This document shows positions 1 to 5,921 of a stretch of 5,921 bases of DNA, one piece after another (positions within the stretch are counted from its first letter, which is position 1; each line of letters starts with the position of its first letter). The stretch lies in the NCBI RefSeq assembly GCF_003334815.1, contig NZ_QOWO01000069.1; one strand, 5' to 3'. Source of the stretch: Escherichia coli. GTDB lineage: Bacteria; Pseudomonadota; Gammaproteobacteria; Enterobacterales; Enterobacteriaceae. Below the pieces are notes generated by a model that was not told where the DNA came from, made no database searches, and was given only the letters and a program-made list of their open reading frames with translations. The position numbers were made by a program, and so were the translations under genes.

Positions 1-315
1 GACCCGCCGCAACGACGAAGAGCGCGTGCGCGAAACGGCGTTGCCCCTCACATCCCGGCGGCCTTTTGCCGGGATGCAGGGAGCGCAGGCCACGGCGCGA
101 CAGAGGCGGCGCGACCGGAACGGTCGCTGCAAGCCAGGGGTTTCGCGTCAGGGATGGAAGCCCGTCAGGGCGGAGACAGCTTCGCTGGCTCCGTTCACGA
201 CAGCCCGCCCCGTCAGGGGGACGCCCGGAAAAGGCATAAGCAGGAGAACAACAAAACAGACAGTAATCAGGACAGCAGTAATCAGAGTCAGAACAGGAGG
301 AAAAAGAGAATAATC
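1..315. repeat. Copy A of a ~290-bp direct repeat; candidate Frpo/ssi-type single-stranded-DNA promoter element (begins at the window edge, so may be truncated)
   Basis: Positions 51..270 are identical base for base to 5682..5901 (220 bp); 1..50 matches 5631..5681 with a few substitutions and one indel. Internal dyad symmetry: 51-59/68-76 (9-bp stem), 111-117/121-127 (7-bp stem), 29-36/140-147, and imperfect long-range pairing 37-51/212-225. Purine-rich 3' tail. Functional call is inference from position in an IncF leading region. Confidence 0.6.
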
Positions 316-464
316 AAAGGGAAGGTGATGTGATTTCTGACAGGTCATAAACAGAGAAGGCGGGGGAAAAGAACGGGCGCCGCAGGCGCACGTTCATCCC
401 CGTTCCCGGAGGGAAACGGCCTTCCTGGCAGTCTGGTTGTTCATGCCCGCACAATGCCAGCAAG

Positions 465-570
465 GGGAAAGGGGCCACCGGCGAACCAGCAGCCCCTTTA
501 TAAAGGCGCTTCAGTGCAGTCAGACCAGCATCAGCCCTGAAAAGGCGGGCCTGCGCCCGCCTCCAGGTTG
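465..570 (-). terminator. hok mRNA 3' region: GC hairpin immediately after the hok stop (544-550/555-561) plus terminator-like hairpin (471-476/491-496) followed by T-run on the minus strand; contains the presumed fbi element
   Basis: Minus-strand sequence closely matches the 3' end of the R1 hok mRNA as I recall it. Stem-loops seen directly in the sequence. Confidence 0.5.
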
Positions 571-732
571 CTACTTACCGCCGGATTCGTAAGCCATTGT
601 TGCCGTAACTTCCCTGTATCCGTCCTTCAGCCGGACTTCGCACAGGCGATTCCGGGTCAGGAGTGTGAATATCAACAACGTGCAGCACACGATTAATACG
701 CACCAGATAAGGGCGTTTCCCGGTAGTTTCAT
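571..732 (-). CDS. hok: Hok-family type I toxin (small membrane-depolarising peptide), 53 aa
   Basis: Hand translation of minus strand from ATG at 732 to TAG at 571-573 gives [53 protein letters not shown], which closely resembles R1 Hok (hydrophobic N-terminus, conserved LCE and MAYESG motifs). RBS AAGGAGGAG about 6 nt upstream. Absent from the ORF track because it is under 60 aa. The symbol flmA/srnB is equally possible depending on the plasmid. Confidence 0.85.
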
Positions 733-790
733 GGTTTACTCCTCCTTGCAATTTGCACGGTAAGAGGCCATACTGACGTGGATGAGACAT
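575..790 (-). CDS. mok: Mok-like overlapping reading frame (translation of hok is coupled to it)
   Basis: 71-aa ORF in a different frame that starts upstream of hok (ATG at 790) and overlaps almost all of hok, ending 4 nt before the hok stop; this is the characteristic mok/hok arrangement. Confidence 0.6.
746..774 (+). promoter_or_regulatory. Candidate sok promoter: -35 TTGCAA (746-751), 17-nt spacer, -10 CATACT (769-774)
   Basis: Plus-strand sigma70-like hexamers opposite the mok translation initiation region, at the position of the sok promoter in R1 hok/sok. The -10 is weak (4 of 6 match). Confidence 0.4.
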
Positions 791-845
791 ACAGTGGGCC
801 TCGTGGGTTAATGAAAATTAACTACGGGGCTTTCTGCTTTCTGCC
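780..845 (+). ncRNA. sok: Sok-like antisense RNA (antitoxin of the hok/sok system); ends approximate
   Basis: Inferred from the hok/mok architecture: an antisense RNA of about 64 nt starting just after the candidate promoter and complementary to the hok mRNA leader / mok start. Coordinates estimated, not measured. Confidence 0.4.
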
Positions 846-900
846 ACACGACAGGATAACAAACCACCTTCACGTCATGAGGCAGAAAGCCTCAAGCGCC

Positions 901-940
901 GGGCACATCATAGCCCATATACCTGCACACTGACCACACT
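901..940 (-). promoter_or_regulatory. Candidate hok/mok promoter; -10 TATGAT at 907-912 on the minus strand, transcript 5' end near 900
   Basis: Minus-strand sequence from 900 downward (GGCGCTTGAGGCTTTCTGCCTCATGACGTGAAGGTGG...) matches the 5' end of the R1 hok mRNA as I recall it. TATGAT lies 6 nt upstream of that 5' end. The -35 is not clear. Confidence 0.45.
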
Positions 941-1146
941 CACTTTCCCTGAAAATAATCAGGTCGTTCAGCCAGTTCCCGGGCAATCAGTTCATCCGCA
1001 AACAGTGGTGCATGCCTGTTGATACGTTTCTCCAGATTCCGCCGTCGTACCGCAGCCTTACGTTCTTCGCTCCAGCGGCGCACCGGGCGGTCAGAAATAA
1101 AATCCAGACAGACCGCATACCCTGCTCCGGCAACCCAGCGTGACAT
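940..1146 (-). CDS. Hypothetical small protein (68 aa from ATG at 1146; the track ORF extends to a GTG at 1287 and would overlap the psiA 3' end)
   Basis: Open frame between psiA and the hok promoter. C-terminal part is charged and helix-like (RRWSEERKAAVRRRNLEKRINRH...). No convincing Shine-Dalgarno before ATG 1146. Start and reality both uncertain. Confidence 0.3.
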   Translation of the reverse strand: MSRWVAGAGYAVCLDFISDRPVRRWSEERKAAVRRRNLEKRINRHAPLFADELIARELAERPDYFQGK

Positions 1147-1250
1147 AACGGATGCCGGAGCAGGCTGCCCCGCCTCCACCACTTCTGAAACCAGTTCATG
1201 CTCGCCAGGACAGGGATAAGGCAGTTTCCAGCGCAGTGAGTAACGCCACT

Positions 1251-1970
1251 TCACGCCGCCTCCCGGAGTTTGTTCGGCACCATCCACCGCTCCATCTCAC
1301 GGACGGCATGACCGGCCTCCCTTGCCGCCATACCAGCCTCTGCGGTGACCTGCCAGAATGGCATATCCTGCCACTGCCAGCGTTCCATCCCGGCCAGTGA
1401 CGGAAAACGCTCGCCCCACTGCCAGAACAGGGTTTCCAGGTCATGCTCTGCCACCCGGTCACTCCAGCGTGCATGCCAGCTTCCGACTGTTTCCGGTGAA
1501 TGGAACGCCAGTTCGATTTCTGCCTGAGCAACCAGCGCCTGGTACGCACGGGTTTTCTGCTCTGCCTCCCTCGCCTGCTGACGGCTGTACTTCTGCATGA
1601 CCAGTGCGGATTTATGGCGACTGCGTTCCCTGACACGGAACCGCACTGACGGGAACAACTGCTCTGCTGCATCGCAGGGAAGAGGAAGAAGGCAGACCTC
1701 GCCCTGAGTTTCAATCAGCACATCGACGGCATACAGCCACTGAGAACGGTTGCCGCGCAGTTCTTCTGCGGTCAGGGACGGCATGAAAAATCGCAGGTCA
1801 GACAGCGAAATCCTGCGGCTTCCGTTCAGACAGCGGAAAAACGCCCCCGCATACGGATATTCCGCCAGCGTGTTCCCCTGATGGCGGCGTTTTTCCGTCT
1901 CCGCCACCGCCTGCCATGCGGCCTGTTGCTCTGTGCTGAGGGGAACCAGTGCCTGTGAACGTGCGCTCAT
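1251..1970 (-). CDS. psiA: Plasmid SOS inhibition protein PsiA, 239 aa
   Basis: 239-aa ORF immediately downstream of and translationally coupled to psiB (ATGA overlap at 1967-1970); length and sequence match PsiA of F-like plasmids as recalled. RBS GGAAGGAGG about 6 nt upstream. Confidence 0.9.
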
Positions 1971-2401
1971 ACCTGACCTCCTTCCGCCATCAGGATATGA
2001 ATGATGTCGTTAACGCTGTACCCCTGCGCATTCAGTGATGCCGCCAGTGCCAGTGAATGGCTGACGGCTTCCGGTGCAAACCGCCGCTGTACCTGAACCA
2101 CCGCAAACGGCTCACCACCGGCATTCACCAGAACCAGCACCCAGACCTGAGAGACATCGCCCGGTGAACATAACGCCAGGTGAAAACGTTCGTGGGCAGG
2201 CGTGAAACGGACCTGGACGGGGAAAAATCCGCCAAACTCACTGCCGTACTCGCCGTTCATCGTCCAGTTGTCCGGCGCATCCAGCTCCCGCATCACGGCG
2301 TGTGTCAGCTCACGGCGTTCATCACTTCCGGCAGCCCGGATATCTTCATATTCCTGTGCGCTCATGGTCTGTAATACATTCAGGGTCAGTTCAGTTTTCA
2401 T
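1967..2401 (-). CDS. psiB: Plasmid SOS inhibition protein PsiB (RecA inhibitor), 144 aa
   Basis: Translation from ATG at 2401 ([66 protein letters not shown]...) is near-identical to F-plasmid PsiB as I recall it. The track start at 2404 is a GTG one codon upstream; the ATG has RBS GGGAGA with a 7-nt spacer. Confidence 0.93.
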
Positions 2402-2455
2402 CACGGTATCTCCCTTGCTGCCGCCCCGTCTCCGGCGGGGCGGTGTGGTTGTTCA

Positions 2456-4423
2456 TCAGGCGGCATCGGCCTGGTTGTCACGGTATTCCGTGGTTTCCGT
2501 CTCTGCCTGTGGACGTGGTGTACACATCCAGCCAGGCACCCAGCGGTTGTCTTTCATGTGGAGCTCTGCATGTTCAGCCGCATCGCCTTTCTTCATTTTC
2601 TCCGCGTCCCGCGCAGCACCGGACAGTCCTGCATCATTCAGGGCATCGATAATCTGCGGCTTTTTCAGATGTCCGAAGAAGTTTGCTTTTGTCGGCTGCC
2701 ACCAGTCACGCATGTGGAACCCGATAGCGGTTTCCAGCGAGTCAAGCGGACTGCGTGACGTGTGACCATGCTCGCGAGTCTGGACACCATCCACGGAACA
2801 GGCTGTACAGAAAACCATCAGACTCATCAGAGTCTGTCCGTTAAGCGTGAAGAATGTGGTGAAATCTTTCTGCCAGCCCTCCGGCAACAGAGCCTCCAGA
2901 CGGGCTTTTTCCTGCATCAGACTCAGCCACGCCTGACCTCTCTTTCCACCGGGAGCATCACTTGTCAGCCTTCTGTGATTCTCTTCAATCTGTATCCTGA
3001 ACGGGTGGAGAGTGGTATTGCAGTAATCAAAAACACAACAGCACAATCGCCAGACCATCAGTGCCACTGTTTTTTCAGGTTGATGTATCAGCGCCGCCTG
3101 GACTGCCAGCGTGCGCTCTGAGGACATTTTCGTCAGCAACGGCAGGCTGATTTCCTCCACTGACGCTTTCTCCTGCACCTGTTCCGTGCGGTCAGCGTCG
3201 TCAGCCACGTCATCCTCACTGCGCAACTGCACACCACGCTGGACACACACGTTGCCATAACGCCAGGACACCACCACTCCACCTCCGGCACGCATCTCCG
3301 GCGTCCACGCTCTGACCTTCGCCATGCAGCGCATCAGCTTCATTTCTGCTTCCAGCAGGTCAGATTCCTCACACTGGTTTTCCAGCGCGTCGTAACGCGT
3401 CATCAGTTCGTTCAGGCGTTCTTCTTCCGCCTCCGTCAGCACCGCTTCCGGCTCCGGCAGACAGCGGTATGTTCCGGCATCCTCACGGCACTCACCGACA
3501 GGCTCCATGCGCCCGGCGCACCATTCCCAGCCTTCGGCTTCCCGAAGGTGTTCAGCAACAGCCTGGAGTTTTTCCAGCAGGGCGGCATTGAGCGCCACGC
3601 AGTCCACATAGCCACCTTCGTCGTCGCTGAACAAATCGGTGCGCAGTTCATCTGGCGAGAAGGCATCAGCCCCCACAAAGCGGAATTTACTGTTCCCCGC
3701 CACCGCCACTTCACTTTCGGTCACCAGACGACGAATGGTCTGTACTTCCGGTTTACCGCCCCATCCCGACTGACAGGCGGCTTCAAACACCTGCACCTGA
3801 CGCGCGGTGTCATTCTCCAGCGCCAGCGCCTGACAGTGTTCGGTGGTGATGCGGTCTTCTGCCAGCGCATCGAGGATGACAGGCGCAAGGTCAGCCAGTT
3901 TCAGCATTCGCTGGACATGGCGGGGTGAATAACCCAGCAAGTCACCGATTTGTGCAGGTGTTTTGCCTTCCTGCGCCATTGCGCGGAATCCGGCAATCTG
4001 TTCGGCAGGATGCATATCCCGACGATGACCGTTTTCAGTCATTGATGCGGCAGTCGCCAGCTCCTGCGGAATGACCTTCACACGGACAGGCCAGTCAGCC
4101 GGAAGGATGCCACGCTCTGCCAGCATGTTGAGTGCAGCCAGTCGGCGACCACCTGCGGCGACACCGTAACGCTCACCCGACAGGGCATGAACAACCAGAT
4201 TCTGCAACAGGCCGACGCCCTTAATGGACTCCGCCAGTTCGCTGACGGACTCTGCGGAATACGGCACAGTGCGCACATTCAGCGGTGATTTAATCAGTGA
4301 GGCCAGCGACACGCTCACTTCTTCCGTCTGCGCCAGCAGGGCAGACAGTGCAGTCTCCTGCACTTTTGACGGTTTACGGCTGGATTTACGCCCCGCTTTT
4401 ACCTTAAACTCTGTAACTGACAT
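2456..4423 (-). CDS. ParB/Srx-domain protein of the plasmid leading region (ParB-like nuclease/DNA-binding domain at N-terminus, long uncharacterised C-terminal region), 655 aa
   Basis: 655-aa ORF with ATG at 4423 and RBS AAGGGA. N-terminus carries ParB box motifs (SPLNVR around residues 46-51; GGRRLAAL at residues 91-98, resembling the GERRxRA arginine patch) and a helix-turn-helix-like segment (TPAQIGDLLGYSPRHVQRML). The C-terminal ~400 aa have no motif I recognise. A large ParB-like gene next to ssb is a hallmark of IncF/IncI leading regions. Confidence 0.85.
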   Translation of the reverse strand: MSVTEFKVKAGRKSSRKPSKVQETALSALLAQTEEVSVSLASLIKSPLNVRTVPYSAESVSELAESIKGVGLLQNLVVHALSGERYGVAAGGRRLAALNMLAERGILPADWPVRVKVIPQELATAASMTENGHRRDMHPAEQIAGFRAMAQEGKTPAQIGDLLGYSPRHVQRMLKLADLAPVILDALAEDRITTEHCQALALENDTARQVQVFEAACQSGWGGKPEVQTIRRLVTESEVAVAGNSKFRFVGADAFSPDELRTDLFSDDEGGYVDCVALNAALLEKLQAVAEHLREAEGWEWCAGRMEPVGECREDAGTYRCLPEPEAVLTEAEEERLNELMTRYDALENQCEESDLLEAEMKLMRCMAKVRAWTPEMRAGGGVVVSWRYGNVCVQRGVQLRSEDDVADDADRTEQVQEKASVEEISLPLLTKMSSERTLAVQAALIHQPEKTVALMVWRLCCCVFDYCNTTLHPFRIQIEENHRRLTSDAPGGKRGQAWLSLMQEKARLEALLPEGWQKDFTTFFTLNGQTLMSLMVFCTACSVDGVQTREHGHTSRSPLDSLETAIGFHMRDWWQPTKANFFGHLKKPQIIDALNDAGLSGAARDAEKMKKGDAAEHAELHMKDNRWVPGWMCTPRPQAETETTEYRDNQADAA

Positions 4424-4483
4424 GATTATTCCCTTTATGGTTTAGTTAATGTCTGCCGGACGCCTTCCCGTCCGGCACCTCTC

Positions 4484-4756
<273 letters not shown>

Positions 4757-4774
4757 TTATCACGATCAGCCCGA

Positions 4775-5302
4775 TCAGAACGGAATGTCGTCATCGAAGT
4801 TATACGCGGGTTCAGACGGCTGCTGAGGCTCGGGCTGCGCGGCCTTACGTCCACGGCCTTTCGTTTTCGCGCCTCCTTTTTTCGGTTCCGGCTGTGGTTC
4901 CTGCTGAGGCTGACCGCTGAACTGTTGTGCCTCTTCCGGCTGAGTCTGAGCACCTGCGGCACGTCCCAGCATCTGCATGGTGCCCGTGGTCTTAACAAGA
5001 ATTTCAGTGACGTAACGGGTGATACCGTTATCTTCCCAGCTACGGGTACGGAGTTGCCCCTCGATGTAGACCTGCTCGCCCTTGTGCAGATATTCACCGG
5101 CCACTTCCGCGAGCTTGCCGAACAGCACCACGCGATGCCATTCTGTCTGCTCCCGTATCTCCCCCGTCTGTTTGTCACGCCAGCTTTCTGACGTGGCCAC
5201 CTGCAGGTTTGCCACTGCGCCCCCGTTTGGGATGTAACGGACTTCCGGATCTTTTCCCAGACGACCGACAAGAATGACCTTGTTAATGCCACGAACTGCC
5301 AT
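4775..5302 (-). CDS. ssb: Plasmid-encoded single-stranded DNA-binding protein, 175 aa
   Basis: Translation from ATG at 5302 ([48 protein letters not shown]...[19 protein letters not shown]...) has the SSB OB-fold core, a Gln/Pro-rich linker and the acidic C-terminal tail DDDIPF. Strong RBS AAGGAG 7 nt upstream. The track ORF begins 13 codons upstream (5341), but the RBS-supported ATG is at 5302. Confidence 0.92.
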
Positions 5303-5485
5303 GATGTATCTCCTTCTGTTGATGTTTTCAGCCCCCATCATCTTTTGAGTTTCGGGAGCCGCGGTTTTGACGTTTTGCGGGGACCTGCCTTTTGTTCCCT
5401 ACGGTATTCACCATCACCTTTTTGAGAACCTTCGCCGCAAGGGGCATCACTGCCACGGCCTGACGCACCTGTCCTGGGCAGAACG

Positions 5486-5521
5486 CAAAATTTTTTACCG
5501 GGTTCTGGGTAAAAAATTTTG
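5486..5521. repeat. Perfect 14-bp AT-rich inverted repeat (CAAAATTTTTTACC / GGTAAAAAATTTTG) with 8-nt spacer; candidate operator or structured regulatory site upstream of ssb
   Basis: Arms 5486-5499 and 5508-5521 are exact reverse complements; an extra C-G pair at 5484/5523. No flanking T-run on either strand, so unlikely to be an intrinsic terminator. Confidence 0.6.
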
Positions 5522-5630
5522 TGGGCTGTTCATTTACCCTGGACAGTCAGTGCGGCAGGTTGTGGCTGTATCAGCCCCCGGCGACAGGGGCTTAAACAGG
5601 TGAATGGCACCGGACACAACAACGGGCAGG

Positions 5631-5921
5631 GACCCGCCGCAACGACGTGAAGCGCGGTTTGCGAAACGGCGTTGCGCCTTACATCCCGGCGGCCTTTTGC
5701 CGGGATGCAGGGAGCGCAGGCCACGGCGCGACAGAGGCGGCGCGACCGGAACGGTCGCTGCAAGCCAGGGGTTTCGCGTCAGGGATGGAAGCCCGTCAGG
5801 GCGGAGACAGCTTCGCTGGCTCCGTTCACGACAGCCCGCCCCGTCAGGGGGACGCCCGGAAAAGGCATAAGCAGGAGAACAACAAAACAGACAGTAATCA
5901 GAGCAGCAGAAAAAAGAAGAA
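5631..5921. repeat. Copy B of the ~290-bp direct repeat; candidate Frpo/ssi-type single-stranded-DNA promoter upstream of the ssb operon (runs to the window end, so may be truncated)
   Basis: 5682..5901 is identical to 51..270; flanks diverge. Begins about 330 nt upstream (minus-strand sense) of the ssb start codon. Same internal hairpins as copy A. Confidence 0.6.

Follow-up and report, generated by a model that had tools for sequence, protein, structure and literature searches.

The ssiD/Frpo element of plasmid F, also named Frpo1, reportedly goes back to Masai and Arai in 1997, and the ssi1-ssi3 elements of ColIb-P9 and R64 are said to go back to Bates in 1999 and Nasim in 2004. F carries two elements of this kind, Frpo1 and Frpo2, which are 92% identical and lie ~5 kb apart with flm/hok between them; Frpo1, whose activity has been demonstrated experimentally, drives ygeA/ygeB, Frpo2 drives the genes from ssb to flmC, and ygeA or ssb/yfjA are no longer expressed early, before conversion, once Frpo1 or Frpo2, respectively, is deleted (Couturier et al., 2023, PMC9849209). 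An Frpo-acrIIA4 construct protected F from Cas9 in vivo (PMC11541004). Wen et al. (2025, PMC12672017) place the ssi1-ssi3 elements of ColIb-P9 and R64 among the class 1 ssDNA promoters, a class that is backed by RNA-seq and 5' RACE (PMC12672017) and whose transcripts prime complementary-strand synthesis in vivo (bioRxiv 10.64898/2026.01.09.698686). On pO26-CRL125, the Frpo-containing repeats R1-R3 bracket a 9.7-kb leading-region module (Venturini et al., 2013, PMC3817090).

Here we compare these systems with a window of 5,921 nt (the whole stretch of DNA that was analysed) that carries a direct repeat, copy A at its left edge and copy B at its right. We are confident that copy A is the distal part (upstream in the transcription sense, 3' on the transferred strand) of a second class-1 Frpo/ssi unit, the counterpart of F Frpo1 (ssiD). 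A sequence-only reading of the same DNA had proposed an early operon running leftwards beyond position 1; that proposal is right by homology, but the layout is already known, paired Frpo units flanking flm/hok having been tested in F (2023) and Frpo-bracketed modules having been described in 2013.

Gene content, the repeat and the ssb-proximal hairpin

Judged by its sequence, the window is the conserved leading region of an F-like conjugative plasmid, with every sizeable gene on the minus strand. Gene calls and annotation matching in relatives delimit an operon from ssb to a flmC-like ORF (940-5302, minus strand), which comprises ssb (4775-5302) and a DUF905/yfjB-like ORF (4484-4744), a ParB-like, yfjA-like gene of 655 aa (2456-4423), psiB (1967-2404), psiA (1251-1970) and the flmC-like ORF itself (940-1287). 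Further left on the same strand lie the sok/hok-leader region (730-901; Rfam RF01794, 98 bits) and the hok toxin gene (571-732; NCBIfam Hok family, 102 bits). Sok was the only Rfam match in the whole window, and a search of window 1-600 up to E <= 1 returned no match. A second stem (GGGGC...GCCCC, then TTTCCCC) at ~470-496 (site 470-500) is probably the 3' end of the hok mRNA, and a terminator-like GC hairpin with a T-rich tail (GCGCCTGCGGCGC CCGTTCTTTT) lies at 377-389 on the minus strand, between the hok terminator region and the repeat.

At least 5000 plasmid records contain a match to window 1-1300, and most of them are conjugative IncF plasmids from Escherichia or Klebsiella. The closest matches to the window, in plasmids and E. 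coli genomes, are 96-98.5% identical, the 21 metagenome loci are all at or below 97%, and a search of viral contigs with the window gave no match. In relatives, traM and oriT sit 3-7 kb further left, beyond the hairpin core and first gene described below, so the window's plus strand is the transferred (T) strand, the template for all window genes.

Copies A and B match at 97% over 30-286 and 5661-5917 and at 88% over 1-26 and 5631-5656, and blastn joins these segments into a single alignment of 1-281 with 5631-5912 (96.1%, 282 nt, one 1-nt indel). Identity of 96% over ~280 nt far exceeds what chance would produce, and it confirms the second copy downstream of hok that had been noticed from the letters alone. 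Copy A lies 3' of hok (minus strand) and touches the left window edge, the alignment beginning exactly at position 1; copy B (5631-5912, plus strand) consists of the 3' strand of a basal stem followed by two GC-rich segments, tail-1 and tail-2, and is cut by the right window edge. The homology stops at ~281-286, and the unique, purine-rich stretch at 287-315 is therefore not part of the repeat. The repeated segment itself occurs in at least 5000 plasmid records, at ~3 places per record. Three units of a human gut metagenome contig (UOJK01000260; 2473, 4103 and 9513) carry the same 44-nt variant as copy A, which points to sequence homogenisation (gene conversion) among the copies within a plasmid.

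Reference Frpo/ssi sequences were taken from the supplementary table of Samuel et al. (2024, PMC11541004), F ssiD being D90178, the original Frpo. Full-length F ssiD (351 nt) aligns to window 5332-5681 at 87.9%, and single-stranded folding of 5325-5921 yields one long imperfect hairpin at ~5349-5664 (-153 kcal/mol, z = -9.2). On the strength of this homology and fold we assign 5349-5664 (plus strand) as an ssDNA promoter of the Frpo2 type in front of ssb; the loop, at 5500-5507, lies between A/T-rich arms, and the basal stem pairs 5633-5664 with 5352-5382. A putative -35-like box (TGGACA, 5540-5545) would be paired in the stem and a putative -10-like box (TATCAG, 5569-5574) would lie over an internal loop; these boxes, imperfectly assigned, are separated by 23 nt along the right arm and by 20 nt along the template arm. 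A scan for consensus promoters missed the hairpin promoter, whose weak boxes and long spacer put it out of reach. Window 5300-5589 is 98% identical to the Frpo-acrIIA4 construct (F 8356-8646, locus coordinates). Since the hairpin and the segment sufficient in vivo map to 5300-5630, the promoter proper lies there, in single copy in the window, and the repeat is its far-side flank.

In RefSeq/PGAP annotation, Frpo cores upstream of ssb and of the ygeA-type gene carry a CDS called 'single-stranded DNA-binding protein', either short or frameshifted (NZ_OZ042071 locus 6698-6903 and 12347-12552; NZ_CP024248 locus 17277-17372; window equivalent 5303-5560). The ssb-like CDS over the hairpin core is an annotation artefact on a non-coding promoter hairpin.

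Copy A and the unit left of position 1

Only the last 48 nt of F ssiD match copy A. Window 1-48 (plus strand) is the terminal ~48 nt of an element of the F ssiD/Frpo type (ssiD nt 302-349 against window 2-48, 87.5%), and ~3-34 (plus strand), equivalent to 5633-5664, supplies the 3' side of the promoter hairpin's basal stem, whose pairing partner lies off-window to the left; over window 1-330, tail included, identity to the F sequence next to ssiD is 93%. When window 1-330 was folded alone, small hairpins only were obtained (z = -3.3). Because copy A as it stands in the window lacks the 5' arm, the loop and the boxes and folds to small hairpins, it is no promoter by itself. It had been read as a leftward-firing ssDNA promoter like copy B: by homology it does belong to such a unit, but the repeated segment is the flank and the promoter hairpin is off-window.

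What lies left of position 1 was read from relatives. Both the core and the first gene are readable in NZ_CP050381, NZ_OZ042071, CP024975, NZ_CP107336 and six metagenome contigs, and one further contig (L132) ends before any gene. Every relative with a readable left flank has the hairpin core directly left of the tail (IS-cut in two), and this contiguity was seen in F, five other F-like plasmids, ColIb-P9 and eight metagenome contigs. The repeat thus continues beyond the window in relatives, the homology of copy A running ~300 nt further left than position 1. Fully read loci (NZ_CP050381, NZ_OZ042071, CP024975, NZ_CP107336, NZ_CP135716 and ColIb-P9) hold two to four units each, with the core abutting tail-1 in nearly all copies. 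A long hairpin with -35/-10-like boxes on the transferred strand is present for the ssb-proximal unit and in relatives. In F itself, ssiD maps to locus 13657-14004 (98%), between the tail (13376-13705) and a CDS at 14033-14320 in the position of ygeA, with hok at 13010-13135, and a second ssiD copy precedes ssb.

In the four plasmids and six metagenome contigs, the start of the first minus-strand gene lies 16-31 nt beyond the core, which puts it ~300-340 nt to the left of window position 1; in the contig with a partial core match (L141), the first ORF was found 108 nt beyond the core. Three alternative first genes occur at this place among relatives, and the gene after them is either ygeB-like (80 aa) or of the DUF932 type; the operon beyond the position-1 equivalent holds small ygeA/ygeB-type or yubO-type genes and then a DUF932 gene. 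Neither NCBIfam nor PHROGs assigned a function to these genes; the DUF932-type protein matched a PHROG of unknown function. The expectation of genes beyond the left edge, towards oriT, agrees with this arrangement, in which a minus-strand gene follows 16-31 nt past the core and traM/oriT come 3-7 kb left. Minus-strand genes are thus found where they had been proposed, but the orf169/X transglycosylase named among the candidates is on the opposite strand, further left, and is therefore not part of the leftward operon.

An intact core and an active unit at copy A in this plasmid are predictions from these homologies, and we considered that copy A might instead be a dead remnant here, its core IS-interrupted or deleted and no early operon driven. 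Precedents exist in NZ_CP024248, the best match to window 1-1300 (98.5%), whose core is interrupted by ISSso4 (IS21 family) at a point 82 nt to the left of the window-equivalent start, and in NZ_CP135716, in which an IS66-family element cuts the first gene and an orphan tail-1 is present. However, the window shares no more than 98.5% identity with the IS-bearing NZ_CP024248 and differs from it elsewhere; core, tail and hok flank are contiguous and intact (906-nt query, at least 80% covered) in at least 3560 of the best 5000 plasmid records; and all eight metagenome contigs that contain the window's distinctive 44-mer in the hok-proximal context have the core directly to the left, partial in L141. 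We therefore regard a dead remnant as unlikely and retain the second Frpo/ssi unit as the preferred reading. In NZ_CP024248, a plasmid typed as non-mobilizable that gives the best match to the left part of the window, ISSso4 (istA/istB, locus 9280-11918) sits between the -35-like and -10-like boxes, and the flanking core pieces overlap by 7 nt.

The GC-rich tail

The repeat consists largely of two GC-rich segments on the plus strand: the conserved tail-1 (35-147), which abuts each of the hairpin cores examined and contains helices H2 (51-76), H3 (83-98) and H4 (111-127), and tail-2 (148-240), which is found in a subset of units only and contains H5 (160-171), H6 (172-192) and H7 (208-219). A purine-rich variable tract follows (241-315, plus strand; 75% A+G, 40% GC), within which the A/B homology ends at ~281-286. 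The tail is 70% GC and 86-99% identical among copies. Tail-1 adjoins a core in all copies but one (NZ_CP024248, NZ_CP050381, F, NZ_OZ042071, CP024975, NZ_CP107336, NZ_CP135716, NZ_CP073057 and ColIb-P9), the exception being an isolated tail-1 in NZ_CP135716, so the tail is no strict guarantee of a promoter. ColIb-P9 ssi3 and ssi2 share window 75-147 at 87-93%, and tail-2 is swapped for an alternative sequence in units beside the klcA/DUF1380 operon.

Covariation was assessed in an alignment of 13 divergent copies, a small sample of related sequences, in which the three tail helices were 95.7% paired, compared to 27-57% with partners slid. Five pairs were changed on both sides, four of them in H4 (4/7 of its pairs), which occurs as GCGACCG/CGGTCGC, GTGACCG/CGGTCAC and GCATCC/GGATGC; these compensatory changes are suggestive of genuine tail stems. 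The strand test (G-T versus A-C pairs) had few informative cells, two favouring the plus strand and one the minus strand. Since the Frpo-acrIIA4 construct works without the tail, the tail is dispensable for promoter function in that assay.

Several variants of the tail and tract were observed. One copy in NZ_CP135716 (locus 12149-12161) lacks the segment from the 3' half of H5 to the 5' half of H7 through a deletion between two CCCGCCAGGG motifs in the H5 and H7 loop regions, implying that part of tail-2 is dispensable or recombination-prone. In the Klebsiella IncFII plasmid NZ_CP073057 (3883-4290 and 6850-7290), clusters that resemble the tail and correspond to H4-H7 stand behind long hairpins of other kinds. 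One of these hairpins, a near-perfect stem of 19 bp (CAGTAAGGAAATAAAGGGG...; z = -10.6), precedes an antirestriction gene, and the other is class-1-like but divergent, which suggests that the tail can accompany more than one type of ssDNA promoter. Hexamer expansions, (CAGTAG)n or runs rich in GAA/GAG, make the tract beyond the tail differ between copies and plasmids (NZ_CP050381 7716-7790, NZ_OZ042071 12932-12965, F ~8000-8070), and on the minus strand it holds an open hydrophobic frame in every version, probably for compositional reasons. A scan of genome contigs with the degenerate tail motif GGGAGCGCN7GGCGCGAC gave chance matches only, in GC-rich genomes, and the motif was discarded.

The near-constant position of the tail beside class-1 hairpins, its conservation between IncF and IncI1 plasmids, its compensatory stems and the NZ_CP073057 cluster beside a structurally different hairpin lead us to offer, tentatively, a role of its own for the tail (~35-240): as a separate conserved ssDNA hairpin cluster beside ssDNA promoters it might insulate early operons, load priming or replication machinery, or stabilise the promoter hairpin against SSB. 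No role of this kind is described in the Frpo/ssi literature consulted for that question.

A coding explanation, in which a protein gene duplicated in the leading region accounts for the repeat, is very improbable. Some records do label ORFs over the tail as 'YubN', 'hypothetical protein' or 'theronine dehydrogenase' (e.g. NZ_OZ042071 7017-7352; CP024975 3154-3333), and the candidates in the window are 'Uncharacterized protein YubN' (154-333, plus strand; annotation in CP024975), a PGAP hypothetical protein (26-313, plus strand) and a small hydrophobic ORF (148-348, minus strand), which overlap one another; the YubN ORF is probably not coding. The minus-strand frame is open in 10/10 copies, and one -1/+1 indel pair in F restores it, but open frames are expected from 70% GC and a purine-rich composition. 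None of the tail ORFs has an NCBIfam match; those on the plus strand are antisense to every other leading-region gene; 1-nt indels separate tail copies, one of which PGAP calls frameshifted; the start codon of the minus frame is missing in several copies, and copy A lacks a Shine-Dalgarno sequence. The variation falls in hairpin loops, stem changes being compensatory. With a frame that is not conserved across copies and no protein-family match, coding status was rejected.

We give next to no credence to the repeat being an unrelated mobile element (IS/MITE), an alternative already raised from the letters alone, or a recent functionless local duplication: it is dispersed (two to four copies per plasmid in the fully read loci and up to seven matching places in some records), but it has no transposase, terminal inverted repeat or target duplication, all copies share one orientation and lie between genes, upstream of leading-region operons and nearly always beside an Frpo-type hairpin, and the segment is common to IncF and IncI1 plasmids with compensatory stem changes.

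Proposed mechanism and comparison with known systems

We propose that copy A belongs to a second Frpo/ssi unit of a recurrent type, in which each unit would span ~600 nt and consist of a ~310-nt imperfect hairpin by the first gene, then the GC-rich hairpin tail and then the variable purine-rich tract. On this model the window would hold the complete ssb unit (hairpin 5349-5664, tail 5631-5912) and, of the second unit, no more than the tail and one side of the basal stem, its 3' strand (~3-34). During conjugation the T strand, led by its 5' end at oriT, would enter the recipient in the left-to-right order of the window, so that each operon should, from this geometry, enter before its own promoter hairpin. 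The hairpin formed on ssDNA would rebuild a duplex sigma-70 promoter, from which host RNA polymerase would transcribe leftwards, towards oriT; the 3' arm would serve as the non-template strand, and RNA polymerase would read the 5' arm and onward left into the genes. The resulting transcript may also prime complementary-strand synthesis. In duplex DNA, 23 nt would separate the plus-strand boxes, which would face away from the genes, and bulges in the hairpin would cut the spacing to 20 nt on the template arm; this difference, which depends on the putative boxes, would fit a loss of activity after complementary-strand synthesis. The homology, the fold of the hairpin and the contiguity of core and tail in relatives come from this analysis; the ssDNA-specific promoter activity that the units would share is taken from the literature on F.

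Two practical corrections follow for the annotation of such windows: the repeat is the flank and not the promoter, and annotation routinely mistakes the hairpin for a frameshifted ssb pseudogene and the tail for YubN or a hypothetical protein.

The closest described counterpart of copy A is F Frpo1. Copy A likewise lies downstream of flm/hok, proximal to oriT and in the same orientation, with a ygeA/ygeB-type operon next to it in relatives, and the window tail is 93% identical to F 13376-13705 as window 2-48 matches ssiD nt 302-349. In contrast to F Frpo1, the window contains only the outer ~50 nt of the ssiD clone and its flank, the boxes are off-window and the first gene varies among relatives. 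Copy B together with its core is the same element as F Frpo2 and the Frpo-acrIIA4 construct, placed upstream of ssb, yfjB, yfjA, psiB, psiA and flmC, with no substantial difference. The ssi elements of ColIb-P9 and R64 share the hairpin architecture and the placement upstream of ssb and other leading-region operons, and ColIb-P9 ssi3 (upstream of ssb) and the copy upstream of the next operon share window 75-147 at 87-93%; ColIb-P9 differs in a core of ~79% identity over ~90 nt, other sequence at the position of H2 and an alternative tail-2. The proposal that the window's gene block is bracketed by two promoter-like repeats, as a modular island, matches the published Frpo-bracketed modules (PMC3817090): on pO26-CRL125, a block between direct Frpo repeats is likewise lost or gained by recombination between them, although that plasmid is of the IncI1 type and carries other cargo.

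Follow-up and report, generated by a model that had tools for sequence, protein, structure and literature searches.

Two segments of 221 nt, one near each end of a stretch of plasmid DNA from Escherichia coli, are identical to the last base, and the question that this raises is whether the identity was written recently from one copy to the other or is held in place by constraint on every base. The window analysed here, the whole stretch of 5,921 nt from contig NZ_QOWO01000069.1 (assembly GCF_003334815.1), carries the two copies at positions 50-270 and 5681-5901. This is the longest exact match between the window ends, and a repeat finder calls the same pair as 257 nt with 97% identity. The original prediction had placed a 220-bp identical core at 51-270, which is confirmed with one base added. 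It had attributed the identity to recent gene conversion or recombination between the copies, or to strong constraint on a structured core. The reading favoured here, to which a probability of about three in four is assigned, is that the window spans two units of the Frpo type, one module of which (hereafter module B) has been homogenised, and that this module, once folded, would act in cis.

The two sides of the identical core behave differently. On the left, positions 1-49 and 5631-5680 show 8 differences in 50 aligned columns, indels included, against 0 in the 221 columns of the core (Fisher p = 8e-7), and the run of identity is longer than the divergence of this flank predicts. Both flanks had been said to diverge, which stands for the left one only: beyond position 270 both copies enter low-complexity CAGTAATCAG/CAGCAG-type sequence and are no longer alignable, and the right flank is the boundary of the repeat unit, not divergence of homologous sequence. 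In copy 1, alignments place this boundary at 271-300 (+ strand), and its length varies among plasmids. The unit tails, both here and right of 5901 as well as in all the other loci, consist of short repeats of the CAGTAG / CAGTAATCAGAG type, in a run of variable length and with a copy number that depends on the plasmid and on the position. Along the + strand, a complete unit is laid out as segment A (350 nt), module B (221 nt) and the low-complexity tail. Window position 1 corresponds to position 301 of segment A in complete units of related plasmids; copy 1 is thus cut by the window edge inside segment A, and the true repeat unit is about 640 nt long.

The window is the leading region of an IncF-type (F-like) conjugative plasmid, and every real gene in it lies on the - strand. 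From left to right, these are a hok-family toxin gene (571-732; open reading frame and annotation of related plasmids), psiA (1251-1970) and psiB (1967-2404), both assigned from open reading frames and the annotation of orthologous loci, and three genes assigned from open reading frames and annotation: one for a ParB/Srx-like leading-region protein of 655 aa, homologous to yfjB (2456-4423), an open reading frame containing the DUF905 gene, homologous to yfjA (4484-4744), and the plasmid ssb (4775-5302). The sok antitoxin RNA region falls at 730-901 (Rfam RF01794, 98.2 bits). An open reading frame of 115 aa at 940-1287 (- strand) overlaps the 3' end of psiA and is annotated in relatives as a hypothetical protein (WP_000872086, 315 nt). 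Since traM and oriT lie to the left in oriented relatives, the + strand is the transferred strand and the template for the genes of the window. The repeat occurs in more than 5000 records of PLSDB, as a rule in 2-4 copies each, and the best matches to the whole window reach 95-97% identity. One related locus, L005, has a core identical to that of the window and differs in the rest.

The repeats are parts of two non-coding Frpo units of about 640 nt, each upstream of a leading-region operon. The ssiD/Frpo sequence of F (D90178, listed in Samuel et al. 2024, Supplement 4) aligns to 5331-5681, its last base being the first base of the identical core. As judged from this alignment and from BLAST, segment A of the second copy (5331-5681, + strand) is a homologue of the class-1 single-stranded-DNA (ssDNA) promoter of F and would drive ssb and the genes after it; its identity to F is 94.9% for the ssb-side copy and 90.1% for the ygeA-side copy. 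The apex of its hairpin, recovered as an inverted repeat at 5479-5528, is outside the core, and the functional Frpo2 construct of Samuel et al. 2024 maps to the left of the core. Of the first copy, the window retains the end of segment A (1-49, + strand), which in alignments carries a c3-type allele (GACGAAGAGCGC-GTGCGCG). Sequence comparison thus assigns the identical core to module B and places it outside the published promoter; the original prediction had recognised neither this nor the nature of the repeats as Frpo/ssi units. In agreement with this, homology to ssiD within the 221-nt core is confined to its first base, and that to ssi1-3 of ColIb-P9 to approximately its first 55 nt. A long imperfect hairpin of the promoter type was not found in the core, which features several short hairpins and a four-way junction instead, nor was a sigma-70-like -35/-10 pair.

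Leading regions of this family contain from two to four units, each upstream of an operon: unit c0 precedes the ygeA-like and DUF932 genes, c1 adjoins hok, c2 precedes ssb, and c3 is further upstream. In the window, copy 1 of module B (50-270, + strand) adjoins hok and lies upstream of the operon to the left of the window, and copy 2 (5681-5901, + strand) lies upstream of Frpo2 and ssb. Both copies, as well as all units in 17 related loci, share one geometry: they sit on the transferred strand, which serves as template, and precede a leading-region operon. The closest known counterparts are Frpo1 and Frpo2 (ssiD) of F and ssi1-3 of ColIb-P9, which are class-1 ssDNA promoters (Masai & Arai 1997; Bates et al. 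1999). The F copies, named Frpo1 and Frpo2 by Couturier et al. 2023 (PMC9849209), are both required for zygotic induction, lie about 5 kb apart with flm/hok between them, and are described as recombination substrates. As in F, the units here precede ssb and the oriT-proximal operon on the transferred strand, include a segment homologous to ssiD (5331-5681), and are repeated at a distance of about 5.6 kb. However, the core described here is not the promoter hairpin but lies 3' of it on the transferred strand, and the two copies of F differ at 26 of 221 positions, whereas those of the window differ at none. In copy 1 of L003 (pHN32_1), at 7955/7956, positions 92-255 of the ssiD segment, which comprise the whole promoter hairpin, are missing, and module B is kept.

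The comparison across relatives covered 17 leading regions, in which 46 units were aligned and 34 full copies of module B were recovered. The 34 copies represent 26 alleles, with 74 of the 221 columns variable, and among the 5000 best PLSDB records 57 reach at least 99% identity to the window core. Per-site diversity is 0.066 in module B, in comparison to 0.076 in the adjoining segment A and 0.055-0.088 at the third codon positions of ssb, psiB, psiA and the parB-like gene; as module B matches both, divergence is uniform across the unit. This is the outcome which the original prediction had itself named as speaking against special conservation of the core, and its appeal to strong constraint as the cause of the identity is abandoned. 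Even so, the core has a structure, and a portion of its sequence is conserved between phyla.

Exchange between copies, in turn, is supported by the variation of alleles among plasmids, by their similarity within plasmids and by the composition of copy 1. In the 11 plasmids where c1 and c2 could be paired, their modules B differ at 26 (F), 17, 13, 11, 10, 3, 3, 3, 0, 0 and 0 positions, the zero-difference set being formed by the window and the loci L012 and L017. In these two loci, c1 and c2 are identical over the entire 570 nt of A and B, and a long identity is not unique to the window. Pairs within a plasmid differ on average less than pairs between plasmids (7.8 vs 13.2 differences; permutation p = 0.00017 for 11 plasmids, a value which is optimistic because the sample is related, was picked by similarity to the window and includes the near-duplicates L012 and L017). 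Moreover, copy 1 has a mosaic make-up: roughly the first 50 nt on its left are nearest to c3 alleles (2 differences, as against 8 to its own copy 2), and its core is that of c2. Two linked haplotypes of module B are scattered across unit positions and plasmids. Given that module B varies like segment A, that copies within a plasmid are more alike and that copy 1 is mosaic, the 221-nt identity is, with high confidence, one recent gene-conversion tract between paralogous units. One copy would recently have been overwritten from the other, by gene conversion or by unequal recombination between paralogous units, in a tract ending on the left at position 50 and on the right where the homology of the units ends. 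The direction and date of the event are not readable from a single plasmid, and the result would look alike if a double crossover had brought in the allele from a different plasmid that has it, such as L005 with its identical core.

Two other explanations of the identity have to be set against conversion. Purifying selection on every base of the core would hold the copies identical, and the structured nature of the core, with an 85-nt motif (described below) whose junction bases are invariant across phyla, could be taken in its favour. Such selection is nonetheless highly improbable in view of the 26 alleles in 34 copies and the 74 variable columns, of the 26 differences between the F copies, of the 57 records in 5000 with at least 99% identity, and of a diversity on a par with synonymous-like sites and with the flanking segment. 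Even less credible is that the core encodes a small protein, so that the identity would be that of a duplicated gene: open reading frames do cross the repeat on both strands, and a few records annotate a hypothetical protein or YubN there, but those of the two copies differ at their ends, 1-nt indels are common among copies (e.g. L002_c2, L006_c0, L012 and L013_c2), and conservation tracks helices with compensatory changes rather than codons. With no frame kept among the copies and conservation shaped by helices, the YubN/hypothetical-ORF reading was rejected.

Recent conversion places these units beside the concerted evolution of dispersed repeats such as rRNA operons, tuf genes and insertion sequence copies, in which paralogues within a replicon are more alike than orthologues between replicons, mosaic tracts have sharp ends, and the same repeats mediate deletions. 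The units here differ in being non-coding regulatory modules on a plasmid, and in that third and fourth copies, and probably copies on other plasmids, take part in the exchange as well. Exchanges between units are common in this plasmid family and also cause the loss or gain of the gene blocks between them.

The suggestion that the repeats are substrates for deletion of the ssb-psi-hok block is borne out by natural variants with a single unit. A synthetic c1xc2 junction, which joins the DUF932, ygeA-like gene and unit side of c1 to the tail and methyltransferase side of c2, has a match in at least 37 candidate PLSDB records; in each, a single place accounts for 80% or more of the query length, and in many the match is one BLAST piece. 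In the one candidate inspected, pETEC_74 (NC_009790.1), the order is traM, DUF932, ygeA-like gene, one unit, methyltransferase and DUF3560, and ssb, the DUF905 gene, the parB-like gene, psiB, psiA and hok are absent. Plasmids with one or two units to the left of hok differ likewise by the c0-c1 cassette. The existence of both kinds of variant argues that the units mediate the loss and gain of the blocks between them, an idea which for F is already published (Couturier et al. 2023, PMC9849209). In two further loci, L001 (at about 1473) and L011 (at about 9001), the hok-proximal unit is missing and homology to the window begins at window position 308; in L011, an IS66-family element ends just before that point.

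The homogenised module has a folded structure of its own. Folded as ssDNA, the + strand of positions 1-300 is more stable than its shuffles (z = -3.1), the value for the - strand being z = -1.6. Module B is predicted to be a chain of short G+C-rich hairpins which ends in an 85-nt four-helix junction. The first hairpin, H1 (CATCCCGGC / GCCGGGATG), lies on the + strand at 51-76, with its second copy at 5682-5707, and is found both in the DNA fold and in the consensus fold; divergent versions with other stems occur in L014, L015 and L021. Hairpin H3 (GCGACCG GAA CGGTCGC; + strand, 111-127 and 5742-5758) emerges from the consensus fold and from compensatory pairs, namely GC/CG/AU at alignment columns 87-100, AU/UA at 88-99 and CG/UA at 81-108. 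Both hairpins are kept through compensatory changes in the divergent homologues on plasmids of Klebsiella michiganensis and Enterobacter cloacae, where, for example, GACCG/CGGTC becomes CTCCG/CGGAG or CATCC/GGATG. The two haplotypes of module B also differ at H3, as the beta haplotype has an inverted loop, with TTC in place of GAA, together with a double change from C:G to T:A. The inversion (GGAAC vs GTTCC) separates the window (116-122 and 5747-5753) from L012, L016, L003_c1 and the c0 copies of L006-8, and together with the linked changes nearby it looks like a template switch or a flip within the palindrome. Intrinsic terminators, i.e. G+C-rich hairpins followed by a T/U run, were absent from 50-270 and 5681-5901 on either strand.

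The four-helix junction occupies 142-226 in copy 1 and 5773-5857 in copy 2 (85 nt, + strand), each matched by the covariance model R1 with 92.6 bits in cmsearch (E ~1e-22 for copy 1). Its architecture comprises a closing helix P1 (GCGTC/GACGC) and three hairpins of variable length, P2, P3 and P4, connected by the invariant junction strands GGGATGGAAG and GTTCACGACAGCC. Candidates were collected by scanning the 17-mer CTCYGTTCACGACAGCC against one genome per species, a search for which about 70 chance matches are expected; a match was used only if the covariance model confirmed it. As a MAFFT alignment of 34 diverse motifs misaligned P4 and the 3' strand of P1, the model was built from a trimmed alignment of 12 diverse sequences. 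It identified 65 instances in the scanned contigs and 43 in plasmid loci, two of the latter being those of the window. Across 61 distinct sequences, 95.7% of cells are paired, as against 81.9% after shuffling, a pairing which is inflated by the fitting of the alignment to R1; sliding the pairing partners by 1-3 columns lowers it to 41-49%, which argues for a real signal. In the same set, 13 of 20 pairs change on both sides, with 155 compensatory cells against 42 in shuffled alignments. P1 is found as GCGTC/GACGC, GCGAT/ATCGC, GCGAC/GTCGC, CCGCA/TGCGG, GCGCA/TGCGC, GCGCG/CGCGC and GCGTT/AACGC. In the transferred-strand orientation, 25 G.T pairs are observed vs 12 A.C pairs, an excess which gives weak support to folding on the transferred strand; the same helices are possible in RNA of either sense.

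The motif is found in many genera of Enterobacterales and in Pseudomonas, in Alphaproteobacteria, including Bradyrhizobium, Devosia, Methylocapsa, Enhydrobacter, Stappia, Palleronia, Mangrovicoccus and Rhodovulum, and in Negativicutes, including Selenomonas and Veillonellaceae. All 43 plasmid-locus matches run antisense to the genes that follow. The motif is followed first by ardC in Bradyrhizobium, Stappia and Palleronia, by a DUF4942 gene in Enhydrobacter, by a helicase gene in Selenomonas, and, as the second open reading frame, by a relaxase-like one on a Veillonellaceae contig. The ardC and DUF4942 assignments come from Pfam, which resolved these four of the open reading frames beside distant copies; NCBIfam was mostly uninformative. 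A statistic on gene orientation near distant motifs, derived from the lengths of open reading frames, was dropped as too noisy in high-G+C genomes. The motif also occurs on plasmids of Klebsiella and Enterobacter after a hairpin that is distinct from Frpo1 and precedes antirestriction genes, and hence accompanies more than one promoter class. The contigs of Streptomyces morookaense (L026 and L027) and of gut metagenome-assembled genomes (L035, L042 and L059) carry IncF-type units nearly identical to those of E. coli plasmids, and here contamination or mis-binning is probably at work rather than true hosts.

Comparison with known RNA families returned sok as the only match in the window (Rfam 15, E<=1) and nothing credible in 5300-5921 (E<=10); the motif had no Rfam match in five divergent loci, and none at the gathering threshold in four plasmid loci. 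No covariance-model match supported STAXI or the radC motif as the identity of the motif, and both were rejected. Sequence strings of the motif retrieved only unrelated primers from the searchable literature, and the recent papers on leading regions that were consulted, including Couturier et al. 2023 and bioRxiv 10.64898/2026.01.09.698686, make no mention of it. A distinct upstream module with a cross-phylum junction motif absent from Rfam may therefore be new, as far as the searchable literature goes.

What the folded module would do can be sketched from its position. On the incoming single strand, module B may fold and, placed 3' of the promoter hairpin, work in cis as a barrier or insulator; there it would meet complementary-strand synthesis and read-through transcription arriving from the upstream operon, and the promoter hairpin would thereby stay single-stranded, and active, for longer. 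A conserved factor of the host or of the plasmid would recognise the invariant unpaired bases, and it is this invariance that suggests a protein partner, which module B probably has. The barrier reading, favoured because module B sits where synthesis and read-through arrive and because ssp2 of F stalls synthesis, is tentative and stands clearly below even odds. The ssp2 hairpin, a class-2 ssDNA promoter, stalls complementary-strand synthesis and prolongs zygotic induction in F (bioRxiv 10.64898/2026.01.09.698686) and, as a stable structure on the incoming strand of a leading region, serves as a model for the proposed role in cis. It differs in being the promoter hairpin itself, with a sequence unrelated to module B, and the roadblock is measured for ssp2 and conjectured for module B. 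In the same work, the stall was located at ssp2 and not at a B module; as a covariance-model search found no R1 motif adjoining ssp2 in F, this location is uninformative rather than contrary. Module B is dispensable for priming and transcription of ssiD in vitro and for the Frpo2 construct of Samuel et al. 2024. On the wider scale, the 85-nt motif is possibly, with more doubt than confidence, a structured element of conjugative elements across phyla which folds as ssDNA on the transferred strand, beside ssDNA promoters and upstream of genes for establishment and anti-defence (ssb, ardC, methyltransferase-like genes and a relaxase gene), and which is recognised by a conserved factor timing the copying or transcription of the strand. 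A likeness can be drawn with the ssDNA promoters of the pLS20 family (Val-Calvo et al. 2018, PMC6294495), which are likewise conserved and non-coding, precede establishment genes, ardC among them, and function on the transferred strand; by their description they are promoters, whereas the motif is a four-helix junction beside promoters.

Two further functions have been weighed against a barrier. Module B, or the 85-nt motif, could be a priming or loading site (for the primosome, primase or RNA polymerase) at which complementary-strand synthesis starts in the recipient, since the non-coding elements of the F leading region were first isolated as single-strand initiation sequences (ssi), the incoming strand is converted discontinuously, with repeated priming (bioRxiv 10.64898/2026.01.09.698686), and unpaired bases invariant across phyla fit recognition by a universal host factor. 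A primer laid down at module B would, however, extend through the adjacent promoter hairpin and switch the promoter off, which fits poorly with the constant position of module B just 3' of the promoter; furthermore, the ssiD fragment that scores in priming assays stops at the first base of module B, in which no -35/-10-like pair was found, and a priming site is accordingly judged unlikely. Equally doubtful is that the motif acts as RNA, at the 3' end of the upstream operon transcript or within an antisense RNA of the + strand, in stability, processing or termination. All of its helices can form in RNA, copy 1 is downstream of the hok transcript region, and an antisense RNA family, AS-pc01 (RF02875), maps near another unit in L010; yet module B has no terminator-like site on either strand, the wobble bias disfavours a sense RNA, no Rfam family matches, and the motif is absent from the zygotic transcript of the operon which it precedes, because it lies upstream of the start of the ssDNA promoter. 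The match to AS-pc01, an antisense RNA of plasmid pHK01, scores 105 bits at 17728-17829 (+ strand) of L010; it adjoins the c3 unit on its left, on the side of the transferred strand.

That Frpo units are repeated in F-like leading regions, that they are similar and that they may recombine was already known. To this, the window adds a clean case of gene conversion, together with natural one-unit deletion variants which back the published idea of recombination. The homogenised segment is a separate folded module and not the promoter. It is found beside ssDNA promoters belonging to more than one class, and the junction motif within it has an unchanged position and orientation in Enterobacterales, Alphaproteobacteria and Negativicutes. 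Should the module act on the transferred strand, it would represent a second kind of cis-acting ssDNA signal in plasmid establishment, and it could be used to mark leading regions and anti-defence genes in unannotated elements.

Module B is itself modular, given that in c3 and in some c0 and c2 copies another G+C-rich module (TCACGCATCGGACCGTAGCG...GCCGGGAGCCGAAG) replaces the junction motif after the first 94 nt of the core. With approximate ends, this alternative module is present at 10116-10300 in L001, 19682-19900 in L003 and 8265-8400 in L009, and three times in L010 (7787-7950, 15098-15260 and 18400-18560). In two loci a group II intron (ltrA) follows shortly after the alternative module, at approximately 8265-10664 in L009 and 22862-25261 in L012, a placement that would suit introns of a class targeting stem-loops.

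Follow-up and report, generated by a model that had tools for sequence, protein, structure and literature searches.

The window, by which we mean the whole 5,921-nt stretch of Escherichia coli DNA analysed here, is the leading region of an IncF plasmid. In its ORF list, Hok, PsiA, PsiB, a ParB-like protein of 655 aa, a DUF905-like protein and SSB are all encoded by the minus strand. The hok toxin ORF occupies 571-732 (minus strand, from the ORF list), the sok antisense RNA was identified at 730-901 (minus strand; Rfam RF01794, 98 bits), and a terminator-like hairpin with a T-run lies at 362-396 (minus strand), at the downstream end of the hok locus. Thousands of IncF plasmids match the whole window at 90-97% identity. 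The gene order in annotated relatives and in plasmid F (NC_002483) is traM, oriT, a transglycosylase gene, a DUF932 gene, a 288-nt gene (ORF95), a repeat, hok, psiA, psiB, the parB-like gene, ssb and again the repeat. Given this order, the strand that runs 5' to 3' from oriT into the region corresponds to the plus strand of the window, which is thus the transferred strand and the template for all leading genes. This bears out the first-pass annotation, which had taken the plus strand to be the transferred one, and it agrees with what has been published on Frpo1 and Frpo2 of F (PMC9849209; PMC11541004).

The repeat is a Frpo unit of about 0.6 kb, as found in IncF leading regions, and the purine-rich tract studied here is its distal edge (3' on the transferred strand). 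Each unit is ordered as a Frpo hairpin, a 228-nt GC-rich module and a tail; in relatives the repeat spans ~590 bp and contains a long inverted repeat. In copy B, the Frpo-type ssDNA promoter hairpin upstream of ssb lies at 5377-5637 (plus strand) and matches its own reverse complement. In the DNA fold of 5360-5650, with an energy of -80.5 kcal/mol (z = -8.8), the transferred strand forms an imperfect hairpin that is both long and stable; the Frpo -35 and -10 hexamers and the start site were not placed with confidence from this fold alone. The GC-rich module of copy B follows the hairpin directly (5638-5865, plus strand), and that of copy A (8-233, plus strand) is 96.5% identical to it by BLAST and folds into several hairpins. 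The hairpin and GC-rich module always travel together with the tail directly after them, so that ~230 nt separate the base of the hairpin from the tail, which is on the side left untranscribed by Frpo. The hairpin and GC-rich module of the window share 86-97% identity with both Frpo units of F, in which they are followed by type A and type C tails (tail types are described below).

Several other features of the unit and its surroundings were observed along the way. The 228-nt GC-rich module is conserved as strongly as the Frpo hairpin; in the literature consulted, the hairpin alone is described. The module also has a second form, in which the first ~137 nt are common and the sequence then switches to TCACGCATCGGACCGTAGCG...GGGAGCCGAAGGTG. 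This form occurs in L003 (1360-1500), in L011 (23203-23330) and in both units of the IncI1 plasmid R64 (NC_005014; L136, reverse strand), and its presence in some IncF and both IncI1 units indicates that the repeat is put together, as a mosaic, from parts that can be exchanged. Some Frpo hairpins in relatives are followed immediately by a 68-aa hypothetical gene, WP_000547965.1 (L003 913-1119; L004 999-1205), at the place where copy B of the window has ssb. A pyrimidine-rich tract lies 5' of each Frpo hairpin on the transferred strand (5305-5340 in the window; 5964-6024 and 14771-14852 in L001, for example) and is antisense to the first gene's ribosome-binding region.

The first-pass annotation had described positions 231-330 as almost entirely A/G. 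At 77% purine this was too strong a wording, but the tract is indeed the most purine-rich stretch of the window, which as a whole is 47% purine: the best 100-nt intervals for purine start at 226-231. When 60-nt intervals were scanned (mean 0.474, sd 0.089), a purine fraction of at least 0.75 was reached only at 215-377 and 5846-5921, which are the two tails. The tail of copy A (type A, on the hok side; 234-330, plus strand, 77% purine) is the same tail that is found in 68 related units. That of copy B (type B; 5866-5921, plus strand, 80% purine) is cut short where the window stops, and it matches exactly the proximal portion of type B tails; in relatives, these tails go on with (CAGTAG)n. Tail composition is approximately A 0.48, G 0.27, C 0.13 and T 0.12, i.e., A-rich and T-poor. 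We also observed that the end of the copy A tail (327-332) reads GGAAGGTGATGTGA, with a Shine-Dalgarno-like GGAAGG on the plus strand followed by a minimal ATG-TGA start-stop pair; this arrangement is probably due to chance.

As reported earlier, the 10-mer CAGTAATCAG occurs twice in copy A (261-270 and 276-285) and once in copy B (5892). Tandem Repeats Finder describes the duplication as a 15-nt-period tandem repeat at 256-285 (plus strand, 1.9 copies), and in most relatives the first copy of the 10-mer reads CAATAATCAG. Copies A and B of the unit are identical to ~270/5901 and divergent beyond. The suggestion that this variation marks the repeat boundary therefore holds insofar as the homology between A and B ends inside the tract, but the duplication itself is one state of a wider copy-number polymorphism and is not peculiar to the window. 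The copy B tail had also appeared to be the shorter of the two. However, the window holds only its first 56 nt (ending at 5921), and when measured to the downstream anchor in relatives, type B tails (75-126 nt) are not shorter than type A tails (85-104 nt).

To follow the tail beyond the window, units were gathered from annotated plasmids (L001-L004, L011-L013, F and R64) and by scanning metagenomes for the 20-mer that lies at the junction between the GC-rich module and the tail; this gave 150 units, each with at least 250 nt of flank. When the junction 20-mer was sought in one genome per species, only 6 loci were found, mostly on short, contaminant-like contigs. One of three related tail types is carried by 141 of the 150 units: type A by 68, type B by 48 and type C by 25, with mean purine fractions of 0.74, 0.74 and 0.85, respectively. 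Among the remaining 9 units, insertion sequences break the tail in 4, a diverged form of the copy-B type is present in 1, and the other 4 lie in unrelated contexts. Across all IncF loci examined (L001, L011, L012, pSLT and F), no purine tract on the transferred strand is stronger than the Frpo tails. A type C tail of F reaches 0.98 purine over 60 nt, and the diverged Salmonella plasmid pSLT has (GAACAG)7 at the tail position. With regard to R64, no 60-nt interval reaches 0.75 purine; at the equivalent place there are 40-nt tracts of 0.72-0.75 purine, which are at or above the 99th percentile of the locus and are without tandem repeats. Our results indicate that a purine tract is conserved next to Frpo units in IncF plasmids (the 141 units plus pSLT). 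For other Frpo-like elements, the idea of a conserved tract extends only weakly to IncI1, where R64 has the short, weak version just described.

Mobile elements were observed at or near some of the tails. On independent metagenome contigs (L010, at ~2624; L049; L059; L062; L097), IS66-family insertion sequences interrupt Frpo tails at three or four distinct positions. Their ends in the tails read GTAAGCG... or GTAACCGG..., and they encode an Orf2-like protein (MISLPSGTRIWLVAGVTDMRKSF). Frpo tails may be a preferred insertion target of IS66-family elements. In addition, L011, a Klebsiella plasmid, has a group II intron (ltrA reverse transcriptase/maturase) at 23934-25601, immediately past its third Frpo unit and at the place where a tail is expected.

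The tails are hypervariable tandem arrays. They contain (CAGTAG)n with n of 0-9, (AAC)n with n of 2-5 and GAA/GAG triplets, (GAR)n, with n of 3-11, and the 18-mer CAGTAATCAGAGTCAGAG is present once in 38 units and twice in 29. In L011, Tandem Repeats Finder reported 2.3 copies of the 18-mer and 7.5 copies of CAGTAG, both with a 100% match. Distinct lengths number 15 in type B and 10 in type C, and length is constant modulo 3 in 14 of the 15 type B variants and in all 10 type C variants. It is likely that tail length changes by slipped-strand mispairing of these 3-, 6- and 18-nt units, in which case the 15-nt spacing of the 10-mer in the window would be one such slippage state.

The origin of the purine bias can be approached through what the tails have in common. 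A core, GAAGAACAGTA, is common to types B and C and to pSLT, and the first ~36 nt are the same in types A and B. Because of this shared sequence, the bias may have been inherited and then amplified by repeat expansion rather than selected, and since the three types and pSLT share the core, the triplet pattern can likewise come from a single ancestral tract. Selection for keeping purines was not detected when purine-to-purine and purine-to-pyrimidine changes were compared between the tails (47:25) and a control consisting of the hairpin and GC-rich module (62:52; p = 0.17), the control alignment having been cleaned of diverged sequences. The number of changes per site was alike in the two (0.40 in the tails vs. 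0.48 in the hairpin and GC-rich module).

The constant length modulo 3 raises the possibility of a small protein encoded in the tail. This would be a hydrophilic, low-complexity product read on the plus strand from a conserved ATG at 154, or else short hydrophobic peptides on the minus strand, with copy number varying the length of the product. Such a protein would account for the modulo-3 pattern of types B and C, although multiples of 3 also follow automatically, and without selection, from units of 3 and 6 nt. In 100 of the 101 distinct contexts, the plus-strand frame set by the ATG at 154 runs through the tail without a stop; the ATG itself is present in 90, and pSLT keeps both an ATG-GAA start and the open frame. 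However, T-poor sequence contains few stop codons, and we estimate from tail composition a ~20% chance that any one frame would be open over 33 codons. Moreover, the plus-strand ORF stops at unrelated places, giving lengths from 48 to 129 codons. The pyrimidines of the tail are phased by 3, as they might be in a coding sequence, but the phase of the triplets relative to the ATG in pSLT is unlike that of the other types, and the polymorphic sites of the shared part are distributed 6/6/9 over codon positions, with no third-position excess.

Neither start has a usable Shine-Dalgarno sequence, since AGGG abuts the plus-strand ATG and a pyrimidine run precedes the minus-strand ATG. No promoter was predicted for a plus-strand transcript, and neither strand has a predicted sigma-70-like promoter within or next to the tails. 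The minus-strand ORFs differ in frame and start among types A, B, C and pSLT, and their peptides are hydrophobic because any pyrimidine-rich sequence gives such peptides. ORFs are sometimes annotated here by PGAP or by submitters, but the public records show three different ORFs on either strand, or none, and six candidate peptides had no match in NCBIfam. Taken together, we consider a small protein encoded by the tail to be very unlikely and, with modest confidence, regard the tail as probably non-coding.

A second property of the tail emerges from predicted folds of the transferred strand. Using DNA parameters on five units of four tail types, we obtained mean unpaired probabilities of 0.61-0.78 for the tail, 0.29-0.38 for the hairpin and GC-rich module, and 0.33-0.48 for the sequence beyond the tail. 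The tail is thus the sole poorly paired segment in these folds, which makes plausible the structural effect that the first-pass annotation had proposed for the tract. We note that the prediction changes when the fold takes in a further 120-170 nt 5' of the hairpin: some of the tail then base-pairs with pyrimidine-rich sequence antisense to the next gene's ribosome-binding region, so "unpaired" depends on the context. A specific interaction between these two segments was considered and rejected, as its energy is no better than that of composition-matched mononucleotide shuffles (z of -2.9 to +1.7, mostly near 0). Given that shuffled sequences pair equally well, the effect is compositional and not specific.

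On the basis of the observed position, composition, conservation and copy-number polymorphism of the tail, together with its predicted lack of pairing, we favour, with some reserve, its interpretation as a non-coding linker, prone to slippage, that separates the upstream terminator from the folded promoter module. Being almost without pyrimidines to pair with, the tail would be the only part of the entering single strand left unfolded. As a passive and flexible linker, presumably coated by SSB, it could keep the promoter hairpin and the GC-rich module folding independently of neighbouring sequence. SSB has been reported to stimulate Frpo transcription strongly (PMC11541004), and given this report the tail is probably covered by SSB. 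Both this occupancy and a benefit to the promoter are what we infer from the predicted folds and the published behaviour of Frpo. Two observations go against a linker role: IncI1 units work with only a short tract, and the length variants come in multiples of 3, which is not required of a purely structural linker.

A stronger claim would be that selection maintains the tail as a working part of the ssDNA promoter unit. It might serve, for instance, as an SSB landing pad or insulator (41-126 nt corresponds to about one to two SSB tetramers) that is tuned by slippage and sets the strength or duration of Frpo firing after transfer, or it might encode a length-variable small protein that is made only once the plasmid is double-stranded. 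We consider this, in either form, to be fairly unlikely.

A role at the RNA level was also weighed against the linker interpretation. Transcripts that read through from the upstream operon would gain a U/C-rich, G-poor, unstructured stretch. This stretch could load Rho, with a weak rU:dA hybrid freeing the RNA from its single-stranded template, or it could mask the purine-rich ribosome-binding site of the first gene after Frpo, such that only transcripts started at Frpo would be expressed. The location and composition of the tail agree with this: it lies downstream of the terminator-like hairpins or stop codons of the upstream operon, it is poorly structured, and its composition in the transcript sense is approximately U 0.48, C 0.27, G 0.13 and A 0.12, with a C/G ratio of ~2. 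CUCCU-like motifs are also present, and folds show pairing of the tail with the Shine-Dalgarno/start region of ssb or of the first gene, which could mask the site. However, pairing to the ribosome-binding region is subject to the shuffle result given above, the tract is U-rich and not C-rich, and types A and B already have a hairpin and T-run upstream of the tail. In the window, the hairpin at 362-396 lies just upstream of the copy A tail in the transcript sense, and a comparable hairpin precedes the tail of the copy B type in L001. An RNA-level role therefore appears distinctly unlikely.

The tail could, alternatively, act as double-stranded DNA, by forming H-DNA (triplex) or by providing an AT-rich, curved island that nucleates H-NS and helps to silence the leading genes in established plasmids. 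This reading would draw on the ~60% A+T of the tail between flanks of ~35-40% A+T, on its runs of A5-A7 and on the type C tail of F, whose 98% purine over 60 nt would suit a triplex. Types A and B, the window included, would be poor substrates for triplex formation, as they are 72-77% purine and are broken by C or T every few bases, and tail length varies three-fold without apparent consequence. Triplex or H-NS roles are conceivable only for the purest tails, such as type C of F, and for the tail in general we regard a duplex role as exceedingly improbable.

The tail is, then, a real but minor feature, which adds detail to a known element without being a new kind of its own. The genes expressed first when a resistance plasmid enters a new cell are driven by Frpo-type promoters, and knowledge of the full extent of the repeat unit (hairpin, GC-rich module and variable tail) aids the design of deletions and reporters. 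The extent of the unit also explains where homology between Frpo copies stops, and the tail provides a length-variable marker for telling close IncF plasmids apart. If the tail were to modulate promoter folding or SSB occupancy, it would be a tunable part added to a single-stranded promoter; at present this is only a possibility.

The strand bias of the tail had led to the proposal that it might affect priming, and polypurine-tract primers (the retroviral PPT, or persistent hybrids of the ColE1 RNA II type) are the obvious comparison. Like them, the tail is a strand-biased purine tract near a site of RNA-primed DNA synthesis, as Frpo transcripts prime synthesis of the complementary strand. In contrast to a PPT, the tail lies upstream of the Frpo start and is untranscribed by Frpo. 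We rejected the tail as a polypurine-tract RNA primer because its purines are on the plus strand, which is the transferred template, so that RNA made on the tail would be polypyrimidine, the opposite of the polarity needed. Polypyrimidine RNA on purine DNA is the least stable type of hybrid. Priming by DnaG fares no better: DnaG starts primers at CTG, and this trinucleotide is absent from the tail sequence. Hence, the proposed priming role was not upheld.

Comparison with rut sites gives a mixed picture. Similar to a rut site, the tail is untranslated, poorly structured, contains more C than G in the transcript sense and is placed downstream of the end of an operon; unlike a rut site, it is U-rich instead of C-rich and follows intrinsic-terminator-like hairpins. 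Bacterial SSR/VNTR loci are a closer match for the variability of the tail, in that both consist of head-to-tail units (of 3, 6 and 18 nt here) whose copy number differs among near-identical sequences. The tail differs from VNTR loci in lying outside any gene or promoter spacer and in having units that are all multiples of 3. A phase-variation (contingency) switch was rejected on several grounds, namely the 3-, 6- and 18-nt units, the constant length modulo 3, the lack of a supported ORF and the lack of promoter hexamers flanking the tract.

We found no description of the purine tail in the Frpo papers searched, in which the described functional element is the hairpin with its -35 and -10 boxes; the tail lies ~230 nt beyond it. 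Frpo repeats have been reported upstream of ssb, next to hok and on the transferred strand, in two to three copies per plasmid, which agrees with the placement of our tail units (PMC9849209; PMC3817090). The tail thus belongs with the Frpo/ssi class-1 repeats of IncF and IncI1 plasmids (Frpo1 and Frpo2 of F; R1-R3 of pO26-CRL125), of which it is physically a part, following the hairpin and the GC-rich module in every copy.

Follow-up and report, generated by a model that had tools for sequence, protein, structure and literature searches.

The region from position 455 to position 940 of the stretch of Escherichia coli DNA analyzed here (5,921 nucleotides in full, hereafter the window) is very probably a type I toxin-antitoxin locus of the hok/mok/sok (flm) type, intact and situated in the leading region of an IncF-like plasmid. 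Hok/sok has been textbook material since the 1980s, and both the locus and its exact allele are already known; it is an ordinary, catalogued system. A preliminary description, made from the letters of the DNA, had called the locus complete. That view was borne out, as every sequence-level element that defines hok/mok/sok was intact at 455..940: the toxin, the mok frame, both Shine-Dalgarno (SD) sequences, the hok promoter, the tac, fbi, ucb, and dcb elements, the 3' protective hairpin, a candidate antisense promoter, and a predicted hairpin RNA resembling Sok (Table 1). For these comparisons, the loci of R1 (NZ_KY749247) and F (NC_002483) were fetched and aligned with the window.

Table 1. Coordinates of the hok/mok/sok elements and of the neighboring features in the window. 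Positions of RNA ends and regulatory elements are predicted from alignment, folding, or both.
Feature	Position	Strand	Details
hok toxin gene	571..732	-	53 aa, stop included; ORF list and profile matches
mok frame	575..790	-	71 aa, stop included; ORF list and NF010277
hok AUG	732-730	-	R1 numbering mapped
hok SD, AGGAGG	741..746	-	8 nt upstream of the hok AUG; read from the sequence
mok AUG	790-788	-	R1 numbering mapped
mok SD, GAGG	799..802	-	aligns with R1 G105-G108
hok/mok mRNA promoter	907..936	-	-35 TGGTCA 936-931, 18-nt spacer, -10 TATGAT 912-907
Full-length hok mRNA	503..900	-	by homology to R1 nt 1-398; +1 = G900
Truncated hok mRNA 3' end	~542	-	R1 numbering mapped
tac	891..900	-	mRNA nt 1-10
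Metastable 5' hairpin	872..899	-	nascent transcript, sequesters tac; identical to R1
ucb (anti-SD of mok)	824..832	-	mRNA nt 69-77
Sok-target hairpin	764..803	-	truncated mRNA; 7-nt loop CUCAUCC
dcb	764-769	-	pairs with the mok SD in the truncated fold
GC-rich 3' hairpin and U tract	542..563	-	end of truncated mRNA; -19.8 kcal/mol, z = -4.1
fbi	505..514	-	mRNA nt 387-396
14-bp perfect hairpin	468..499	-	just past the end of the 398-nt mRNA; -23.8 kcal/mol, z = -4.6
Sok promoter candidate	746..774	+	-35 TTGCAA 746-751, 17-nt spacer, -10 CATACT 769-774
Sok antisense RNA, predicted	780..838	+	~59 nt; ends by homology, +/- a few nt
Conserved ORF	943-1254	-	104 aa
psiA	1251-1970	-	
psiB	1967-2404	-	
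ParB-like gene	2456-4423	-	655 aa
DUF905 gene	4484-4744	-	
ssb	4775-5341	-	
Direct repeat, Frpo-like	30-286 and 5661-5917		~257 bp, 97% identical; bounds the window and flanks the hok locus

The window is part of the leading region of an IncF-like conjugative plasmid. Its genes are arranged in the order ssb-DUF905-parB-like-psiB-psiA-hok, the same as in F and R1, with hok on the strand of the other leading genes and directly downstream of psiB-psiA; the preliminary description had placed the locus beside the establishment genes. The whole window was 90-97% identical to sequences in thousands of Escherichia, Klebsiella, Salmonella, and Shigella plasmids, and it was colinear with the leading regions of F and R1 except for positions 991-1245, which were unmatched in both. 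The 104-aa ORF between psiA and the hok promoter is an insertion in the window that F and R1 lack. The synteny otherwise follows that of the F flmA/flmB/flmC locus (Frpo2-ssb-...-psiB-psiA-flm-Frpo1). When compared with F by blastn, window positions 2-991 matched the flm-Frpo1 segment and positions 5324-5912 matched the Frpo regions. Of the two F regions to which the copies of the direct repeat are homologous, the one downstream of flm is Frpo1 and the one upstream of ssb is Frpo2 (Couturier et al., PMC9849209). The occurrence of hok/sok in leading regions has been described previously (PMC11541004, PMC9849209, bioRxiv 10.1101/2025.08.07.668861).

The proposed 53-aa Hok-family toxin on the minus strand was present as an ORF, and its membership of the family was established by matches to the Pfam HOK_GEF model (PF01848; E=2.5e-16, full model 1-42/42) and to the NCBIfam Hok subfamily NF007279 (102.4 bits with a cut-off of 73). 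The product of the overlapping frame matched the NCBIfam equivalog NF010277, "modulator of post-segregation killing protein", over residues 1-71/71 with 140.5 bits (cut-off 110). No match for Hok or the neighboring ORF was obtained with PADLOC. The toxin had been described as encoded entirely inside the mok frame; the overlap is nearly whole, but the hok stop codon (571-573) lies 4 nt past that of mok (575-577). The mok frame starts upstream of hok and has its own SD, an arrangement that would couple the translation of hok to that of mok; the GAGG sequence is the mok SD as defined for R1 (PMC9841398). At the hok SD, the sequence AAGGAG was invariant in 11/11 aligned loci. The Hok protein was 73% identical to R1 Hok, and it keeps all seven of the residues (C16, T18, L30, C31, E32, E41, and E49) that are conserved in Hok proteins (bioRxiv 10.1101/2025.08.07.668861). 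The coding region is only 73% identical to that of R1, in both DNA and protein, and that the window Hok would equal R1 Hok in toxicity is thus an assumption.

The hok/mok promoter was called by a consensus scan of positions 400-1000 with 9/12 matches. R1 and F have the same two hexamers, and the differences are confined to one spacer base in comparison to R1 and two in comparison to F. The only terminator call of the same scan (691-679) was set aside because it lies inside the hok coding region. The minus-strand leader and 3' end had been said to match the R1 hok mRNA, and alignment to the R1 record upheld both statements: the first 43 nt of the mRNA were identical, the 3' UTR was 96% identical, and the stem of the 3' hairpin was identical. 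Across R1 and F, identity was 96-100% for the promoter, the first 43 nt of the mRNA, and the 3' UTR, the last being 100% identical to that of F.

To place the ends and functional sites of the transcript, R1 mRNA numbering was transferred onto the window via the base-level alignment. The R1 full-length and truncated hok mRNAs are reportedly 398 nt and 361 nt long (work of the Gerdes laboratory), and the homologous full-length mRNA of the window is likewise 398 nt. These lengths are consistent with the numbering in PMC9841398, where C345 and C358 are in the last stem-loop of the truncated hok mRNA. The R1 positions used were G4/C5/T6, A70-C72, the SD residues G105/A106, the mok AUG at 116-118 (T117/G118), and the hok AUG at 174-176 (G176) (Le Rhun et al. 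2022, PMC9841398), and they landed on the right bases of the window, which validates the mapping. The window has the wild-type sequence at every R1 site where mutations eliminate toxicity, namely G4/C5/T6, the SD and AUG of mok, the AUG of hok, and the stem at the 3' end. Rfam family RF01794 ("sok") matched 730..901 on the minus strand with 98.2 bits (E=5e-22, gathering score 59, model 1-157/157). What this model recognizes is the leader of the hok mRNA, a segment that includes the complement of Sok; the match spans the mRNA from its 5' end to the hok AUG on the sense strand, and it is therefore not direct evidence for a plus-strand RNA. The 14-bp perfect hairpin just beyond the full-length 3' end was identical in F and differed by one base in R1; it is possibly the primary terminator.

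These matches bear on whether the resemblance to hok/mok/sok might be a coincidence of short ORFs and hairpins in a non-coding stretch that separates psiA from the Frpo repeat. Such a coincidence has a vanishingly small probability, as the E-values ranged from 1e-16 to 1e-41 for the curated protein families and reached 5e-22 for Rfam, and long stretches were base-for-base identical to R1 and F. We rejected a chance origin, which is refuted by the profile and Rfam E-values together with the R1/F identity.

Two conformations of the hok mRNA have been described for R1 (PMC9841398), and the minimum free energy (MFE) folds of the window sequence reproduced both of them with no constraint applied. 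For the full-length transcript (900->503), tac nt 1-7 and 9-10 were paired with fbi nt 390-396 and 387-388, and ucb nt 71-77 were paired with nt 97-103 of the mok SD region. For the truncated transcript (900->542), tac nt 1-7 were paired instead with ucb nt 69-75, and nt 99-113 were paired with nt 123-137 to form the mok SD/dcb hairpin. The first 35 nt, which form the metastable hairpin, folded to -13.7 kcal/mol (z = -2.6), and the Sok-target hairpin folded alone to -15.9 kcal/mol (z = -3.5). The GC-rich hairpin and U tract at the 3' side of the toxin gene probably end and protect the truncated, translatable form of the mRNA.

Conservation of these pairings was assessed in a structural alignment of 11 distinct plasmid loci from E. 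coli, Klebsiella, Enterobacter, and Shigella on IncF, IncI2, and IncU backbones. Two other loci, one truncated by IS150 (L014) and one from K. pneumoniae CP044394 (L015), were left out because the homologous 5' leader was missing. The tac/fbi and ucb/SD pairings were retained in 100% of cells and tac/ucb in 97%, whereas pairing of the SD/dcb target hairpin stood at 86.7% of cells and included a single compensatory pair. The 3' hairpin was paired in 99% of cells and had four compensatory pairs. Overall, 92-95% of cells were paired in the observed structures, as opposed to 36-54% when the partners were slid by 1-3 columns. Six pairs of the truncated-form structure showed compensatory change and 0/500 shuffles reached the observed score; for the full-length structure, 176/500 shuffles did so. 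Covariation support is modest because most of the paired positions are invariant; only the truncated form has good support, and that for the full-length structure is weak.

A promoter for the antisense RNA had been suggested on the plus strand, and the candidate found there aligned column-for-column with the TTGCGC-17-TATCCT promoter of R1 and F. It was not called by the consensus scan of positions 400-1000, having 8/12 matches with a threshold of 9/12; the Sok promoter of R1 has 7/12. The -10 sequence CATACT was common to 5/9 aligned loci, the window counted, with A2, T3, C5, and T6 invariant. The -35 hexamer overlaps the hok SD and the -10 hexamer abuts dcb, which agrees with the position of a Sok promoter mutation that lies within dcb (PMC9841398).

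With the Sok start taken at 6-7 nt after the -10 hexamer and the end set by homology, the predicted RNA consists of a 12-nt single-stranded 5' tail (GGAUGAGACAUA), a long hairpin, and a U-rich tail, with a folding energy of -23.7 kcal/mol (z = -4.8). The same architecture was seen when the R1 and F counterparts were folded likewise. By homology, a Sok RNA would be made from the plus strand at ~780..838. The R1 Sok RNA is 64 nt long. The hairpin in the window is 5 nt shorter than that of R1, as is the leader in that region, and the window Sok is thus ~59-60 nt rather than 64; the F Sok/FlmB hairpin has the same length as that of the window (59 nt). The preliminary description, which gave ~64 nt at 780..845, was therefore close in position but too generous in length. 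The 7-nt loop of the target hairpin begins with a YUNR-type motif (CUCA in the window and CUAG in R1), which work of Franch et al. from 1999 is said to have recognized as a U-turn recognition element. A published R1 Sok target of nt 65-131 (PMC3562002) is a few nt off our mapping and would put the Sok start 1 nt past the -10 hexamer; we treated this difference as a numbering offset.

The paradigm type I system, R1 hok/mok/sok (parB), shares with the window its gene layout, its site downstream of psiA in the leading region, and a Sok made up of a 5' tail and a hairpin. The two loci nevertheless differ as alleles. Hok and Mok have 53 and 71 aa in the window compared to 52 and 70 in R1, and the 5' UTR is 84% identical to that of R1 and the stretch between the mok and hok starts 74% identical; when F is included, these values are 84-89% and 66-74%, respectively, with 73% for the hok coding region of either plasmid. 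The F locus has a promoter nearly identical to that of the window. The Sok promoter hexamers are TTGCAA/CATACT in the window versus TTGCGC/TATCCT in R1, the target loop is CUCAUCC versus CUAGUCC, and the 12-nt Sok 5' tail of the window differs from that of R1 at 2/12 positions and matches the F tail at only 5/12. The Sok tail and target loop (5-10/12 positions shared) are the part of the locus that varies most between alleles, and toxin and antitoxin modules are mosaic across the alleles compared.

The allele is widespread. The 486-nt region matched at least 5,000 PLSDB records, and among the matches listed ~770 had at least 90% identity and ~700 plasmids kept the allele at >=95% identity, with R1/F-type alleles being ~85% identical. 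A match was present in 3195/5426 complete E. coli genomes, at 4332 places on plasmids versus 49 on chromosomes. These figures are relevant to the suggestion that this is a relic, decayed or silenced like several chromosomal hok loci, with a Hok that is non-toxic or untranslatable or with no Sok. Only the sub-consensus Sok promoter and a Hok that is 27% divergent from R1 Hok point that way. Both ORFs, the seven conserved Hok residues, the regulatory pairings, and both SDs are intact, however; the window has no IS insertion, unlike L014 and L015, in which the 5' leader has been replaced; and the allele is conserved in the many plasmids just counted. Moreover, an active hok beside a dead Sok promoter would kill its host, and such a locus could not be maintained. 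A relic is highly improbable in view of these observations, and we rejected that explanation.

For an intact locus, the experimentally studied R1 and F loci strongly suggest, by homology, that the window locus confers post-segregational killing, as the preliminary description had supposed. In R1, it is known that the hok mRNA is slowly processed at its 3' end, that RNase III cleaves the Sok-hok duplex, that Hok is toxic, and that the locus gives post-segregational killing (PMC9841398 and references therein). By the same homology, both RNAs are presumably transcribed from the window locus, the mRNA processed at its 3' end and cleaved by RNase III, and the toxicity and plasmid-stabilizing phenotype retained. 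On the model of R1 parB, the weak sigma-70 promoter (936..907) would give rise to a stable ~398-nt hok mRNA (900->503), the 5' tac of which would be held in the metastable hairpin while the transcript is nascent. In the finished mRNA the 5' end would pair with the 3' fbi and ucb would sequester the mok SD, such that the molecule would be neither translated nor bound by Sok. Slow exonucleolytic trimming from the 3' end to the GC hairpin (~542) would remove fbi, after which tac would pair with ucb, and the target hairpin with dcb would take up the mok SD. As long as the cell keeps the plasmid, the abundant but unstable ~59-nt Sok would bind the trimmed mRNA through its 5' tail, block translation of mok and hence the coupled translation of hok, and trigger RNase III cleavage. 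In plasmid-free cells Sok would decay first, the mok and hok frames would be translated, and the 53-aa Hok peptide would depolarize the inner membrane and kill the cell.

A true hok/sok locus could still have a main job other than the killing of cells that lose the whole plasmid: it might guard the segment between the Frpo-like repeats against recombinational deletion, take part in conjugative entry, establishment, or anti-defense, or act in phage exclusion. We give such a role a minority share of the probability, although not a trivial one. The 97%-identical direct repeats that bound the window are homologous to the F Frpo1/Frpo2 regions, and protection of the segment between Frpo repeats has been proposed (PMC9849209); likewise, leading regions are enriched in toxin-antitoxin genes encoded on the T-strand, for which a protective role in establishment has been suggested (Samuel et al., PMC11541004). 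The segment-guard and entry roles are, however, proposals in the cited papers rather than demonstrations, they use the same killing mechanism, and they are compatible with the ordinary post-segregational killing shown for R1 and F, while nothing in the sequence discriminates any of these roles, phage exclusion among them, from that killing.

Two more specific ideas, which we consider unlikely, go beyond post-segregational killing. The first makes the hok mRNA a timer of plasmid entry. The template for all leading genes of the window, hok included, is the plus strand, which from the homology to F would be the transferred T-strand, and a putative Frpo2-type single-stranded DNA (ssDNA) promoter lies upstream of the leading genes at 5661-5917. 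Sense hok RNA could thus arise by read-through on entry, made from ssDNA, with Sok following only after synthesis of the complementary strand. If this is true, the slow-activating hok mRNA would be a timer that kills recipients that destroy the plasmid or fail to convert it to double-stranded DNA, and addiction would begin at the moment of entry and penalize host defense. The second idea is milder: given the variable Sok tail and target loop and the mosaic modules, the allele may form a separate Sok specificity group, such that the Sok RNAs of R1 and F may fail to cross-neutralize it.

Post-segregational killing by an ordinary hok/mok/sok locus is the reading that we retain, and this allele is already in the databases. 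Exact copies of the Hok peptide are present on 997 contigs under the name "type I toxin-antitoxin system Hok family toxin" (UniProt Q2VNZ0), and the exact Mok occurs on 104 contigs as "modulator of Hok protein" or "stable plasmid inheritance protein"; UniProt entries Q2VNZ0/Q2VNZ1 represent the same allele, with identical Hok and Mok peptides deposited as Hok family toxin and modulator of Hok. Plasmid unnamed3 of E. coli O27:H7 B4103-1 (NZ_CP024248) was 99.8% identical over the 486 nt, with essentially no differences, yet its RefSeq hok is a 40-aa GTG-start fragment. The same holds for near-identical RefSeq plasmids in general, in which hok is annotated, often as the 40-aa GTG-start fragment, and Mok is labeled "DUF5431 family protein". 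Given these labels, the locus is under-annotated rather than unknown: automated pipelines often shorten hok to 40 aa, call Mok DUF5431, and omit Sok. The window is confirmed as the leading region of an F-like plasmid with a complete addiction module, and the value of the finding lies in correct annotation, in plasmid typing, and in predicting the persistence of plasmids, for example, those that carry resistance or virulence.

Alignments of hok/sok loci from this and other plasmids (A4 and A5) revealed a mosaic structure among the alleles. The 3' UTR of the F plasmid copy is identical to that of the window, but the coding region of the window is not of the F type. For the locus on the S. sonnei IncI2 plasmid pEG430-1 (301-694), the hok coding allele is 97% identical to that of the window, whereas the leader and Sok region are of the R1 type, with 69% identity between the start of mok and that of hok. 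The 5' tail of Sok is the most variable element across alleles, with 5-10 of 12 positions in common.

Directly downstream of the site homologous to the end of the 398-nt full-length hok mRNA, the window contains a perfect GC-rich hairpin that is identical in F and differs by one base in R1. Because two forms of full-length hok mRNA are mentioned in the literature (PMC9841398), this hairpin may be the primary terminator.

RefSeq/PGAP records of near-identical plasmids present hok as a fragment with an internal GTG start (Val12), name Mok "DUF5431 family protein," and leave Sok without annotation; there are also many shortened entries, 29-46 aa long, under the name "Hok/Gef family protein." The Rfam family RF01794 ("sok antitoxin") matches the sense strand of hok mRNA. 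Its consensus extends from the 5' end of this mRNA through the hok AUG, and therefore its strand calls are opposite to the real Sok RNA.

Coordinates of features in the window
Feature	Position	Strand	Details
GC-rich hairpin	468-499	-	14 bp; -23.8 kcal/mol
hok fragment (RefSeq/PGAP)	571-693; 6248-6370 in L001 (hok/sok locus of another plasmid)	- (window)	40 aa
RF01794 match	730-901	-	
Direct repeat	30-286 and 5661-5917		257 nt; 97% identical; 5631 bp apart
Further repeat segment pair	1-26 / 5631-5656		
AT-rich inverted repeat	5479-5528		21-nt arms, 86% complementary; 8-nt gap

Nearly the entire window is enclosed by the direct repeat pair, and both copies show homology (90-95%) to two stretches of F, one lying downstream of flm and the other upstream of ssb. 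Couturier et al. (2023, PMC9849209) designate these F stretches Frpo1 and Frpo2 and describe them as single-stranded-DNA promoters. Separately, the AT-rich inverted repeat was observed between ssb and the Frpo2-like repeat. When folded as single-stranded DNA, the plus strand of the direct repeat was more stable than shuffled sequences (z = -3.1). We infer that the plus strand of the window corresponds to the T-strand.

Follow-up and report, generated by a model that had tools for sequence, protein, structure and literature searches.

A conserved, functionally uncharacterised gene for a 104-residue protein, located after psiA in the leading region of F-like plasmids

The leading region of a conjugative plasmid enters the recipient first and its genes decide whether a resistance plasmid establishes there; most of the proteins that it encodes have no known function. 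In the F plasmid the Frpo2 promoter lies 5' of psiB and psiA and is required for the zygotic expression of the downstream genes that were tested, namely ssb and yfjA (PMC9849209), and according to Couturier et al. the Frpo promoters shut off when the DNA becomes double-stranded (PMC9849209). Another gene of the region encodes YfjB, or HerB, a protein that was long uncharacterised and that is reported in a 2026 preprint to bind host DNA and to reprogram host transcription (PMC13370423). Finally, Samuel et al. (2024; PMC11541004) list in their Supplementary file 3 a leading-region-enriched family, family 39 (1,302 members, FDR p 0), whose median ORF position is 8 from oriT (that of psiA being 7), which lies on the same strand, and which is labelled "Uncharacterized; Theronine dehydrogenase." The family has no match to the anti-CRISPR or anti-restriction sets (PMC11541004).

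The gene considered here, which we call X, lies directly after psiA in the window, that is, in the whole stretch of Escherichia coli DNA that was analyzed (5,921 nucleotides of contig NZ_QOWO01000069.1). It is already known, being annotated in databases, and is functionally uncharacterised. We consider it very probable that positions 940–1254 of the minus strand hold a genuine gene for a protein of 104 residues and that the leading-region operon, which runs from ssb through psiA, ends with it. The minus strand carries all of the genes of the window, in the order that is typical of the leading region of F-like plasmids. According to the list of open reading frames, ssb (4775–5341) is followed by a small DUF905-type frame (4484–4744), the ParB-like gene for the 655-residue YfjB/HerB (2456–4423), psiB (1967–2404), and psiA (1251–1970), which is the cistron 5' of X and appears to be coupled to it. 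The psiA product is named "plasmid SOS inhibition protein A" in NZ_CP035838, the record of E. coli plasmid pWS1933D_95, to which the interval from X to hok (880–1320) is 100% identical.

X itself extends from a GTG codon (1254–1252) to a TGA stop codon (942–940). On its 3' side, and likewise on the minus strand, is the hok/mok/sok locus (571–901), as delimited by the list of open reading frames, a promoter scan, and Rfam. It comprises hok (571–732) and mok (575–790), both from the list of frames and both outside X, and a sok/hok-leader RNA (730–901), which matches Rfam sok (RF01794) with 98 bits. The hok promoter-like site (907–936) is composed of a –35 element, TGGTCA (936–931), an 18-nt spacer, and a –10 element, TATGAT (912–907), and its –35-like element starts 3 nt past the stop codon of X. 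A sequence-only reading of the window had held that the frame ends where the hok promoter begins, and so it does, with the stop at 942–940, the –35 element at 936–931, and the sok match starting at 901. The promoter scan identified 2 sigma-70-like sites as against 0.3 expected in shuffles, and a scan of the window revealed no terminator-like site in the stretch from psiA through X to hok.

The window also contains two direct repeats of 257 nt (30–286 and 5661–5917) that are 97% identical to each other. In F they have matches at two places, one 5' of ssb (97%) and the other in the stretch that separates hok from the gene after it (93%), and by this similarity they are the homologues of the Frpo2 (5' of ssb) and Frpo1 promoters of F. 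The Frpo2 homologue, an ssDNA promoter that is located 5' of ssb at 5661–5917 and is listed without a strand, has an ssDNA fold with a z value of –3.1. X would be the last cistron of an operon with the order ssb, DUF905 gene, ParB-like gene, psiB, psiA, and X. Since there is neither a promoter specific to X nor a terminator between it and psiA, X would be transcribed together with psiB and psiA from Frpo2 within the first minutes after conjugative entry, and it would be nearly silent from then on. PsiA and PsiB are encoded in this same operon and have the same presumed early expression from Frpo2. The work on Frpo2 was carried out in F, which has itself lost X, and the timing for X is deduced from its position in the operon. 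In the steady-state transcriptome of plasmid pBIC1a the hypothetical gene after psiA has a value of 2, as does psiA; the values for psiB, parB, and ssb are 3, 5, and 7, respectively, and that for the gene after the hypothetical one is 19 (PMC6286996). We infer from its position that this hypothetical gene, pBIC_00078, is X.

The protein encoded by X is a member of PHROG 27524. Residues 12–115 of the 115-residue open reading frame match positions 3–115 of the 117 positions of the phrog_27524 profile (E = 4.3e-23), and the full-length profile match, the motif residues, and the length all fit. We found nothing by which X differs from this family, whose members have about 100–120 residues, display the same motif, and occupy the same slot right after psiA in the same orientation; the family has no assigned function, Pfam entry, or solved structure. 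In a 50-member alignment the motif reads W-Y-L-W-NPYT-PP-G...PG-GY...RRWS-E-KA-RR-NL-R-KAPLFADELI-EL-RP-YF-G, with Arg70 being invariant and W9, G17, G45, R77, P83, L84, F85, and Y100 being conserved in at least 90% of the members. All of the motif residues (W9, G17, G45, R70, R77, P83-L84-F85, and Y100) are present in the protein of the window. PHROG 27524, of unknown function, was the only library match for X. Pfam gave no match to X even at E ≤ 10 and none among the 50 family members, and no family of NCBIfam or PADLOC was matched by X. Thus, the HMM search that had been suggested for the product did lead to a family, although not to one in Pfam or NCBIfam.

The family is widespread. A tblastn search with the X protein matched 3,683 plasmid records, with a coverage of at least 80% in 3,599; the matches were mostly at 60%–80% identity, and 2,688 were in Klebsiella. 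X abuts psiA wherever psiA is annotated in the plasmid records with a full-length frame. When 1.84 billion cluster representatives were searched exhaustively (E ≤ 1e-3), 312 clusters at 50% identity were obtained, typically of 100–125 residues, and the phages RcapNL and vB_RhkS_P1 have full-length homologues at 36%–40% identity. As judged by protein similarity, then, homologues range from the Enterobacteriaceae to phages of alphaproteobacteria. Longer members of the family were considered as Rosetta-stone hints and were set aside: P0192 and P0226 are low-complexity artefacts; P0118 is a singleton deletion chimera with an Antirestriction fragment, and P0112 is a singleton deletion chimera that matches Pfam PF05857; the remaining longer proteins are read-through products. 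As fusions, all of these are uninformative.

X is 100% identical to WP_000872086.1, a "hypothetical protein," and to cluster P0001. The names given to the family in databases are "hypothetical protein" or "theronine dehydrogenase" (sic). The latter is evidently a propagated annotation error, since X has 104 residues and no dehydrogenase domain. Threonine dehydrogenase (Tdh) is an enzyme of roughly 340 residues with a Rossmann fold and zinc sites, whereas X, with its 104 residues, has no dehydrogenase Pfam match and is predicted to consist of a β-sheet and a helical hairpin; the two share only the misspelt database name. We found no papers in searches of the literature for the misnomer and for four RefSeq accessions and no experimental work on the X protein, and plasmid transcriptome papers give the gene solely as hypothetical. 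The position and orientation of X, which is next to psiA and is oriented as are psiA and psiB, fit family 39 of Samuel et al., and X appears from name and position to be that family (representative A0A290YNM1).

AlphaFold2, run with a 50-sequence alignment, modeled X with a mean pLDDT of 95.2. The model has strands at residues 2–9, 20–27, and 46–53, a short helix at 34–37, and helices at 63–81, 83–96, and 98–101, so that X is predicted to form a three-stranded sheet at its N-terminus and a strongly basic helical hairpin at its C-terminus. Foldseek searches of AFDB50 and BFVD returned members of the family alone, all of them uncharacterised, from Enterobacteriaceae, Pseudomonas, Rhodobacter, Acetobacter, Deinococcus, Rubrobacter, and an uncultured myovirus. 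In the PDB a profile search gave nothing significant (E = 0.11) and a structure search nothing meaningful, and no DNA- or RNA-binding fold was found that matched X. We are therefore confident that, as modeled, the fold of X is without a characterised structural relative. PsiA (PF06952) and PsiB (PF06290) show neither a Pfam match nor a fold relation to X, and HerB, a CTP-binding ParB/HTH protein of 655 residues, differs from it likewise, X having 104 residues, no HTH, and an unrelated fold. The median pI of the family is 9.9, that of the C-terminal half being 10.7 as compared to 7.8 for the N-terminal half, and lysine or arginine is highly conserved at positions 59, 60, 66, 70, 71, 72, 76, 77, and 80. 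The conserved arginines could serve in structural salt bridges instead of in binding. A tandem construct of two X sequences joined by a linker gave no confident homodimer in AlphaFold2 (pTM 0.31, mean pLDDT 78.7), which is a weak negative result because the alignment was shallower and a linker construct was used.

Outside the IncF plasmids X is found in a variety of settings. In a Pseudomonas MOBF plasmid it is near genes for a DUF4942 protein and a cytosine methyltransferase, and in an integrative conjugative element (ICE) it is flanked by an Antirestriction (PF03230) gene and a RadC gene and lies 5' of the T4SS genes. In another cluster, which includes a gene for SSB, it lies directly 3' of a ParB-like gene. 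Among phages, RcapNL of Rhodobacter has X in its early region, between the gene for a CI-like repressor and the primase genes; a Mu-like phage of Rhodovulum carries it; a Mu-like prophage has it beside GemA, DUF3164, and DUF2786; and two contigs with filamentous-phage genes bear it, one with Zot and the other with a gpII-type Rep. A chromosomally integrated copy has kept the order SSB, DUF905, ParB, PsiB, PsiA, X, and Hok. What these settings share, to judge from gene content, is that X belongs to the accessory genes that a mobile element expresses first, in the leading regions of conjugative plasmids and ICEs and in the early regions of Mu-like, filamentous, and other temperate phages, and X needs neither psiA nor hok nearby. 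In this respect it is unlike the Psi proteins, in that it occurs also in elements without psi genes.

Many E. coli plasmids have lost the gene. A megablast search with the interval from the 3' end of psiA to the hok promoter matched 4,552 plasmids, of which 325 had the whole interval; the rest matched over the flanks only, with a span of about 196 bp, and alignment showed that about 244 nt have been deleted, a relic of the 3' end of X being left behind. F (NC_002483) has 9 nt in place of 253 nt of the window, and its relic of X, which is about 60 nt long and lies beside the hok promoter, now contains in-frame stops. A survey of 5,426 complete E. coli genomes found 2,983 that carry psiA and 255 that carry the internal part of X, which is to say that X is kept in about 8.5% of the psiA-carrying complete genomes and has been lost from about 91%. 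In plasmid p62 the same slot is occupied, with 4-nt overlaps, by another gene alone, the product of which has 169–172 residues. The pattern of presence and absence, together with the relic, shows that X is, as far as such comparisons reach, ancestral to the psiA–hok interval and of the operon, and that it was deleted in the F lineage. Its loss from F accounts for its absence from the classical F literature, and since X is dispensable in the F lineage, any function that it has must be conditional.

What might that function be? We tentatively suggest that X is an establishment or host-modulating factor. We would suggest as tentatively that X founds a new class of orphan-fold factors that act early, by means of an arginine-rich helix, to modulate the host or to counter its defences. 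The conserved helix, with Arg70 and Arg77, would bind a polyanion, either nucleic acid or an acidic host protein, and X would act independently of PsiA, given that it is also found where psiA is absent. Such an orphan-fold class would be common to conjugative plasmids, ICEs, and filamentous phages, all of which enter or replicate as ssDNA, and to Mu-like phages. A precedent for host modulation by a DNA-binding protein of the leading region may be seen in HerB, which, like X, is encoded in the same operon.

Also possible, if somewhat doubtful, is that X is a classical anti-defence protein, whether anti-restriction, anti-CRISPR, or another immune inhibitor, that is directed against a specific host system. 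The company that X keeps in leading regions, among genes for anti-restriction proteins, methyltransferases, SSB, and PsiB, would suit such a role, as would the enrichment of its family in leading regions, and the frequency of X in Klebsiella plasmids together with its loss from most of those of E. coli is what would be expected of a host-specific counter-defence. X is basic, however, unlike the acidic DNA mimics, and neither we nor Samuel et al. found similarity in sequence or fold to known Acr or anti-restriction proteins; in our own comparisons X resembled no validated ArdA, ArdB/KlcA, or Acr protein in either respect.

An unlikely alternative would make X a third "Psi" component, devoted to PsiA and modulating RecA and the SOS response jointly with PsiA and PsiB. 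X is coupled to and adjoins psiA in thousands of plasmids, and the role of PsiA itself is unresolved, a psiA deletion slightly lowering SOS induction (PMC8406263). Against a partnership of this kind stand the copies of X that have no psiA, in the Pseudomonas plasmid, the ICE, the ParB-like/SSB cluster, and the Mu-like, filamentous, and other phages. In pC16EC0702-1, moreover, X is parted from psiA by a gene like the one in p62 (169–172 residues, with 4-nt overlaps), and F retains both psiA and psiB without X.

It is, in our view, highly improbable that X is a member or a regulator of the hok/sok module, for instance one that represses the hok promoter. The proximity of the X stop codon to the hok –35 element (3 nt) and the persistence in F of the relic next to the hok promoter could be read in this way, but hok is missing directly 3' of X in most of the copies from Klebsiella and Enterobacter, the phage and ICE copies have no hok, and F-type plasmids run hok/sok without X. 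As an actual component of hok/mok/sok, X was rejected, since the components, at 571–901, are outside X and X occurs without hok.

There is even less to recommend the view that the gene is real but begins elsewhere, at GTG 1287, giving 115 residues, or at ATG 1146, giving 68. Both codons are in frame, the open reading frame that the sequence-only reading had described at 940–1287 being present on the minus strand (115 residues from GTG 1287), and some automated gene callers report 115-residue versions (P0002 and P0005). The GTG at 1254–1252, however, overlaps the psiA stop codon TGA (1253–1251) in the sequence GTGA, and a Shine–Dalgarno sequence, GGGAGG (1264–1259), is separated from it by a 4-nt spacer, as read directly from the sequence, so that the earlier statement that the frame lacks a good ribosome-binding site does not hold. 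The junction (1251–1264, minus strand), with its Shine–Dalgarno sequence and overlapping start and stop codons, has an arrangement typical of translational coupling. In the identical record NZ_CP035838, PGAP likewise annotates a CDS for 104 residues (WP_000872086.1), the start of which overlaps the psiA stop by 4 nt.

We compared ten diverged copies from plasmids of Escherichia, Klebsiella, Salmonella, Enterobacter, and Pseudomonas. The codon aligned with GTG 1254 of the window is ATG in all nine of the intact copies, and in seven of the nine the ATG is 4 nt ahead of the stop codon of the upstream gene. An ATGA overlap of 4 nt with psiA is common to six psiA-linked relatives; in one group of copies the start is separated from the psiA stop by a gap of 3 nt, and in the Pseudomonas copy no upstream gene overlaps X. 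A GGAG sequence located 5–7 nt 5' of the start is kept in the psiA-linked copies, and the N-terminus MKWRYSLRW is conserved among the diverged copies. One copy from Klebsiella oxytoca is frameshifted.

These comparisons exclude GTG 1287 as the start, because in three relatives (L007, L011, and L012) the frame is closed by a stop four codons upstream of the ATG. The in-frame extension to GTG 1287 (1255–1287, minus strand) is unconserved and outside the gene, and both the family alignments and PHROG 27524 begin at residue 12 of the 115-residue frame, which corresponds to the GTG at 1254. The 68-residue model is also excluded, since constraint is the same before ATG 1146 as after it (pN/pS of 0.205 in the 36 codons 5' of the ATG as compared to 0.211 downstream) and the N-terminal motif W-Y-L-W-NPYT-PG is kept throughout the family. 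ATG 1146 is thus the codon for an internal methionine, Met37 (1144–1146, minus strand). What had been said of the character of the 68-residue part was nevertheless correct: it is basic (pI 11.1) and, in the AlphaFold2 model, helical (helices 63–81 and 83–96).

X is a protein-coding gene under strong purifying selection, the signal for which lies well outside what chance would produce. In a codon alignment of eight enterobacterial copies and one Pseudomonas copy, pairwise dN/dS ranged from 0.045 to 0.19 with a median of 0.09, dS being mostly above 1 and hence saturated, and of the 104 columns at each codon position, 41, 29, and 91 were variable at positions 1, 2, and 3, respectively. The X frame is free of stops in all of the aligned copies, whereas the other frames have stops in nearly all of them; for four of the five other frames the apparent dN/dS was 1.7–2.3, and for the antisense frame in codon register it was 0.17. 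Of the two possibilities that the sequence-only reading had left side by side, a conserved small accessory gene or noise, the former is borne out by the purifying selection and the distant homologues and the latter is not. The comparison of synonymous with nonsynonymous change that it had suggested came out in favor of a gene. The break in the frame in close relatives that it had offered as a refutation does occur, by deletion, in F and others, but this represents lineage-specific loss of a real gene and not noise. That X is a chance open reading frame or a non-coding spacer, conserved by constraint on the psiA 3' end or the hok promoter, has a negligible probability: most of the interval is gone from the closest relatives in E. 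coli, F included, and Pfam and NCBIfam give no matches, but dN/dS is low with dS saturated and variation mostly at third positions, full-length homologues occur in some 3,600 plasmids, phages of alphaproteobacteria, and 312 clusters at 50% identity, and the predicted fold is very confident. A non-coding function as the cause of the conservation was ruled out by the codon-position pattern together with protein homology across classes.

The analysis provides a corrected gene model, with a start at the psiA stop codon and a product of 104 residues; it flags the misnomer "theronine dehydrogenase"; and it makes X a defined target for functional work in Klebsiella-type plasmids. The family is among the larger uncharacterised families of the leading region, with about 3,600 plasmid records, mainly of Klebsiella IncF resistance plasmids, and, being missing from F, it has escaped the experimental work done there. 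Should X indeed represent a new class of early, orphan-fold factors, the fact that F-type plasmids have lost it would explain how decades of work on the leading region of F could have missed it.

The interval between psiA and hok, which in the window is occupied by the 104-aa gene, acts like a small cargo site whose content varies. An unrelated gene of 169–172 aa was found in the same slot, at a position equivalent to approximately 1254 in the window, either alone or lodged between psiA and the 104-aa gene (positions 1570–2088 of the p62 sequence and 995–1504 of the pC16EC0702-1 sequence). Here too the genes are joined by 4-nt stop–start overlaps. A Pfam search with the 169–172-aa product returned no match, and its similarity to YraN-type (UPF0102) proteins was below threshold only (E values of 0.02–0.04).

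The 104-aa gene has also decayed, and by more than one route. In F-type plasmids its 3′ end survives as a degraded relic of about 60 nt beside the hok promoter (positions 10689–10770 of F, NC_002483, and 1581–1769 of a second comparison sequence, L002). In pVP445, PGAP calls a 62-aa "hypothetical protein" across the relic on the opposite strand, a call that is probably spurious. The copy on the K. oxytoca plasmid NZ_CP069944 (positions 1501–1905 of the fetched sequence), which carries no annotation in the record, is frameshifted past about residue 55 and exemplifies pseudogenization by a route distinct from the F-type deletion.

Distant homologs of the 104-aa protein were detected on two metagenomic contigs (L023 and L015) alongside hallmark genes of filamentous phages (Zot; gpII-type Rep), which hints that the family is common to single-stranded DNA phages as well as conjugative elements.

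The ssb-to-hok block is enclosed by two direct repeats of 257 nt (positions 30–286 and 5661–5917), which are 97% identical to each other, lie 5,631 nt apart, and match F at the positions of its single-stranded DNA promoters, Frpo1 (93%) and Frpo2 (97%). The right-hand copy (5661–5917) gave a single-stranded DNA folding z of −3.1. Also in the block, on the minus strand, is a 655-aa ParB-like gene (2456–4423), a homolog of F YfjB. YfjB was renamed HerB in a July 2026 preprint (PMC13370423), which reported that the protein reprograms transcription after transfer and that it binds the host chromosome.

Finally, two further points concern annotation. The hok gene encodes 53 aa in the window when called mechanically from the first ATG (571–732), versus a 40-aa Hok/Gef coding sequence called by PGAP in the identical record, plasmid pWS1933D_95 (2128–2250 of the fetched sequence), a start-site discrepancy in the annotation of the toxin. 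Meanwhile, the misspelt name "theronine dehydrogenase" has spread through NCBI and UniProt for the 104-aa family; the label is an annotation error, and this misnomer could misdirect automated functional summaries of resistance plasmids.

Follow-up and report, generated by a model that had tools for sequence, protein, structure and literature searches.

Among the same-strand gene pairs of prokaryotes, no other spacing is nearly as common as the -4 nt overlap of the NTGA type (PMC10666635, PMC12548453). In most prokaryotic groups, some 15% of same-strand pairs overlap, and in E. coli 24% of such pairs are spaced between -8 and +6 nt (PMC6728339, PMC10666635, PMC12548453). Translational coupling at such junctions is local and needs no more of the upstream gene than its last 15 nt; it drops steeply with distance and, in E. 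coli, usually depends on a Shine-Dalgarno (SD) sequence (PMC10666635, PMC6728339). When five overlapping gene pairs of E. coli were assayed, three were strictly coupled, menDH was coupled to about 60%, and bioBF was uncoupled (PMC6728339). The strictly coupled pairs have a predicted stable structure in the initiation region, which would block the entry of free 30S subunits (PMC6728339).

Among the closest described systems are the E. coli pairs hyfH-hyfI, astD-astB, and ydbH-ynbE (Huber et al. 2019, 2023), which, like psiB-psiA, have an ATGA overlap, an SD sequence within the upstream gene at its 3' end, and one transcript. In these three pairs the coupling was measured, whereas for psiB-psiA it is predicted from the sequence. 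Translational coupling was also described for trpE-trpD and trpB-trpA (Oppenheim and Yanofsky 1980, as cited in PMC12548453). The trp operon can be likened to psiB-psiA in its adjacent cistrons whose stop and start codons overlap, and translation of the downstream trp cistron needs translation of the upstream one. The trp junctions have the -1 UGAUG arrangement, and their products are subunits of known complexes; we know of no PsiA-PsiB complex. As for the psi genes themselves, the cluster order ssb-parB2-psiB-psiA is conserved (PMC8406263), and psiB and psiA, together with ssb, yfjA, yfjB, and flmC, lie downstream of the single-stranded DNA (ssDNA) promoter Frpo2 (PMC9849209). In the literature consulted that mentions psiA, we found no explicit published statement or test of an overlap or of coupling between psiB and psiA.

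In the present study, we examined the psiB-psiA junction in a stretch of 5,921 nucleotides from E. coli, hereafter called the window. This sequence is the leading region of a conjugative plasmid of the F type. The minus strand carries, in this order, ssb, a DUF905 gene, a gene for a ParB-like protein of 655 amino acid residues, psiB, psiA, an open reading frame (ORF) of 104 residues, and hok with the Sok RNA. The window has both this gene order and the two flanking Frpo-like repeats of the leading region (Frpo2 operon), where such repeats are expected about 5 kb apart. The features concerned are as follows.

5661..5917, Frpo2-like element upstream of ssb; copy of a 257-nt direct repeat that matches F
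1967..2401, minus strand, psiB coding sequence, 144 residues, ATG at 2401 and TGA at 1969..1967 (ORF list, NCBIfam, annotation of L001)
1976..1984, minus strand, SD sequence of psiA, GAAGGAGGU, with the core AGGAGG at 1982..1977, within the psiB codons for Glu-Gly-Gly and 5-6 nt 5' of the ATG
1967..1970, minus strand, ATGA overlap of the psiA start (1970..1968) and the psiB stop (1969..1967) (sequence, conservation among lineages)
1251..1970, minus strand, psiA coding sequence, 239 residues, ATG at 1970..1968 and TGA at 1253..1251 (ORF list, NCBIfam, annotation of L001-L004)
1251..1254, minus strand, second -4 overlap, GTGA, of the psiA TGA and the GTG of the 104-residue ORF (940-1254) (sequence, annotation of L001)
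730-901, minus strand, Sok antisense RNA region (Rfam RF01794, 98 bits)
571-732, minus strand, hok-family toxin gene (NCBIfam NF007279)
30-286, second copy of the 257-nt direct repeat, Frpo1-like, matching F

Positions 1967-1970 read TCAT on the plus strand and ATGA on the minus strand, on which both psiB and psiA are encoded. The junction reads ...GCG GAA GGA GGT CAG GTA TGA in the frame of psiB and continues as ATG AGC GCA CGT... in the frame of psiA; the spacing of the two genes is -4 nt, and the psiA frame is -1 relative to that of psiB. A first, sequence-only reading had placed an ATGA shared by the psiB stop and the psiA start at 1967-1970, and the sequence agrees. The gene names that it had given were borne out by full-length NCBIfam matches above the curated cutoffs. 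PsiB scored 277 bits with NF010255 (Pfam PF06290), where the cutoff is 100, and its residues 1-143 align with positions 1-143 of the 144 in the profile; PsiA scored 416 bits with NF010258 (Pfam PF06952), where the cutoff is 243, and its residues 1-238 align with positions 1-238 of 239.

The ORF list gives psiB as 1967..2404. Because of the profile match and the public annotation, we place the true start at the ATG at 2401, one codon after a GTG; the same coordinates are annotated in L001, the closest plasmid record among the matches listed. This ATG is preceded at 7 nt by the SD sequence AAGGGAGA. The in-frame GTG at 2404, directly upstream of the ATG (GTGATGAAA), is unlikely to be an alternative start. 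In the case of psiA, residue 1 is aligned to position 1 of the profile, and the ATG at 1970..1968 is therefore the normal start of the family. Distant PsiA homologues align from residues 3-7 with their numbering in agreement, and psiA is annotated identically in L001-L004. A mis-called psiA start was ruled out: no start codon precedes the ATG in its frame, methionine next occurs at residue 63, and the profile starts at residue 1.

The two repeat copies (30-286 and 5661-5917) are 97% identical, lie 5631 nt apart, and bracket the block from ssb to hok. They match F with 93-97% identity at two sites, one upstream of ssb and the other downstream of hok; from the F matches at both sites, we therefore take them to be Frpo2-like and Frpo1-like ssDNA promoters. 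When the plus strand at 5600-5921 was folded as ssDNA, it was more stable than its shuffled versions (z = -3.1). The Frpo2-like element is thus predicted, with its function taken from PMC9849209, to be the probable ssDNA promoter of the operon from ssb to psiB-psiA. The Frpo2 deletion experiments in that report were read out with fusions to ssb and yfjA rather than to psiB or psiA. Going by the literature, the leading-region operon would be transcribed from this Frpo2-type promoter upon entry of the plasmid into the recipient. Neither a sigma-70-like promoter nor a terminator-like site was found at or close to the psiB/psiA junction; the only sigma-70-like promoter matches of the window lie at 907-959. 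As there is no intergenic gap, no promoter or terminator at the junction, and an Frpo2-like element upstream, psiB and psiA appear to form one transcription unit. The sequence-only reading had gone directly from the ATGA to co-translation as one operon unit. The shared operon is well supported and follows from the overlap and the published Frpo2 data, whereas co-translation is an inference from the ATGA and is probable.

The overlap itself is a known and ordinary arrangement, already entered in public annotations of plasmids of the F type and of related ones. Across psiA and psiB, the window is 98.8% identical to an E. coli IncF plasmid record, the closest among the matches listed, and this stretch matches at least 5000 plasmid records. 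A 61-nt sequence spanning the junction matches 4,184 plasmid records, all with at least 90% identity, and the 4-nt psiB-psiA overlap is annotated in every fetched record that has both genes in its gene table. The junction of F (L016) is identical over the psiB codons given above, from GCG to TGA, and the ATG AGC that follows. The gene order in the window agrees with the ssb-parB2-psiB-psiA cluster, and nothing of substance differs from the psiB-psiA of F and other plasmids of the IncF/IncI complex. The base after the psiA stop differs in F, so that the ORF joined to psiA by GTGA in the window may not be shared by F. In the gene table of PLSDB, psiB is listed and psiA is not for F (NC_002483) and many other records; as F has an intact psiA ORF of 239 residues at 9983-10702, this gap is one of the annotation table and not of the sequence.

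We then compared the junction with that of F, of IncK2/Z, Salmonella IncFII, and pESI-like plasmids (L002-L004), and of more distant loci, in which PsiA is 55-56% (L005-L007) or 36-43% (L008-L012) identical to that of the window. The distant loci were found by a search of cluster representatives at 50% identity and by contig look-ups. Inspection of the junction in homologues had been proposed as a check by the sequence-only reading. In F and in L002-L012, psiB lies immediately upstream of psiA and the junction is ATGA; the four columns of the ATGA are invariant in all 10 non-redundant psiB-psiA lineages, with PsiA identity down to 36%, whereas in the flanking columns of these lineages the commonest base averages 0.62. 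The minus strand of the window contains the tetranucleotide ATGA 33 times, against about 18 expected occurrences. The overlap taken alone is thus not beyond chance; its persistence across the lineages is.

In these lineages, the sense codon just before the psiB stop is GTA, GCA, GAA, CAA, or TTA, and the last residue is accordingly V, A, E, Q, or L. The third base of this codon is always A, as the ATG of psiA needs. Similarly, a G-rich SD motif (GGAGG, GGAGGG, or GGGGG) is found 5-8 nt upstream of the psiA ATG in every psiB-psiA lineage, in differing codon phases, so that the psiB residues encoded there are EGG, EED, EG, QG, or GG. As the A and the position of the SD motif are constant despite the varying residues and phases, selection acts on the nucleotides and not on the protein. 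The psiA initiation site, as judged from these alignments, evidently imposes nucleotide-level constraints on the C-terminus of PsiB. We are almost certain that the overlap is real and under selection.

The SD sequence of psiA in the window, GAAGGAGGU, forms a duplex with the 3' end of 16S rRNA of -12.6 kcal/mol, the strongest among the seven genes of the window; only 0.64% of positions in the coding sequences of the ParB-like protein, psiB, and psiA are as strong. At the sequence level, the junction thus belongs to the NTGA class, with the stop and the start on the same strand sharing ATGA and an SD sequence within the 3' end of the upstream gene.

The most distant PsiA lineages (L013-L015, 31-34% identity) do not contain psiB within 1.5 kb of psiA, as checked by tblastn, which detected psiB in L012 as a positive control. 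Between the gene for a ParB-like protein and psiA, these psiB-less loci have a spacer of about 45 nt that holds a GC-rich hairpin. As psiA stands there without an adjacent psiB, it must initiate independently. The SD energies range from -9.4 to -12.6 kcal/mol at the overlapped junctions against -5.3 to -7.4 kcal/mol for psiA in the psiB-less loci, a contrast that rests on a small sample of three such loci. To judge from the sequences, psiA can evidently be expressed without psiB; where psiB is adjacent, the junction is always exactly -4 and the SD sequence is stronger. In L013, L014, and L015 (at position 1501 in each), psiA still begins with ATGA, which may be due to chance or may be a leftover of an ancestral overlap.

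We consider that psiA translation probably depends on psiB translation, mainly through termination-reinitiation. On ending at the UGA of psiB, a ribosome would sit directly on the AUG of psiA, and the strong SD sequence would hold it there by pairing with 16S rRNA; most PsiA synthesis would then be begun by ribosomes that have just finished PsiB. The amount of PsiA made would thereby follow that of PsiB in the short period of early expression, and some de novo initiation at the strong psiA SD sequence would probably add to reinitiation. Termination-reinitiation is favored because a -4 overlap with an intragenic SD sequence is the classic architecture and is kept down to 36% PsiA identity. Our confidence in coupling is lowered by the facts that the strong SD sequence could recruit free 30S subunits, that no conserved masking structure was seen, and that not all tested pairs are coupled. 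These same facts bear on the view that free 30S subunits initiate independently at the SD sequence of psiA and that the ATGA is kept for compactness or to spare the psiB stop and the psiA start. Such initiation would agree with an SD sequence that is the strongest in the window, with a start region of about average accessibility, with the psiB-less loci in which psiA initiates alone, and with the precedents of bioBF, which is uncoupled, and menDH, in which about 40% of initiation is de novo (PMC6728339). However, an inert overlap should drift to -1, +n, or -8, and exactly -4 is kept in all 10 lineages; moreover, an SD sequence within a translated ORF would be largely covered by elongating ribosomes, and most of the -4 pairs tested are coupled (PMC6728339). 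We therefore regard independent initiation as the principal rival, a possible but rather unlikely explanation.

Coupling could also arise by unfolding of the RNA, if a hairpin hid the psiA start and ribosomes translating psiB opened the site for new 30S subunits. The window does have a local hairpin, CAUAUCCUGA paired with UCAGGUAUG, which buries the AUG and leaves the SD sequence in the loop (-16.8 kcal/mol in a 70-nt context). However, the fold of 120 nt around the junction is not unusual (z = -1.3; 21 of 200 shuffled sequences fold as well), and L002, L003, and L004 have either no such hairpin or a different one; in L002, a V-to-A codon change breaks a pair of the hairpin without compensation. 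Among the loci compared, we found no conserved structure that masks the psiA start. In 11 loci, the mean unpaired probability from the SD sequence to the AUG was 0.22-0.66, compared with about 0.4 in the 180 nt around this segment, and the start region was not consistently less accessible than its surroundings. In this respect psiB-psiA differs from the strictly coupled E. coli pairs, for which a stable structure of the initiation region is predicted (PMC6728339). A conserved masking structure was thus ruled out as a general mechanism, the hairpin being not conserved and the fold unremarkable, and we consider unfolding by psiB-translating ribosomes to be improbable. A programmed -1 frameshift at the overlap, yielding a PsiB-PsiA fusion protein, would fit the -1 frame of psiA relative to psiB, and four database proteins (P0003, P0015, P0097, and P0106) carry both the PsiA and the PsiB Pfam domains. 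However, there is no slippery heptamer before the psiB stop (GGU CAG GUA UGA), the clusters of two-domain proteins are tiny (13, 1, 1, and 1 members) compared with thousands for the separate proteins, and the two-domain proteins, which derive mostly from assemblies of raw reads, agree with indels of a single base. A frameshift is almost certainly not the explanation; the four proteins probably reflect such indels, or faulty assembly, where psiB and the -1-frame psiA overlap.

In plasmids that have diverged widely, the psiA start stays joined to the end of psiB, the anti-SOS gene, which argues for co-production of the two proteins in the first minutes after conjugative entry. The tight conservation of the junction suggests that this co-production matters, and hints at a functional partnership. 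PsiB and PsiA might be needed in a fixed ratio and act together, with PsiA as a possible partner, chaperone, or antagonist that tunes the inhibition of RecA by PsiB; this reading, which we put forward tentatively and consider unlikely, was drawn because an exact -4 spacing and a strong intragenic SD sequence are kept to 36% PsiA identity and constrain the C-terminus of PsiB. In its favor, we counted that, in E. coli, short overlaps show a 4.5-fold enrichment for subunits of heteromeric complexes (PMC10666635) and that deletion of psiA lowered the mating-induced SOS response (PMC8406263). Against it, we counted that psiB alone inhibits SOS (PMC8406263) and that three lineages have psiA with no psiB next to it. 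If true, the partnership would give the functionless PsiA a role. As the commonest type of prokaryotic gene junction, the overlap matters little in itself, and it is a modest lead toward a functional link between PsiA and PsiB.

At the other end of psiA, the GTGA overlap extends the chain of -4 overlaps from psiB through psiA to the 104-residue ORF. This ORF has its own SD-like sequence, GGGAGG (-10.3 kcal/mol), and matches phrog_27524, to which no function is assigned. An overlap of psiA with the next gene was also seen in L002, L003, L005, L008, L009, L012, and L015. The gene after psiA differs among the other lineages (for example, a DndB-domain protein in L009), and the overlap with psiA is usually 4 or 8 nt.

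Upstream of psiB, a GC-rich hairpin, GCCGCCCC...GGGGCGGC (about -20 kcal/mol), lies at 2415-2445 between the stop codon of the ParB-like gene and the SD sequence of psiB. It has no T-run on the coding strand and is not an obvious terminator. A hairpin of this type was found in all 14 loci examined (in the range L002-L016), and in the psiB-less loci it precedes psiA. The hairpins of L011 and L015 use a different stem sequence, which suggests that the structure is conserved; candidate roles are in mRNA stability, in processing, or as a feature of the ssDNA.

Follow-up and report, generated by a model that had tools for sequence, protein, structure and literature searches.

The window analyzed here is a 5,921-nt stretch of Escherichia coli DNA (RefSeq assembly GCF_003334815.1, contig NZ_QOWO01000069.1) that is collinear over its entire length with the leading region of the F plasmid. 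Its genes follow the IncF leading-region order ssb-DUF905-herB-psiB-psiA, and all of them lie on the minus strand. The ssb frame spans 4775-5341 as an ORF, with a likely start at M14 (position 5302), and matches the NCBIfam ssb model over aa 14-188 (E 9e-109). Downstream of it are a DUF905/yfjA ORF (4484-4744, named from the annotation of matching records), herB (2456-4423), psiB (1967-2404; NCBIfam PsiB, E 2e-83), psiA (1251-1970; NCBIfam PsiA, E 4e-125), and hok (571-732; ORF list and annotation), likewise on the minus strand. An inverted match of 17 nt is also present in the window; that length was reached in 1 of 200 shuffles (odd-length matches).

Upstream of the ssb-yfjA-herB-psiB-psiA operon lies a Frpo2-type single-strand promoter repeat (5631-5917, a feature listed without strand). 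Window positions 30-286 form a 97% direct repeat with it, the F sequence 5' of ssb lines up with it collinearly, and its plus strand folds as single-stranded DNA better than shuffled sequences do (z = -3.75). The strand that folds into the hairpin is the transferred strand, which is the plus strand of the window, and transcription runs leftwards. In F, Frpo2 drives the zygotic, transient expression of the ortholog of the gene discussed below (PMC9849209; also PMC13370423), in agreement with an earlier proposal, made in a first-pass annotation of the window, that this gene is expressed immediately upon entry into a recipient.

The herB gene is a 655-codon ORF plus stop (2456-4423, minus strand), exactly as the first-pass annotation described it, with an ATG start and a Shine-Dalgarno-like AAGGG about 7 nt 5' of the ATG. 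The encoded protein matches F-plasmid YfjB (652 aa, L002:7539-9497) over its full length at 85% identity, the two proteins having a common numbering up to about aa 470, and it matches PHROG 7783 with an E value of 1.9e-250. The region is present in more than 5000 plasmid records, in which the gene carries the label ParB/RepB/Spo0J family protein. When the C-terminal region was used as the sole query, 2042 cluster representatives were recovered at E<=1e-3; the recovered proteins are 600-700 aa long and the match begins at about aa 200-250. Together, the plasmid records and the C-terminal cluster representatives imply that the ORF is not due to chance. The phage collection gave just 7 weak matches, to cyanophages and gut phage contigs, in agreement with PMC13370423. 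By its sequence, the gene is evidently an ortholog of herB, which is called yfjB in F and 'parB2' in pED208 and belongs to the leading region of F-like conjugative plasmids. Several other leads were discarded. Membership in NCBIfam PRTRC_parB and in PRK13832 was rejected, as these matches cover the N-terminus alone and fall far under the cut-offs. Among the literature, PMC9800825 ("Plasmid parB ... UPEC") deals with a different gene, the parAB partition gene of pUTI89, and in bioRxiv 2026.01.09.698686 and PMC12672017 ParB is merely a fluorescent parS reporter.

The N-terminal third of the protein consists of two recognizable domains. The first, D1, is the ParB N-terminal CTP-binding domain (aa 1-136; 4016-4423, minus strand), and the second, D2, is a ParB-type helix-turn-helix (HTH) DNA-binding domain (aa 137-235; 3719-4015, minus strand); the domain limits follow PMC13370423. 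Pfam assigns aa 43-131 to ParB_N (E 5e-7) and aa 136-222 to HTH_ParB (E 5e-8), and the NCBIfam model TIGR00180 scores above its domain cut-off (63.1 vs 58.45 bits). Sequence matches in the PDB are confined to the N-terminal and HTH regions of ParB, Spo0J, Noc, and KorB, the best of them being 1vz0 (E 1.4e-16, aa 15-203), and Foldseek aligns about 200 columns of the full-length model with ParB, Noc, and KorB. The ParB/Srx-like N-terminus with an HTH, as originally described, is thus borne out; its extent, put at about 180 residues, is larger and reaches about aa 222-235 by the Pfam matches and domain limits.

The motifs of the CTP pocket, GxRR and ENxxR, are intact. Box II reads G91-G-R-R94-L-A-A97 and Box III reads M128-T-E130-N131, and G91, R94, and N131 show no variation among 81 family representatives, of which at least 90% conserve E130. 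D2 carries R168, R172, and K175, and aa 121-210 are 100% identical to F YfjB. In F, mutation of R94, E130, R168, R172, or K175 abolishes the foci that HerB forms (PMC13370423); all five residues are kept in the window protein.

Beyond aa 222 the protein has no match in Pfam, and the C-terminal ~420 aa have no match in Pfam, NCBIfam, PADLOC, or PDB by sequence and profile searches, nor a PDB relative by fold search. The earlier description of the C-terminal region as lacking a recognizable domain holds, but the region is no longer uncharacterized, since PMC13370423 describes two new domains in it, D3 and D4. The AF2 monomer models of the window protein (pLDDT ~90) reproduce the published four-domain layout. 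D3 (aa 238-417; 3173-3712, minus strand; pLDDT ~90) is a mixed alpha/beta 'leg' domain with a long helical hairpin, for which Pfam and PDB hold no relatives by sequence or fold search. D4 (aa 418-655; 2459-3172, minus strand) is a helical dimerization and nucleoid-association domain followed by a C-terminal tail, as assigned from the AF2 secondary structure and the cryo-EM description in PMC13370423. It contains the motif W628-x-P630, of which W628 and P630 are invariant among the 81 representatives. The models show a low-confidence loop at aa 469-476, and PMC13370423 puts an intermolecular beta-strand at aa 475-479. In two of the 81 family members, both distant ones, an H-NS C-terminal DNA-binding domain is fused after D4; these fusions may be a hint of a nucleoid-binding role of the HerB family, with which they fit.

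The window allele differs most from F in one place. A segment of aa 456-545 (2789-3058, minus strand), which makes up most of the D4 dimerization subdomain, falls in a gap of the BLAST alignment with F. DNA identity to F drops to 46-59% in three 90-nt bins (aa 451-540), as against 82-98% in the rest of the gene, and amino-acid identity, compared in 30-aa windows, is 51% over aa 446-545 vs about 90% in the flanks. The segment resembles Klebsiella/Enterobacter-type alleles, being closer to the IncFII-type HerB of Klebsiella and Enterobacter than to that of F, and its type is a minority allele in PLSDB. It is best read as a recombinant segment that replaces F-type sequence. The AF2 secondary structure of D4 in the monomer models is compatible with the published D4 dimer, with the interface segment being that of 51% identity. 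It is conceivable, though we regard it as rather unlikely, that the D4 dimerization core is an exchangeable specificity cassette, in which the patch would either set self-recognition or retarget the clamp to other host partners. If this is true, HerB proteins from different F-like plasmids in one cell would avoid forming mixed, possibly dead, clamps, and HerB alleles would define an unrecognized layer of plasmid-plasmid or plasmid-host specificity.

An explanation of the gene is already offered by a preprint of July 2026 on the F ortholog (PMC13370423; bioRxiv 10.64898/2026.07.07.736705), in which YfjB is renamed HerB and described as a homodimeric CTP-binding clamp. In the crystal structure of F D1-D2, CTP-gamma-S and Mg2+ sit in the canonical pocket, and cryo-EM of D4 reveals a domain-swapped dimerization core with nucleoid affinity. 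HerB is induced zygotically and forms foci on the nucleoid; by ChIP it is found at 156 chromosomal regions and at none on F, and by RNA-seq it alters host transcription, these omics data being mostly from ectopic expression. Without herB the acquisition cost of F increases by about 10%, an effect seen in an undefended K-12 recipient, and the mutant is outcompeted in multi-day transfer competitions. Conjugation frequency, the read-out earlier suggested for a deletion mutant, is unchanged by deletion in F (PMC13370423) and in pED208 (PMC8406263), the recipients in both cases being not defended. For pED208 ParB2, deletion also leaves SOS induction unaffected (Al Mamun et al. 2021, PMC8406263).

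Based on these studies and on the window sequence, it appears that HerB could act as follows. Once the single strand has been transferred into the recipient, ssb-yfjA-herB-psiB-psiA would be transcribed transiently from the Frpo2 hairpin promoter. HerB would homodimerize via its C-terminal D4, which would substitute for the canonical ParB C-terminal dimerization domain, and the dimer would be a V-shaped clamp whose two legs (D1-D3) are flexible and each hold a CTP pocket of the ParB type as well as an HTH. Driven by CTP binding and by the HTH, HerB would assemble into foci on the host nucleoid and occupy about 150 regions of 0.3-3 kb that are dispersed over the chromosome and have no parS-like motif in common, the plasmid staying unbound. 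Through this occupancy and the regulatory cascades it sets off, HerB would change the expression of hundreds of host genes of metabolism, redox balance, and ribosome hibernation, and the changed expression would reduce the growth cost of the newly received plasmid.

We consider it likely that this explanation, host reprogramming by HerB, holds for the window gene as a whole. The window sequence itself contributes orthology, the domain layout, the conserved catalytic and DNA-binding residues, the setting within the operon and behind its promoter, and the lack of ParA and parS (see below). The evidence on the dimer, on binding of CTP-gamma-S, and on foci, like the ChIP-seq and RNA-seq data and the effect on fitness, belongs to the F ortholog alone and to a single preprint, while clamp loading and sliding and the route from binding to transcription change are what its authors and we infer. 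Several points weigh against the explanation: the functional evidence comes entirely from that one non-peer-reviewed preprint, on an allele 85% identical to that of the window; the window allele diverges most in the very subdomain that dimerizes; the omics data stem largely from ectopic expression; and the fitness effect of F HerB is modest.

One further possibility complements host reprogramming, namely that the protein is delivered from the donor through the type IV secretion system (T4SS) along with the DNA and acts before transcription begins. Such translocation has been demonstrated for pED208 only, where Cre-ParB2 is transferred in a TraD- and TraC-dependent manner, with about 1e-3 recombinants per donor in 20-h matings (PMC8406263); the Cre assay is very sensitive, however, and the fusions were overexpressed. 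In donors, the leading proteins of F, YfjB among them, are below detection, and those seen in transconjugants are made de novo (PMC9849209). A translocated effector is therefore improbable as an account of the window gene.

The first-pass annotation favored establishment or anti-defence over partition. An anti-defence factor would shield the incoming plasmid from restriction-modification, CRISPR, and the like, whether by direct action or through the silencing of defence or prophage loci of the host. Leading regions do cluster such genes, with ArdA, methylases, and PsiB nearby in related plasmids (PMC11541004), the gene is expressed early (PMC9849209), and some of the F HerB ChIP peaks map to prophages and to KpLE2, a phage-like element (PMC13370423). 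However, Pfam, NCBIfam, and PHROGs returned ParB-type or unknown-function matches alone and no similar family known for anti-defence. PADLOC matches, to PD-Lambda-5_A (E ~0.005), are marginal, lie in the shared ParB N-terminal domain, and were rejected as not meaningful. The leading-region survey of Samuel et al. is silent on the gene, 'ParB' there standing in hok/sok references (PMC11541004). Furthermore, the HerB phenotype is already visible in an undefended recipient, and the authors of PMC13370423 explicitly contrast HerB with anti-defence modules. An anti-defence function is thus quite improbable, and this part of the earlier interpretation found no support; by silencing host defence or prophage loci HerB may nevertheless be an indirect anti-defence factor.

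The database label 'ParB/RepB/Spo0J family partition protein' would make the gene product a plasmid partition protein that binds a centromere and works with a ParA ATPase. The match of the N-terminal domain and HTH to ParB/Spo0J, with TIGR00180 over its domain cut-off, accounts for such a reading, but the partners of a partition protein are missing. As had been observed earlier, the window lacks a ParA-like ORF, a parS site (0 matches to the canonical sequence with up to 3 mismatches), and a repeat array; a ParA-like ORF is also absent from the ~8-kb flanks of a related plasmid and from F. The canonical ParB C-terminal dimerization/DNA-binding domain is absent by Pfam and PDB searches. In a single pairwise phmmer alignment, aa 15-30 (SRKPSKVQETALSALL) align with the N-terminal ParA-activating peptide of Spo0J (SRKPSGLGRGLEALL), whose R10 stands opposite E23 of the window protein. 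The F ortholog is not made in established donors (PMC9849209), deletion of herB leaves the positioning of F unchanged, F shows no ChIP enrichment (PMC13370423), and F-like plasmids possess separate Sop or Par systems. Partition is thus very improbable here and has largely been refuted for F already, and the preference for establishment over partition is upheld by the F deletion data. Overall, what the first-pass annotation observed is confirmed, and what it proposed is partly supported.

It is equally hard to credit that the protein is a ParB/Srx-fold nuclease or NTPase, like Osa of pSa or the 'ParB-like nuclease' proteins, that processes incoming or competing DNA: some nucleases do have this fold and a nuclease test had been suggested, but the CTP-pocket motifs are intact with an HTH attached, CTP-gamma-S and Mg2+ occupy that pocket in the F crystal, and expressed HerB reshapes transcription instead of degrading DNA (PMC13370423).

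Host reprogramming by HerB can be placed among known systems as follows. F HerB/YfjB has the same four domains, the same CTP and HTH residues, and the same slot between yfjA and psiB downstream of Frpo2 as the window protein, which differs in its length (655 aa vs 652 aa) and in the D4 subdomain at aa 456-545, where it has a different allele. ParB2 of pED208 occupies the same slot in a conserved ssb-parB2-psiB-psiA cluster. KorB of RK2/RP4 acts at defined OB operators of the plasmid that encodes it, with KorA and IncC as its partners. Like F HerB, it has ParB-family CTP-binding and HTH domains (PDB 8qa8, 8qa9) and regulates transcription beyond segregating DNA, and its fold match to the window model (E 4e-7) does not extend beyond the N-terminal and HTH regions; it has another C-terminal dimerization domain, whereas HerB has D3 and D4 and, going by the F data, targets on the host chromosome. 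The CTPase N-domain (GxRR, ENxxR) and the HTH are common to HerB and to chromosomal ParB/Spo0J and Noc. Noc, like HerB, is a ParB-derived protein diverted from segregation; in contrast to these proteins, HerB has no parS/NBS sites, no ParA partner, no helix for membrane targeting, and no C-terminal domain of the canonical type. Sfh of pSf-R27, an H-NS paralog, is a plasmid-encoded nucleoid-associated 'stealth' protein thought to buffer the titration of H-NS. Sfh and HerB are both plasmid-borne and nucleoid-associated, and both lower the cost of plasmid acquisition. Their folds are unrelated, HerB being a CTP-dependent ParB-like clamp that is expressed only transiently after entry.

As regards annotation, the window gene should be named herB/yfjB instead of "partition protein". 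As regards biology, HerB would mean that leading-region genes do more than counter host defences. A ParB-derived CTP clamp aimed at the host chromosome would cut the cost of plasmid acquisition, and the lowered cost would favor the spread of resistance plasmids through repeated cycles of transfer.

The 655-aa protein encoded at 2456-4423 (minus strand) is HerB. The open reading frame proposed in the first-pass annotation is real, and its product is 85% identical over the full length to YfjB of plasmid F, with the same residue numbering to about aa 470. All five residues mutated in the F HerB study are kept, and Box II (G91-A97) and the Box III TEN motif are present. An alignment of 81 full-length, diverse representatives shows no variation at G91, R94, N131, Q209, W628, and P630 and at least 90% conservation at E130. 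The best explanation, quite probable in our judgment, is that the protein is a HerB orthologue, a ParB-like CTP clamp that binds the host chromosome. Orthology, residues, architecture, and genomic context are established here for the window protein; the biochemistry and physiology of HerB come from the F allele in one preprint (PMC13370423). Its loading, sliding, and coupling to transcription would be steps that we infer.

Until mid-2026 the gene was a genuinely open question. In F, ssb and psiB are separated by two genes, yfjA and yfjB. Frpo2 drives their early, transient production at a stage when the plasmid has not yet become double-stranded, as the early expression proposed from the sequence had anticipated; deletion of Frpo2 leaves conjugation frequency unaltered (PMC9849209). 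YfjB was characterised and renamed HerB by Virolle et al. in a preprint of 7 July 2026 (PMC13370423). F HerB is a homodimer in which D1 (aa 1-136) is a ParB CTP-binding domain, D2 (aa 137-235) is a helix-turn-helix (HTH) domain, and two novel domains follow, D3 (aa 238-417) and D4 (aa 418-652). D1 and D2 were crystallised together with CTP-gamma-S, and cryo-EM of D4 revealed a V-shaped core formed by a domain-swapped helical dimer. Nucleoid foci depend on R94, E130, R168/R172/K175, and D4; ChIP-seq placed HerB at 156 regions of the chromosome and nowhere on F, with no parS-like motif in any of these regions, and by RNA-seq 361 genes were up and 505 down. Deletion of herB leaves transfer frequency unaltered and raises the acquisition cost by ~10%, and the deleted plasmid is outcompeted in multi-day transfer competitions (all PMC13370423).

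The pED208 gene, parB2, lies within a conserved ssb-parB2-psiB-psiA cluster; a Cre-ParB2 fusion transits the T4SS, and deletion of parB2 alters neither transfer nor SOS induction (PMC8406263). That the protein is also a translocated effector, a role complementary to that of a chromosome-binding clamp, is unlikely. As for the anti-defence role suggested at first, a PADLOC search of the protein gave no meaningful match and nothing found speaks for it, and an anti-defence factor is distinctly improbable.

Every recognisable gene in the window is on the minus strand: ssb (4775-5341; the NCBIfam match starts at M14), an 86-aa DUF905 ORF (4484-4744), herB, psiB (1967-2404), psiA (1251-1970), a 115-aa ORF (940-1287), and a Hok-family toxin gene (571-732). 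The 115-aa ORF overlaps the psiA 3' end and matches phrog_27524 (function unknown); the name 'theronine dehydrogenase' given to it in some records is probably a mis-annotation that has been propagated. The gene order is common to the window, F, and a related IncFIA/IncFII plasmid, and the F leading region is collinear with the entire window save one 270-nt gap. By megablast, at least 5000 plasmid records contain the region (top identity 96-97%); among the matches listed these plasmids are mostly conjugative, from Escherichia, Klebsiella, and Salmonella.

A direct repeat of ~280 nt (1-286 and 5631-5917; 257-nt core 97% identical) brackets the window. The copies correspond to the Frpo1 and Frpo2 regions of F, the single-stranded-DNA promoters so named by Couturier et al. 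(PMC9849209), and a third copy (17217-17462) is found in L001, a related plasmid that thus has three. Similarity to the Frpo1 region runs on from the Frpo2 copy to the ssb start (5324-5912 against F, 91%), and on the plus strand, which is the transferred strand, the single-stranded fold of the Frpo2 copy beats shuffled controls (z = -3.75). The stretch separating this copy from ssb contains an AT-rich inverted repeat (5479-5528) whose 21-nt arms are 86% complementary and enclose an 8-nt loop. Two GC-rich stem-loops that resemble each other, ccgccccgccggagacggggcgg in the herB-psiB spacer (2421-2441) and ccgccccgtcctgtgcggggc in the ssb-DUF905 spacer (4736-4756), may be intercistronic RNA structures. 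There is also a perfect 17-nt inverted match between 432-448, non-coding and downstream of hok, and 4183-4199 (herB codons 75-81, NLVVHAL), a length reached in about 1 of 200 shuffles. It is exact in F and L001, and a search allowing up to 3 mismatches did not find it in the Klebsiella/Enterobacter-type loci. Because the window plasmid, F, and L001 are closely related, its conservation among them carries little weight.

The ParB-like N-terminus with an HTH is confirmed by Pfam (ParB_N, aa 43-131; HTH_ParB, aa 136-222), its extent reaching aa 222-235 and not the residue 180 first proposed. A PDB sequence search recovers Spo0J, ParB, Noc, and KorB, with every match confined to aa 15-220, and NCBIfam matches are ParB-type and N-terminal only; phrog_7783 (PHROGs, unknown function) covers the full length (E 1.9e-250). 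The defining features of a plasmid partition protein were checked and are lacking: as first noticed, no ParA gene, canonical parS, or repeat array was found in the window, and partition is very improbable. That the protein is a nuclease is equally improbable. The N-terminal peptide SRKPSKVQETALSALL (aa 15-30; 4334-4381) aligns with SRKPSGLGRGLEALL, the peptide with which Thermus Spo0J activates ParA, and has Glu at the critical Arg position of Spo0J; it may be a vestige of a ParA interaction that has been lost.

The C-terminal region had been called uncharacterised. Pfam, family-profile, and model searches indeed matched no known partition or housekeeping domain there; D3 and D4 are now described for F HerB (PMC13370423). 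The AlphaFold2 models are confident (mean pLDDT 89.6 for aa 237-655 and 89.9 for the full protein), and their helices and strands match the published F description, including a low-confidence loop (aa 469-476) at the place of the intermolecular strand in the F cryo-EM dimer. Both the full-length model and the HerB family profile match only the N-terminal halves of ParB, Noc, and KorB. An RWVP motif (aa 627-630; 2534-2545) ends D4 directly before the flexible tail; conservation of W628 and P630 equals that of the CTP-pocket residues in the 81 family members, and the available part of PMC13370423 does not discuss it.

A search with just the last 425 residues recovers 2042 50%-identity-cluster representatives (E<=1e-3). 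Since nearly all full-length matches (600-700 aa) align from about residue 200-250, ParB plus D3-D4 is an old, widespread unit. Nor is the family restricted to conjugative plasmids, because distant members occur in phage contexts: P0181 (L004:1913-3823) lies amid phage tail-assembly-chaperone and holin genes, and others occur in gut phage contigs (H16, MT836029.1). A curated phage collection gave only 7 weak matches, mostly cyanophages, as likewise reported in PMC13370423. In 2 of the 81 representatives, P0243 and P0257, the H-NS C-terminal DNA-binding domain follows D4 (Pfam, E 3e-13; motif TWTGRGKRP at aa 674). The P0243 locus (L003:5704-7806) is prophage-like, adjoining an S24-peptidase repressor and YdaT. 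These fusions fit a nucleoid-binding role of the HerB C-terminal end.

Within D4, a patch at aa 456-545 (2789-3058, minus strand) appears as a BLAST gap against F and takes in most of the dimerisation subdomain. At the DNA level herB is 46-59% identical to F over aa 451-540 and 82-98% identical elsewhere. In 30-aa windows, aa 451-540 is 67-93% identical to HerB of one Enterobacter and one Klebsiella IncFII-type plasmid, the allele type nearest to the patch, whose D1-D3 are just 17-83%, mostly 27-60%, identical to the window protein. In PLSDB the window-type patch is in the minority, with 80 records at >=90% identity; the F type at >=80% has at least 5000 records and the Klebsiella-type class at 60-80% about 875. 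The window-type patch is present in 120 of the 120 closest database proteins. From the sequence comparison, the patch would represent a recombinational swap of a whole homotypic interface. PMC13370423 does not mention heterodimers, and it uses 'variable' and 'recombin-' in connection with cloning, regions of plasmids, and the width of ChIP peaks. The question has thus been answered for the F orthologue, of whose family this gene is a plain member; beyond the preprint, the mosaic dimerisation cassette and the H-NS fusions add modest new detail.

Follow-up and report, generated by a model that had tools for sequence, protein, structure and literature searches.

The window (the whole stretch analysed here, 5,921 nucleotides of Escherichia coli DNA) very probably bears, upstream of ssb, a class-1 single-stranded-DNA promoter homologous to Frpo2/ssp1b of the F plasmid, and this promoter is the 319-nt stem-loop at positions 5349-5667. 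The preliminary description of this DNA had proposed an Frpo/ssi-type promoter upstream of ssb and assigned it to the interval 5631-5921. The kind of element and the locus were right, but the coordinates fell on its flank: on the transferred strand, the interval adjoins the promoter on its 3′ side and consists of the last 37 nt of the stem, a multi-hairpin extension and a purine-rich tract, i.e., the 3′ half of a repeat unit. The features are collected in Table 1. Promoters of the Frpo type enable conjugative plasmids to express genes for SOS inhibition, ssDNA binding and anti-defence within the first minutes of entry. The one found here is a near-identical copy of F Frpo2, characterised both in vitro and in vivo, and is already known; since this type is well documented and present in thousands of plasmids, finding one more adds nothing new. 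The conserved structured extension is the only new lead, and a modest one.

Table 1. Features of the window and their coordinates
Feature	Position	Strand	Remarks
Second copy, extension and purine tract	1-286	+	Distal half of the neighbouring Frpo1-type unit
hok toxin ORF	571-732	-	Overlapped by a mok-like ORF, 575-790
sok antisense RNA	730-901		Rfam RF01794, 98 bits
psiA	1251-1970	-
psiB	1967-2404	-
ParB-like gene	2456-4423	-	655 aa
DUF905 gene	4484-4720	-
ssb	4775-5302	-	ORF; Pfam SSB; single-stranded DNA-binding protein in the CP048869.1 annotation; first of the genes downstream of the hairpin
Equivalent of the Frpo2 fragment driving acrIIA4	5300-5589	-	98.3% over 290 nt; no overlap with 5631-5921
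ssiD-homologous stretch	5332-5681	+	BLAST; full 351 nt of F ssiD (D90178), 87.9%
Long imperfect stem-loop, 319 nt	5349-5667	+	DNA fold; 121 predicted pairs; loop at ~5500-5507
A/T-rich hairpin apex	5487-5520	+	Position of a putative UP element; tip formed by AAAATTTTTTACC ... GGTAAAAAATTTT
Putative -35, TGGACA	5540-5545	+	Right (non-template) arm; pairs with TGTCC 5470-5474; 5/6 consensus
Putative -10, TGTATC	5567-5572	+	Mismatched part of the stem; 3/6 consensus; 5567 and 5570-5573 unpaired in the fold
Multi-hairpin extension	5668-5861	+	Most of 5631-5921; fold z -3.0
Main hairpins of the extension	5682-5707, 5714-5729, 5742-5758, 5803-5823, 5839-5850	+	5742-5758 is GCGACCG-GAA-CGGTCGC
Purine-rich tract, low structure	5860-5921	+	Distal end of the unit; 81% purine

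The promoter hairpin upstream of ssb

Folding of the region 5303-5921 yielded one very long imperfect stem-loop with a z-score of about -15. The stem-loop proper (5349-5667) gave -94.9 kcal/mol on the plus strand (z -10.4) and -84.3 kcal/mol on the minus strand (z -7.3), a difference of 10.6 kcal/mol. The plus strand folded better in all 39 dereplicated variants (mean -13.4 kcal/mol), and in the hairpin alignment G.T pairs outnumbered A.C oppositions (364 vs. 132). All three results, the z-scores, the behaviour of the variants and the G.T excess, favour the plus strand as the one that folds.

The interval 5631-5921 gave another picture. Strong internal dyad symmetry had been ascribed to it, but folded alone it gives only a series of small local hairpins and no long stem (-68.3 kcal/mol on the plus strand, z -3.3; minus strand z -1.8); the stem that was sought sits at 5349-5667 and shares with the interval its last 37 nt only. 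The -35/-10-like hexamers expected in such a stem were likewise not revealed by a duplex consensus scan of 5200-5921, which gave no hexamer pair and no promoter-like site, and a terminator scan of the same region returned a single terminator, as expected by chance. Some points do favour the interval: it is a repeated sequence with hairpins, ssb lies downstream of it, the ssiD homology takes in its first 51 nt, and the end of ColIb-P9 ssi3 aligns to 5706-5734. Nevertheless, it is very improbable that 5631-5921 is itself an Frpo-like hairpin promoter driving ssb, as 5349-5667 is where the long stem, the A/T-rich tip and the invariant TGTCC/TGGAC are all found, and the experimental Frpo2 fragment lies wholly outside the interval. 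Alignment to the F Frpo thus bore out the locus (ssiD at 5332-5681, 88%) and not the interval. While class-1 Frpo/ssi homology is present at the locus, within the interval it covers only 5631-5681 and 5706-5734. By the preliminary description's own standard, a stable long stem-loop and similarity to Frpo/ssi elements, 5631-5921 largely fails: it has no stable long stem, and the part of it that resembles Frpo is marginal.

For the comparison with known elements, we took the ssiD/ssi reference sequences from Supplementary file 4 and the Frpo2 construct from Supplementary file 11 of Samuel et al. 2024. Comparisons with the F plasmid were done with F′ F128, in which ssiD maps to 13651-14000 and the Frpo2 fragment to 19009-19299. 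The construct fragment is 100% identical to the F′ Frpo2; the corresponding window sequence is 98% identical to this experimental fragment, and for the whole unit the identity to F′ 19012-19584 is 95.7%. Just as F Frpo2/ssp1b (Couturier et al. 2023; Samuel et al. 2024), the window element is located upstream of ssb and forms the same long hairpin on the same strand, so that there is essentially no difference between the two hairpins. The literature-defined promoter sits between ssb and the interval 5631-5921, which begins roughly at the end of the deposited ssiD and corresponds to the sequence adjoining the cloned Frpo2 fragment (Samuel et al. 2024). RNA-polymerase-dependent transcription or priming on single-stranded DNA, abolished in the duplex, has been shown for F elements 88-98% identical to the window element (PMC9849209; PMC11541004; PMC12672017), and it is from the literature on the F element, 98-100% identical, that we take single-stranded-DNA transcription for the window hairpin. 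The transcription start sites of class 1 were mapped by 5′ RACE (PMC12672017).

The F Frpo (Frpo1, ssiD; D90178) is, like the window hairpin, a stem-loop of ~320-330 nt with the -35 and -10 in the stem. ssiD, the original Frpo, is reportedly that of Masai & Arai 1997. Elsewhere Frpo is described as a 328-nt stem-loop bearing duplex -35 and -10 boxes (PMC7690428). Of the copies in the window, the right-hand one represents the Frpo2 variant and differs from ssiD in three extra nucleotides between the putative -35 and -10, bulged in the fold; the neighbouring unit, with 1-286 as its distal half, is of the Frpo1 (ssiD) type. The same architecture is seen in ssi1-3 of ColIb-P9, reportedly the IncI1 homologues of Frpo (Bates et al. 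1999; Nasim et al. 2004). Their apical 80-96 nt are ~79% identical to window 5455-5546, as aligned with ssi2/ssi3, and the basal stem differs in sequence. The 3′ end of ssi3 matches window 5706-5734 at 97%, which means that the IncI1 definition runs into the first extension hairpins; IncI1-type units among those sampled mostly bear the alternative distal type of extension described below. The class-2 and class-3 elements ssp2 and ssp3 are also long transferred-strand hairpins upstream of leading-region operons (PMC12672017; 10.64898/2026.01.09.698686), but they have no sequence similarity to the window element.

The positions given here for the -35, the -10 and the start site are our reading of the alignment and the fold. 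The TGTCC at 5470-5474 is invariant (39/39 aligned variants), and CTGGAC is present in the F and ColIb-P9 reference elements. In the window, the putative -35 and -10 are separated by 21 nt, of which three (5547-5549) are bulged; F ssiD shows the same layout with an 18-nt spacer, no bulge, and TGTCTT following. A/T-rich DNA is limited in the hairpin to the tip, 5487-5520, and an A+T-rich UP element has been described upstream of the -35 in Frpo (Samuel et al. 2024). The experimental Frpo2 fragment, whose equivalent extends to 5589, holds exactly the apical part with the putative boxes.

On this basis, the promoter might work as follows. During conjugation, the plus strand would be the one transferred, its 5′ end on the hok side entering ahead of the rest, and 5349-5667 would fold on itself into a stem-loop of ~320 nt. 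The apical stem would thereby rebuild a duplex promoter, in which an A/T-rich tip is followed by TGGACA/TGTCC as the -35-like and by the partly mismatched TGTATC as the -10-like element; the right arm would serve as non-template and the left arm as template, and initiation would take place opposite about 5437-5441. Host sigma-70 RNA polymerase would run down the left arm and, ahead of complementary-strand synthesis, transcribe ssb, the DUF905 gene, the parB-like gene, psiB and psiA. Second-strand synthesis would flatten the hairpin and in this way switch the promoter off.

Repeat units of the leading region

The window is the leading region of an F-like conjugative plasmid. All its convincing genes lie on the minus strand, as judged from the ORF list, Pfam and the annotation of CP048869.1, and the earlier statement that the interval is upstream of ssb and that the ssb-psiB-psiA block is read from the minus strand is correct; the DUF905 gene, the parB-like gene and hok are on this strand too. 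Positions 571-901 constitute an flm/hok-sok killer system located between the two promoter units. Close relatives of the window were found in more than 5,000 plasmid records. In complete plasmids (F′ and others) the order is traM, oriT side, SLT gene, DUF932, Frpo1 unit, hok, psiA, psiB, ssb and Frpo2 unit. It is known for F that the transferred strand is the one that enters the leading region from oriT in the 5′ to 3′ direction. In F′ F128, CP048869.1 and p147, the traM/oriT side is to the left in the window orientation and the leading genes are all on the minus strand; the plus strand has this orientation and is thus the transferred strand and the template for all leading genes. The location typical of class 1, a leading region where the downstream genes are templated by the transferred strand, is the one observed here.

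Some other observations concern the genes and the public annotation of this region. A 17-nt perfect inverted repeat, TCTGGTTGTTCATGCCC / GGGCATGAACAACCAGA, is present at 432-448 and 4183-4199, 3.7 kb apart; the first arm separates the left repeat copy from hok, and the second is within the parB-like ORF; a related direct copy is found at 2439-2456. By a rough estimate, the chance expectation for such a repeat in a window of this size is ~1e-3. Three CDS in the public records are doubtful: in L139 (1201-1406 and 1474-1795), the promoter hairpin is covered by a frameshifted "single-stranded DNA-binding protein" and the plus strand of the extension by a pseudo "hypothetical protein", and the third is a "theronine dehydrogenase" overlapping the end of psiA (CP048869.1 4641-4955, corresponding to window 940-1254).

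The second copy of the repeat proved real: 30-286 and 5661-5917 are 97% identical, and 1-26 and 5631-5656 are 88% identical. As to its size, an element of ~290 bp had been described, whereas the true unit is ~600 nt long, equivalent to window 5311-5921, and is met two to four times per leading region (CP048869.1, F′ F128 and the sibling contig L141); near-identical plasmids carry it four times. On the transferred strand the unit comprises, from 5′ to 3′, the promoter hairpin, the extension of ~200 nt with its several hairpins and the purine-rich tract. Extension copies inside one plasmid are 97-98% identical. The hairpin halves of the two units differ more (about 85-90% identity) than the extension halves (97%). 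This difference presumably accounts both for the apparent repeat length of only ~290 nt and for the break of the assembly at this place.

The window is identical to a whole draft contig of 5,921 bp, QOWO01000069.1 (GCA_003334815.1), which explains why both its ends fall inside Frpo repeat units: the assembly broke in the near-identical extension copies. As the contig broke within the repeats, the left copy lacks its hairpin half. We also considered the left copy as a hairpin-deleted remnant, the start of the window being a deletion junction known elsewhere, and rejected this, because the window is a whole contig and the full hairpin is present in L141. This sibling contig, 99.97% identical across the whole window, has an Frpo1-type hairpin (91.4% identical to F ssiD, -100.6 kcal/mol) directly to the left of the 1-286 equivalent, and the intact plasmid shows four repeat units. 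Repeat-based or by-eye calls may therefore hit the flank and miss the promoter hairpin, and draft contigs tend to break right there.

In some units, the inner 275 nt of the promoter palindrome have been precisely lost between GGGA microhomologies, with GAGTTTCGGGA joined to CCCGCCGC and the extension kept. The junction corresponds to window 5356/5632 and was seen at loci L021, L037, L064, L103, L112 and L140; a junction-specific 39-mer occurs in 190 PLSDB plasmids, mostly of E. coli.

Structure and conservation of the extension

We collected ~75 copies from one-genome-per-species contigs and metagenomes and aligned 39 representatives with less than 96.5% mutual identity. Owing to the mosaic nature of the units, RNAalifold gave a fragmentary consensus for the full alignment, and the structure derived from the window (hairpin plus extension) was used instead, with the pairing partners slid by 1-3 columns as controls. 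In the 39-sequence alignment, 84.8% of the cells were paired, compared to 40-46% in the slid controls; 66 pairs had changes on both sides vs. 30-46 in the controls, these counts being uncorrected for phylogeny, and the covariation score was 0.156 vs. 0.075 at most. Since the counts are uncorrected for ancestry and the structure comes from one member, this is strong support and not proof.

The extension, a chain of short G+C-rich hairpins, does not code for protein, and its structure is under constraint. The helix of the 5742-5758 hairpin is 99.4% paired, with double compensatory changes in 12 of the 39 variants and not a single broken case; its stem was found in four versions, GCGACCG/CGGTCGC, GCCTCCG/CGGAGGC, GCATCCT/AGGATGC and GCAGCCG/CGGCTGC. 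The first extension hairpin has an entirely different sequence in the IncI1-type units and is still a hairpin. In its distal half, the extension exists in two alternative versions, freely combined with different hairpin types, so that the units are mosaic. As for the strand, the plus-strand fold of the extension is the more stable one in 38/39 variants with DNA parameters and in 34/39 with RNA parameters; for the plus strand in general, which is G-rich, composition alone could account for the better folding. G.T and A.C are equally frequent in the distal hairpins (18 vs. 20). An Rfam search of the whole window and of 5300-5921 at E <= 10 passed only sok, and the best score within 5300-5921 was 19 bits against a gathering score of 63.

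On the transferred strand, the purine-rich tract immediately follows the extension on its 3′ side and is partly built of tandem CAGTAATCAGRG-like or GAA/GAG units. Its purine content is 77-81% at 5860-5921 and 230-330, and the mean at 66 distinct homologous positions is 0.66, compared to a background of 0.48 +/- 0.07. The length of the tract varies among plasmids.

Possible roles of the extension

The extension directly follows a class-1 hairpin on its 3′ side in 86 of the 110 copies at the loci examined. The remaining copies are situated at contig ends, behind other long hairpins (z -8 to -11) or behind a precise hairpin deletion. Hairpins unrelated to Frpo class 1 precede it in L004 (a Raoultella plasmid; 5684-6231), L012 (6204-6728) and L038 (2613-3148 and 5590-6125), and one such unrelated long hairpin with its extension is located upstream of an antirestriction gene (Raoultella and metagenome plasmids). 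We rejected the idea that the extension accompanies every class of single-stranded-DNA promoter, as the class-2 (ssp2) promoter region of F (F′ 20900-21312) forms a hairpin of -111 kcal/mol and has no extension. Nor does ssi activity need it, since the deposited ssiD stops at the start of the extension. No description of the extension was found in the accessible Frpo/ssp literature, and the oligo names in the supplement of Samuel et al. 2024 give no indication whether it stayed beside the inserted Frpo2 fragment.

The extension could, with less than even probability, be a separable, strand-specific functional module of the transferred strand that goes with more than one class of promoter. It might prolong or insulate the folded active state, resisting invasion by SSB or an approaching complementary-strand polymerase, or else serve as a priming or termination signal. 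The mechanism we prefer, although it is less likely than not, is that the extension, folded in the transferred strand, would act as a structural buffer for the promoter hairpin, holding the SSB-coated single strand, or a complementary-strand polymerase coming from the later-entering side, away from the base of the stem. Such a buffer would be analogous to ssp2, which is reported to act in addition as a roadblock to complementary-strand synthesis (10.64898/2026.01.09.698686).

Other explanations have to be weighed against this one. That the interval encodes a small protein, on the plus ORF 5604-5870 or on a minus ORF equivalent to 148-348, is hardly credible: stop-free ORFs of 66-95 aa do exist on both strands, and in a related plasmid PGAP annotates the plus strand of the extension with a pseudo CDS ("hypothetical protein"), but long stop-free stretches on both strands are expected for G+C-rich DNA, the substitutions preserve hairpins and not codons, the start of the minus-strand ORF is outside the repeat, and the indel events among the extension variants (241 not a multiple of 3 vs. 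23 multiples) led us to reject a coding function. There is also a small chance that the extension is functionless, a passenger kept similar by recombination or gene conversion among promoter units. The near-identity of the copies in one plasmid, the mosaic modules with two distal types behind different hairpin types, and the fact that Frpo repeats are known recombination substrates (PMC3817090; PMC9849209) would all suit a passenger. What argues against it is that variants of only 72-76% identity keep every hairpin by means of compensatory double changes, that the 5742-5758 helix stays paired across four stem sequences, and that the extension outlasts the deletion of the promoter hairpin and is found behind unrelated hairpins.

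About as unlikely is an action at the RNA level, where the extension would be a 3′ element of the minus-sense transcript of the upstream operon, either a stabiliser or a Rho-/structure-dependent terminator, and would stop read-through polymerases from unfolding the promoter hairpin. Its hairpins are almost entirely Watson-Crick, so that RNA could fold too; in the minus-sense RNA, the counterpart of the purine tract is rich in pyrimidines, has little structure and immediately precedes the hairpins, and the similar numbers of A.C and G.T pairs in the distal hairpins agree with such a reading. However, the minus strand of the extension has no hairpin followed by a U-run that would make a terminator, it folds more weakly with both parameter sets, no Rfam family matches it, and hok has terminator-like hairpins of its own (~541-565 and 364-399) before the left extension copy. 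Less probable still is a complementary-strand priming signal, a G4-type primase site or a PriA primosome assembly site, beside the RNA-polymerase-dependent Frpo. The transferred strand does form several stable hairpins here, a conserved CTG is located directly 3′ of the 5742-5758 hairpin (GGTCG-CTG-CAAGCC), and some variants have AAGCGG just 5′ of it; these presumably resemble features of G4-type and n′-type sites. Moreover, the incoming strand has been argued to be primed repeatedly (10.64898/2026.01.09.698686). At the same time, the screen that yielded F ssiD and ssiE deposited no ssi over the extension (ssiD ends at its start, and ssiE lies elsewhere), and rifampicin abolishes early conversion downstream of ssp1a and ssp1b (10.64898/2026.01.09.698686); early conversion thus depends on RNA polymerase, which argues against an independent priming site.

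If the extension modulates for how long the promoter remains single-stranded and active, it would belong to the timing mechanism of plasmid establishment and would be worth adding to reporter and deletion constructs. A last observation concerns the distribution of the units: the contig NZ_JABBXF010000124.1, labelled Streptomyces morookaense, bears an enterobacterial Frpo unit with BLAST statistics identical to those of a Raoultella plasmid, which is probably a contamination of the assembly.
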